Origin: Tubulanus polymorphus
Taxonomy: Eukaryota; Animalia; Nemertea
Length of the DNA stretch: 64,000 bases
Reading direction: 5' to 3'
Assembly: GCF_964204645.1 (NCBI RefSeq)
Contig: NC_134032.1
Span: 7,180,275-7,244,274, forward strand
Part shown: one piece after another, positions 1 through 64,000 of the stretch
How positions within the stretch are numbered: the first letter of the stretch is position 1
Layout: the number at the start of each line of letters is the position of its first letter
The notes under the pieces: model-generated
The model's input: only the letters and a program-made list of their open reading frames with translations
The model's database searches: none
What the model was told of the DNA's origin: nothing
Program-made: the position numbers and the translations under genes

Positions 1-2886
1 AAAAAATGTGTTGAGATGTCTGAGGATGAATTGTCATATCCTTTCCAGAAAAAGATAGGACCTCTATCTATTTGCAAGGGGTGCGTATTTGCATTCAAAT
101 ACAACCGAGTAAAAGCCCCTGACTGTAAAAAGGGTACTGCCCCTTTCTTCAGAGGTGGTGCGAAATGTAGGAGAAAACCATGTGAAAGACATGTTACGTT
201 TCTGATTCATGACACTCCACCGAAAAAAGTTGATGGGAAGATAATTGTGTCGATGGAAATAAAAGGTACAAAAAAATCATCCAACGGAATCAGCTAGAAA
301 TCTTTTAAATGGCTCGGACAGGATCAATATGGTGAATTAAGTGAAAGCAGATGGGGTCATGAATACTTACTATGTATGACAATCTGGAAAAGCCATCTGT
401 TCTCGAAGCAGGAAATCTGACTGCAGTTCCCACTCCTGACGTTATACGAAAAGCAGTGTTAGAAGCCCTGCAAAAAGAGGTGCGTCCAGGCACTCATTCT
501 TTTGAAGGAAGCATACCGCAATGATGATGAGAATCCTACTGGTCGCTACCCAGGATATATCCAGTACGTGGCTGTTGAACCATTTACTATATTTCTGTTC
601 AGGCAACCTCAACTGCACTTATTACATGGGCGACTGGACTTGTATCTTGACGCAACAGGTACACTTATCAAGTCTTTTCCAAAACAAACGAGACCATATC
701 TGTATAGTATTGTGGTGAGGCCTGATACAGAACTTCCACCTATTTCAGTAGCAGACATGGTGACAACTGACCACACGCAACCATCTAAAATACACTTCCT
801 GGAATTTTGAAACGAGCTGTTAACGATTCGTCAAAGAGGTTCCAGCCAAGGAAAGTGGAGGTAGATTGGGGCTGGCCACTCATTAACAGCAGTATGAACG
901 CATTTAATAGTTAAAGGTTTTAACACTAATAGCATGTGATATAGTACATCAGAAAATCGTCGGTGAACGTTTAAATCAATTTACCGTTGTACATATTTGT
1001 GTAGCGCACATGACCAAAATTTTCAGCCAGTATGTTCGAAAAGTTGCCGGAAGTTGTTAGAATTCATTATTAAGTCATTCACAGTGCTGTCTAATAAAAC
1101 TTCATTGAGCGATGCAAATAAAAACCTTAACTTCGCTTATGATAGTGCTCCTTAGTTCAGAATATGACGATGACGTGCGAGGTGCTGAGAAATACATAGC
1201 TGACAGTTACTCTTCATATCCAGAAATGGAACATGTAAAACTGGAATTCGATGATATCAATCAAGCAGAAAGTACTGAAGATACACCCACGTACACGGAC
1301 GAAGATACCTTAACTATTGCTGGAGTTAAAGGAGTTGAGATAACTGAAGAAAAATGGTCCAGGTAGAAGAAACCCAAGAAGAACCTATATCAACCCGACA
1401 AGACTCCGAAAAAGATGAAAACCAAACGACCACAAAAAGCTACTGATGTGAGAAAAAAAGAATGAAAAAAAAATGAAGAGAGGAGTATGCCTGACGAAAA
1501 CGAAAAGTAACAAAGAGAAATCTAATAAGGCTACTTTCACGGACAAGGCAAGAACGCTAAAGATGAGAAAGAGCCTGCGCATCAGAAAGAAACAAACAAA
1601 TCTGACCCGAAGTACCGATATGGCCCCGTTGGGGTGGGGAATCAAGTTCGGGGCATTATCTCAGCAATACATGAACTGTGAGAAATTTCTTGGCAATAAT
1701 GCATGTTACATCATCCGAGAATCCAGGCCGGTAAGAAAGTGTCACTTTTAAACATGCAACCATGGAGACCTTGTCAACTGCTTTAAATATCATGGCTAAC
1801 AAGCACTTCTCTGATGCTAAAGTGCTCTTGATCAGCCTGGTTGAATCGGAAATGGTGCAGAAAGCAGATATCGATACGTTCGGAGATGAATACTCCATGT
1901 TTGTTAGAAAGTTACAGGAAATGTTTCGATACGCTCGATATGAGAATTGCTACAACAGACACTGGTCACATCAGCGAGTTATGAGGTGTATGGTTGGATT
2001 CTTTCCCACGTAAGTCTATATATAGTTTATGCTTCACCTTTTACCTAAGGATGTTCATAGTTGTAACAACATAATTTAAGTGAAGATATCACAAAAAAAT
2101 GTGTATGATCCCAGAATATCCCCTTATGTAAGTGCTATTGTACAAATTGAACTTTCAAATCTCATATTGTTATCACAGAATGAGTAGTACATGTATTTAT
2201 GAATATATATGTTTCTGATATCCATGGCATGAAGCCCATATTATCTCGTTTTAACCTTCAACTAATTATTCCCTTTCTGTCTACATTCTGAAAAAAAGAA
2301 TTACCGTGCAGGAGATGTTGACTTCATGGTTCGCACCAAAAAGGTACCAGTGTGAAAAGCTGTTGCAAGAACAGAGCTCGCCAAACATTACGCAAAAGTA
2401 CGTTACGATTATTCTTACACCAAAGTTCACAACTCCAACATTTCAAAAATCATAACTTATCATAATTTACTTGTATTCTATTATAGGTGTACTGGTAGTC
2501 GGCTCTCAGTGAATAGAGTGATCGGGCATATGCCACCACTACTTCTTTTAACCGTTTCGGATTATGTGAATGCCGGTTACCACCCGAACGACGGTAAATT
2601 ATTTTCAACACGTTTGATACACGAGAACACGCAATACGAACTCATTGGTATAACTCTTCACCGACATGGACACTTTGTGGCATGTGTTAACTCTAAAAAA
2701 CATGGTTGGCTATTTTACGACGGTCTACGAGGGAAATTAAAGCCATTCAAACGCGAGAATGTGGCACGATGTGTTCCAGGAATCCTAATCTATTTGCTGA
2801 AACGGCCAATGAGTTCTGTTTTAAGTAATTTGGCAGAGGTAGATCATTGTGGGTATATCTCATTTCACGGGTCCGTCAAGGGCTGA
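1..2886 (+). pseudogene. Fragmented MULE-NOF-like (FB-NOF type) transposase with a C-terminal papain-fold/USP-like protease domain; 5' part runs off the window
   Basis: Same-strand fragments carry NOF-type motifs in order: LYLDATG...YLYSIVV...PPISVADMVTTDHT (502-810), KVEVDWGWPLINS (~852-890) and VVHICVAHMTK CxxH (~985-1020). ORF 2509-2886 has a His-box-like YELIGITLHRHGHFVACV...GWLFYDGL. Many stops and frameshifts; the third catalytic Glu is not seen. Confidence 0.65.
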
Positions 2887-3062
2887 CTGTGGTGTTGGTA
2901 TTACAGATAGAGATTCGCCGCTCTCATGGGCAGGAGGAGATTTAAGGCGATCGTTGTGGGTGTATCACATTTTACGGGTCCGTTAAGGGCTGACTGTGGT
3001 GTTGATATTACAGATAGAGATTTGCAGGTCTCATGGGCAGGAGGAGATTTAACGCAATCGTT
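2849..3062. repeat. Tandem duplication, 2 x 107 bp
   Basis: Units start gtgggtatatctcatttcacgggtccg (2849) and gtgggtgtatcacattttacgggtccg (2956); both end ...atcgtt. Confidence 0.9.
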
Positions 3063-3145
3063 AAAACTTTAATTTCAGATTCAAAAAATCTGTGGTGCTG
3101 ATGTGTACTTGAGAGATTAACAATATGACTTTAATTTCAGATTTA

Positions 3146-4200
3146 AACAAGAAAGAAATTCTAAAAATGGGCTTGCTGACATGGTTGTACTGAAAGCTTG
3201 CTTGGTGGTTTTGTATTTCTGTAGTAGAATTAATCGAACTTTGAACTGATTGCTTATAGAGCTAAGAGATCGGTGTTGTCTTACATCGTAAATGAAATGT
3301 TACACACGGGGACTTGGAATCGGAATGGTTTTATTGTAGACGTGGACCAAGTTAGTGCAAGCTCTTGGATAGTTGTTATTTGAATATTGCAGTGTCTTAA
3401 CGGAATCTATCATCATGTTGATAATTGCTAGATAACGTATCGGATTTGTTGAAATGATTTTGCATAGAAAAATTTACAGCTGAAAGAAAAACCGTGACTA
3501 ACTCGAGTGACTTCAAGTGAAGAGAAGCCGCACACAAAAATAGATAGGAGCCACGATTTTTCTCTTTAAAATAATAAAGACATTTAGCAAGAGTAAGTTG
3601 CATCTCCTTCAAATGACAATCCACAACGATCATCCGATAAAGTTTACTCCAGAAGTTTATTTCCACCATAGACTACCGGTGGCTCTTTGAAGAGACAGGA
3701 AACCAGTCTTCAATTCAATTCAGAATTTATTTTACAGAAAAGCGGGTTTTAAGGTTTAGATAACATTTAAAATGAAAAATATTAATGTTCATACAGAGAT
3801 TTTCCAAATGGCCGCTAACGAAAGCACCCAATGAAAGTAAAAGAAAATTAAAAGAATTTTTTAAAAACGTGAAAGTAAATGTTTTATTGTGTCAATCAAG
3901 AATGAATTGGATTGTCGGCAGCACTATGCCGCGCATGAATACCAATTTCAAGACTGATCACGCACGCTCAACCGAGGTTGGTATGCGCTGCTGAAATAAC
4001 AAAAACGATTAAACAAAATCATAAAACAATCAAAACGACAACCGATGTAGCCAATATACGAAAGGAACCTAGATTCTATTACTGCATTAAATGTGTGTAA
4101 ATATCAGAGCCCAAGAAAGTTTCTAATGAAAGTTATCGACTTCCCAAGCAAGTTATCAATCCGTGTCAGCAATATGGGCTTGCAAACATGCAAGCCCATG
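3146..4200 (+). mobile_element. Non-autonomous Helentron/DINE-1-like element (HINE)
   Basis: Subterminal inverted repeats ttgctgacatgg (3173-3184) / ccgtgtcagcaa (4161-4172). 3' stem-loop atgggcttgc-aaacat-gcaagcccat (4174-4199), followed by an A-run. An internal segment (~3518-3800) recurs with a deletion at ~21275-21395. Confidence 0.65.
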
Positions 4201-5519
4201 AAAAATCCGTGGTGCTGATGTGTACTTGAGAGATTAACAATATGACTTCATTTTCAGATTTAAAACATCATTACATATACAAACGCACGTGATATAAATT
4301 TCAATGGGGGCCGGATTCAAACAAAAATGACCCAGTTACGGTTAGTAAAAAATCCCCACCACCTGAATAACACTTGAAAGTCGACGAATAACCGATTTTA
4401 ATCAACAAAAAGCTGATTCAATTAGTAAGTAACCAAATAGACGCAAACTATAAACTTGTCAGTAATTTCTTAATTCATTAACCACTAAATTAACCTTACG
4501 TAAGGCGCTATTCTCCCAGCTAGACTTAATACATTGTTTTCGCACCATCATCCCATCAATATATTTTCTTTATAAAAGTTTTCGAGGGAGGTTAAACTGA
4601 ATTCAGCGACTTGGTAATTCGGCGAAGTTCACACACTGGCCTGAATAGAATTAAAGTCTATGAATTGAAAGATTATCTATGCATCCAATGAATTTTAAAT
4701 TTCAAATTTGTATAAAACGATAACTTTGGACAAAAACTATTTTTTGTTTCTAAAATATGAACTATTGGACTTTTACCAACCGTTACCAGGTAAGTATATA
4801 ATGTTAACGTCTCATTTTTAGAGATTACCGTCGCTGTCATCGTTTGTATGTGTAACTGGGGTAGCTCTTTTGCGCTGTTTTTCATTACACAGTCAATGGA
4901 GTTGATACCCTGGGGAAAACCAAACCAACCAAGATCTACACATAAAGCTAGTTGTAGTTAAGTAGGGCGTACGGAACCTGTGATCAGACGACGAAATTGA
5001 ACATCAAAAAATTAATGAATGTGTTCACAGAGGAAGTAGATAAAATATGGGCGAGAGAGGCAATCAGGAACAGAACCAGAATCATAGAATACATCAACAA
5101 TCACATCTCAAACCGAGAACCGGCACAGCAGCGGGGCTGGAAGCCTACACACGGGATACCAGTTGTAGAAACTTCAGGGAACCACAAGACATGGGAATGT
5201 CCTCTATCCCCAGCGGAAAGAGGCAAGAGGGTTAGTGAAGAACAAAAAATGTTTCAATTGCTTAGAGACTAACCATCGTAAAACAGATTGTCGTAATACG
5301 AAAACATGTTGAGAGTGCAAACGAAGACATCATAACAGTCTGCACGAATACTTTCGTTCATTGGATAATAACTGAGGAGACAATCAGAATCAGAATCGCT
5401 ATCAAACAAAACAGCAAATGTAAACCATGTCTGAAAGGAACGTGCCAGTTGTGCTATAAGGCAATAGTGGACAGTTTGAATCGTCATGACCAGCACAGTT
5501 TCAACAGGCACAGATGATT

Positions 5520-5929
5520 ACTGATCTAATTCTCTAATTAAATCAGTAATCTTTTCTACATTATAGCTTTTTTATTTATTGTTGTTTCATAATCAAATGT
5601 TGTTCCATCAAAAAATGCAATATTTTCAATATGTGTTATTACATCATTAATATCAAATTTCATTTCTTTCTCACGTTTAAAATCAAATCCAAAACATATA
5701 TTCGCTCCTACTGTTATATTCATATTTATCTAACAAAAACTTACTCTTTACATCTTATAACTAATTCATAAATAACAGGAAAGTTATTTAAATCAATTAA
5801 GTATCCATTATGATTTCTTACTTCTAATTTAAAATTACTAAATAGTGAAATACAAGGTTTAAAATCACTTTCGGCTAAATTATAATTCATTTGTGTTCCA
5901 AATTGTTTAACATTGTTTAACATCCTCAC
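5520..5929 (-). pseudogene. Polinton/Maverick (adintovirus-like) relic: C-terminus of a penton/minor-capsid-like protein, followed by a small AT-rich ORF
   Basis: ORF 5741-5929 ends FKPCISLFSNFKLEVRNHNGYLIDLNNFPVIYELVIR, which fits the (I/L)x(I/V)xxxNGxLIDxN...xxLxI C-terminal pattern of Polinton-type minor capsids. A tightly packed ATG at 5723 starts MNITVGANICFGFDFKREKEMKFDIND... Very AT-rich and intronless. Confidence 0.45.
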
Positions 5930-5953
5930 AAGACATATACAAGAGCAAAAATT

Positions 5954-7600
5954 ATGAAATGTCCAGTATGTATGGAAGCTGCAACCAACACTTCAGTTAG
6001 CATCAAGGATGATCCACAAGACATTATTTTACAGGCACCGCAGAATGGTTGGACCGAAGATATTTTAGTTTCAAAGACATTTACTTTTTTAAATATACGT
6101 GACCATGCCGTGAAATCAGGAAAAAGACTTAAGGGTGAACAATACATAGAAAAGCCACAAGACAAGGGTTACAAGTTTTTTTATGAAAACTATGTTCATA
6201 ATGTGGCCAATGTTATGAAAGAAGACACTGATTTGCTATTCGTTGGAGGTAAATGTTTTCGTTCCCAACGCAACAATGAAACCCCACATAATGTCTTGGT
6301 AGCTCTTTTCGGTGATGTAGTTCAAGTTGATCATTGTAGTTGTGCAGCTGGAAGTGGTGGTTACTGCAACCACATTATTGCTTTACTCTATTTGCTGGAC
6401 CATTGTAACAAAATGAAAATAGTCAAGTACCCAGAAATCGGTACATGTACTGACAACCCGCAAGAATGGCACCGGCCAAGAACCGCTGGAATATACCCAG
6501 AACCAATTATGAGTTATTCAGTTATCAGGCCTGAATATGGCTCCAAAAAGACTGGTATAAAATCAACACTGTATGATGCCAGGGCTGACTATTTGAAACA
6601 CTCGCAGTTCAATGATACTTTAGACTTATTTAAAAATTTAAAGATAATAAATCCGTCTTTAGGCTTTTGTCAGATGTTCAATGAACATAGAGATATGATT
6701 GACACGAAAATAGGTGTTCAAACCCCGGTCGGTAAACCCCGGTCGGTAGAGTTCTAAGTTATAAACTTAGTATTTCTGGAGGAGATTTTGAGGTTGTCAG
6801 TGATTTTTCTTCATACTCCTCAGATTCATCAGTTATTTTTGATCATTTTCCTACAATGCCTATAAGAATTCCACCCAGATTTAAATTTCCAAGGCAGCCA
6901 ACATTTTTGGAACAAGAATTCATCAATAATCTAATTGTAAATGCCCAACAATCTGTTGAACTCGAGGAACTCACTCGAAAACAGAGATTTAGTTGTGATT
7001 GGTATTCAGCTCGTAAATATCGATTGACTGCTAGAACATTTGGTACAATATTAAAACGGAAAGCAAAGGTTACAGCCAAATTTGCAGAATCACTGACATC
7101 AACTGATATTTCACATGTACCTGCTGTACGACACAGAATTGATAATGAGGACAAAGCCATATTGAAATACATTGAGTACCTAGGAAATTGTGGAAAGCTG
7201 GTATATGTTTTTCCCTGTGGTATGATAGTGAATCCCGCATTTCCCTGGCTAGGTGCTTCTCCTGATTCTTAAGTAATTGCTGATGGTGCTGGATATGGGT
7301 TACTTGAGGTCAAGTGCCCATATGTCTTTAAAGATATATCCCCTCGAGAGGCTTGTGCGGACAGTTCATTCTGCTCAGAGCTAGTCAACGGGAAGCCACA
7401 ACTTAAAAAAATCATTATTTTTATTATCAAATTCAGGGTCTGTTAGGAATTAGTGGGTTGGAGTGGGGTGATTTCGTTATTTTCACAAACAAAGGGCTTC
7501 TGATAGAACGCATAAAATTTGAATCTGAATTCTGGAATGAAATGCTACATAAACTGACAGAATTCTTCCTCATACATTTCATTCCGAACAACCTGGTGAA
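5954..7600 (+). pseudogene. SWIM zinc finger + YqaJ (lambda-exonuclease-like PD-(D/E)xK) accessory gene of ISL2EU
   Basis: SWIM motif HCSCAAGSGGYCNHIIALL, then CTDNPQEWHRP. YqaJ motifs TRKQRFSCDWYSARKYRLTARTFG, PWLGASPDS*VIADGAGYGLLEVKCPY, YYQIQG and WGDFVIFT. Disrupted by a 14-bp tandem duplication (6720-6747), a TAA at 7270 and a frameshift near 7410. Confidence 0.9.
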
Positions 7601-7646
7601 CTCAATGGAACTCGGAGATGAAGTTCTCTCAAAACGGATTCAACCA

Positions 7647-9995
7647 TTATCCACTTATCTTTATTTTATTGATAAGCCTCTCCACATGGATACGTTCTGC
7701 TGCAATGGCTTGAGTCTCCCGAACATCAGACACTGACATTTGTGCATTTTGACCCAAGAATGGAGGAATATTCAAACGCATACCTGTAGGGTCGAGAAGA
7801 TCCTGGATGTCAAACCCTTTGTCTGCCATTATTACATCTCCCTGCTCGAAAGGTAACTTCAACAAACCGCTTCTAATAGTTAATTGCGGTCAGAAATACT
7901 GTCAGTGTAAAGTTGCGAACAGAAATTCACACAACCAGATGGACTGATGCCAATCAAGCCTTTGAGTGTGTTTGAACTCTTATAATTTGAATATGATTGT
8001 GATTTAAGGACTAATGATGATGGCATTTCCAATTTTATTTTATGTAGCATCAATAACTGTTCTAGTTTGGGGGTACTTCCGGGCATGAATTCTTGGGGGT
8101 ACTTCCGAATTTGAAACTTCCGGGCATGAATTTCTGGATTGATTCTCTGGATGCCCAAATATTCAAAACACCCAACCTTATATACACAAAATTCGCCCAA
8201 GATATGATAATGTCACTTACAGTTGAAACAGAAATATTGAATCGATTTGCCAAATCAACCTCAAGTAAACCCAGACGTACACAAAACAAGAAAAGGAAGA
8301 ACTCATTTCTTGGAGTTAATTTTCTTGGACGACCAAGCTTGCATTGACTGACTGTTGCATATGATTGCAGTAAATTATGTTTTCACCTCTCTGACCAGGG
8401 TTCAGGTACTCTAGCACATTTTCAAAAACAAGAATTGACGGAAAACCGGTGTAAAATGTAATTTCAGATGGCTTAATGTTTTCAATACAGAACAACTTGC
8501 TGGATAATTCTTTAGTTAGTGCAACATTCTCAGATTGCAGCTTTTCATTTATGAATCTAATATTTTCGAGTTCATTCTTCAGTTTATCAATTTCATTCTC
8601 ACTGGAATTATCATTCTCTTTATCTAAGTCTGAACACAATTCTGAATTAGACGCATAGGTACTGCAGTCACTGTTTAACTGGTGATCCTCCAAGATTTTA
8701 GATTCAGCACAAACTCCAGGTCGCTCCATGAGTTGAAGCTTATTTTTAGCACGTTGAACTGAAATGCCAGTAAAAATGTTTTTCAAGCCATTCCAGCAGG
8801 CAAACACTGATGGAACGGCCCCAGTGTGTAAAAACCTGCGACCCGCGAACAGACTATACTCAAAGTCATCTTCTTTGAAGTGCAACGAACATATGCATGA
8901 ATGATTCTTGACAATAAAGTGTTTGCCTACATCCCGCCTAATTTTTACTATCCACTCCTTGCGTAACTTTTCATCTTTAGGAAACTTGTGAAATGTGACC
9001 TTCCCACATCCGGGTTCATGACGGTAGCCTCTCTTAACACAATGTGGGACTACGCAGTGTCTTTTGGATTTACTCTGAAAATAAATATAATCCGACTTTT
9101 ATGCCAAGCTATAGAAATAAATGTACCGACTTTCTGTATTTTAAACCTAGAATAAGGCCTACTGGCTTGGTAATATGATATAATTAGATATGATGGTATT
9201 TTCTACTGAATGTGCTAAGACTTACCGAGGTTAGGGTTTCTTCAAAGCTACTACCATAGGTTAGACCTAAATCTTGGCTTGGTGTCCTGGTTACCGTTTG
9301 CTGGGGTTGTGGCGTGATAAACTAAAAATATAATCAGGTCTAATGAAAAATCAGGAAACCAAAAGTATTTGGACGAAAATCAAGGAAAATTAATATTAGG
9401 AACTACGTTCAAATCAATACAAAATCAAATAGGTTTGAAAACGGATAAGGCGCCACCGCTGATTTGTTCTTGAAAAGACTAGCATTCTGTTAATAAAATC
9501 TAAGGAAATACTTACAGGATGAGAAAGTTTAGCATTCGGAGTTTCCAGTACTTTGATTGTCTTCCCATTTGAGTTTGAAGTGGCATCATGTGAAGTGAAG
9601 AACGGTAATGATGATGATGTTGGGCCTACTACATGATGATGAAGGACAGGCTTCAACGGCTCAGAGTTCAGCGACAATTCTGGTCGTTTCGAAGAGTCAG
9701 ACTCCTAAAGTAAAATTGGAAATCATAATTTGGAACAAATTATAACCCTGCTGTAATAGACGAAATCATTTCCCTATTAGTGGCAAGGAAAACACATCAT
9801 AGGCCTTTTTGTCAATGCACCAACCAGCTGTTGTTTGCGTTTAACACAGACTTGTGAGACTACGAACGCACAACATCAATCGAACATCACGCATAATCAA
9901 CTATCCATTCAAATATCTATTCAACTCGAAACTGTCATTTTTTTCAAGGTTAATAGAACCACAAATTTCATAGAAATATAAAAACGACTTACCAT
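7647..9995 (-). pseudogene. THAP + HTH + DDE_Tnp_4 transposase of ISL2EU; spliced (exons 9995-9993, 9704-9516, 9321-9226, 9074-~7647)
   Basis: THAP motif HCVVPHC...TFHKFPKDEKLRKEWIVKIRR...ICSLHFKEDDF...AVPSVF. HTH motif RLGLLEVDLANRFNISVSTVS. DDE motifs SYSNYKSSNTLKGLIGISPSG, VIMADKGF and RIHVERLINKIK. Three GT-AG phase-0 introns join in frame; frameshifts occur downstream. Confidence 0.88.
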
Positions 9996-10512
9996 TGTTC
10001 GCATAAGAAAGAAGTTTACGGGACCATTCATCGAAGCGACAATAGCCGATTTGCTATAGGCTAAATTCTATACCGCTGAGTATGCCCTTCCTTTACGTCA
10101 TACTTTCAACAGAAGCCGACTGAGGGCGCTCATTTCCGGATACACGTATAATACGTATACGTAGGCAGAGGGTCGGTTGGTCGGCCGTTTTTATCAAAAA
10201 TAAAATTCATTTCAATGAATCCCAGAAAAAAAGTTTTCACCCGGTACCTTTGAAGTCGGGTCAGTCGGGTTACGGCAAACAGACCATTTATATGGGATGG
10301 CCTAAAATCCATTATGATGTCACATATCAGAGGGTGGCTGAATATTGGTTCATGGAAACCTCTTCCGATGTTGGCCGCGGAAGTTAAAATACCGGTACAG
10401 AAGAAATCGGTTATTAGAATGTTTTAAATCCTGGAATTTACGACTACAATATTCAGATCTCGACCTATACTTTTAGTTTGCAGCTTAATATTCCAGGTCC
10501 ATGTATAATTCA

Positions 10513-10641
10513 GGGGCCGGTTGCTCAAAAGTTGGTTAAAGATAACCAGCTGATAAATACCATAGTAACAATGAACTTTTAATTGTCACTATGTCAACTA
10601 TCCACTGGTTAACTCTAACCAACTTTTGAGCAACTGGCCCC
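10513..10641. mobile_element. 129-bp PIF/Harbinger-like MITE
   Basis: TIRs ggggccggttgctcaaaagttggtta / taaccaacttttgagcaactggcccc, flanked by CA and TG. Degenerate relatives at ~52518-52840 and in the mirror position ~61735-62060. Confidence 0.8.
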
Positions 10642-13600
10642 TGAATTATACATGGACCTTGCCAGATTTTCAACATTTGATTTGAATCATAACTGTAATA
10701 GAGACAAGATAGCCTTTCTATTGGGCAGTAATGATAATGAAATAATGAAATATGTTCAACAGTTTATTTCTGACTGTTTCCGTATTAGGAACTTGAAACT
10801 GTTTGGTGTACTACCAAAAAAATACCATAATTTCTGTGTTCTTGATAGTTTTATAGTTCATTAAGGAGTAATAAAGTTTATTGTATTGGTAACTTTTGTT
10901 GTAACCAGCTTTAACATGTTATATGTTGTTGTTTTTGGGAATATTAAAACTATTAAAATAAGAACTATTAAAATATTCCCATACATAGATTTGTTCATGA
11001 AGTTGTTGCTCAAAAGTGCTCTTCCTGGCTTCACGCGTACTACCAACTCTGCATTAATTAATGGTAAGCGTACTGCACGGGTTTGAAAAGTTTTTGTCTT
11101 TGTCGATGTCTTTGTTTAATGTGTTGTGTAATTTCAATGTATCTGGATTGAATGTAGTATAAGGTTGCATGCAAAACCATTAAATTCAGAACTATTATGT
11201 GTGACTATTTTTGGTGCGTATCCACTATTGCATGCGGCAGGCTAAAGTGCATAGTATATATTTAGTCTGCTAGATTTGCTCTGTTAAAATGCTATGATGC
11301 TATAGATTCACATTCGTTTGATGTGAATGGGTAGCTGTTGCCATGTAAATTCCTGGACGAAAGATACCATTGCCCTCTTCTGACATCTTACAAGGCCAAA
11401 AAGATACATCAAAGCACACTGACTGGCACACTAGAGTCGAAATTCCTGCAGCTCAAGGTTAAGACAAGAGATTGAGAAAATTGTAGTAGTAGAGGATATG
11501 ATGAAAAGTGTGAATACATACCAGCACAATACTTGGAATAAGATTATTAACTTAATGAGGCATGCAAATTGTGGTCGTTGATAACTTTTCATTTGATAGA
11601 AGCATTGCAACTATTGTTTAACCGTTTTCATGAAATATGCATCTTGATATTGGCAATGTCATACCGATCTAACATGTCAACAAATATTGCCTATCGTTAA
11701 TTGTCAAGAAAGTAAGGTAAAACAAGGCTTGAAAATAATGGAAGCTCTCACTTTTACTAACTACACATATCATTTCCATGCAATTTCAGTGGAAGGAGAT
11801 AAACAAGCTGTGAGCTGAAAGTCATCTTTATTTGCTCTACACTGTAATATGGGCTGCAGTGACACAGAAGGCATTCATTGTTACGGATAATAGTACCGTA
11901 ATTAACTTGGTTGAATTGAGTTTGTTTTTTTTCCATTGATGGTGCTGCCACTGTCTTTTGTGATTGCACAATGGGAATAGTGTTTTGAAGGAGCCTAGCA
12001 GCCATTGTATTCGAGCTTTTCTGAAAAGCAGCATTCACTTTCTGGAATTAAAACTCGTTAAAGTTCGTTTTTGCCCGAGTATCTGGTTTATGGTGAGCTA
12101 GTGTCTGTTGCTGTCGTGTGACCTGGCTTACTATATTGATGACTATGCACGTGTTCAGTTTCATTAAACAGAGCAATTGCATCATCCATGTTTTTTCCTT
12201 CGTTGTGAGTTTTGGCCTCTGACATTTCATCAATTTTGCCATCGTTTATCAGACAATTTGGAATCAACAATTTTATACTTAGAGCAATAAATTTGTAATT
12301 TTTTCATTAAATATTCAGTCTTCTAGTTGTCGTTTGGTATTTCTGCCACCAGTTATCCGGGCTTATGAACCCATTTTGTGCAGGCGGTACAGCCATTACC
12401 ACAGCAAAACTTGTCCTTACACAGCTAAAGAACAGGCTCATTTCTGCAGCCATATGAAGTCTGAAATGAAGGAAGCAGTGGCAACGATAAAAGCTAAGAA
12501 GGTCCAGACCACAAAAAATGATAAACCCCATAAATGTACTCATTTTGGTAAATTCTTATTTTTCCTGTGGAAAGCAACACACACAGAACTTCGTGGAAAA
12601 TTAGGATCATTAATAACTCAGGATCTCCACCGTTTGTGTTTGCGTTTGTGTGGACCCCAAAGCAATATATTTGCTTTATACCTGTCAATTAGAGGTAGAA
12701 GCAAACTGATATATTGTTGCAAAAAACGACTAACCAAGCAAAATGTTTTGTGAATTGAAATGTATATTGATATGAATCAAGAAAGCAGCTGCTTGTTCTA
12801 GGGATGATATGTTTAAGTGTCGTCATGTGAGGTCCATTCAGTTTACAAAGTCGAATCCTTCTTAACCTATGGATTAGGAATATCTAGTAGATCTCATTAA
12901 TCGAAATATTTTTCGAGAATGCCATATACCCAGCGTAAAAAATTATCTGCCGATCAATTGTGCACCATTGGTTACCGAGATAAGTTTTTCAGATGATAGT
13001 TGAACGTCAAAACAAAATAACTGTTTGCTGAATAGGACTGTTGCTACTTTAGATGTGAGGTGTAATGTACTATGCTGCGTTTGTTCGAAAGGTTGTCTAT
13101 GGTGCACTCATTAGCATGTGTCTATTGGTTTCGTAACCAGTATGTTGTAACTCCCAATACGCCTAATATAGTATGCAATACATCGACAGTGATGGCACAA
13201 GAAAGTCATTGGAATGTGTATATTTGAAAGAGAATTCCATCAAATCTTCCAAATTTAGATGAAGAAGCAACAGTTAAATTTGAAATAATGCCCAATGAGC
13301 AGTATTGTGTAAAATGGTCTGAATCACAAGTGCGCAAACAGGTGACGAATGAAGCTCGAATTTCTGGCATCCGATCAATTATCAAAGGTAATTCTACACC
13401 TATATATCAATACGAAACTATTTACCAAATAGTGGCGCTGTGGAGAAGAATTGGGCCTTGAAATTTTGTGGGGTAGTCAATTATTGTATAAACTAATGCA
13501 ACGGGTATTAACGGGTGTGAAAATATTTATAGGGGGGCCAAACAGACGCAGACAAAATTTCAGCCAATCAGTAAGTAGGAATTCTTATTATAGACTTTTA

Positions 13601-13645
13601 CCGCATCAAAACAATTCTACAGTACAGTATCCATATGCAATCTCA

Positions 13646-13690
13646 ATGGCCCACTTAGTAGAACGCGTGGAGGGTCAGGAGTTCGAGTCC
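13646..13690 (+). repeat. Possible tRNA-derived SINE head fragment
   Basis: A-box-like tggcccacttagtag and B-box gttcgagtcc (13681-13690). No complete cloverleaf. Confidence 0.3.
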
Positions 13691-14247
13691 GTGTGGTAAA
13701 GGATATATTTTAATTACCTCCGATAGTTCCCGGTCTCCACGGGCCTATTCGATTTTGTAGTCCGGAGAAACCGGTTTCTCCGTTTCTATTCGATTATTGA
13801 TCACTTGGCCATTATTGATCACGACCCACCGGTTTCTCCATTTTCTCCATGACAAAATGGCGACGTATAGCGCTAAGTATGAATTTTACGAAATTATTAC
13901 GTGTACATACTCAATTTTTGACATTACTTTTCGGTAATGGCCTTCCCATCGGAAAGTATAAACCCCTGTCACAACTCTCATGCCTCTGAGACATTGAAAT
14001 AAGCTGTATCTTCTCGTGTAGAGTCCGATGAAAGTTTTCATTGTTGATTACGGGTAAGGGCCTAATTTACTGGTCAGGAGATATTACTGACTGAGTACTA
14101 GACAATTTTCACAATTTTCACTTGACAAGACATATTGATTGTTAAATAAAGGATGAAACAAATTTAAGTACCTGGTATTCAACCAGTTTTTGGTACCTTC
14201 TTTTACACGGAATTGGTCAATTGATTGTTGATTTATTTTACAGGACG

Positions 14248-15542
14248 ATGTCTAACTCGGGTTCGGCAGATGTTGCTCTCAAGGACTTGACAATTAAAAT
14301 CGATGGTGTTGATGTAACCTTCTCAGTTGATATCAACACGTTTAATTCAGTTGTGTTACGAAAAGGTAATAAACATCATTCCAGGCTTTTGAATGTTTTC
14401 AGTTTGTCGTTGAGGCCATAGGCCTATAGTTGAGGCATATGTATCTTTCAGAATAAAACAGAATAGGCTACATGAATACTTTTGATTTAAAAAAAAATTA
14501 AATTAAGGTAATGAAGATAGATTTGATAAAGTAAGATTCTATATTACCAGGTTATTTATTCTTTGCAGATTCGAGTGCGCTTGGAGAGATTGTGTCATCG
14601 TATTGAGAATTCAAACAGACAAATGCTAATGCAGGTGAATTCTGATTCTATTCTAAATAGCAAACACTTTAAAATATATTTTTGTTGCTGCTTGTGTGGC
14701 ATTGCTCTCCCATTTGCTGCAATATCTATGAACCATTAAAGCTGCCAGCTAATATTTTACTCTATTTCTATGTATTAATAAGTTGCATGTTTATGTCATT
14801 TAAGATCATTTTAGATCATCTTCTAAAATCTTGCAAGACTTCTAATACTGAAAAAATGTCGTCGTTATCCTGTTCAGCTAGTAATGAAACACGTCGACAT
14901 CCGCCAGTTCAACAAAAGCAGAAACTATGGAACTCAATGCCGACAGTGGTGGACGGTGGACAAGAGCAGATTCACTTCGCCTAATTACTCTTTATTCTGG
15001 TTTCAATGATAAAATTAATTCCGGTAAACTACGTAAGACGATGCTGTGGAAACAAATATCGGCAGAATTAGGAAATTTTAGTGCTGAACAAGCACGAGGT
15101 CATTGGCGTACTATCACTAGTGCTTATAAAAGGGTCAAGGACATGAAAAAAGTCGGGGAATGGGAGAGTGAGCGATTATGAATATGAGAATGATTTGGAC
15201 GAATTATTTGGAGATTCGGCAGCTAATATCAACCCGATCACTCTATCGTCGACGGATGAAAACACAAGTTTCGAAGAATCCGAAGCCGGTGGTTCATCGG
15301 TTGATCAATTGGCTGAAGAAATACCAGTATGTGATGAAAGTCTTTCGCGTGAAAGAAAAAAACGACGTGTTAATAGTTCAGCAGCAGAAGTTATCTCTTA
15401 TCTTAAAGAAGTAGATGAAAGAAATGAGCAACAGAGAGAACGTGAAATGGAAGCAGCGGAAAGAATGCACAAAGAAAAAATTGATTTATTAAAGTCATTT
15501 GTTGCAATTCTGGGTAAGGGAGGTAATGAGAATGCCTCTTAG
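14248..15542 (+). pseudogene. Harbinger Myb/SANT-like (trihelix) DNA-binding protein
   Basis: WTRADSLRLITLY...RKTMLWKQISAELGNFSAEQARGHWRTITSAYKRVKD, then after a frameshift YEYENDLDELFG and a coiled-coil tail REREMEAAERMHKEKIDLL. Probable small upstream exons (14248-~14365, ~14569-14633). Confidence 0.85.
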
Positions 15543-15978
15543 AAGTACTTGGTACAGATGTATTTAAATTCTCAAATTTCAATTATCATTATTAATAATG
15601 CACAGTGTAGACATTCAGCAGTTCTGCGAATTTGAAAAGAATAGTTTCTTGATTTTTGGATCAATGCATTATCAGTACAGAAACTACTGAATGAAAAAAA
15701 GTTGACAGTGCTCTTTTCTTTAGTTAAACTCGGAATAGTTACTCATGTCAGATGTTTGTTGTAATTGTTTTCAAAGTTTAGTTTATGTCTGTTGTAATTG
15801 TTTTCAAAGTTTAGTTTATTAGTTATGCATTGGCTGTGTTAAGCCAATATGTCAAATGGAGTACATTCAAGAAAAACAACTGTAAAAACCTTTATAACCT
15901 GTTCATGTAACAAGAGAACAAAATATATTTTTGATTTCATTCAAACATTTCTCACCGTAATAGCTTTTAATGTCATTT

Positions 15979-17470
15979 TCATGCTCCGGTTAAATGTCGT
16001 CGGAGTATGTCTCTTTTTAGCACACCTGCACCATCATTTTCCATTGCTGGAGCTACATTTTGCAGTAAATTATTCACATTTAAGCCATCGTCCTCAATGC
16101 CTATTCCTTCCAGTTCATCGTTTGAAATTGTACATATATTATGAAGAACGAAACAAGACATTATGATTTTAATGATTTTCTTCACTGATCTCGAATTCAC
16201 AAAACGTAATCTAGGGAAAAGTCCCTTTAGCCTTCCAAAAGATCGCTCTACAAATGATCGGTCACTCGACAGAAGGTAATTGAATCTTTTATGTGACGGC
16301 GTCAGATTCCCGTCGTTTCTGTACGGTATCATTAACCACGATTTACATGGATATCCACCGTCACCGATCAAATGCTGCATGTCTCCAAACAGTTGCGTTG
16401 CATTATCATAAATGTCACTATTACGTAAAACACGGCTGTCGTTTATGCTTCCGGGCCAGCCAACATAAACATGTGTGTATTTCATGTCCTCGCGGCAAAC
16501 TGCTTGAACGTTCATTGAATGTAACCCTTTACGATTCACAAAAACCTGCTTATCGGCTCTCGGAGGAGCTTGAATTTCGATGAGTACCGTCAATAGCGCC
16601 GATTATTCCAGGGAAACCATTTCGGTTCATGAAGTAATTACTGATTTCAATTTTTTCCTGGTAGTTCGGCCATTTTATAAAATGTCTGCGGAGATTGATA
16701 GCCAATGCATCGATAAGGTTATCGACGCATTTCAGAACAGTGGACTCTGTCACGTCGAATCCATCGGATATCTGCTTTAACGAGTCTTGTGATGCGAGAA
16801 ACCATAATGATATAAGAAGTTTATTTTGTGAAGAAACTGGTTGCTTTCCACGCGGAATTACTGGTTCTTCCATTGAAGGGCATGTTGCAACGTGTCCATG
16901 TAATATATCAAAAGTGAATGGCGTCATACGAAAAAGTTTCCGAAAATCATCTATGAGGTAATAATCAACGACGTCCCGGACATAGTTGTTAATCTTGATT
17001 CTCTCCGACCTCAATCTAGAAAAACATAAAAATCAAAATAAGGTAATAAAGCAAAATAAAGCATGTACATCTACTAAGTAGGGATGTAGATGATGGACTG
17101 AAGTAGGCCTAAAAGATGAAGCCTTGTAGTAGGCTTTGCTAACTGTTCTTCCTTCAGCTTTAATAATCAGATAGGGCCTAAAGCATCTGAATCATTGATC
17201 TTGAAGGTATCTGACAATGAAATTAACTGTACAACAGTCCATTTACTAACTTGAACGAGGTACATGAAAAGCTTGAAGAAAACTTTTTCACTTGCCATTA
17301 GCAGACAGAGCAGGCTAATAAACATTGGATCATTAATTAATCAAGTTCACCTACAGCGTTAATAGCATGGCCACACGCTTTCCATTATTTTCATCTGCAT
17401 GCGCTGTTGCTGGAAGCGGCTCTTCGAGCATTTCCATCAGCAAACTCAAAAAAGTTACGCCAGCCGCCAT
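15979..17470 (-). pseudogene. Harbinger (HARBI1-type, DDE_Tnp_4) transposase
   Basis: FRKLFRMT; FPGIIGAIDGTH (D1); FVNRKGLHSMNVQAVC; GWPGSINDSRVL; LIGDGGY (D2); RSFVERSFGRLKG (E); SCFVLHNIC. Frameshift near 16580. Probable first exon 17470-17351. Confidence 0.92.
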
Positions 17471-19210
17471 TTTGGTTCTCCACACCTATTCGATTATGCA
17501 CAAATACCAGAGAAACCGAATATTCAATGCGGAGAATACGGACGGCATAATCGAATAGGCCCCACGGGTACAGGTCATCAAAGCTCATAGGGTCTCCATG
17601 GGAATGAACACATAGATTTTAAATGGCCCGACTTAATTCCATTAAATTCATTTATGAAACAAACATACCATTCATAATTGTTGTTTATCCCTTAGGTTTA
17701 ATTGTGTACAGAAAGTAATGTCAAAGATGTGAAGATTCATAGAAGATTTCATAAAAGATGTGGTGAAAAGATGGGACACATGACCTTGATAACCATTCCT
17801 TCATTCGAGTTGCCCTGTGCAGAATTGTGAGATAAGGTCTTTTGGTGAGTTCTAATAAAAGGTTTGTGGTGCATATGTTTCAAAATAAGAACTTGATCGA
17901 TTCGCTGGCCCTACGTGGATTAGGCAGTTGAACAATCCAGCTAAAGTCCCTACCTGCCCAGTATTACCATCGCAGGCCAGGGAGAATTTCCATGGCAGAG
18001 ACGTCATGATTGTATTTCAATAGAACTTGCCATGATAATTATGGGAGCCCTTTTTATTCTTTTATTTAGCATGTTGTCCTTGCAACTGTATTTGCTCATT
18101 ATTAACAGTATAAGCTGGACCTCTAATAGGAGTAAATTGTAAGTTATATCGATGCATTCGTTCAAGCATTACTAACTTTGAGGATTAAAAGTTTTCTTGT
18201 AGTATCAGTGAAATGTGCATGATTACTGCCAATAACCAAGACCAGTTATTGAACCAATCACACAGAAATTCCCCGAGTCTCGTTTCTGAAAAATTTACAT
18301 GTTACCAAAAAGATAAAGCGTAAAAGCTATCATAGGTACAATAATGTGTTCACCTGCTTTTTCTTCTTTCTCACGAAAATGGCACTTTTGTATAAATGAC
18401 GATAGAAGAATAAGATTTTTAGAGAATCTCAAAACTTCACTCTCAAAGCTATTGTGTTATTTCGAATTGTCCTTAAACGCCTAAATTTTTCAAATTTTCT
18501 TGGGGAGCCCAGTTATTCTGATCTCATATTTGGCAATCAATTGCATAAATAACCAAAGGATCGAGAATTTCTCCATCGTTTATATGCGCCGACATATAGG
18601 TGCAGCAATATCACTTATTTAGTATGGTCGAGTATTCAGAATTTGGCCTTCCAAGGCGGGGACAGGACTTTCTAGGGCCAGAAATTCGTAGTACTGCGAG
18701 CTGGTAACGATAATATTAGATGGAATCCCATAAATCGGGAAATCTGGTTGGAAGCAAAGACCTGTGGCTCTAATGCTGACGCAAAGCAGGAAAAAGCTTT
18801 TTCATACAGCACAAGATCGACTGACTAGGTACTGCTATGCCGGTGAAATCACCGTCGCCGTGAATGGCCACACAAGCGATTATTTCAGGCGATTTATAAA
18901 TTTGCCACGATTGGGTGAAAAAATACGCTCGTGTGCCCCTACCTTAAGCAGCTGCAAGACAGACACACGTGTGCACACCAAGATGAAATGAGAATGAAGG
19001 TCTCTGGGAGACTGAGAACGAATAAATCAATACCTGTAGCTTCCGTTCATTATCTTATTTACTAATTCCCTTTTAAATGTAAAAATATAGAAATAATAAA
19101 GGAACCAGATGCGAATTTGAGCGCAGATACCGAGGAGGATGCAACGAAAGTGAAAGGAGGTAATAACAATTTGAACAAGTCTACAGCACCCAAAGAGAAA
19201 GCCAAGAATC

Positions 19211-19481
19211 AGATTCAAATTTTGAAGGAGATACTGACTAAAAGACTGACTAAAAAGCTTAATTTCTTGAAGAGAAGAGCCTAAAACACATTATTTACTG
19301 CAGAAATGATTATATCAAGCATTAATACATATGTCTGACAAAAGGAGGATCCAAATCAGATAACTGACAGAGAAAAATAGGACAATCCCAGCTACAAGCG
19401 TTGGAGCTCCCCACTGCACTAAGGTTTCGTGGGTAATGCGATCTTTGAAAATGATTAGTCTTTGATAGTGCTCCTCGGCCT
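19211..19481 (-). mobile_element. Truncated inverted copy of the Kolobok-type MITE at 25009-25800
   Basis: Ends ctcctcggcct + TTAA (19482-19485). The ~270 bp match 25009-25268 in reverse. Confidence 0.85.
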
Positions 19482-19891
19482 TTAAACCACAAACCTTATG
19501 CCTGCATAATAATGTGTCCCTTATATTGACAATACATATAGTCTTATTCCTGTGTAATTATTTACAACATTTACACTCGTATTACATTCGTACTACATAT
19601 ATTATTTACAGTAAGGTATCAGTTCCATGCAAATACATTGCCAATTATTTGTTGGCTGGACTTGAAACTACATGCGATATGATTAGACAACCAGCGGCTT
19701 TTGTTGTTGAAGAATCAACATGTTTTAACTTTTGGCATTTTATTTTTGTTTTCACTGCCATTTAGGACAAATCTGATGTTGATAAAAATTTAGAAAGTGA
19801 AGGATCTCGTTGAATGTGGCATAAAGATCATAAAAATGATAGTAATCAGTTGCGTGAGTAGCATTGCAGGGGCATTGATGAGGAACATCCG

Positions 19892-20567
19892 TTGAATATG
19901 ATTCCCAACGGAAGACAGAACAGAACATTCAAACTTCTTAATTTACCAGTAGCGATAAAAGCCGGTATAACTGATATTTTGCGGTTACAACGTAATTGCA
20001 AGTTAATGCAATTGTTGTCGGGTAAAACGCATTTCCCTAACTTTTTCGGTATATGCAATAGATCTATTATTAGGGAATTGATGGATAAAACGCTTTTTGA
20101 CTTGCTGAATGAACCAAACACTGATATCGCTCAAGGCGTATATTTGCCTATATGTTTGAGTATCAGTGACGCTATCGCTTTCATTCATGGAATCAGCATC
20201 TTACATAATGACATAAAAATGGATAACATCCTATTGAAAGCATTGCTGGCTGATACAATAATTCCTAAATTCGCTGATTTCGGAAAGTGCACGTTAGCCA
20301 GCTGTCCGATACAATATATAGAGTTGGCAGAACTAAGTATGAAGCCGAATGTAACATCTTGCCCCGTAGCTCCGAACGATAAGCGGGGCGAAGAAAACGT
20401 ATTCGACAGGTGTTTTTTCACTGTTTCGAGTGATTAAACATGTTGTGCACTGATATTCTCTGAATAGTGTTTATAGATACTGAATACAACACATGCAATT
20501 GAAACCAGGAAACCGAACTTCTGCTGAAGATTGCCGCCTGTCAATAGGCAATTTGCGCCACTTATGA
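19892..20567 (+). pseudogene. Intronless Ser/Thr protein kinase domain, degraded
   Basis: Subdomain motifs: PVAIK (II), HFPNFFG, ILHNDIKMDNILL (VIb), KFADFGK (VII). After frameshifts: HLAP*L (APE lost), STGVFSL (IX-like) and KPGNRTSA (XI). Confidence 0.85.
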
Positions 20568-21869
20568 CTCCTTTGTAACTGGTCAAGTGATATCAATATT
20601 GATTTATATGAAAATAGCAGAAAAAAAATGAAAATTCACTTACAAATATTATATTTTATAATTGTTAGATATCAGTGATGACTTCACACAAGCAATAAGG
20701 CTGATCGCAGAAACTGATGTACCAGAACGCCCATCACCTGATTATAGACTTTTCGAATTGAGTCCTCCCAATGACAACAATGCTTGAGTGAACTACGGCA
20801 CATTATTTTGATCATTCACCAATGAGTACATAATAATAAGCGAACTAACCTTATCACTCGAGGAAACTATGTGATAAAAGATAGATCACTGATTATTGTC
20901 CTTGATCTTGTATAGTGAAACAGAGAATTTACTATAGCAATAACTTTTGTCAATGTGCTTCTAACAGTATACCTGATAGCAGACAATTGGATTCTTCCTG
21001 TAAGCCATCCGAGAGAGCGGGTTCAAGTCTCCGAGTATGTTCGGAAGTTGCAGGTTGTACGTTCAGCAATTGTGATCAACCATGGTATGAACCATACCGG
21101 GTGTTTGAACATCAAATTGGCGCTGACCTAAAGGAACTCTTGACGCTTCTGTCTTAAGAATTTTAAAGAGTGCATCTCTACCACCTAGAGGCCCCATTGC
21201 CTCCGTATGGGTGAGGATGGTATCCACTGAATTATGCGCTTTAACAACGGGGCAAAGGAAGCTGATTTCTGTCAGGTGAAGAGAAGCGAGCACGAAAATA
21301 GATACTAGCCACGATTTTTCTTTTTAAATATTAAAGAAAGCAAAGCGGTTTTAAGTTTTAGATAAATTGAAAATGTTTAAAATGTTCATACAATGATTTT
21401 TGTCCTCGAAAAACTGCCTGGAACACCAACTACATATCTTAGCTGCGACTCAGCCATCTGCGACAGTGAAGAGTGCTGCCGTAATAAGAGTTTTTCAATG
21501 GCATAACTCCTTCTGGGATGCCACTCATTTTTTTGATGTTAGACCAGGAGCCAAACTCATGCTTCTTGGGATATTAAGATTGGAGTGTGTTGGCGTTTCA
21601 GATGGATTAGATGGAGACTGGTGATGTAGTGCTGAGGGACAAACAATTCTATCTTCTGTATATGTAAGAGAGCGCAAAGATGAAAACATGGTCGAAAGTA
21701 AAGGCAGTGAGAATTGTCGCAAGTTCAAGAAATACCATCTATCGTGCAGTTGCCTCAAACATACCAAGTAAGAACATAACACGCAATCTCCAGAACAGGT
21801 TTTTGATTAAATGAATTACTTAAGGCAAAAACTGGTTCTGTTGTGACTTGAGCCAAACGAAATCGCTGA

Positions 21870-21990
21870 TTGACTACATATTATACGGAGACATTGTTGT
21901 TGTCAATATCAAATGACAAGAATCGGAAAGATGCGATCAAAGAGGCCGATGGAGAGTCAATGATCAGTCACTGGCAATTAGATACATATG
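21870..21990 (+). pseudogene. Short fragment of a DUF6589-like (Academ-associated) transposase
   Basis: KDAIKEADGESMISHWQ matches the DA(I/V)REGDGER...W signature. About 40 aa only. Confidence 0.45.
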
Positions 21991-22084
21991 CTCGCATTTG
22001 TTCTCGGGATCCAACAAAAACCCAGGGAGGAAAGTCACCACAGGAGAAAATCCGGAAAATTAAAAGTTATACATCTGCCCCACC

Positions 22085-22262
22085 ATGCGAGCGCCGAAGG
22101 GTTTTGGGGGTTCTCCCCCAAGAAAATTTTTGAAATTAAAAGCGTTTTCCGAGCACTTAGTGCGATCTTGAGCCCATGAACGATCACCATATAATATGAT
22201 ATTATATGGTGATATTATATCCATTTCCAATGCGGCACATCCATATTTCACTAAAAATCAGC
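22085..22262 (+). repeat. Dispersed relic of the family at 34011-34740
   Basis: gcgagcgccgaa...gcgttttccgagcacttag.gcgatcttga.cccatgaacga is shared with 34099-34215. Confidence 0.75.
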
Positions 22263-22885
22263 ATCTCAAGCAGTAGAGGTCAAACCACTAAATAAGTGAA
22301 CATTGTGCGCTGTGCGCAGCGCTACCCGAATGACTGTTTTGAGTATAGACACTCGAGACACGACGACGCTATGTTTTCTCACTATATGTACTACTACGAG
22401 TGGCTATAAATAGACGTAGCCTATTAACGATCGATCGCTCACACTATGAGGTCACGCAGATGCGCTATTCTTGCAATATAAATAATCGCAACATTTCAAA
22501 CAAACAGTTTAGAATAAAGTCCAGAATTCCGGATTAAAAAACTCCCTCATTGTTTTAATATCGTCACTCGCACGACTTACTATTTTGAAATTCATTTTGA
22601 ATGATCCACACTCAATGACTGCAGAGAATTAAGAGACTCAAAAACTTCGAACAATAAACGATCTCTGCTGTCTAGACGTAGCCTACACGTACAAAGGAGG
22701 TCACGTCACACAGGTGCACGGCTATCGCCGAAAGATCGATAATTGTAACAGAAGGAAATCATACATACTGAATCCAAGAACATGTCTATCCCACTTTTGA
22801 GCTAAAACGTCTACTTTTACTTAGTAGCCACTTGCGAACAATAAGCTACTTTTCCAGTAGTATACGTTTCAGAATAGTCACTTTC

Positions 22886-23163
22886 AAATAGTACACTTTC
22901 TAAAACGGTTAGTTCTCGAAAGTCTCTGGTTGTAAAACATGTGGTATTCAGAGTCTACGATTCGTATTGTACACTGTTAAATAGTATACTTTCTGAAACG
23001 GTTGGTTTTCGAAAGTCTCTGGTTGTAAAACATGTGGTATTCAGAGTCTACGATTCCGTATTATACACTTTTAAATAGTATACTTTCTGAAACGGTTGGT
23101 TTTCGAAAGTCTCTGGCTGTAAAACATGTGGTATTCAGAGTCTACGATTCGTACCGTATACTC
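22886..23163. repeat. Tandem repeat, 3 x ~93 bp
   Basis: Units starting aaatagta.actttct at 22886, 22979 and 23073; nearly identical and contiguous, no spacers. Confidence 0.92.
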
Positions 23164-24201
23164 TGATTACTCGAAGGCATATGCTAGCTAAGGTGGATAT
23201 ATTCCTTGAATCAACTGTGCTTTTGTCTATCTGCCTAGATCAACCATAGCGAGTCAAACAATTACAGAAAGAAATGGCTAACGTCACAAAAAGAATGAAT
23301 TTTTGACGTTTTGGTCAGTTTATATCTAGCAAAATCAATATTGACATCATTATTCTGGTACTGGCAATGCATTGGTAACTCATTTACAAAAGATGCTCAG
23401 TGTCAAAACATCTGCTCACATGCTAAACCTGCATCATTATAAATCACGTGCTTGCCACTGTCGGTTTTATAGTCAGATTTGAAACTCCATCAGAGAGAGA
23501 AAGACTCCAAAGACAAAACACTTATGCGTGAAAAAATACATGTAAAATCTTCCAAGATTTGAGAGTTTTGACAATGGAGGAAAGATAAAGGTGCAACAGC
23601 TTAAGAAACCGGAATGAGCAAAGAGAATTGGGACTTGCCCTGTCTTGAAATTTCTATCGTTAATTTTGTGAAATAAGAGGAATTCTTGAAAATTGTCCAG
23701 CGAACATTTATCTGGATCAATGTCTACCAATCATCATTCCGAACTGATGCTTGGCTCTATCGCTGATTCTACCTGATTCTATATACACAACACCATGACT
23801 GAACTAGACACATGGCACTGCATGGACTTTGAAACAGGTCACTACTGCAAACTGATACCTCCGTGGTTGAGCAGCCCGAATTTTTGTTTCGATCCGAAAA
23901 TGCTTATCAGAGGTCAATCGAAGATTCAGAAAGAATCCGTTTCAAATCTTCTTTAGACAAAACAACAGTGTTCATGTTGATATATGATTTTGAGAGTTTA
24001 TTGGAATTCTCTCAAACCCAAGAACAGAAGAAGAAAACGAATGAAAAATATGAAATGTACAATTAATGATTTCATTATTTATGACGAAAGAGAAACTGCC
24101 ATTACTATGCTCGTAATACTTACTACAATGAATATAGAAAATACAGTGAACACAATCAATCAGGAAGTCTGAAATCTGATTCTGAATATCACCACTAACA
24201 A

Positions 24202-24559
24202 TTAACCGCGTTCAAAGAACTGCCTCGATTTTAGTATATCAGCCTTCATCCTTTCCATGGCCAGGGCAGCTTTCGCATGGTGTTCAGATAACTTAATTTT
24301 AGTTTGGCCATCATCCGTAGCTACTTTCTTGTTGTTCAATAAGTCGCAAGTAAGGCAGGTATCAGTCCATGGGCTTCGAAATGAAAGGTTCATTTTATTG
24401 AAAATTTTCCTGTAGATGGATAGCGTTACGGGACGGTGATTAGTAAAAATCCCTTGTATAGTTCTACCACATTAAGATGGGATGGTAGATATTTCTTGTT
24501 TGTTGAAGTACGACCATAGTGACTCTCTGTCGGTTCATATGATTGATGTGATCTTCAAC
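24202..24559 (-). pseudogene. Sola1-type transposase N-terminal fragment
   Basis: Reading across frameshifts gives HIN..EPTESHYGR...KKYLPSHLNVVELY...IYRKIFNKMNLSFRSPWTDTCLTCD, the SHY / YL / LSF..P..DTC..C signature of Sola1. Preceded by a ttcag acceptor. Confidence 0.7.
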
Positions 24560-25008
24560 CTGAAACGGAAAGTATTTTGTTAGTCTGATAATGAATCTTT
24601 TGTTTGCCAATACTTATTTATCATATGTGAATGATAATTGGTAATCACTACGTACCATATTGATAATTTCTGGTTAAGTAACATACTGATTGCCATGCCT
24701 CCCCGATAAGTTCCATGATTTATGACACTGCAGTTGATAATATTCCCAAAGACCGAGGCCAGTTGCTGAAAAGACGGAGTAAAGGCTCAGCATTATTCAA
24801 AATGCTAATAAACCCTTACCTAGTGAAAAATATCTTATCACACAGGGATAGTGCGTTTTTCAAGCATTTCTTAACGTTACCACCGGGATAAAATGCAGAA
24901 TCTTCACCCGCGTTCGACGTGATGTTGTTAAGCCTCAACAGAATACGGATAACCAGGTTCAGCTCAGACAAGGCCTAGTGGTCAACATGTTTTTTTCTAA
25001 TCATTTAA

Positions 25009-25800
25009 AGGCCGAGGAGCAGTATTAAAGCCCAATCAATGTCAAAGATAGCAGTACCCATGAAGCAATAGTGCAGTGGAGAGCTCCAACGGTTGAAACT
25101 GGAAATCTCCTATTTTCTCTGTCAGTTATCCGATTTGGACCCTCCTTTTTGTCAGACATATGTATTAATATGTAATATATTTATTTCTGCAGTCAAAAAT
25201 GTGTTTTAGGCCCTCCTCTACGAGAAATTAAGCTTTTTAGTTGGTATTTCCTTCAAAATTTGAATCTTTGAATGACATAGAGGGAGGAGTTATCCAGTGA
25301 ATTAGTGTAGCTCACAGAGCACATTAACAGTAATTTGATACCTTTAGTCATCAGTATACATCAACAAAACATAGCCTCATTCATAGTACCAAAATTTGGC
25401 AACATCAAAACTTTTTCTATGGTCCATGGATCAGTCTCGTACACTTGTTTAGCTATCTACCATCAATGTTGTGTCCAAATTTCATTGAAATCAGATAAAA
25501 ATTAATGATTTTCAAGAAATTTGAAATGTCTCTAAAATCTTTTATCTTGGCCCTATCTCTACAAAAAAAGATCGCTAGCATCAGATTTTCATTCCCACTA
25601 TGACTAGATTATTTAAAATTAGTTTAGAACTTGATATGAAAACTTTTATGAATTTTTCAAATTTAACTGTGTGTGACCTGCTTTTCTGTTGTGAGCCAAC
25701 CTCGCTCACTCTAAACATTATAAACAAGATAATGTAAAAGTGGGAGGGCCGATCTCAATTGTTTGCCACCCGGTTAACTAGCATCCATACTCCTCGGCCT
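25009..25800. mobile_element. Non-autonomous Kolobok-type element (792 bp)
   Basis: TTAA TSD (25005-25008, 25801-25804) and 11-bp TIR AGGCCGAGGAG / CTCCTCGGCCT with AG termini. Confidence 0.88.
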
Positions 25801-28800
25801 TTAAACATATTGTACACATCAACTGCTATGAATATAGGATTCAAAAAATTCATTATATGATTGTCAATTTTCAGACCAACAACGAAGAATAAAACACGCA
25901 TTTGTTAAATCTATACTGTCTAATAATTTGAACAAACTGTCTTTTATAAAAAAAACTCCATCAATTGATTATGGATGAGTCTAATGTCTATTTCAACCTG
26001 CCTTGAGAGCATTCCAGGTGGCCTAGCTCACTCAGTTTTGGTAGTACATACCTAGGTCTTAGTAGGACCAGAAAGGACAGGCAGTCGACCTAAATCAAAA
26101 TTTTTTAATCCATATGAAACTGTATTGAAGGATATCCAAAAAGTCTTTTCTGGTCCTAAGACATTTATCAGGTATGTACTACCAAAAATGAGCACGCTAG
26201 GCCACCCGGAATGCTCTCGATAGCGCAAGATTATAAGTAGCGCTTTAGTTGATTCATGACATAGAGGGATAGATTTTTGGTCAAAAGAGTATAGAATTAT
26301 CACTGCTTGGATATAGACCCAATTTCATAAACTAGACATGAGGAGACACTTATCATTGCATTTGGATTTAATAATTTACTTCAAAAATGCTGCCCAGATA
26401 ATGACATAACACTCACCACTAATTACATACACGTGTCTGTTGCCACACTGTAACAGATACACAGATGGAATCCTGAGTGGACACTAATTTAGAACACAAA
26501 CAAACAACTCTACCCACTTGTTCAAAACCAACTTAATGCAGGGGGTATAAACCTATTTTAGCCATTTTACACTGCACGATAATTCACATGGCATCTTAAA
26601 CGGTTTAAGGGTCCATGATTCAGCGAAGTTAAAACCGGTCAGAAGGCTATGCTATTCCATACTTGCAACGAGCAGTCCCGATTGCTTGTAGATATTTGAA
26701 ACGGAGTAGCATCGGTTCATTAAGCGCCTATCAGATCGAGTTTATTGGATTTTTTGCCTTTACCTAACACATATCGATGTACGAATGGACTTTGGCTAAA
26801 ATTGCCTTGGTTTATTTTCTGCTAAGGACGCTGTGGAAGTTTCAATTTCAATCCAAAATGAAAATAATGGAGGAATTAATGGGATAAATTTTTCAATTTC
26901 CAAGTCCATGAAAGAAAGGATGATGATTGCCATCCGGTGTTTAGATGTAATTATCGACCGGCTACACGAGTGAAATAGCAAGGAAGAAATTGAAAGATCG
27001 CTGAGCCCATCCGCAGTGCAACAATCGCCTTTAACAAGCAAGTACTGCAACGGCTTCATAGAGAATGTGGCAGAAGTGCTCATTATCATTCTATCATTAC
27101 CAGGTTATTGTTGCTGGGTTGCAAATGGTCTACAACACAAAGTTGCATTCGAAGACAGCCGTGTTTGGATAAGAAGAGATTCACACTTGTGGCCCCATGT
27201 GGAAGCACCAACAAAAATGTCAGCCAGAGAAGAACTATGAATAAAGTTGGCATGAGCAACTACGTGATAAGTTTAAACCCATGGCAACCCAAACGCAATT
27301 GGTTATCAAGACTAGATAACAGAAGTAGGGGAATTCCATAATAGACACGCTTATGCGAAGACTACCAGCCTATCTGGTATTGATGAATGTGACAGAACTT
27401 ATATGATGTATATACTGTATATGATACACCAACACTGGAAATTTGTTTAAAATTCAGTAAGATGATTCATTTATGATCCCTTCTAGGAATGATGAATTAG
27501 AATTCACTAATACATACAGAGAGATAGCTACCAAATAAGACAAAACTTAAACATAAAAGATGATTGATGACATTGAATTTGAATGTTCTGCAGATTTCCA
27601 CAGTGGGTGGAACTGTTTTAATCATGCATTATTTTTACATATAGTTTAATACTGTCAATAGGACTCTGCAAAATTTTGTCCACCAGGGCGGCAGCACTGT
27701 ACTAGAGGGCATTGTTTTTACTTCCTGGTTAGGGAATACCATAGACATTCTGTGAAAATAACACTGAATAAAAGCCGAAAATGCCTTTATATACCAATGT
27801 TCTCAAATTTCCTAAGGACATAAATAATAAAGGTCCAATGGCCCTGTGGCTCACCATTAAATCATTTAGTGCATATATTGTAAAAAATATTATACTAAAT
27901 ATAAACTAATTTGGATTGAAGATGTATGAGGCTGACAATATATGCGCCTGCAGATGTGTTAGAGTTCTGTGTATATTATCATTGCCATATACTGTATAAT
28001 TATATTGCGTCGGCTGACTGCTTACGCGGGTATATACGAATGTACTAGCGACGCAGTATTAGATTGGCCGTAATTTCACAAGTCAGAATACATCCATCCA
28101 CAAAATATACAAACATATACGGACTTATTTTTCTAGAAATAAAAAAATACCGGCTATGATTGGAAGACCCACTACGAACCCCGTCATTGGTATCATCATA
28201 CTTGCTAGTTCAGAATTGCAACTGAATTGAATAGCCTACTCGCTTATATTCGTGTCAACGAACAAAATTATAAGCAATCGTACAATACCTAATCGAATAA
28301 AATGTTCGCCATTTTGTCTTGGGTTTCAAATTAGGCTTTCCCAATTACATCAGAGACGCTGAAATTCCCGGAATTTCCCGTATATCCCACAAACAGCCAA
28401 TCACATCCATTGTAGCTCAGGTTACAAGGTCAACTCAAATAAATAGAAGCGAGGAAATTTAGGAGGTTTATAAAGTGAGGGCCTGTAGGTCGAAAAGTAC
28501 ATTGAGATCAGTCGAACTAAAAACGGCGACACTTCCAGGAAGGATTGAACTTTTATACATTTCAATTTCAAGCATGCAAATTGTCATATATAAAAACGTG
28601 CCATTACCAAATGCTAAAAAGCAGGGTTTTTGCGTGTTTTTCAAGAATAAGTCCCCTAAAAATAACTCGATCACTATGATATTTTCGTGGGCTCGAGAAC
28701 TCATTAAGCCAAACCATGAAACCAAAAATCAACACAATCGGTTCAACAGCCAATGTTTGTGCCTTGTTGACACACCGGTACTCTATTCATTTTCAATGAA

Positions 28801-28841
28801 AACTGCTTCATCAGACCGTTTGCATAGGCAAACCTACGGTT

Positions 28842-30303
28842 CGCCAAAAAAGACTCAAATGGAGAATAGCCATCAAAAGACTCCATTCAGAGACCAAAAA
28901 GATATGGGAGCCAGGAAAATGGTCAGGGGTTTGTTCTAAGCACTTCACAGCTGATTCCTAAAAGAACCTAGGATAATTAGGTAAGTAAAACTTAAACTAC
29001 AATGTAGAAAAATCATATTTTATGCATAACTGTAGGAGGTTGACATTGAAATAATGTAAAAAATTGTGCAGTAATAGACTCACACTGACAGAAGAGAGTG
29101 ACTAGTTTGTATTGTATGCTCTAGTATCTCGATCTATTTTATTTACAGCTGAAAGGAACAATTTGAAAGAGAATGCTGTGCCAACTATCTTCCAGTTTCG
29201 AGAGACACCAAAATCAAATACTGCTAGAGCTCCGAGGGCTAAGAAAAGGCGAAAGTTGTTTGCTGATGCAGATATAACTAATGTGGGTCGTGAGGTAGTC
29301 TACCCAGAACAACCTGAACCAGAGTCAGAGATTCAGGCAGATTACTCTGTTGAAGAAGAAAGGATTGGTGTGGATGTTGTAATTAGCTGTCACCTACTGA
29401 ATGATACCAACGCGCGTATGTCTGTGCATACATTTAAGGTTAATGCCGAAGCTATCCATTTTTACACTGGACTTGAAAACTATGAACATTTTTTGCAGTA
29501 CTAGGGGAAGCAGCCTATGACCTTTACGTATCAGAATGTAAATTAAACCTGAGGATCAACTATTCCTCACTCTCATCAAATTGCGCCAGGCGAAGGAAAA
29601 CATAGAACTTTCATTCATGTTTAATATAAGTGAAAGTACTGCGGGATCAATTATTGACCTCTGGATACGATTCATGTACTATCAGTTTAAAGAACTTGAT
29701 ATTTGGCCAAGTAAAGATAATATCGTGAATTACATGCCAAAAAATTTTGGGAAACAATTCGGAAAAACTCGAGTTATTCTAGATGCGACCGAGATCCCAA
29801 TAGCTAAGCCCTCAAATGTAACTGCCCAATCAGCAACTTTTTCTACTTATAAAAACAAAAAAACTTTAAAAACAATGATAGGTATAACACCACACGGTAT
29901 GGTGTCATACATAAGTGACAGCTATGGAGGGTCCAGTTCTGATCGGCAAATTATCGAAAGATCCCCACTTGTAACTGAGAAGAATAATTATTTTGCGAGA
30001 GGGGATTCCATTATGTCTGACCATGGAATAATAATTCAAGACTTATTTGACACTTTTGCTGTCAAAGTGAATACCCCACACATGCTGAAAGGAAAAAGTC
30101 AGTTAGATCCTGAAGATGTAGTTTATGATAGGCGTATTGCTTCGAAGAGAATCCATGTGGAGCGAGTCATTGGTTTAGCAAAAACGTATAAGATCTTGGA
30201 AAGGCCTCTGGGTCCATATAAAACACAAATGGGTTCCTTCATTAAATATATTTGCTGTGTTCTGGTCAACTTCAGACCATCCATTGTTGACCGAGAAGCA
30301 TAA
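28842..30303 (+). pseudogene. THAP + HTH + DDE_Tnp_4 transposase (ISL2EU)
   Basis: THAP C-half RLKWRIAIKR...WEPGKWSGVCSKHF, intron ~28981-29148, then LKENAVPTIF and IHFYTGL. Further motifs: QLFLTLIKLRQ, RVILDATEIPI (D1), TFSTYKNKKTLKTMIGITPHG, MSDHG (D2), RIHVERVIG (E). Internal stops near 28958 and at 29502. Confidence 0.9.
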
Positions 30304-30429
30304 ATAATGAGCAGTTATCTAATCAAATTGACTAAAATCAATGTTAAATTCATCTAAAACTAAATGTATTATATTATACAAATGTAAAATTGTGTATTAC
30401 AATACTTTACAATAAATGTTTTGCCAAAT

Positions 30430-30796
30430 ACTTTTTATATATATTTTCGTAGAATTCCTCTTAATTTGGAAGTAGCTTCATTTCACAAAATGATTTATTG
30501 TATGTGATTTTTTCAACATGCAAATCTTTGAACGTATACACTATGAAGTAGCAAACATCACGGCCAGTTATATGCAGTTGACCCTGAATCTGATAATAAT
30601 AGTTTGTCCTCAAAGACATTGATTCATCATCATTCAGTTGGAGGTATGGAAATTTATTATTTGGGAAAATTTCATCGTGTTTTCCAACATATGAACATTT
30701 CGCTTCAACAAGAGAATCATCATTGATTAGTCCATCTGGTGTCGCTGCAAGGTAAGGTTTTACAACACAGATGAACAACCCAGATTCCAACACTTT
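30430..30796 (-). pseudogene. YqaJ exonuclease 3' half (ISL2EU accessory gene)
   Basis: ESGLFI...PYLAATPDGLINDDSLVEAKCSY...YYYQIQGQLHITGRDVCYFIVYT. Confidence 0.9.
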
Positions 30797-30941
30797 TTAA
30801 CCATCCGCTAGGATTAGTACGACTTGCTTCCATTCGGCAGCAGTCTTTTCATCGCGAGTTTTGTGTCGTTTGTTGATTAGTTCACCAAAATTCTGATCTG
30901 CTTCTACTACAGAAAACTGTCTTGTTAATATTTGTATTAGT

Positions 30942-33900
30942 ATGGTGTACTGTGTGGCATTCAACTGCACAAACAGTTCAGAATCAGGGCTGGATGGAGT
31001 AAGTTTTCATCGATTTCCTTTGAAGGACAAGAAAAGGCTTTTGAAATGGACTGCCGCATTGAAGCTGAAGAACTTCACCCCGACTGTTCATTCCCATTTG
31101 TGTAGTGACCATTTTTCGGATAATGCTTTTAAGATTCCACCGTCTATCGCTTTGTCAATTGGTTACAAATCCGAACGTTTTCGTTTAAATGGTGATGTCG
31201 TCCCTACGATTTTTAATTTTGATAAACATCATAATGGTACTTCATCACATTCACCACAGACACCAATAGCTAGTACGTCCAGTGGTAGACCAAGCAAAGC
31301 CATGGAGAAGAGAGATCATGTAAAGGTAGGTTGATAAACAATTAAATTTACGTAATTCTCGGTTTGCACTGCCCAAAGCAATGCGATGCCAAATTGAATC
31401 CCATTTTCTTTCAGTGACAGTGCTATTTTAATTTTTAACTTGTTTTATGTCTGCTTTTAGATAGTGAAAGATCTAATGTCAAGTCCAAGAAAAGAGAAAG
31501 TTGTGCCTGTTGTAGATAGTAGTCTCATCGAAGAACCTTCAGTACCAATCCCTTCATTGGATAACATTGATGACTGGCCTACCATTTAGAAGTATCGGGA
31601 CAAATACTGGCATGGTTGTAAGTGATTGTGTATTCCTATACTTAGCCCATCTAATTGTAATTGCCCCACAACCCTATTTTCAGTTTTCAGAATGTTTTTT
31701 TAACTAGGTGTTTGTATAAATCAATTTTCAGGAACATCATAATCAGTTAGTACAGTGCAACATCAAGCCTAAATCATCATCAAAACGTAGTCAGACGGAT
31801 GGAATAAATTTTCAATCGGATAAGAGTGTTCAGTGTGAACTCCTGGAATCTGAAACAGCAAATGATGATTTCCATGACAGTGATATTGAAAGTGATGATG
31901 AACCTGATGATGAATTTTACGACCCTACGTGGGATCCCAATGATGAAGATTCAGAGTAAGTCTAAACATATTATTTTATTGCAAAATTGAAAATGGCATT
32001 TTTTATAAGCATTTCTGTTTTGATTATCAATGAATAACATATTGTCACATGGAAACCCTGGAGAGATCAAGTATATTTTTCAGTTTTCTTTAGCGTGAAA
32101 CCCTACGTAGTTAATCTTATGGTTTGAATTTTATTCTTATTTTCTGCAGCGGTGAAGACGTCGATGCTGGTGAATTCCCCGATGTCAGCACAAGTGCTAA
32201 TTTTGACGATCCCCAAAATGAAAAAAAATTCATTTGTTTTGAATCTGCTTTTGTTTCGTTACTGTCGGTATGTCACGAGTGCCTTTCACCATGCAAGATA
32301 ACAAAACGTTATACGACAGGATCGTCGGTGACTATTTGTTTGGGTGAACAAGCTCATTTTCGGGTCTGGTCCTCCCAGCCAAGACATCAGAAAATGCCCA
32401 TTGGAAACTTGTTGATTGCAGCCGGTGTATTTTTCGGGGCATTGAGCCCTACCAAATTCGTTAATTTCTGCAAGAACCTAGGACTATCTATGTTTGGTGT
32501 TCGCCATTATTTCAAGTTGCAGTCGAGTTACCTCTGTATGGCAGTTGATAACGTTTGGAAATCGTGTCAAAAACAATTGATAGAGGAGAGAAAAACTGTC
32601 GAGAAGACATTGATTCTAGGTGGAGATGGAAGGTGTGACTCGAGAGGACACACAGCCAAATAAGGTTCTTATTCGTTAATGGATATGGTTGACTCTAAGA
32701 TTCTTGACTTCCAGCTAGTACAGGTAATTCATAGATCATTCTACTCACAATTCAGGTTTTAGATTTGTCATATTATTTAAGGTGGCACTGGTAATATTCC
32801 ATGTGACTTCACTAGATGTGTTGAATCAGCGCTTTCATATGCGTGCTGTAAAGAAAATCAGTGCAATTTTTTTCAGAGCAACGAAGTAATTAGTTCGAAC
32901 GTAATGGAGTTGGAAGGTTTCAAACGATCCTTAGACTATTTAGTAAACTCGAGTAAACTCAATGTTGATCAAATAACAACTGACAGACATCAACGGATAA
33001 AGAAGTATTTAAGGCAAAACCACCCCACTATACAACAGTGGTTTGATGGCTGGCACTTAGCAAAAGATAATATTCTGTTGTTTTGTCATCAGCTTTTATG
33101 AATTAGGTTCCGGTTTTAGGTGACATATGTCGAAGATCAAAATTTCATAATTTTCAGGAAAAAAAGGCTAAAACCAAAAAGTTTGCTACCCTGAAGGATT
33201 GGTCGAAAGCATTGAGTAATCACATGTATTGGGTCGGTGGAAGCAGTGGAGGCGATGCAGAGTTGGTTGTTGACAAATGGAAGTTATTAATTAATCACGT
33301 TGCTGACATACACGAACATGACAGTGCGAAGTTCAAAACTTGCGCGCATGGAGATTTAGAGTCAAGAAACTGGATTAAGAAAGGTAAGATCAAAATACAG
33401 GTTGAGATATTGATATTTCAAATTATTTTCTTTTTTCAAATCCTACCTCATACATGTCATATTTTATTTCAGGTTCTGCTGCCCATAAAGTATTAAAAAG
33501 TATAGTCCCGGCGAAAGGTCTTCTTACAGATATCGGGAAGATATCACCAGCTGCGCAAACTTCCAGTATCGAGTCGTATCATCGCCTGGTTGTACACTTT
33601 GCGCCAAAGGATCAACATTATTTCTTTGATTCCATGAATGCAAGGTAATTGATGATAAATACATATATTTCAAAAATATTTGTATTCTAGTAATTCTAAT
33701 CACTGATGATATTCTCATTTTTGGTGGGAGACAGGTCTATGATTGAATTACAAGTTTTTTAACTGTTCCTTTTCATTTGTAGACTTTAACTATCAGCTTT
33801 ACACTTCAATGAAAATAGCAATCGTGAACAGGCAGTCACCACAAATGGAAGTGAGCAGTTTCAGCTTTATTTCTCGAAACATAAAGATGGCGCACCAGTG

Positions 33901-35236
33901 GCTAAACAAGTTAAAGTTCCTATGACATTTAGTAAGTTCAATCAATTCTTCGGTCCCAAAATATCTTCAAATGTGTAAAAAGCATTGTTTTTCTGAAATA
34001 ATCTGTTAACCAGGGATGAGAACGCCGACCTGTAAAATCCGTGGGTTTTTTTCTTGAGTTACACACGCGAACAAGTTGACGGCATAGCCGTCAGCACTAG
34101 CGAGCGCCGAAAAGCGCGAAGCTATTTCGGGAGGTTTGGCGGCCCTCCCCAAAGAAAATTATAGAAATTAAATGCGTTTTCCGAGCACTTAGAGCGATCT
34201 TGAACCCATGAACGACTATCATATTTTGGAAGGTAATGGCTAGTTCCAATGTGGTACATCCTCATTCGATGACATTCAACATCTCATGCATTATGGGTCG
34301 AGCCCTGAATTATTGCAATAAATATGCGCCGATGAATGCTCACTAAAAATCACCCAGTAGTGTATAATATCCGAAGACGTTCGCCACACACGCGCGGCAA
34401 CAGTAAGTAGGCCTATATACATTACTACTGTTGCCGCACGCGCGGTTCGGCAACCGATCGATAAAATACATACACACTCATCAAGATCGTAGTACAAATG
34501 TAGATACAAAATCACTGTGCTGCAATGAATATGCATTGATATACGATACTTTTACGAGACGATGAGTAAAACAGGCACTGAACGCTTTTACGGTTCACCT
34601 GATTACCGATCGCGCCGAACCAATTGAGTGAGATCATCCCCCCATACTTTTACATCATTTTTGGACTATTTGGAAAATTGATATTTTTCAATACCAAAAT
34701 CCGCAGGAAACCGCGGATCGGCGGGGAATTCTCATCCCTGGTTAACAAAGTAGAATCTCAGGGAAGCCGTTAGGTACATACATATTACGGTATACCAAAT
34801 TTCAATTCTACGATTTCTCATTTCAGTAGGTAGGCCTCACTGATTTAGCAAATTAGAAACAAGCTAATAATGATAAACATAAACCAATGAACCCAGAAAT
34901 GTACCCGTTAGGTACATACATATTACGGTATACCAAATTTCAATTCTAAGATTTCTCATTTCAGACTATGTCTCTCAGTGCTACAGTGAAGTTTGGCATG
35001 TGCGAAAACAATCCACAATTTCAGAGGCATCTGATGTGTGGAAGACGATTACCCCAAAGATGGAACATTTAGCAGATCAATACGACCGGTCTGATATCAC
35101 AAAAGAAGAAGTAATCCTAACTCACATCAGTAGATTCCAATTGCCAGTGAAATCACCTTGTGAATATGGAAAAAAACGGAATGCTACAATAGTTGAATCG
35201 CCTCCTACACCAAAGCGTCCATGCCGAAAGAAATGA
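30942..35236 (+). pseudogene. Kolobok THAP-DDE transposase, about 9 exons
   Basis: THAP MVYCVAFNC...FHRFP...W...LCSDHF...VVPTIF. Then KFICFES..CHEC, WSSQP, GNLLIAA, LGGDGRCDSRGHTAK*GSYSLMD (nonsense at 32661), SNVMELEG, TTDRH, FDGWH, NHMYW, QTSSIESYH...FAPK and LHFNEN. GT-AG introns lie between the ORF pieces. Confidence 0.88.
34011..34740. mobile_element. 730-bp MITE with CAGGG termini (hAT/P-like), in a Kolobok intron
   Basis: TIR CAGGGATGAGAA / TTCTCATCCCTG. GTTAAC on both flanks (6-bp duplication, itself palindromic). Confidence 0.85.
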
Positions 35237-35410
35237 ACTGAACTAAAATCAATGCTTTGAAAAAACAAATGCAATTACTGTAATTGAAAAATTACTTCAT
35301 CAAATACTTTTCCCATTCTTGATTTATTTTAATACTGAAAATCTTGACTTATTTTTAATACTAATTATGAAAATATCAAAACATTGTATCGGATTATCCT
35401 CGTAAAAATT

Positions 35411-38075
35411 TTATGGAATCTCTGGGTATTTGAATCCACAATATAACTGATCTACAGCTGGCCAGGTTAATCGGATCATTGAAACGACGCTTGATGGTAG
35501 AATTTTGCGGTTTTTTTTGCCGAGTCTGCCCCAAACCCATCTCACAAAACGTCTGTATGCAATATAACAGAAAAGTCTGAAAATAGAATGGATATACATT
35601 ACACACATTAGCCTTGTATTTTCTGCGATCTCGCAAGTGCCTGCCATTCGGGGTAGGGTATGTTGATTTTTTTTTTGTACAGAGAATTCATTAATAATAT
35701 TGCAAGTTGTATTAATAGTAATAAAGAAGTTTATATCCTGATTTTAAATACAAAATTTAAGTTTATTCCTATTTCTTCATTCGCTTTTCATTTGGACTTA
35801 CTCATGCAGAGGTTCTTCATCACCAATTGGACCAGAGTCAAATGCATAATCATAAAAAGACACTTTGAGCACATCGGGATCCAGGCAGTTAACTATAAAT
35901 CGGTGTACTTCGGTAACGCAAGTTTTGTCTGCAGTTGCCATTATTTCTGAGAGTTTGTGGAACTCTTTGCAACATACACATTCGCAGGGAGTTTGCATTG
36001 GGGAGCAAACATACATGCCAGTGCTGTTTCTACATGAGCACCTAAAATTTTAAAAAAATTGAAAGTAATTTCTTTAGACTGGCTGGAACATTATGAGAGG
36101 TTTGCCTGGCAAAAACTAGTGGCTTTTTACCGGTACTAAATAAATTTAATTTGCATTGAATTGAATATTAGTTACGCGAAATTTACCAACACAAGCCACG
36201 CAGTAACAATTCTTAATGGAAAGTTGTATTTTCCTTATCTTGTAAATTTACATTTCATGATATCTAATTTCACCACGAATTAAAGGCTGGCTTATGTCGA
36301 CAAGCAACGCGACGCCTACCGACTCCTACCGACGCAACTGAGAGCAACCGCTATCGCAGCCCAGCTCGACTGCGCTCCGATTCGCAGCAACTGAGGCCGA
36401 CTAGCGGGATATGGGATCCTCCCAGTTGCTTCCCAGCTGATGTCGGTTGCAATTACTAGCAACTGCAACGGCTGAAATGGTCACGTGATAAGCATTTTGA
36501 GAATAAATTTGAATTATTAGGAAATATACTTCTATTAGAAAAGCTATTTCTTTAAGACTTTGATCTTTCTGATTCTGTTTTGAATACGTGCTAGCGACAT
36601 CTATAAAGATGACCGCTCACACCATAATTATACCAATTTCGTTGCTAGACGTATCGGCCCCACTCCGCGCGGTTGCGCCATTTACGCGAAGCAGCAAACA
36701 CAGACATGGCCACTCTCTCAATTTTCAATGATAGAAATCGTGTGTGCATTTCAATTATTTCGGCTGTTAGGGTTTTAGGGCACAATTTAAGTTGATGATG
36801 TGATATGGCGATGTTAATTAATGATAATTCCGCAGTGAAGCTAGTCACGAACGGTGCCGATTGAGTGTACAGCTGCCAAAAACACTGAAATGTGCGTAGT
36901 TGTGTAACTATTTGCAGTGAATTGCAGACGAAACATGAAGCCTTAACGGCCGTTTAAAAAAAAATTATACCAATCGCAATTGTAAAATAAAAATGAGATA
37001 GAACCTAAGTTAAAATTCTGGCCATTTCTAAAATGTTATTACTAATTCTTAGTCAGTGCCGAACGTTTAGTTTTCCAACAATAATGAGGGGTGGTAGGTA
37101 GTCATGCAATTCAAGTCATCATTTATTGCACGTTACTTCCGTGTTGTTGAAAATCTCGCGAGTCCTGGACCAAACCCCATTGAACAATATAATCTGTGTG
37201 CTGGCCACAAATGCACACAGATCACACTACACTACCCATTACACACACCAGTACCCACAGCTTTCATATATCCATCCAAATATTTAGAGTGTCTTTCTTC
37301 CTGTATCTTCGGTCCAGTCCTCTGCCATGCTGAAGTTTGAACTTCTTGAATTTGAAAGTTTATGACCAATTATGAATGACGCTAACTAGCGGTGATAATT
37401 TGTACTATGTATATGCGGTCTCTCATTGGCTGGAACCCCTCCGTCGCGTCGCAGATGAGCTTATGTCGGCTGCGATCGTAAGCAACTGCCCGCCTACCGT
37501 AGGCCGGAGTAGAACATGGGCAACTAGCCGCATACGGCTTGCGACGAGTCGGTAGGCGTCGCGTTGCCGTCGCAAGCCGGCTTATGTCGAACCGATTGAG
37601 GAGCAACTGGCGGCCTCTCGTAGGACGCTAATCGGCGATAAACCCAGTTGCGTCGGTAGGCGTCGCGTTGCTTGTCAACATAAGCCAGCCTTAAAACTAC
37701 TGAACCGGTGCCCTTCTTTTCGGTGTTGTGTAGGTAGGCCTCGCTGATGTAGCGAATTAGAAACAAGCTAATAATAATAAATATAAACCAATGAACCCAG
37801 AAATGGTCGTCGAAGTATTAATATTATTCATTTTACTATATTTGCTACTGAGTTGTGTTTATTTTGTTCATTTGAACTACTTACCAATCCGTATTGTCTG
37901 CCCTTTGTTCAAATTCTTCTACGCCGCCGTCGTCGTCACTACTACTATTGTCGTCAGATGAACTTGATTCACGGTCGGCTTTGTCGTCAGAATTATGTCT
38001 TTTGACTGGTTCAAACATGTATGGTTGAATATTATTATCAGTGAATTCCAAATCACTGAACCCATCGTCTGACAT
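35411..38075 (-). CDS. Kolobok accessory protein KolX, similar to the P2X7 intracellular ballast domain; 3 exons (~38075-37886, ~36042-35803, ~35577-35411)
   Basis: IQPYMFEP...RADNTDW|CSC...CSPMQTPCECVCCKE...CVT...FIVNCLDPDVL...PLHE|...YIAYRRFVRWVWGRLGKKNRKILPSSVVSMIR..WP...YCGFK, the Cys-rich P2X7-C-terminal-like signature. Intactness not verified. Confidence 0.82.
36284..37691. mobile_element. Non-autonomous PIF/Harbinger element (1408 bp), in the KolX intron
   Basis: ~40-bp TIR AGGCTGGCTTATGT(C/T)GACAAGCAACGCGACGCCTACCGAC. TAA TSD (36281-36283, 37692-37694). Subterminal gcttatgtcg repeats. Confidence 0.93.
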
Positions 38076-38378
38076 TTGAGGTCTTTTGTTAAGAAGCTTT
38101 TGTTAAGAACAACGACAATGACTAAGATACAATGAATGGCACTCTATGTTGTTTAGCACCAATCACGTCATAATCCACGCCATCTTCCCATTGAAGTAAG
38201 GAACTAACACAGCTATTTTTAGCAGAAAATCGGAGGCTTGAAGACAAGTTTAAAACCATTTCTTTACTGACAAACTTATTTTTGACATGTAAAATTTATA
38301 TTTTCATGAATATTGAACATATACCTAACATTGATAAAGAAACTATGGGAAGTCAGGATGATGTCATGTGCTCTTTAA

Positions 38379-38640
38379 GCGTCTTCAAAATTTCCCTCAA
38401 AAAGTGTAAAAAGTGCTGATTTTGACGAACAACAATGGCTGCTGGTCGGCCATCTGACAGGGCCAGTTTTTGGGCTGAAGATGTGTCTAGAGTAGATACA
38501 TGTATAAACTAAATATCAAGACATTACCTCGAAGCGTCATCAAAACTTCCCAAAATAACTGGATTCGGTCTACGGACGGACGGACGGACGAAAAGTGAAT
38601 GCAATAGCCCGCTGGGACTAAAGTCCCAAGTGGGCTAAAA
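38379..38640 (+). mobile_element. 3' remnant of the Helentron-type element found complete at 42700-43780
   Basis: Matches 43508-43780, including the (ACGG)n microsatellite and the terminal hairpin gcccgctgggactaaagtcccaagtgggc. Confidence 0.88.
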
Positions 38641-38732
38641 TCAATACAGGGATGAGTTTGAACTCCTGAAAGGTAAGAATGCATTGGCTACATTTTACAT
38701 GTGATTATATTAAATGTCACCTATTTAGTTAC

Positions 38733-41107
38733 CTTAACTGTTCTTTCAACTATATAGTATGGCAATGGCTTCTCTAGGTAGTCATGATCCAGTGTGGCCG
38801 TTTGAAGGTCTGCCTTGTCATACATATCTAATTGGGAGATCTTTATTTGTTAAACTACAGTAATTTAACACCAGTGACCGCACTCTGTCCTTATAACCAT
38901 CAACATTCCTGCATTTTACTGGTCTTGGGTCCTCCAAGTTTGCATCATGTTTCCTCCCTGGTAAATCTTGAGCTTTAATTGGTGAGCCTAAAATATAAAT
39001 CCATACATTCTGTTCAGTTCTGTCTCAAGAGGATGCACCCCCTAGAATGGTGATGAGAATGGTGATGAGAATGGTGATGAGATTTTATCATCCCTTTCCA
39101 GATGTAGCTATAAATTCACTGACTTAAATGCCTCTATGACATACCTTGGTAATTCTTTTTGGGTTTATGGAATGTCTGAAGATACTCAGTGCAACTTTTG
39201 CCAATGATTAGATCTCCTGTGGCGATTAACTTCTCCAACGCAATAAGTACTGCACCCAGGTGTTTACAAGTACCGTGGGGTCCTTTCCCCGCTGGGCACT
39301 CACAATGTGAGTTCTTTATGTCAGCTGTTTGCCCACAAATCATTATCTTGTAGTTGTAGCTAACCTGTAAAATGAAACAAGTGTTTCGAGTTTGATGTAT
39401 TGTCTTTAGATATCATAATTATTTAAGGTTAGAATATTTGATACGAGTTTGACAATTCAAAAATCTTTCCTTTTTCTTCATTGCTGCTGCTACGATGCCA
39501 CTAAGATATATTTTCTCTCTAGTTACTTTAAAACTACAGGCATCCACCCTTCTTGATTCTACCAATAGCTTGTCTTTGTCAGGGCCTTTATATCTCCTGC
39601 CATCAAATTGTCATTAACCTGTCGGTATTTGAAATAGCCAACAATTTGTTCTGTGGTCAGTTATGGTAACAGGGCTTTATGATCAGCAATTAACTGTCTA
39701 AACCCATCTGATGACCATTCAATTGGTTGTTCGCAGGCAAATTAATCACATTCTCGAAGTTTGCATTTCTGTCATAGGCCAAAAGTCTGGAAAAGATATC
39801 AAAATGATTAAAAATTGTGGATTGGTGGCTAGAAATTGCAAGGGTTCAATGGATTTTTCTAATTTAAGATTTATTTTGAAACACTTTTCATTCATGTTTT
39901 ATGGCTATGTGTTGAATTTTCATCCTTCATGGTTTAACATAGTTTCTTGACAGGAACAATATACCTTATAGTGCTGCGCCCTTTAGCAAATATTCAAACT
40001 AAATGGACCATGCTCATTGAACAATAGGGTAGGTAGGTTAGTTACATGCTTTAAGTATGCTCAATGGGTGTTCAGTGAATGTGAAGTGTGTAAACCGGTT
40101 CTTTCACAATTTGGGACTTGAATACAAAGGAAAAATGGATTTAATTGTTATTTATGAATGAATGTATGTTATAACCTTTCTATCAAATTTTCTTTCCTCC
40201 CTCTGGTGCTAGCGTGACGTCTCGGAAGCTCCTCTTTTATTCTACTCACAGTCCAATTTTTATTATCAGTCACAGGCACTCGCCGATGGGCTTGGGATAC
40301 AGTTGCTGGGGTTATTGATAGTGTATTTGTGTTTTCACTCATTAATCCGCAATGAATCCGAGAAAAAACGTCTTGGTACTGATACGTTAAACTGTTTAAA
40401 AAGATAATGGCCGCTGGCTCCACACACGGCGACCTCACAAAATACTGAACAAACTTCGTTTTTCAATCTAAAATCAAAACTTTTATTTTGTATGACACTT
40501 ACTAGTGATATGACAGTTATATATCCTATTATTCCATCCGACTTTGAGACACTATCAATTTGTGAAACGTCTTTAGTAAAATAAAAGAAAAGGTAGTTGA
40601 CAAAGCGTGAGCGTATAGGAAAAACTTTACAGGCGTTGAGACGGCAACACTAGGTTGCCACGACGTTCGATGACCTAGGGTTGCCGTCTCAACGCCTGTA
40701 AAGTTTTTCCTATATGCTCACGCTCGCTTCGTCAATTACCTTTTCTTTCATATAACTGAAGACGTTCCACAAATTGATAGTGTCTCACAGTCGGATCGAA
40801 TAATAGGATATATTACTGTCATATCACTAGTAAGTTACTAGTGATATGACAGTTATATATCCTATTATAAGTATAATATAAAATGAAAGTTTTAATTTAG
40901 ATTGAAAAACGAAGTTTGTTAGTGTTATGTGAGGTCGCCGTGCGTGGAGCCAGCGGCCATTAACCTTTAAATGTATCAGTACCAATACATTTTTTTCTCG
41001 GATTTATTGCAGATTAATGAGTGAAAACACAAATACACTATCAAAAACCCCAGCAACTGTATCCCAAGCCAATCGGCGAGTGCCTGTGAATCAGTGTAGG
41101 TAGCCAT
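38733..41107 (-). pseudogene. SAP + SWIM 5' half of the ISL2EU YqaJ gene, multi-exon
   Basis: Removing insertion 40271-41088 and one TSD copy restores MATYTDNKNWTVSRIKEELPRRHASTRGRKENLIERL (SAP). SWIM HCECPAGKGPHGTCKHLGAVL and SCTEYLQTFHKP at 39134-39343. Confidence 0.85.
40271..41088. mobile_element. 818-bp foldback element (near-complete palindrome), P/Galileo-like termini
   Basis: CACAGG...CCTGTG ends; ~390-bp inverted arms around a short spacer near 40657-40672; near-perfect 7-bp TSD tatcagt / aatcagt. Confidence 0.85.
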
Positions 41108-42161
41108 TTTGGAATTTCTCCCCGATGAAACAATGGCGCCATCTGGATTTTGATGACGTCATTGCAGAACCCTATTGAACTGTGAATATAAAAATCTAAA
41201 GGCAAATGCGACCAAGTCGAACAATATGACGTAGTGCGCGCCTATTGGTTCATTCAATTGTTGTGCTAAAAATAACCGCGCACCTGCACAGCGTGACTTG
41301 CTGCATGCTGACTAATTACGGAACAGGACCCGGACTAATGTCAAGTTTTTAGGTACAGAATAAATGGGATTCGAACCAAAACCTAAATAGAACGAAAATA
41401 AACATCTTTTAGCGTTTAGCTATGTTGCAACATTCTTCCTTTTTGACCTTATTAAGAGCTGACGGCTAGTCTAAAAACCCGGAAATGTATCGAGCATTTT
41501 CGATGTTTACGGCCGAAAAAACCTCTCCATTTTGAAGAAATCCAAAGTTGATCACACGCTATCATTAAATGAAAACATAGTTGGCTGATGAAGTACTCGA
41601 TAATGATTGAAACGATGTATCATATACCTATATTCCTTCGGGATTGAAATGAGTAATCATCGATCTTCGTTGTTGGAAACACCACAACATTTATCGCTGA
41701 TTTGGATTTTGTTTGAGTTGGGTTACATTTCACACACTAGCTACTCAAATACGACAAATTTTATGTTAAATATGAAAACATACATAACTAGCATTTTTTC
41801 TGCTTTAAATTTTGATGTATAATTCATCTATTCACCTCAAGAGTATACAATTGAAATCGTGTCATCCGAGGCGCTGACCGTGTTACGATGGTGTGATGAA
41901 GGCCTAATATAACAGTTAGTGGCTACTCACAAAATACTTGAGCCTAGCCTCACAAATATGAAGGCTTCAAATACAGATTCCAAGCCAACGAAAGGCCTAT
42001 ATTCATTGAACTTGTCTTTTAGGAAGTGAATTAGGTCTAAATGTGGTTATCAAGTACGCAGGCCTAGTACTAGTACTAGGCTAGGTCGCCTGAGCCGTGT
42101 AACATAGGCCTAGACCCAGACCGTGGAGCCTAGTTTTAAACTCACTCAGTTTTTTTTCCAT

Positions 42162-42692
42162 TAAGTTACACATTGCCATCCCCCCCCCGTCCCCCAATAT
42201 AATGGCTCCGTCCATGCCTGTAAGTATTAGACCAGCCAGTATAATGAGACAATATCTTCATATTTTAGTGTTGTGTAGTTGATTGGTCGCTGCTCGTGGA
42301 TCCCGCCGTTTAATTTTGCACCTGTGGTGCTCGCGGTAAGTTACACATTGCTCCCCCCCCCTAAATATGTGGATCCATGCCTGAAAGTATTAGACCAGCC
42401 AGTATAATGAGACAATGTCTTCATATTTTAGGGTTGTGTTGTAGCTGATTGGTCGCTGCTTGTGGATCCCGCCATTTAATTTTGCACCTGTGGTGCTCGC
42501 AGTAAGTTACACATTGCTTTCCCCCCTAAAAATTTGGATCCATGCCTGAAAGTATTGGACCAGCCAGTATAATGAGACAATATCTTCATATTCTAGGGTC
42601 GTGTTGTAGTCGATTGGTCTCTGTCTGTGGATCCAGCCATTTTTTTCGCACCTGTGGTGCTCGCTGTGAGTTTCACTGTGCTCCTCCCCCTA
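42162..42692. repeat. Tandem repeat, ~3.2 x 165-175 bp
   Basis: Units starting taagttacacattg at 42162, 42337 and 42503, plus a partial unit at ~42666. Confidence 0.9.
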
Positions 42693-42699
42693 TATTATA

Positions 42700-43780
42700 A
42701 ACTAGGGGTCCAGGGACACCATGCCCACTTGGGAAGTGGTTTCAAATGCTCAACAATCTAACAATTTCAATATTCAACGCCCTCTGGTGACCATATACAA
42801 AACCCAATGACCTTGAAACTCACCACAATCATAGAACATGTCACGAACTATAACTTTGTAATTGATCATGGTAACAAAATATGCCTAGGTACCAATATAA
42901 TAAGGAAATACTAAGTTATTCTACTATTCAACGCCCCCTGGTGACCATATAGAATAACTAATGGCCTTAAAACTTGCCACAATCATAGATGATGTCATGA
43001 GCTACAACTTTGCAATTGATTGTGGTTACAAAATATGCATTGATACGAATATAATATAGAAATACTAAGATATTGCATTATTCAACGCCCCCTGGTGGCC
43101 ATATACAAAAACCAATGACCTTGAAACTCACCACAATCATAGAACACGTTATGAGCTACAACTTTCTAAATGATTGTGGTAACAAAATACGCTTAGGTAT
43201 CAATATAATGTGGAAAAACTTTTTTCCACTTACGAATGAGTACTGCTGGCACCAATATGGCCACCAATTGCGTCATAATTGGCTGATGAAAAATACCTGT
43301 CCCATAGAATACCCATCACAAATTGCAATGAGAAATGATAAACCAGTAGGAAGCTACAGGATTCAGAATTTGGGCCAAAATTAAAATTTTTGGGCACTAA
43401 AAAGGTCATAAGACAGCCATCTTGAGTCCGATCGACCCAATTTTTGTTAAGCTGATGGGCCCTGGGGGAATTCACATATATCCGAAAGATCAAGGTAATT
43501 GATCAAAGCGTCTTCAAAATTTCCCTCAAAAAGTTCAAAAATGTGTAAAAAGTGCTGATTTTGGCAAACAATGGCTGCCAGTCGGCCATCTTGAATCTGA
43601 CAGGGCCAGTTTTTGGGCTGAAGATGTGTCTAGGGTAAATACATGTGTAACCCAAATATCAAGACATTACCTTGAAGCGTCTTCAAAACTTCCCAAAATA
43701 ACTGGATTCCGTCTACGAACGGACGGACGAAAAGTGAACGCAATAGCCCGTTGGGACTTAAGTCCCAAGTCGGCTAAAAA
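42700..43780 (+). mobile_element. Non-autonomous Helentron-type element (HINE/DINE-1/pearl-like) with internal 154-bp tandem repeats
   Basis: 5' subTIR gcccacttggg (42723-42733) complements 3' cccaagtcggc. Three 154-bp units (42771, 42925, 43079). ACGG microsatellite near 43720, 3' hairpin and A-run, no TSD. Confidence 0.85.
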
Positions 43781-45309
43781 TGCTGGTGTGAGAATCTGTC
43801 AGATAAGCCACTGTCTAGTCTAGTACCTAGCCGTTGTTCCTGAAACAACGTCTAGGGCGAAAGTGCTCATATAAGGTTAATTTTCGTCCCTCATTTTGAG
43901 GGACGAGGCTTTGAGCGTCTATTTCACCCCTTAAAACACCATCAACTTACCTCAAACTGACTGTTCTGTAATCAGATGGAAGTTAACTATTGTTTGTGCA
44001 TAAATTTGTAATCCCAAGTAGCTTTTGACTATCATAGTAGCTCAAAACTTTTGACTAGTCACCTCAAAAAACAGTTGAAGTGAAGCAACATAACAAATAT
44101 GGCGGCTTTTCGTGGTGCATGATGGGAGTGTAAATTACGGATTCGAACTTAAACCTGGTGCCAATGCAGAAATTCTTGTTTCAAATTATTAAGGTTAAAA
44201 TTGACCAAAATTTATGCGTTTTATCAACAAAAAATAACATTTAGAGTAATTTTAGAGAGACATATTTTCACATTTTATTAATTTAGCCCGTATTGGAAAT
44301 CCCGATAATGGCAATCAATTCAATTCAAATCAAATCAATAAATTCTCCGGTTCGCGATTTAAATCATCAAAAATTTTATTATAAAACACGTTTTCAAAGT
44401 CAACAAGGTAACTAATTTATTTATTTTAGTACAAAGGTTTGATTTGACACTAAAATCAGTTGTTGCATTGCAATTAACAGGAGTTAACCTCTATATGATA
44501 CTTTAGCGTCAGACGTTGTACGGAACCGTAACAACGACTGGTATTCAGACTAGCCACTATCAATTTTTGGCAAGTATATTTTGGCAAAAGGGGCTGTTTC
44601 AATGAAATCACCATAAAAGGGTAATTGGGAGAACCTCATAAAATCTAGGAATGGGTGATTTTTCATGAAATAGAACGAGCGGTAAAAGTGCAGATCCGCA
44701 CCTCTCCGCGTTAACGGTTCAATCAATTACATTAAATATCATTGTTTCAGATTCAAAATGTCATCAGCAATTCCGAGGAATTCGGTAGGCACTTGTACAT
44801 TTTTTTCAAACAGGAGATAGAGTCCTGAAACCAATTTCATGTGAAAGAGCATGAAAAAACAAAGCCAACGGTATATTTTTTTTCTTTCTAGCTCACCTAG
44901 TAGCGGAAATATTAAAATTTAAGTGTATGGAAATTAGTCACCTTTTGTCTTTGATTTAACTAAGACAAAAGACTGAACAAGAAAATTAACTTTAATAAAT
45001 TATTTGACGCCTGCGAAAAAATGTAGAATTTCTGGGATAAGCTAATGTGGAATTGCAAATTTGAAATCGAAGTTTTAAGAAATTTGGGGAATTATGAGAT
45101 TTGGCGATTGGGTAGATGATACAGTCTTCGACTGGTCTAATTTTTTAAAAAATTGTCAACTTGTGACCGACTTGCCTCTAAGCTGGTCTGCAACTTCATT
45201 GCCTCCATGGTTGAAGAAAGAGCTCTTCTGATGTCTGCTTCATCATGACTTCGAGCATATCGTGTAGCCAGCCGGCCCGGTCCCGGGGCCCGGTTTGGCT
45301 GTCACTCGA

Positions 45310-45501
45310 TATCCTAGACTTGAGTCTGGGTTGAAGTAGACATTGTCATTTAAATAACTTATTCATGTTATTCTGTATGAATTACCCGTGTGTCTTGTAT
45401 TTTGTATTTTCTTAGTTTAAAATTTGTAACTTTATGGAATTTGGGAATTTTATCCCGGAATTTCAATGTAATAAGGATCAATAAAGTATTGAATTGAATT
45501 G
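45310..45501 (+). repeat. Possible LINE/SINE 3' tail inserted inside the 44681-50514 element
   Basis: T-rich tract ending aataaagtattgaattgaattg (polyA signal plus ATTGA microsatellite tail), as in CR1/L2-type 3' ends. Confidence 0.35.
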
Positions 45502-46618
45502 TCACCTTATACACATGCCATCAGTGGACGCGGAGCCGTATATGACAGCTATGCTATTATAAATTGCTAATCTCATGAAACCTGCATACCCCTAATATCG
45601 AACATATTTTCTAAAACATTTGAATATTAAAATTATATGTTTACACGTTTTTATATAGACCGCTTGTAGCCGCCGATGAAATTCACGCCGGCCCTACTCA
45701 GATCGTAGATAGCTTCGTCATTCCACTAGCATCCCCATGACAGGGTCTGACTTTTATATTAGACTTCCAAATCGTGTATACATCCGCCATTTAACCGAAT
45801 AATCCGATTTACTTATCATTTCTATTTATGCCTGCCGCTCCTGATATAATCATACATCATTTACTATTACAATACGTCTTCTCATGATATTCAATGCAAT
45901 ATAACATTCCGACGTTCAAATAGAGGTCATTATATAATCACACGGAGCCATTCTACATCTTTATCAATAATATTTTGCCAAATAGCTTGTGTGTGTACAC
46001 ATAAACCTGTGACGTTTTGCACATCGATTTACGGTTGTCGTTTGTAAAATGACGCTGAATGGTTAGCATTGTTAAGGTTTCATAATGGTAACGTTTTATA
46101 AGGCGTCAAAAAACTGTGATTGTTTTATGAGATTTCTTACTGAAACAGCCATAACTTTTCTCACAGTAAAGATAACTACATGAAATTTTCAGCAGACATA
46201 CATCCAAAGGTTTTCAACCCGAAACAAAATTTTTGAATATCCTTGACCTTGACAAAGGTCACCATGACCTTGAACTTCATATGACCTTCGATGTGAGTTT
46301 CGCGTCTAAAGGGTAGCTGAGCTTTGCAAACATTTCTTTAAGATAACAGTGCCCAGAAAACAAGTTGCAACATCATAACACATCAGTTATACAGAAATTA
46401 GAACAAATAAAGCCAAATTGTGCATTATTTGGCGGCCATATTGGATTTTTATGGCGGCCATATTGAATTAACGATTTCACCCCACCTAACCTAACCATGC
46501 CTTGTAGGGTATCAAAATTTAGGTTTTTAGATTCCAAATCTAACCATTAAAAAACAGAAATAAGGCATGTATGTGGGTATATATATCCACAAGTATTTCA
46601 CCGATTCATACCTTCAAG

Positions 46619-49534
46619 CTAATTAATAAATGTCAGATCTCCAGTCATAAAATCGCAGATGATTTGTGGAACGGTCAGCTTGTAATCTTCAGCATCCTGA
46701 AACGTTTCATTGGCTGTCCAATAAGCAATGCGCACTGTTGGAATTTTAGCTTTGGACTTAGCCCAAACAATCTTTCCCAAATAGGTGGACTGTTCCGCAC
46801 TTTCCAAGTCATGCCAAGAATTTTCAATGAGGCGGTCACTGAGGCTGTTGACATCATTAAGTATTTTGGATATAAGTTCTTTTTTTTCAGCATTACAATC
46901 AAAGTCCTTGAAAAATTGTTCAGGGTCACCATTTTCATACAGTGACCTGATAGCTCTTTCCATTTTTCTACGATGGCTCATATCACACTTTTGCACTTTG
47001 TTGTCACTGCGCTTTTTCCGCTCATTCATTATTGACTTTGACCTTTGTTTGATTATTTTCCTCATGTAGCGAGCACGATTCACACTGAACGCAACAATAT
47101 TTTTTTGTTCAGTTACAGGTTTGCTATCAAGCCATTCTATAGTTTGATTCTGACACGATTTTATCTTGCCATCAAGAAAACCAACAGTGGCGTTCGGAGC
47201 TCGTTTAAAATGATGATCAGCCAAACCCATCACTCTTCCAGCAAACATGTTATGAGTAGGAACAGATTGAGTTTGTTTGAGCAATTCCTCTGAAGGATTT
47301 GCTAAATCACCATTAATATAATCATGTAGCTGACGTTCCAGGACTTCAATGCAACCAGCCATCAAACTGGAAACAATAGAACGAAACAGTTGCTCTTCCT
47401 CAGAATCAGAGAGTGGTGTCCGAAGCGCCATGAATGTCTTGTCTTGAGCGACACCGTCACCAATCAAAATAGTTCCAAAAACATCAGTGTTGGTTCTCAA
47501 CACCATCAATGGGTCATCTTTATAATATTTCAGTTTAGCAATACATGTTTTCATAGATCCACTAGTTTGGAGGTTAGTCAAATTTGCAGTATTGGCATAA
47601 AAGACTTTCATCCATGGTCCAGTCAATAGCTTTCCTATGATACCAAGCACTCTCAGGTGAGTCAAGATCAATGGATTTTTCATATCCTTTAATAGCGCAG
47701 GTTTCAATGGATTACTAACATTACATCTGGTTTCCAGGTAAGTAACTAGTAGATCACGTAAGCTGAAGACAACAGCAGCCAGATGGAATATAACGTGGAA
47801 ACGATTTCCAACATAACGGGGTAATGCACCAGTGCTGAGACCATTTTGAGACAGAAACAGTTTAAATCCACCAGGATCCCCTTTACCTTGTTTGTATCTC
47901 ATTTTTGATAGCCCATATAACAAATTTCCTGCTCTACAGTTGCTACCAAAAGTATAACTTTCAATATCTTGATCAAATTCTTCTTTTAATAACTCACGAC
48001 ATTTACGAGCTACACTTTCTAACGGGTGGACATTACAATTCAAATATAAAAGTTTAATATCCAAATCGGCTTCAAGTGCACGCACTGTAGATCCATTTAC
48101 ATTCACCCTGTCACTGAACGCATTTTTCAAGTGACCGATCACTTTTGATTGTACACTAGATGCTGAAATACTATGATAAGCAGCATAAGTCTGTATGACG
48201 TCATCTAACGAATCTTTTATATGTTGTACATAGTCCCCGGTTTCACCACCAGAAAGGATTCCTATTTGCATAATATAACTAGATGGTGGGACACTACATG
48301 TGTTGATATGTACCTCGTTGACATGCTCACCCGACAGTGATGTTGCATCCCATGAAATGGTAAGATTATCCTCGTTTACTAACACCTCTGCCACCTGAAG
48401 GTCACTGAGGACACCAAGTTCATAGCTGAAATAACTAACAGTAGAAGCATCAGGTTTTTTATCTACTGAATATGGAGTCAGGTTCTTGAGCACACCGTCA
48501 ATAACGTTTCCAACCTGTTCAACGGACACTTGACTCTGAAGACACAAATAAGCTGCCCTTCGAAAAGAATCTGAATAAGTTTTTTTGTCTTTCTTGACAC
48601 TTATAGTTTTAGCAACTGACTGTTCTTCTTCCAGTAACTGTGAATAAGTGTCAACAGAGGTCTGAAGATCTTTAACTTGTTTTTTTAAATCCGAATTCTG
48701 CGATTCTAACCGATCTATTATCAACTGCATCTCTTTTTGTTTTTTTAACAAAATGTCAATTTGAGACTTTGCCGCCAAAATTTCTTTTGAATGTTCACTA
48801 TCATCAAGTTCTGACTGTAACGTTGCAACATTTTTCTCTAAAGCTTTAATCTTACGCTCCTTTTGATTCAGGTTTCCACGTAGAGCTTTAGCCTTAGCAC
48901 GTAAACTGCTTTCAATGTTCTTCTTACGATTAAGTGACTGCTGAACTGTTCTGGGAGACGCTGTAGATTTAAGTTGATATATAAGACTGCGTTTCGACTT
49001 AGAGACCTCCTTAATTGCAATCCGCTGATTCACACATTTGGCACAATCAGTTCAAAATTTTTTTGGAGAAGGCGAGTATGAAGAGCCAAAGTTCATACGA
49101 CGTTTATATGACTGCTGCTCAGATTGTCGCGGAGTGGTGAGAGTTAAATCACTTGTACCTGGCGTAGCTACACTATCTGGAGCCACTGGCACTTCAACAA
49201 TTGGTTCTGTTAAATGAACTCTTGCTGGAAGTTTGAAACGCTCATTGAATAACTGCTCCACTTTCGAAATATCTCTGGTGGGGTTCTTAATTTTCTTGAA
49301 CTTATCAATAGAACGGCCTATGGCAGAGACCAAATTTTTATGATCAGGCAATTGCGCTGGATCACAAACGCAAGTTTTCAGATGATCAACAACTTCGGAA
49401 TTTACAGCGTTTTTTGACTTGGTACCGGTACTTGAAATCTTCTGTTTGAGAAATTGAATGTGCCCATTTTCCAAACATTCTACTGGTTGAGGTGCATCTG
49501 GAGATATAGTATATTGTTCTGTAAGGGCATCCAT
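46619..49534 (-). pseudogene. ~971-aa DDE transposase with N-terminal coiled coil; one in-frame TGA and a probable catalytic E-to-G substitution
   Basis: ORFs 49052-49534 and 46619-49033 are in frame, separated by TGA plus 6 codons. Motifs ISWDAT (D1), FSDR (D2), LNCNVH (CxxH), YVGNRF and THNMFAGRVMG (E position). Splice acceptor ttttacag just before the ATG at 49534. Confidence 0.85.
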
Positions 49535-50232
49535 CTGTAAAATAAAGAAATAAATTTCTCGTAATAAAATAAATGCTTAAATTGCTTTTATTTATACGTT
49601 TTTGACAAAATAGGCCATATAATTTCAGTTTTGAAGATCTGGTTGATATACTCCACTGATTTGTTCATTCAAAAACATAGAAATAAACAGTGTATCAGCC
49701 TAAAAACTCTAGGAAAATAAAGCACGTGTTAATGTTTTTATTTTGGTGTGGTCTAGACCAATCGCAGCACAGTATAGCGGTCACGTGATCAAATCACGAA
49801 AATTGTAAACACCTCAAAAGGCACTTCAAAATCATACTTCAGAAACTTAAAATGATTTCTTTACACCAGTAACAAATTTAAAACACTCAAATTCACTAAA
49901 TAAAAGTGGTTTTGAACAAGTATCATACTATAAATTAATGTAATAAGGAGAATTAATCAGGCCGTTTTCATGTCCAAAATGGCGGATTTCGTCTTCGACC
50001 CGTCTAGACACTTCAATTGGCGGATCACTTTAAGTCAAGTGCGGAATCGATCCCCTCTTAAAAACCACATTTACTAACTTTAAAACACATGACAGTATAG
50101 AGGGCTGGCGTTTTTGAGAAAATGAAACATCACGCAAGTGAAATAATTATCGTTGAACTCACCTTAATTTTTCATGGTTGACGAAAAATAGGAAATACTT
50201 GCTCGATTTTCACAAGACAAAAACGAAAATGT

Positions 50233-50266
50233 CCGCCATCTTAAAAGCTTCCACGTGATGACGTCA
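50233..50266 (-). promoter_or_regulatory. Putative transposase promoter (CRE palindrome + YY1-type motif)
   Basis: TGACGTCA at 50259-50266 and AAGATGGCGG on the minus strand (50242-50233), upstream of a donor aag|gtgagt near 50162. Confidence 0.4.
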
Positions 50267-50947
50267 TCGCGTATCTACGTCATCGGGGTTCCCGGGGAAC
50301 CCGGAAATACCACGGAGTGTTAAAAAAAGCACAATCGATCGATCACAGTTTCGCGTTGTCGAATGTTACACTGTGAGCTGGCAGAATGTACAAGTGCCTA
50401 AATTCGGTACATTTCCATTGGTTAATTTTAATATCTTCAGTAGAAAGATTTTAGCCTGGATTCTGTCATTCTGCAGATTGTCAATCACGAGAGGTGCGGA
50501 TCTGCACTTTTTCCGAACGAGCGTGTGCTACCTTATCCTGAAGGAAGTGGTCCGCCCAGGAGAAAAGACCATTGTTCTTGTTCTTGTTACCACGAAATGC
50601 CACATCCGTCATCGTCGGCAATCCACTCTATTTTCTAGTCTAATTCATGAACAGACTTTGGAGGGTTTGTCCTTATAAAGTAGCCCCATGATTAGGCTAG
50701 GCCTAATTTTAGAGAACAGCATCCGGGCTAGACACAACTTCTACGATTTTTTATAGCCCCAGAGAACCAAAATTAGGCCTATTATCCATCAGTTTTCACC
50801 GTATTTACCATCGATTCGCTTCAACCGCCATGTCGAGAAAGGGCTGGCTCCGGCTTTATTAGAATGAGCGCATCCTCTCCGCTTCAGCACACTGCCATCC
50901 TCGCTTGCCCTAGTCGCCGCACTAATGATAAAAAGGCTAGACAGCCT

Positions 50948-53900
50948 CATTATGAGAATGCCGGTTTGCTAGCGTATCTATTTAACACCCGTATTGCTCG
51001 GGTTAGTTTTACTATCAACGGGTGGCGCTGTATGTAAATTTCACATAAATCAACGACTTTCGGCTATTAGCGGTACTTAAGACCACTTGAAAACATCATA
51101 GTCAATTACGGTAGTAGTGAACATAAAAAGATACAGTACAAAGATACAGTACGGTGTACAGTTAAGGACATGATTCCATAGGACCCATACCAGAGACATT
51201 TTGTTCAGACAAGGACTATTAGTTAAACACTAATCTTCATTTTCAGCAATTAACGATCTGGTGAATTAATTAGTGATTCGGTCTTTCGGTGGTTCGAGAT
51301 AAAATACCCGCAAAATAAGAACCTAACGAACCAGGGCTGACCACAAATTGCCCAACAGATACATTTTCGAAACGATACAATCCAATCATGTTTGGTAACA
51401 AATGTGGCGTGGACCATGGTCTTTTAACTGACCAGTGCATGACCAGTACTGACCATATAGTAAATTATTTGTTTGCAAACAATTAAGTTGTTTGGTGTCA
51501 AATAACTAGATATGATGTGGGCATTAATCTAAAAATTGTTTAACTGACCAATGCTTGACCAGTAGTGACCAGTTACCAGTGCTAACCAGAACCCCCATAA
51601 GTAATTTATATGTTTAGTGAATCCTTCGTCGGTACTACTAGCTCTTACATTTAAATTTGTCGCTTGAAAAAGTCTTGTCCGATTTTTGTTGTAGGTAGCG
51701 AGCTAACTTTGAAATTCCGCTAAAATGCATAAGATTTTTACGTAGGGTTTTGAACGAACAACGTTTCCATTTGTAATTGTAACGTGCGCATTTGAGCCTG
51801 TAACGTGCACATTTCACTCGCGTGAACGTGCGTATCGGTACCAACATGCGAGACTTGTCAAACTTTTACGAACAAGACTTTTATGGTTAATTTTGAGTGA
51901 TCACAACGCTAACCAATAGAGAAAGCTGTAAGTCCTAAGAAAATATGCATTAAGTATAACATATCTTTCAATATAATGATGAAGTATTCAACTGGCCATC
52001 ACAACAATATTTTGACTTATCTTATTGAAAAAACCGGAGTGTTAATGGGAAAACCTTGAATTCGAAACAATTCCACACTCAATCGTTTACTTTGAAAACA
52101 CAATTTGCATTTTGTGGACATGTATTTTTTTCTGCACCAAAAGCATGAAGTATATTATCTTTGCTTGTAAAAATTTGAAATTTTGGGGAAGATTTTTGGC
52201 CTCGTTAACCTGTGAAGACGTCCTTCGTATATTTTCTAAGACCGACCCTTGAAATAATGCTGAGAGTTCCGAGGATAATTTTGGTAGGATGTAAACTTAG
52301 GCCGCTTCGTATCCGTGGATGGTTGCTAATACACAATAATCGTAAGTACCATGAGATTCGATAGAATATCGTTTTTCAATCATACGTACACGAATTATCG
52401 CGATATAAAGATAAATGATATGTTCATATACTTTTTACGTCTTATACTGTATATTTCTTTAGTAGTATAAATAAAGAGTGGATCAGCAGGCCACCTGAGA
52501 CCATTCCACGATCTAAGGTCAGTTGCCAAAAGTTAGTAAGTTTACCAGTGGATAGTTAACATTTATAATGACAATTAAATTTTCATTGCTAAAATAACTT
52601 TGTACTTGTTGACTCAAAAGCAGAGAATTGAAAATACGATAATACGATACGAAAACTCAGTGTACAAATTCAAAAAGATTATCTCTAGTGAGAGATCGAA
52701 CGTTGTGTCGTAATTTTCTAATAATAAAACATGGTTTGAAATTTGAAATGTGTACATAGTTGATCTTTTTCAGTGTATTTAGTCATGTATCATATTGGAT
52801 ATGGTTAATTTAAACTATCTTTTGAGAAACGGGTCCCAGAGCTGTATCCTTTACTCCTGTAATAGAGGATGCAATCTATTTGCGACAAACAGCTAGGGCA
52901 AATAGCTAGAAAAGGTAACAATAGTGCATTGGCAAACTTAGAGCAAGCGTACATTGGTTGTTTAGGTTTTTCGAAGGGGAGAATTTGTGGGAAAATTAAT
53001 CATTACTAAGATATATCCGTGGCGAGCTTTTCCAGGGATTTAAAAAGTTGAGCTGTACACAAGGAATTTTGTGTAGTCCAATATCCGTGATTACCTCTGG
53101 CGTGGAGAGATACAATCTAAAACCAACCCTAGAGTCAAATATTTTACCACAATTTTTTATGATCAATAAAAAGATTGAGTAATAGACATTCAAACAGTAT
53201 TATCTAAATTCCACTCCATTTTAAACTCATTCATCTCTTCACAAACTCCAACTTGTTGAACAGTCCACATTAAAATTAGGGACCACTATTCTTGCTCATC
53301 TACACTGGCTACCAATCTAACAAAGGATTAAATTTGAGTGTTTGATGTTATAACAATATCAGACTGAAGTATGGATTCGGTTTCTACTTTTTAATTGAAC
53401 ATTTATATCACATATTGGGCATCATTTTTACCAGTATATATTGAATAACCTATCCATATATCATCTTCAATTTTATAAAATCTGACTTTTGAGATACCAT
53501 TCAATCAATGCATTCACATGCGGTCGTCGCTTTCAATAGCCACCACGGACTGGCTCCTTATTATTTCTTTGGTGATACCATTGGCGGACGATCCCACACG
53601 TTTCTTGCTCCAGCCCTAGAATGCTCAATATTCGTCATGAACCCCGATTTGAGTTTAAATTCAAAATACTCATAAAACACACCTGTTAACTAGATTACTC
53701 TAAAACACCTTTATGTGCAAGAATCAGTGAAATTGGCGCTTTATCAGTTGTATTCATCATTCGTACCCACGAATCTCGTATCGTATCCTATTAATGTGGA
53801 GACCCATCCTCGTAAAGAGAATGAATAGGCTCTGTTGCGTTCATATCATTTGATATGAGGCTACGTGTCATCTTCAATTGAAATCACGTTGTTTTTTTAA

Positions 53901-56624
53901 GGGTGGGCGAGAATATATTCTTATGTTTTTGTTTCTCTGAATGTTGCTATTTAAGAGTTCAATAATTTCAGTCTACCAAACAAAGGATTTTCCGTATGTT
54001 TCGTGACATGTTTTTCCATAACCCTAGGAGAGCATTTTAGGTATTTTTTGCGGATGACCGAAAGCTGCTGTCCCTTTCTAGTAATTTGATTATATCCGTC
54101 GAAATCTAAATTCTAAGAAGGAATCAGGCATATCTTCTTTATTGACTAAATATGAACTCAACAACAAGTGACACTCCCTTCAAAGGCGCCGAAGTAAAAT
54201 CATGTGTCGAGTGGAGATGATATTGTGTCAGAATTTCTTCAAAATCGGAGAAAATTGAATATTTTAAAAATAATCATTTTACATGCATGTTTAAATCCGT
54301 TATAACTGGAGAAATTTTCATGAAAAATATCTATGGAATCAGCGAAATGTAATTAAGAGGAATACTATGTTTAAAAAGTTATCAAAGACAATTGAAAAAA
54401 GTTTTCTGAATTCGTCAACTGTTAAACTAGTAACAACCAGATGTGTTCCCATTAAACCACCGACCGCGAGCCGAGTCGATGTGAGATGTGCCCTACACTG
54501 AAAATCTCAAGTGCTATACAACCGGTTTTTTAGGTGCCTCTGAATGTCGGCCGTTAAAAAACTGAACAATTCCCAATTGGAAAGGGCCTACGTAGTTAGA
54601 GAAAATTCAAGATGTGTATATCGTGTGAGATACAGGCTCCATATTTCATGTGCGTTTGGAATTTAACCTTGTTTATAACGAAACACGCATGTATTTATGC
54701 TATTTTAGATTTAAAAAGAGCGCACGAAAGTGTTTCATGAGACCCGCAAATAACGTCAAGTTATTTATGCATTTTTGATTTATATGAATAAATTTCGCTT
54801 CGAAATCTTAAAATTTCTCAGGTGGATTATTCAATAAATTCACAACAGTCCATTATGGATTAGTTTGACGCCAATCGTTCTTTTAAAGATCTTTCTTTCT
54901 CGAAGAAAGATTTTCTTAAAAACTTTGATTATGGCGAATCTTTTATGTGTCCGATAGTTAAACCTTCGGGTATTATACTAGAACACAAATTTTTAAAGAT
55001 ATTCATAACATACTGAAGGATATCACAGGTTATACCCGAACATATGCAGTTGGATAGATCTTTTTGTTTCGACTCGCATGCAACAGTAAAAACGGTACTT
55101 GATATAATAAGTGAACTTCATCATTGATATTTTCACTAATCTACTTGAATTCCAAAAAAGAACTGACAATGAAAAAGGGTTACAGCTGTGACTGATATCG
55201 CTCCAAATTTCAATTCCTATGAACACTTTTAATATAAAGAAAACTATTAACGAAACAGTTTTTAGAGGCGAAGAATCCGCGTTACCATCGAATTTTCAAA
55301 ACTTGAAGGAATGGTTAATGCCTCGGTGACCACTGGTCTAGTACGCGGTTTTCTGAAATGAAAGTGGCCAAGTCTAAAGAACAACTATTGTATCACATGA
55401 TTTCAAATATTAGGAACCCAATGCGTTTAATGATTTAATTAATTGGTATCGCGCAGATTGGTTGAAAGACGGGTGTTAGTCACCTTGTGATTTAATTGTT
55501 TTTCATGCATCGATTAATTAATCTTATTATAACTTATTTGTAGGGCGCATCCCGCAAACATTTTCTATTCGTTGAGTTTTCAAACGCAGTACTGTTCAGA
55601 TGATTCGAGTCAAGTAGTAAAAAAGTTTATGTATTAGCATTACTATGCAGTGAAAATAACGCACTGCGGCAAGTGAGGTGCTGTGATCCAGATGTGTAAC
55701 CCATTTATGGGTAATAAATTTCCATCATGTCAACGCCATTCAAAAACAGTAGCAAAACTTTCTGCTGGTTTCTAGAAATAGCAATACGACGACAAGCACT
55801 TTCGAATTCGACCACGATATTTGAGAAGTTTCACTGGTGGTCAGTGATGGTCAATTTATGAATTTTAATGGCGAATCCTTTCTAGTTTCACACCAAAAGC
55901 GGTACCGGTATATCGTTCTTTCAAGAAGTTTCAATTGGTCAGTGGTGGTCAGTGATGGTCAATTTATGAATTTTCAATGGCGAATCCTTTCTAGTTTGAC
56001 ACCATAACGCGGTATATCGTTTTCATATTCGAGAAGTTTGAATTGGTCATTGGTGGTCAGTGATGGTCAGTGATGAATTTGCAATGATGATTCCTTAGAG
56101 GTTTGAAAACAAACATTACATGATAAATTTCCGAAATTCGAAGTCAAGTGTTCAGACTCGGGGATATCTCAATTGGTCAGTTACTGACCATCATGGTGTC
56201 ACCATTGTGGTCTATAGCTCAAATGAAACATGTGGAACCGACGAAGGGGCCCAAAAGCGTTAAGTCATTTCCTGGAGTGACGTGATCCAAAAATGCCCTA
56301 ACTGGAAAAGGCAGTCTCTCAATTGGATGAAACCAAATCGGACAGGACAATTAAAATTTGGGAAGGCCACAGGTAGTGGTATTTCTACGAAGCCCACGCG
56401 GTGAGCGTATTATTATGAAATCTTTTTTTAAACCACCATGTACCACGAAGTAATAAGCATCGTTGTAAGCACTTGAAACAGCCATTAACCACTTGAAACT
56501 GTCAGATCAAACATCATACCGCATCCCCGCAAAGAGGGGTGGTTCAGCAAACCGGAGTTTTCATTAGCCTCTCTAGACTACCCCGCCAGTACGGGTAGCC
56601 GAGCAAACCGAAAAACTCATAATG
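50948..56624 (+). mobile_element. 5677-bp non-coding TIR element, copy 1 (CAT...ATG termini)
   Basis: Ends CATTATGAGAATGCCGGTTTGCT / AGCAAACCGAAAAACTCATAATG. T on both flanks. TGACCA arrays near the left end and TGGTCA arrays near the right end. No long ORF. Confidence 0.9.
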
Positions 56625-57857
56625 TAACAGACCGCATCTTCACCCGTCAAGGGATTCGAACCCACTACGCTAAAGCAGTTCGCCGAACTAGCTGGTGGAA
56701 GCGAGTTTGGGAGTGATACCGGACCTCTGGCAAGCGAGGATGAACAGATCGTCACACAGAGATCCTGAGGCTGGTTTTATAGACTGGTTTCAGCTGTTAA
56801 CCTAAATTAATATTTTTTCAATTGAGTCAACCCCCAGGTTTTTTTTATCTTAAAATATGGATTGACCTTCAGCCCTGTGTACGGATTCTGTGGCCGGGCA
56901 CGGTAACCAAAACAGCTTCTCCATAACATTTGGATTTTGCGGGGGACAAGCACTCCGGCGCAGCTGTGCTTGTCCCGCCTCCACCCAACTTGGTCCTCCA
57001 TACGTCCTGGATCCTCTCGGGGCGCCGCCTATCTCTTCGTGCCCTCAGTCACCGTTGGTATGGGTACGTCCAGGTCCGCTAGTCCTCCTCTTGGAGGCGT
57101 GTTATTCAGCTGGAACCCTCTGCCGGATAAAATGTCGGTAGCGTGACTCCGGCCTCTTCTCAGCTGACCGGATTCCTCGTGTCCTGAAAAGTTATGACTC
57201 CGACTCTCTTTCTCACTCCAAACGCGTCCACGATAACTCAAAAACGGTATTTTTAATTCAAAATATTAACTGTATGTATTTTGCAGCTTCAACGGATTAA
57301 ATCCGAAGGGGTACCTCGCAATAATTTCTAATATACATTATTTACATAGCCACGGTCGTTTCACATTTCAACTATATACACTAGGCTCCTGGACAACGCG
57401 GGGTACGAGACAAACACGGCGTCCGGGGACAACCATGTCCACCGGGGACACGTCGACCGCGGGCCGGACATCAATACGTAATAAGGTAAGCGTAACTTTA
57501 GTTAGTTACCTAATCGTTGGTGGTAAGCTGTTTATAATCGGATGGGCTTAAACCAACCATGTGATTTGAGAAAATATCCAATCCTGAAACTAAACCACAG
57601 TCAGGTCACTGACTAGCGTAACTGGTATCGACGTTCAGTCCGAGCGAACGGTTTCTTGAATCTTGCGCGCTGCTTGCCTTTTATAGAGCGCGATTGACCC
57701 CCCATGAATAACCGGACGAGAAACATCGAACAATTTCGAAGGACATTTAATAAACAATGTTACGCGCAAAAGGTAGAAACTTTCTCATGTCCAATCGACA
57801 GTACCGGTGGCTCCGTCACTAAGCAATAGTAAGAACTAATGCTTTTGTAGACTGGTT

Positions 57858-60800
57858 CATTATGAGTTTTCCGGTTTGCTCGGCTACCCTTACTGGCGGG
57901 GTAGTCTAGAGAGGCCAATGAAAACTCCGGTTTGCTGAACCACCCCTCTTTGTGGGGGTGCGGTATGATGTTTGATCTGACAGTTTCAAGTGGTTAATGG
58001 CTGTTTCAAGTGCTTACAACGATGCTTATTACTTCGTGGTACATGGTGGTTTAAAAAAAGATTTCATAATAATACGCTCACCGCGTGGGCTTCGTAGAAA
58101 GACCACTACCTGTGACCTTCCCAAATTTTAATTGTCCTGTCCGATTTGGTTTCATCCAATTGAGAGACTGCCTTTTCCAGTTAGGGCATTTTTGGATCAT
58201 GTCACTCCAGGAAATGACTTAACGCTTTTGGGCCCCTTCGTCGGTTCCACATGTTTCATTTGAGCTATAGACCACAATGGTGACACCATGATGGTCAGTA
58301 ACTGACCAATTGAGATATCCCCGAGTCTGAACACTTGACTTCGAATTTCGGAAATTTATCATGTAATGATTGTTTTCAGACTACTAAGGAATCATCATTG
58401 CAAATTCATCACTGACCATCACTGACCACCAATGACCAATTCAAACTTCTCGAATATGAAAACGATATACCGCGTTATGGTGTCAAACTAGAAAGGATTC
58501 GCCATTGAAAATTCATAAATTGACCATCACTGACCACCACTGCCCAATTGAAACTTCTTGAAAGAACGATATACCGGTACCGCATTTGGTGTGAAACTAG
58601 AAAGGATTCGCCATTGAAAATTCATAACTTGACCATCACTGACCACCACTGACCAATTGAAACTTCTTGAAAGAACGATATACTTGCCGCAGTGCGTTAT
58701 TTTCACTGCATAGTAATGCCAATACATAAACTTTTTTACAACTTGACTCGAATCATCTGAACAGTACTGCGTTTGAAAACTCAACGAATAGAAAATGTTT
58801 GCGGGAAGCGCCTACAAATAAGTTATAATAAGATTAATTAATCGATGCATGAAAAACAATTAAATCACAAGGTGACTAACACCCATCTTTCAACCAATCT
58901 GCGCGATACCAATTAATTAAATCATTAAACGCATTGGGTTCCTAATATTTGAAATCATGTGATACAATAGTTGTTCTTTAGACTTGGCCACTTTCATTTC
59001 AGAAAACCGCGTCCTAGACCAGTGGTCACCGAGGCATTAACCATTCCTTCAAGTTTTGAAAATTCGATGGTAACACGGATTCTTCGCCTCTAAAAACTGT
59101 TTCGTTAATAGTTTTCTTTATATTAAAAGTGTTCATAGGAATTGAAATTTGGAGCGATATCAGTCACAGCTGTAACCCTTTTTCATTGTCAGTTCTTTTT
59201 TGGAATTCAAGTAGATTAGTGAAAATATCAATGATGAAGTTCACATATCATATCAAGTACCGTTTTTACTGTCGCATGCGAGTCGAAACAAAGAGATCTA
59301 TGCAACTGCATATCTTCGGGTATAAACTGTGATATCCTTCAGTATGTTATGAATATCTTTAGAAATTTGTGTTCTAGTATAATACCCGAAGGTTTAACTA
59401 TCGGACACATAAAAGATTCGCCATAATCAAAGTTTTTAAGAAAATCTTTCTTCGAGAAAGAAACATCTTTAAAAGAAGGATTGGCGTCAAACTAATCCAT
59501 AATGGACTGTTGTGAATTTATTGAATAATCCACCTGAAAAAATTTCGGTACTCGAAAAACGCCTATTCATATAAATCAAAAATGCATGAATAACTTGACG
59601 TTATTTGCGGGTCTCATGAAACAGTTTCGTGCGCCCTTTTTTTAAATCTAAAATAGCATAAATACATGCGTGTTTCGTTATAAACAAGGTTAAATTCCAA
59701 ACGCACATGAAATATGGAGCCTGTATCACACGATTTACACATCTTGAATTTTCTCTAACTACCTAGGCCCTTTCCAAATGGGAATGGTTCAGTTTTTTAA
59801 CGGCCGACATTCAGAGGCACCTAAAAAACCGGTTGTATAGCACTTGAGATTTTCAGTGTAGGACACATCTCACATCGACTCGGCTCGTGGTCGGTGGTTT
59901 AATAAGAACACATCTGGTTGTTACTAGTTTAACAGTTGACGAATTCAGAAAACTTTTTTCAAATGTCTTTGATAACTTTTTAAACATAGTATTCTTCTTA
60001 ATTACATTTCGCTGATTCCATAGATATTTTTTCATGAAAATTGCTCCAGTTATAACGGATTTAAACATACATGTAAAATGATTATTTTCAAAATATTCAA
60101 TTTTCTCCGATTTTGAAGAAATTCTGACACAATATCATCTCCACTCGACACATGATTTTACTTCGGCGCCTTTGAAGGGAGTGTCACTTGTTGTTGAGTT
60201 CATATTTAGTGAAACAAGAAGATATGCCTGATTCCTTTTTAGAATTTAGATTTCGACGGATATCATCAAATTACTAGAAAGGGACAGCAGCTTTCGGTCA
60301 TCCGCAAAAAATACCTAAAATGCTCTCCTAGGGTTATGGAAAAACATGTCACGAAACATACGGAAAATCCTTTGTTTGGTAGACTGAAATTATTGAACTC
60401 TTAAATAGCAACATTCAGAGAAACAAAAACATAAGAATATATTCTCGCCCACCCTTTAAAAAAACAACGTGATTTCAATTGAAGATGACACGTAGCCTCA
60501 TATCAAATGATATGAACGCAACAGAGCCTATTCATTCTCTTTACGAGGATGGGTCTCCACATTAATAGGATACGATACGAGATTCGTGGGTACGAATGAT
60601 GAATACAACTGATAAAGCGCCAATTTCACTGATTCTTGCACATAAAGGTGTTTTAGAGTAATCTAGTTAACAGGTGTGTTTTAGGAGTATTTTGAATTTA
60701 AATTCAAATCGGGGTTCATGACGAATATTGAGCATTCTAGGGCTGGAGCAAGAAACGTGTGGGATCGTCCGCCAATGGTATCGCCAAAGAAATAATAAGG

Positions 60801-63800
60801 AGCCAGTCCGTGGTGGCTATTGAAAGCGACGACCGCATGTGAATGCATTGATTGAATGACATCTCAAAAGTCAGATTATATAAAATTGAAGATGATATAT
60901 GGATAGGTTATTCCATATATACTGGTAAAAATGATGCCCAATATGTGATATAAATGTTCAAATAAAAAGTAGAAACCGAATCCATAATTCAGTCTGGTAT
61001 TGTTATAACATCAAACACTCAAATTTAATCCTTTGTTAGATTGGTAGCCAGTGTAGATGAGCAAGAATAGTGGTCCCTAATTTTAATGTGGACTGTTCAA
61101 CAAGTTGGAGTTTGTGTAGAGATGAATGAGTTTAAAATGGAGTGGAATTTAGATAATACTGTTTGAATGTCTATTACTCAATCTTTTTATTGATCATAAA
61201 AAATTGTGGTAAAAGGCTAAACAAAAATGATACCTTGTTTCTCCGCAGCGGCCGGGTCATTTTAGTAAAATATGATAAAATTTATAAACAGTTCATTTCT
61301 ATAGCGGCCAGGTCTGTTGTGGTAAAATTGATCACGATTTTAAAAAAAGTAATGTATGGGGTAGATAGGCGGCCGGCCGGGTCAACATTTAAGCTCAGCA
61401 GAGCGGAGAAACAAGGTATCAATTTTTTTTAGCCAAATATTTGACTCTAGGGTTTTAGATTGTATCTTTCCACGCCAGAGGTAATCACGGATATTGGACT
61501 ACAGAAAATTCCTTGTGTACAGCTCAACTTTTTAAATCCCTGGAAAATCTCGCCACGGATATATCTCAGTAATGATTAATTTTCCCACAAATTCTCCCCT
61601 TCGAAAAACCTAAACAACCAATGTACGCTTGCTCTAAGTTTGCCAATGCACTATTGTTACCTTTTCTAGCTATTTGCCCTAGCTGTTTGTCGCAAATAGA
61701 TTGCATCCTCTATTACAGGAGTAAAGGATACAGCTCTGGGACCCGTTTCTCAAAAGATAGTTTAAATTAACCATCATCCAATATGATACATGACTAAATA
61801 CACTGAAAAAGATCAACTATGTACACATTTCAAATTTCAAACCATGTTTTATCATTAGAAAATTACGACACAACGTTCGATCTCTCACTAGAGATAATCT
61901 TTTTGAATTTGTACACTGAGTTTTCGTATCGTATTATCGTATTTTCAATTCTCTGCTTTTGATACAACAAGTACAAAGTTATTTTAGCAATGAAAATTTA
62001 ATTGTCATTATAAATGTTAACTATCCGCTGGTAAACTTACTAACTTTTGGCAACTGACCTTAGATCGTGGAATGGTCTCAGGTGGCCTGCTGATCCACTC
62101 TTTATTTATACTACTAAAGAAATATACAGTATAAGACGTAAAAAGTATATGAACATATTATTTATCTTTATATCGCGATAATTCGTGTACGTATGATTGA
62201 AAAACGATATTCTATCGAATCTCATGGTACTTATGATTATTGTGTATAGAATCAATAATGAGCAACCCTCCACGGATACGAAGCAGCCTAAGTTTACATC
62301 CTACCAAAATTATCCTCGAAACTCTCAGCATTATTTCAAGGGTCGGTCTTAGAAAATATATGAAGGACGTGCTCACAGGTTAACGAGGCCAAAAATCTTC
62401 CCCAAAATTTCAAATTTTTACAAGCAAAGATAACATACTTCATGCTTTTGGTGCAGAAAAAAATACATGTCCACAAAATGCAAATTGTGTTTTCAAAGTA
62501 AACGATTGAGTGTGGAATTGTTTCGAATTCAATGTTTTCCCATAAACACTCCGGTATTTTTCAATAAGATAAGTCAAACTATTGTTGTGATGGCCAGTTG
62601 AATACTTCATCATTATATTGAAAGATATGTTAGACTTAATGCATCTTTTCTTAGGCCTTACAGCTTTCTCTATAGGTTAGCGTTGTGATCACTCAAAATT
62701 AACCATAAGTTTGAATTCTCACTGATCTACTACATCTCTATAACAAAAATATATTTCATATCAGGCAATTAGCTTTGATTTGTGGTCAGTGGACAGCAGC
62801 TACGAAACATTTCAAACTACTACATTATCATTCCATCTATTCATGTATATATAATATGATATGATATCTTCTTTGTTCAGTTTAAAAGTCTTGATCGTAA
62901 AAGTTTGACAAGTCTCGCATGTTGGTACCGATACGCACGTTCACGCGAGTGAAATGTGCACGTTACAGGCTCAAATGCGCACGTTACAATTACAAATGGA
63001 AACGTTGTTCGTTCAAAACCCTACGTAAAAATCTTATGCATTTTAGCGGAATTTCGAAGTTAGTTCGCTACCTACAACAAAAATCGGACAAGACTTTTTC
63101 AAGCGACAAATTTAAATGTAAGAGCTCGTAGTACTAACGAAGGATTCACTAAACATATAAATTACTTATGGGGGTTCTGGTTACCACTGGTAACTGGTCT
63201 GTACTGGTCAAGCATTGGTCAGTAAAACAATTTTTAGTTTAATGCCCACATCATATCTAGTTATTTGACACCAAACAACTTAATTGTTTGCAAACAAATA
63301 ATTTACTATATGGTCAGTACTGGTCATGCATTGGTCAGTTAAAAGACCATGGTCCACGCCACATTTGATACCAAACATGATTGGATTGTGTCGTTTCGAA
63401 AATTTATCTGTTGGGCAATTTGTGGTCAGCCCTGGTTCGTTAGGTTCTTATTTTGCGGGTATTTTATCTCGAACCACCGAAAGACCGAATCACTAATTAA
63501 TTCACCAGATCGTTAATTGCTGAAAATGAAGATTAGTGTTTAACTAATAGTCCTTGTCTGAACAAAATGTCTCTGGTATGGGTGCTATGGAATCATGTCC
63601 TTAAACACCGTACTGTATCTTTGTACTGTATCTTTTTATTTTCACTACTACCGTAATTGACTATGATGTTTTCAAGTGGTCTTAAGTACCGCTAATAGCC
63701 GAAAGTCGTTGATTTATGTGAAATTTACATACAGCGCCACCCGTTGATAGTAAAACTAACCCGAGCAATACGGGTGTTAAATAGAAACGCTAGCAAACCG

Positions 63801-63814
63801 GCATTCTCATAATG
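57858..63814 (-). mobile_element. 5957-bp inverted copy 2 of the same element
   Basis: Collinear reverse complement of copy 1 (ORF-track pairs 51638/62919, 55023/59129, 52996/61163). Same termini, T on both flanks, with private insertions. Confidence 0.9.
61215..61434. mobile_element. 220-bp MITE with GG termini and 3-bp TSD (Zator- or PIF-like)
   Basis: TIR GGCTAAA.AAAA.TGATACCTTGTTTCTCCGC. Absent from the equivalent site in copy 1 (~53138-53150), which shows that AAA was duplicated. Confidence 0.9.
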
Positions 63815-64000
63815 TGTCGGTCACACCTTCAGCTATTCTGACTGCGAATGCAGTATGGCGCAGAATTGGACATGCGACCAGTGTAATGTCATCCCCGCTC
63901 GCCAGGGGCCCGGTATCGCTCCCGAACTCGCTTCCACCAGCCCCCTGGCCTCACGAAGCGTGATTTCATTACTGGCGCTGTTGCGCATGACGTCATACAT

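Follow-up and report, generated by a model that had tools for sequence, protein, structure and literature searches.

A young, non-coding transposon family of Tubulanus polymorphus that duplicates a single target base

How long the target site duplication (TSD) is depends on how far apart the two active sites of the transpososome lie, and this length is among the main characters used for classifying DNA transposons. To our knowledge, the recognised eukaryotic superfamilies make duplications of 0, 2, 3, 4 or more bases, and a 1-bp duplication is not known to us from any that has been described. Here we describe a family with terminal inverted repeats (TIRs) from Tubulanus polymorphus (GCF_964204645.1; genome, 268 Mb) that duplicates a single target base, whichever base it is, and occasionally two. 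Two copies lie in the window, i.e., the whole 64,000-nt stretch of NC_134032.1 that was analysed.

Several described systems share features with this family. Like it, hAT elements (Ac/Ds, hobo, and Tol2) have 5'-CA...TG-3' tips, short TIRs, and subterminal clusters of short hexamers, and they also give rise to large, non-autonomous derivatives with deletions and filler DNA and show local or nested insertion, as in double Ds. However, hAT termini follow the consensus YARNG, whereas the tip here is CATTA. The hAT duplications are 8 bp long, or 5, 6, and 7 bp in hAT5, hAT6, and hAT7, respectively (PMC9004415, PMC12730594), in contrast to 1 bp here. An earlier note on this DNA had mentioned an hAT1 group with 1-bp TSDs; in full-text searches across ~8.4 million papers, neither a 1-bp TSD nor an "hAT1" group defined by such a duplication was mentioned, and in the papers retrieved only hAT5, hAT6, and hAT7 took their names from the duplication length. 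CACTA/CMC elements (EnSpm, Mirage, and Chapaev) are likewise large with many subterminal repeats, and the CATTATG of the family matches CACTA/CACWATG-like tips except at one base, the third of the tip. Their duplications of 2 to 4 bp, the shortest among the big cut-and-paste elements, nevertheless differ from the usual 1 bp here.

A very short target stagger is also found in Tc1/mariner/pogo and ISL2EU (2 bp) and in Spy (none), which inserts between AAA and TTT. Tc1/mariner requires TA, whereas our family accepts any base without a motif and shows no TA at the junctions. PIF/Harbinger, ISL2EU, and Spy (TWA, with a 2-bp or no duplication) also differ from the 1 bp of any base seen here; the Spy paper is listed in PMC12730594. 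Transib/RAG elements share a heptamer-like tip and an inner module offset by about one helical turn between the two ends, a likeness that is reminiscent of the 12/23 asymmetry but is only an analogy, and Transib duplicates 5 bp instead of 1 bp. The tip CATTATGAGAATGC of the family resembles that of the Drosophila P element, CATGATGAAATAAC. P elements also home near sibling sequences and have deletion derivatives with filler DNA, but their duplication is 7 to 8 bp rather than 1 bp. Finally, Helitrons and Helentrons (no duplication, A-T or T-T insertion, 5'-TC, and 3'-CTRR) are unlike the family, with its CA...TG tips, TIRs, and any flank base.

The two copies in the window and their surroundings are as follows.

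50948..56624, plus strand: copy 1, 5677 bp, non-coding (no ORF of at least 70 aa and no Pfam match)
57858..63814, minus strand (inverted): copy 2, 5957 bp, with its right-type end at 57858 and its left-type end at 63814
50947, no strand: T of the target duplication on the left side of copy 1 (twin at 56625)
56625, no strand: T of the target duplication on the right side of copy 1 (twin at 50947)
57857, no strand: T of the target duplication next to the right-type end of copy 2 (twin at 63815)
63815, no strand: T of the target duplication next to the left-type end of copy 2 (twin at 57857)
56626..57856, no strand: spacer between copies 1 and 2, made of older dispersed repeats, outside the element

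Both copies run from CATTATGAG to CTCATAATG, and they form collinear inverted repeats with 96 to 99% identity. CATTATGAG was found in the window at 50948 (+), 56616-56624 (-), 57858 (+), and 63806-63814 (-); together with a chance match at 36089, this gives 5 matches against 0.73 expected. Copy 1 is preceded by GACAGCCT and followed by TAACAGAC, and copy 2 lies between GACTGGTT and TGTCGGTC. As the earlier note had reported, the copies have common ends and no 2- to 10-bp duplication in their flanks; a single T is repeated at each. A 174-nt segment, present in copy 2 and in most copies of the family, is missing from copy 1 after element position 936. The spacer contains a unit of ~600 nt (~80% identity) and another of ~120 nt (~92% identity), each found at many loci. 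Modules of 55 nt from the spacer were found again near other family copies.

The two ends are built from the same modules, with the following parts located in copy 1.

50948..50970, plus strand: left terminal 23-mer, consisting of modules A CATTATGAG and B CGGTTTGCT with AATGC as a 5-nt spacer between them
56602..56624, minus strand: right terminal 23-mer, with modules A and B as at the left end and the spacer TTTTT
50987..51006, plus strand: left-end module C, a small internal palindrome (ACCCGTATTG..CGGGTTAGT) separated from module B by 16 nt
56578..56596, minus strand: right-end module C, separated from module B by 5 nt, from the alignment of the two ends
51338..51571, plus strand: left subterminal array, TGACCA seven times, element positions 391-619, in 116-nt repeats
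55838..56179, plus strand: right subterminal array, TGGTCA (the complement of TGACCA) nine times, element positions 4891-5227

The left terminal 23-mer was almost invariant in 31 copies, and at the right end the spacer between modules A and B was TTTTC in most copies. At the left end, module C lies 11 nt, or about one helical turn, deeper inside the element than it does at the right end. The two hexamer arrays are mirrored, 0.4 to 0.8 kb inside each end, and the right one sits in 108-nt tandem repeats (55831-56086). Hairpins at the ends were considered and rejected, because the DNA folding at module C was not convincingly better than that of shuffled sequences: it could not be distinguished from them at the left end (z = -0.9) and gave a z of -2.1 at the right end.

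Exact terminal 23-mers occur 284 times in the 268-Mb genome (137 left-type and 147 right-type), and the reversed controls gave none. The family has about 140 end-bearing copies, making up ~0.3% of the genome, and it is young. For each end, the 40 best matches were 98 to 100% identical over 210 nt, and the terminal 900 nt of the copies showed ~97% pairwise identity. The fetched flanks were mutually unrelated, and every fetched junction was precise. The family thus has TIRs at precise common boundaries in many dispersed copies, as a class II TIR element does. The element contains no ORF of at least 70 aa, and no Pfam, Rfam, or tRNA match that would indicate coding remnants or RNA genes, in agreement with the earlier description of a large TIR transposon without coding content. 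Overlong copies were explained by nested elements, namely, a Pao-type LTR element, a LINE, a Penelope-like fragment, and a Polinton-like element carrying a protein-primed polymerase. Some copies had internal deletions with fillers of 3, 14 (templated), and 36 nt, which is a cut-and-paste signature. In metagenomes, the 18-base end pattern was matched 13 times, and in no case did the similarity extend beyond the pattern.

We then compared the two flanks of each copy that could be paired (17 paired copies out of ~140; the flanks comprised 31 left and 32 right sequences). The last base of the left flank was identical to the first base of the right flank in 14 of 17 pairs, against a mean of 4.6 after re-pairing; none of 100,000 re-pairings reached 14 matches (binomial P = 3e-6). 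The 1-bp TSD claimed in the earlier note from the two window copies was upheld without them, as 12 of the 15 remaining independent pairs matched (binomial P = 3e-5). The duplicated base was T in five cases, A in four, C in three, and G in two. All apparent 2-nt matches were homodinucleotides (TT three times and CC once), as predicted for a 1-bp duplication within a run of one base. Among the three pairs that did not fit, two had no repeated base and one had TTAA on both sides. Empty sites, which were paralogs rather than alleles, were available in four cases. Exactly one extra base was found in three of them (G for L001/L060, C for L007/L051, and C for L020/L054, the last with three paralogs), and two bases were found in the fourth (TT for L018/L041). 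Because this last site indicates 2 bp, the stagger may not be constant, or recombination between copies may have swapped their flanks.

No target consensus was detectable, since the flank logos were flat, with no position above 0.23 bit among the 31 left and 32 right flanks. New copies land in or beside siblings far above chance, mostly less than 160 nt from a sibling end: seven independent nested insertions were found among 64 unique flanks, compared with the family's ~0.3% share of the genome, and five of the seven lay within 160 nt of an end of the host copy (P = 9e-6). On a larger scale, the family piles up in central chromosome blocks, a pattern common to the family and to hAT and PIF elements that may reflect retention rather than targeting.

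With a probability of about 0.7, copies 1 and 2 inserted independently of each other and belong to a young, non-autonomous transposon of the cut-and-paste type (TIR, class II), ~5.7 to 5.9 kb long. Copy 2 ranked 10th to 18th of 31 as a relative of copy 1 and was therefore not its nearest relative; together with the 174-nt indel, this argues for two separate insertion events. The catalytic class is an inference, as no transposase has been linked to the family. A transposase supplied in trans would bind the end modules and the hexamer arrays and excise the element, whose two 3' ends would then be joined to the target at phosphates offset by a single nucleotide, with gap filling giving the 1-bp duplication. 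The clustering could result from transposase bound to sibling ends or from short-range hopping.

No transposase was found for the family, all 60 fetched end loci being collinear with the non-coding copy 1. The window likewise yielded no autonomous partner, as the earlier note had stated. The best partner candidates are three elements on C8, all on the same chromosome, with a left-type tip at both ends and with neither of the two internal markers. Also among the candidate partners are C8:2337770-2342762 and, on C3 (7615587-7636540), a 20.9-kb element whose two tips are both of the right type. The whole-genome Pfam scans covered hAT, CACTA, PIF, P, and RAG1 domains. For the hAT dimerisation domain (PF05699), all 121 candidates were scored and 79 matched, with none inside the three C8 elements. 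With tips that are not YARNG and a TSD that is not 8 bp, the hAT link suggested in the earlier note is not supported. PF02992 (Transposase_21) had five genome matches and none inside the three C8 elements, and Chapaev or Mirage enzymes may escape this model. Similarly, the candidate elements contained no match among the 150 of 371 candidates scored for PF13359 (DDE_Tnp_4) and none of the 17 matches to PF21787 (P-type RNase H). PF12940 (RAG1 core) had no match in the genome, a weak result given that the control search also found nothing. It is possible, although we consider it doubtful, that the family comprises the non-autonomous members of an undescribed superfamily or deep branch of eukaryotic cut-and-paste transposons, characterised by a 1-nt stagger, an inner module offset by one helical turn between the two ends, and homing to sibling ends, with the transposase encoded in the ~6.9-kb C8 elements. 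The candidate partners in that case would include the following.

C8:3148757-3155713: candidate partner, ~6.9 kb, left-type tips at both ends
C8:3527796-3534728: candidate partner, ~6.9 kb, left-type tips at both ends

Two other routes to a short flanking repeat appear improbable to a similar degree. A tyrosine or serine recombinase could insert a circular intermediate by crossing over within one or two shared bases, without a staggered cut, which would suit a flanking repeat that ranges from 0 to 2 (possibly 4) bases and the finding of no DDE-family Pfam domain in the candidate partner elements. However, the empty sites show a real gain of one base, and a crossover of this kind needs a matching base at the circle junction, yet all four bases occur. 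The TIRs with repeated modules, the mirrored subterminal arrays, and the deletion derivatives with filler DNA also count against a recombinase, since such features typify DDE cut-and-paste elements rather than Crypton, DIRS, or IS607-like elements. Alternatively, the element could have been pasted bluntly into a break repaired by the host, where a nuclease leaves a 1-nt 5' overhang and fill-in followed by end joining produces the 1-bp repeat. Staggered Cas9-type cuts, with a 1-nt stagger and fill-in, are a known source of 1-bp duplications, and the repeat length in our family is not perfectly fixed, consistent with such repair. End joining would usually nibble the ends of the element, whereas 284 termini retain the exact 23-mer and all fetched junctions are precise.

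Far less likely is the target model proposed in the earlier note, in which GWCNG-N5-CNGWC is the recognition site of a sequence-specific enzyme that acts as a dimer and makes a cut with a 1-nt stagger in the middle of this site. All four G-W-C-N-G half-sites are present as described at the two window copies, at equal distance, but they do not exceed chance family-wide: the motif occurred in 0 of 29 other left and 0 of 30 other right unique flanks, and no flank position was informative. The flank logo, set in advance as the refutation test, thus showed no GWCNG bias, and the target claim fails. Nor were the two rebuilt window sites convincingly pseudo-palindromic, with only 3/10 and 4/10 positions self-complementary around the centre. 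Across 14 rebuilt targets, there was a slight dyad excess (49 of 140 complementary pairs compared with 34 after re-pairing; P = 0.002), which hardly exceeded the values at shifted centres (25 to 47). The symmetry at the two window sites is thus presumably a coincidence.

Equally remote is the idea that the window pair arose as one inverted segmental duplication or moved whole as one composite unit, as might be suggested by the tail-to-tail copies 1233 bp apart with left-type ends outward and T at all four flanking bases, and by another pair on C7 with outward left-type ends and a similar span (12.9 kb); the inverted duplication was rejected because the copies differ by the 174-nt indel and each has closer relatives elsewhere, with flanks only ~60% alike compared with 96 to 99% for the copies, and composite movement of copy 1, spacer, and copy 2 was rejected because the genome holds no second full copy of the spacer.

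The independent insertion of a cut-and-paste element is the reading we prefer for both copies. For annotation pipelines, the family serves as a caution against discarding TIR elements that lack a TSD of at least 2 bp. If its enzyme is new, it would be of interest for tools that leave nearly scarless integrations. Together with Tc1/mariner/pogo, ISL2EU, and Spy, the family would form a series of 0-, 1-, and 2-bp duplications, and it offers a natural system for understanding how a transposase works with a minimal stagger.

A search of the 268-Mb genome assembly (77 contigs) was combined with a self-comparison of the window, which corresponds to C8:7180275-7244274. A pattern search placed the terminal sequence CATTATGAG at the tips of two copies of the transposon family, which were inverted relative to each other, collinear and 96-99% identical.

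Window 50948-56624, plus strand: copy 1, with CATTATGAG at 50948 (+) and 56616-56624 (-)
Window 57858-63814, inverted: copy 2, with CATTATGAG at 57858 (+) and 63806-63814 (-)

Copy 1 contained no open reading frame (ORF) of 70 aa or more (the longest was 69 aa), its ORFs gave zero Pfam matches, and neither an Rfam family nor a tRNA was found in the region. As the earlier note had described, each copy was bracketed by a single repeated T, with no longer duplication upon inspection of both flanks, and a G-W-C-N-G pentamer stood at the same distance from the element on all four sides.

The two copies are independent insertions. They differed by a 174-nt indel, each had closer relatives elsewhere (the other copy ranked only 10th to 18th of 31), and their flanks were unrelated apart from the brief similarity noted above. 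Movement of the pair as a single unit was rejected: the 1.2-kb spacer was pieced together from older repeats and was present in full only once in the genome, and copy 1, spacer and copy 2 therefore did not travel together.

The one-base target duplication is real. When the left and right ends of 17 copies were paired by coordinates, the two flanking bases that directly abut the element, one on each side, were identical in 14. Random re-pairing gave a mean of 4.6 matches and never as many as 14 in 100,000 trials (binomial P = 3e-6); leaving out the window copies, the count was 12/15 (P = 3e-5). The duplicated base was T in five cases, A in four, C in three and G in two. Four pairs apparently matched over 2 nt, all of them homodinucleotides, as expected when a single base is duplicated within a run of the same base. 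Four insertions sat in other repeats, so that paralogs supplied the empty sites; exactly one base had been gained in three (a G, a C in a CCC run, and a C relative to three paralogs), and two bases, TT, in the fourth, an insertion nested in an older sibling copy. The three nonfitting pairs, two without a repeated base and one with TTAA on both sides, could be due to flank exchange by recombination between near-identical copies, or the stagger may be slightly variable. On these counts, the 1-bp duplication proposed earlier was borne out. At one copy (C7:12654565-12660416, fetched as loci L010 and L047), the flanks shared a repeated 10-13-nt stretch, GTCGCAGTGA, with ATA in between; either the target already contained a tandem repeat or the duplication was exceptionally long and included filler.

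The palindromic target, in contrast to the duplication, is not real. The earlier note had read the flanks as a specific site, GWCNG-N5-CNGWC, centred on the duplicated base. Among 31 unique left and 32 unique right flanks, G-W-C-N-G occurred at that distance only at the two window copies, and information content was at most 0.23 bit at every position, an outcome that the note itself had named as a refutation. The self-complementarity of the window targets was only 3/10 and 4/10. In rebuilt targets, 49 of 140 pairs about the duplicated base were complementary, versus 34 after re-pairing (P = 0.002); shifting the centre by a few bases gave 25-47, so this excess is a weak hint at most. What had been observed thus stood for the ends, flanks and repeated T of the window copies but not as a palindromic target in other flanks.

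Insertions clustered at sibling ends. Same-family sequence adjoined 8 of the 64 unique flanks, which correspond to seven independent nested insertions, in a genome of which the family occupies only about 0.3%. In five of these insertions, the end of the host copy was no more than 160 nt away (20, 22, 45, 136 and 160 nt; P = 9e-6 by chance). Closely spaced inverted pairs were recurrent (spacings of 11, 255, 325 and 1233 bp), and the window pair is one example. Such clustering could arise through tethering by transposase bound to sibling ends or through short-range hopping. At C4:10836859/10837184 and C4:13427283/13427609, two left ends stood head to head, 325 bp apart at both loci; this arrangement either was copied by segmental duplication or forms repeatedly when an element inserts beside a sibling end. 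Outward-facing right-type ends 20.9 kb apart in a chromosome arm (C3:7615587-7636540) belong either to two head-to-head copies or to one large element that has a right-type tip on each side.

The 23-mer CATTATGAG-N5-CGGTTTGCT was present 284 times in the genome versus 0 in the reversed control; 137 were of the left type (spacer AATGC), and the remainder were of the right type (spacer mostly TTTTC). An alignment of left and right ends revealed three common modules, and mirrored hexamer arrays lay further inside.

Module A: CATTATGAG, positions 1-9 from the tip, both ends
Module B: CGGTTTGCT, positions 15-23 from the tip, both ends
Module C: 20-nt internal palindrome ACCCGTAyTG..CGGGkTAGT, positions 40-59 (left end) and 29-47 (right end)
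TGACCA array: 7 times, element positions 391-619
TGGTCA array (complement of TGACCA): 9 times, element positions 4891-5227

Given the positions of module C, modules B and C are 11 nt further apart at the left end than at the right, roughly one turn of the helix. The arrays sat inside 116-nt and 108-nt repeats and resemble the transposase-binding subterminal regions of hAT and CACTA; by this likeness, they may be bound by the transposase.

The best 40 matches to each 210-nt end were 98-100% identical, all 60 loci fetched around the best end matches were collinear with copy 1, and identity between copies was about 97% across the terminal 900 nt; older fragments (85-90% identity) were also present. 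Paired ends were 5.5-8 kb apart. An internal marker at element position 3474 was found at only 80 genomic places, and many copies are therefore deletion derivatives. Filler DNA of 3, 14 and 36 nt was seen at several internal deletions, the 14-nt filler being templated from adjacent sequence. Such filler is a mark of interrupted gap repair after excision of P and Ac/Ds elements.

Copies crowded into one central block per large contig (e.g., 12.6-18.4 Mb on C1, of 32 Mb, and 12.3-20.8 Mb on C3, of 27.8 Mb), and hAT and PIF elements likewise accumulated in central blocks. Beside both window copies lay two modules of about 55 nt (window 56634-56688, 56691-56743 and 63889-63941), one containing a tRNA T-arm-like stretch, GGGATTCGAACCC. 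They recurred near other family copies (at least eight of these had them no more than 1.5 kb away), were present several times at one fetched locus (L054), and have the appearance of a SINE-like or satellite-like repeat belonging to these blocks.

Longer copies owed their extra length to other elements (Pao-type LTR, LINE, Polinton-like) nested inside. The copy at C9:6511870-6532938 (L064:1424-6994; L064:7604-10000 plus L065:1-5474) was enlarged to 21 kb by a Pao/BEL-type LTR retrotransposon, a LINE with endonuclease and reverse transcriptase, and a fragment in which one ORF, on visual inspection, may be of GIY-YIG (Penelope-like) type. Another carried a 17.2-kb AT-rich insertion (C1:12621535-12638736; L066:4119-10000 plus L067:1-9536), with 6 bp of the host element shared between its two junctions. 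Encoded in this probable Polinton-like element are a type-B DNA polymerase of the protein-primed kind (PF03175, E = 8e-21), the C-terminal part of which resembles an intein by eye, and a zinc-finger protein of the U1 type. A 23-nt left-arm marker (position 362) recurred about every 1.56 kb in head-to-tail order, apparently through tandem amplification of part of the element.

Arrays of the position-362 marker
C11:339615-344314
C11:418396-420154
C11:498546-500135
C11:2901871-2903436
C11:3233487-3236821
C9:985336-986920

Each of three elements in an arm of contig C8, outside the central block, had the left-type 23-mer as both of its tips.

C8:3148757-3155713, 6957 bp
C8:3527796-3534728, 6933 bp
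C8:2337770-2342762, 4993 bp

A genome-wide marker search found neither the position-362 nor the position-3474 marker in them. They share the tips of the family and not its body, as expected of an autonomous partner, and may be that partner or a second family using identical tips. Genome-wide scans with hAT, CACTA, PIF, P and RAG1 Pfam models gave zero matches within them.

The family works like hAT/CACTA-style nonautonomous transposons. Its 1-bp duplication differs from those of P (7-8 bp), Transib (5 bp), PIF (3 bp) and CACTA/CMC (2-4 bp, with a different terminal consensus as well); any base is duplicated, unlike the TA of Tc1/mariner, and Spy makes no duplication. Both duplication length and terminal consensus also set it apart from hAT, which duplicates 8 bp or 5-7 bp (PMC9004415, PMC12730594), and the suggested link to hAT was not upheld. 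A full-text literature search across about 8.4 million papers for a 1-bp target duplication found no mention, and one for the 1-bp 'hAT1' group named in the earlier note gave no confirmation. Of the note's interpretation, the 1-bp duplication survives; neither the hAT link nor the specific palindromic site does. In its defining characters, duplication length and terminal consensus, the family departs from each named superfamily tested; it is therefore rated a TIR element of the cut-and-paste kind that staggers its target by a single nucleotide, and with modest probability its enzyme may represent something new.
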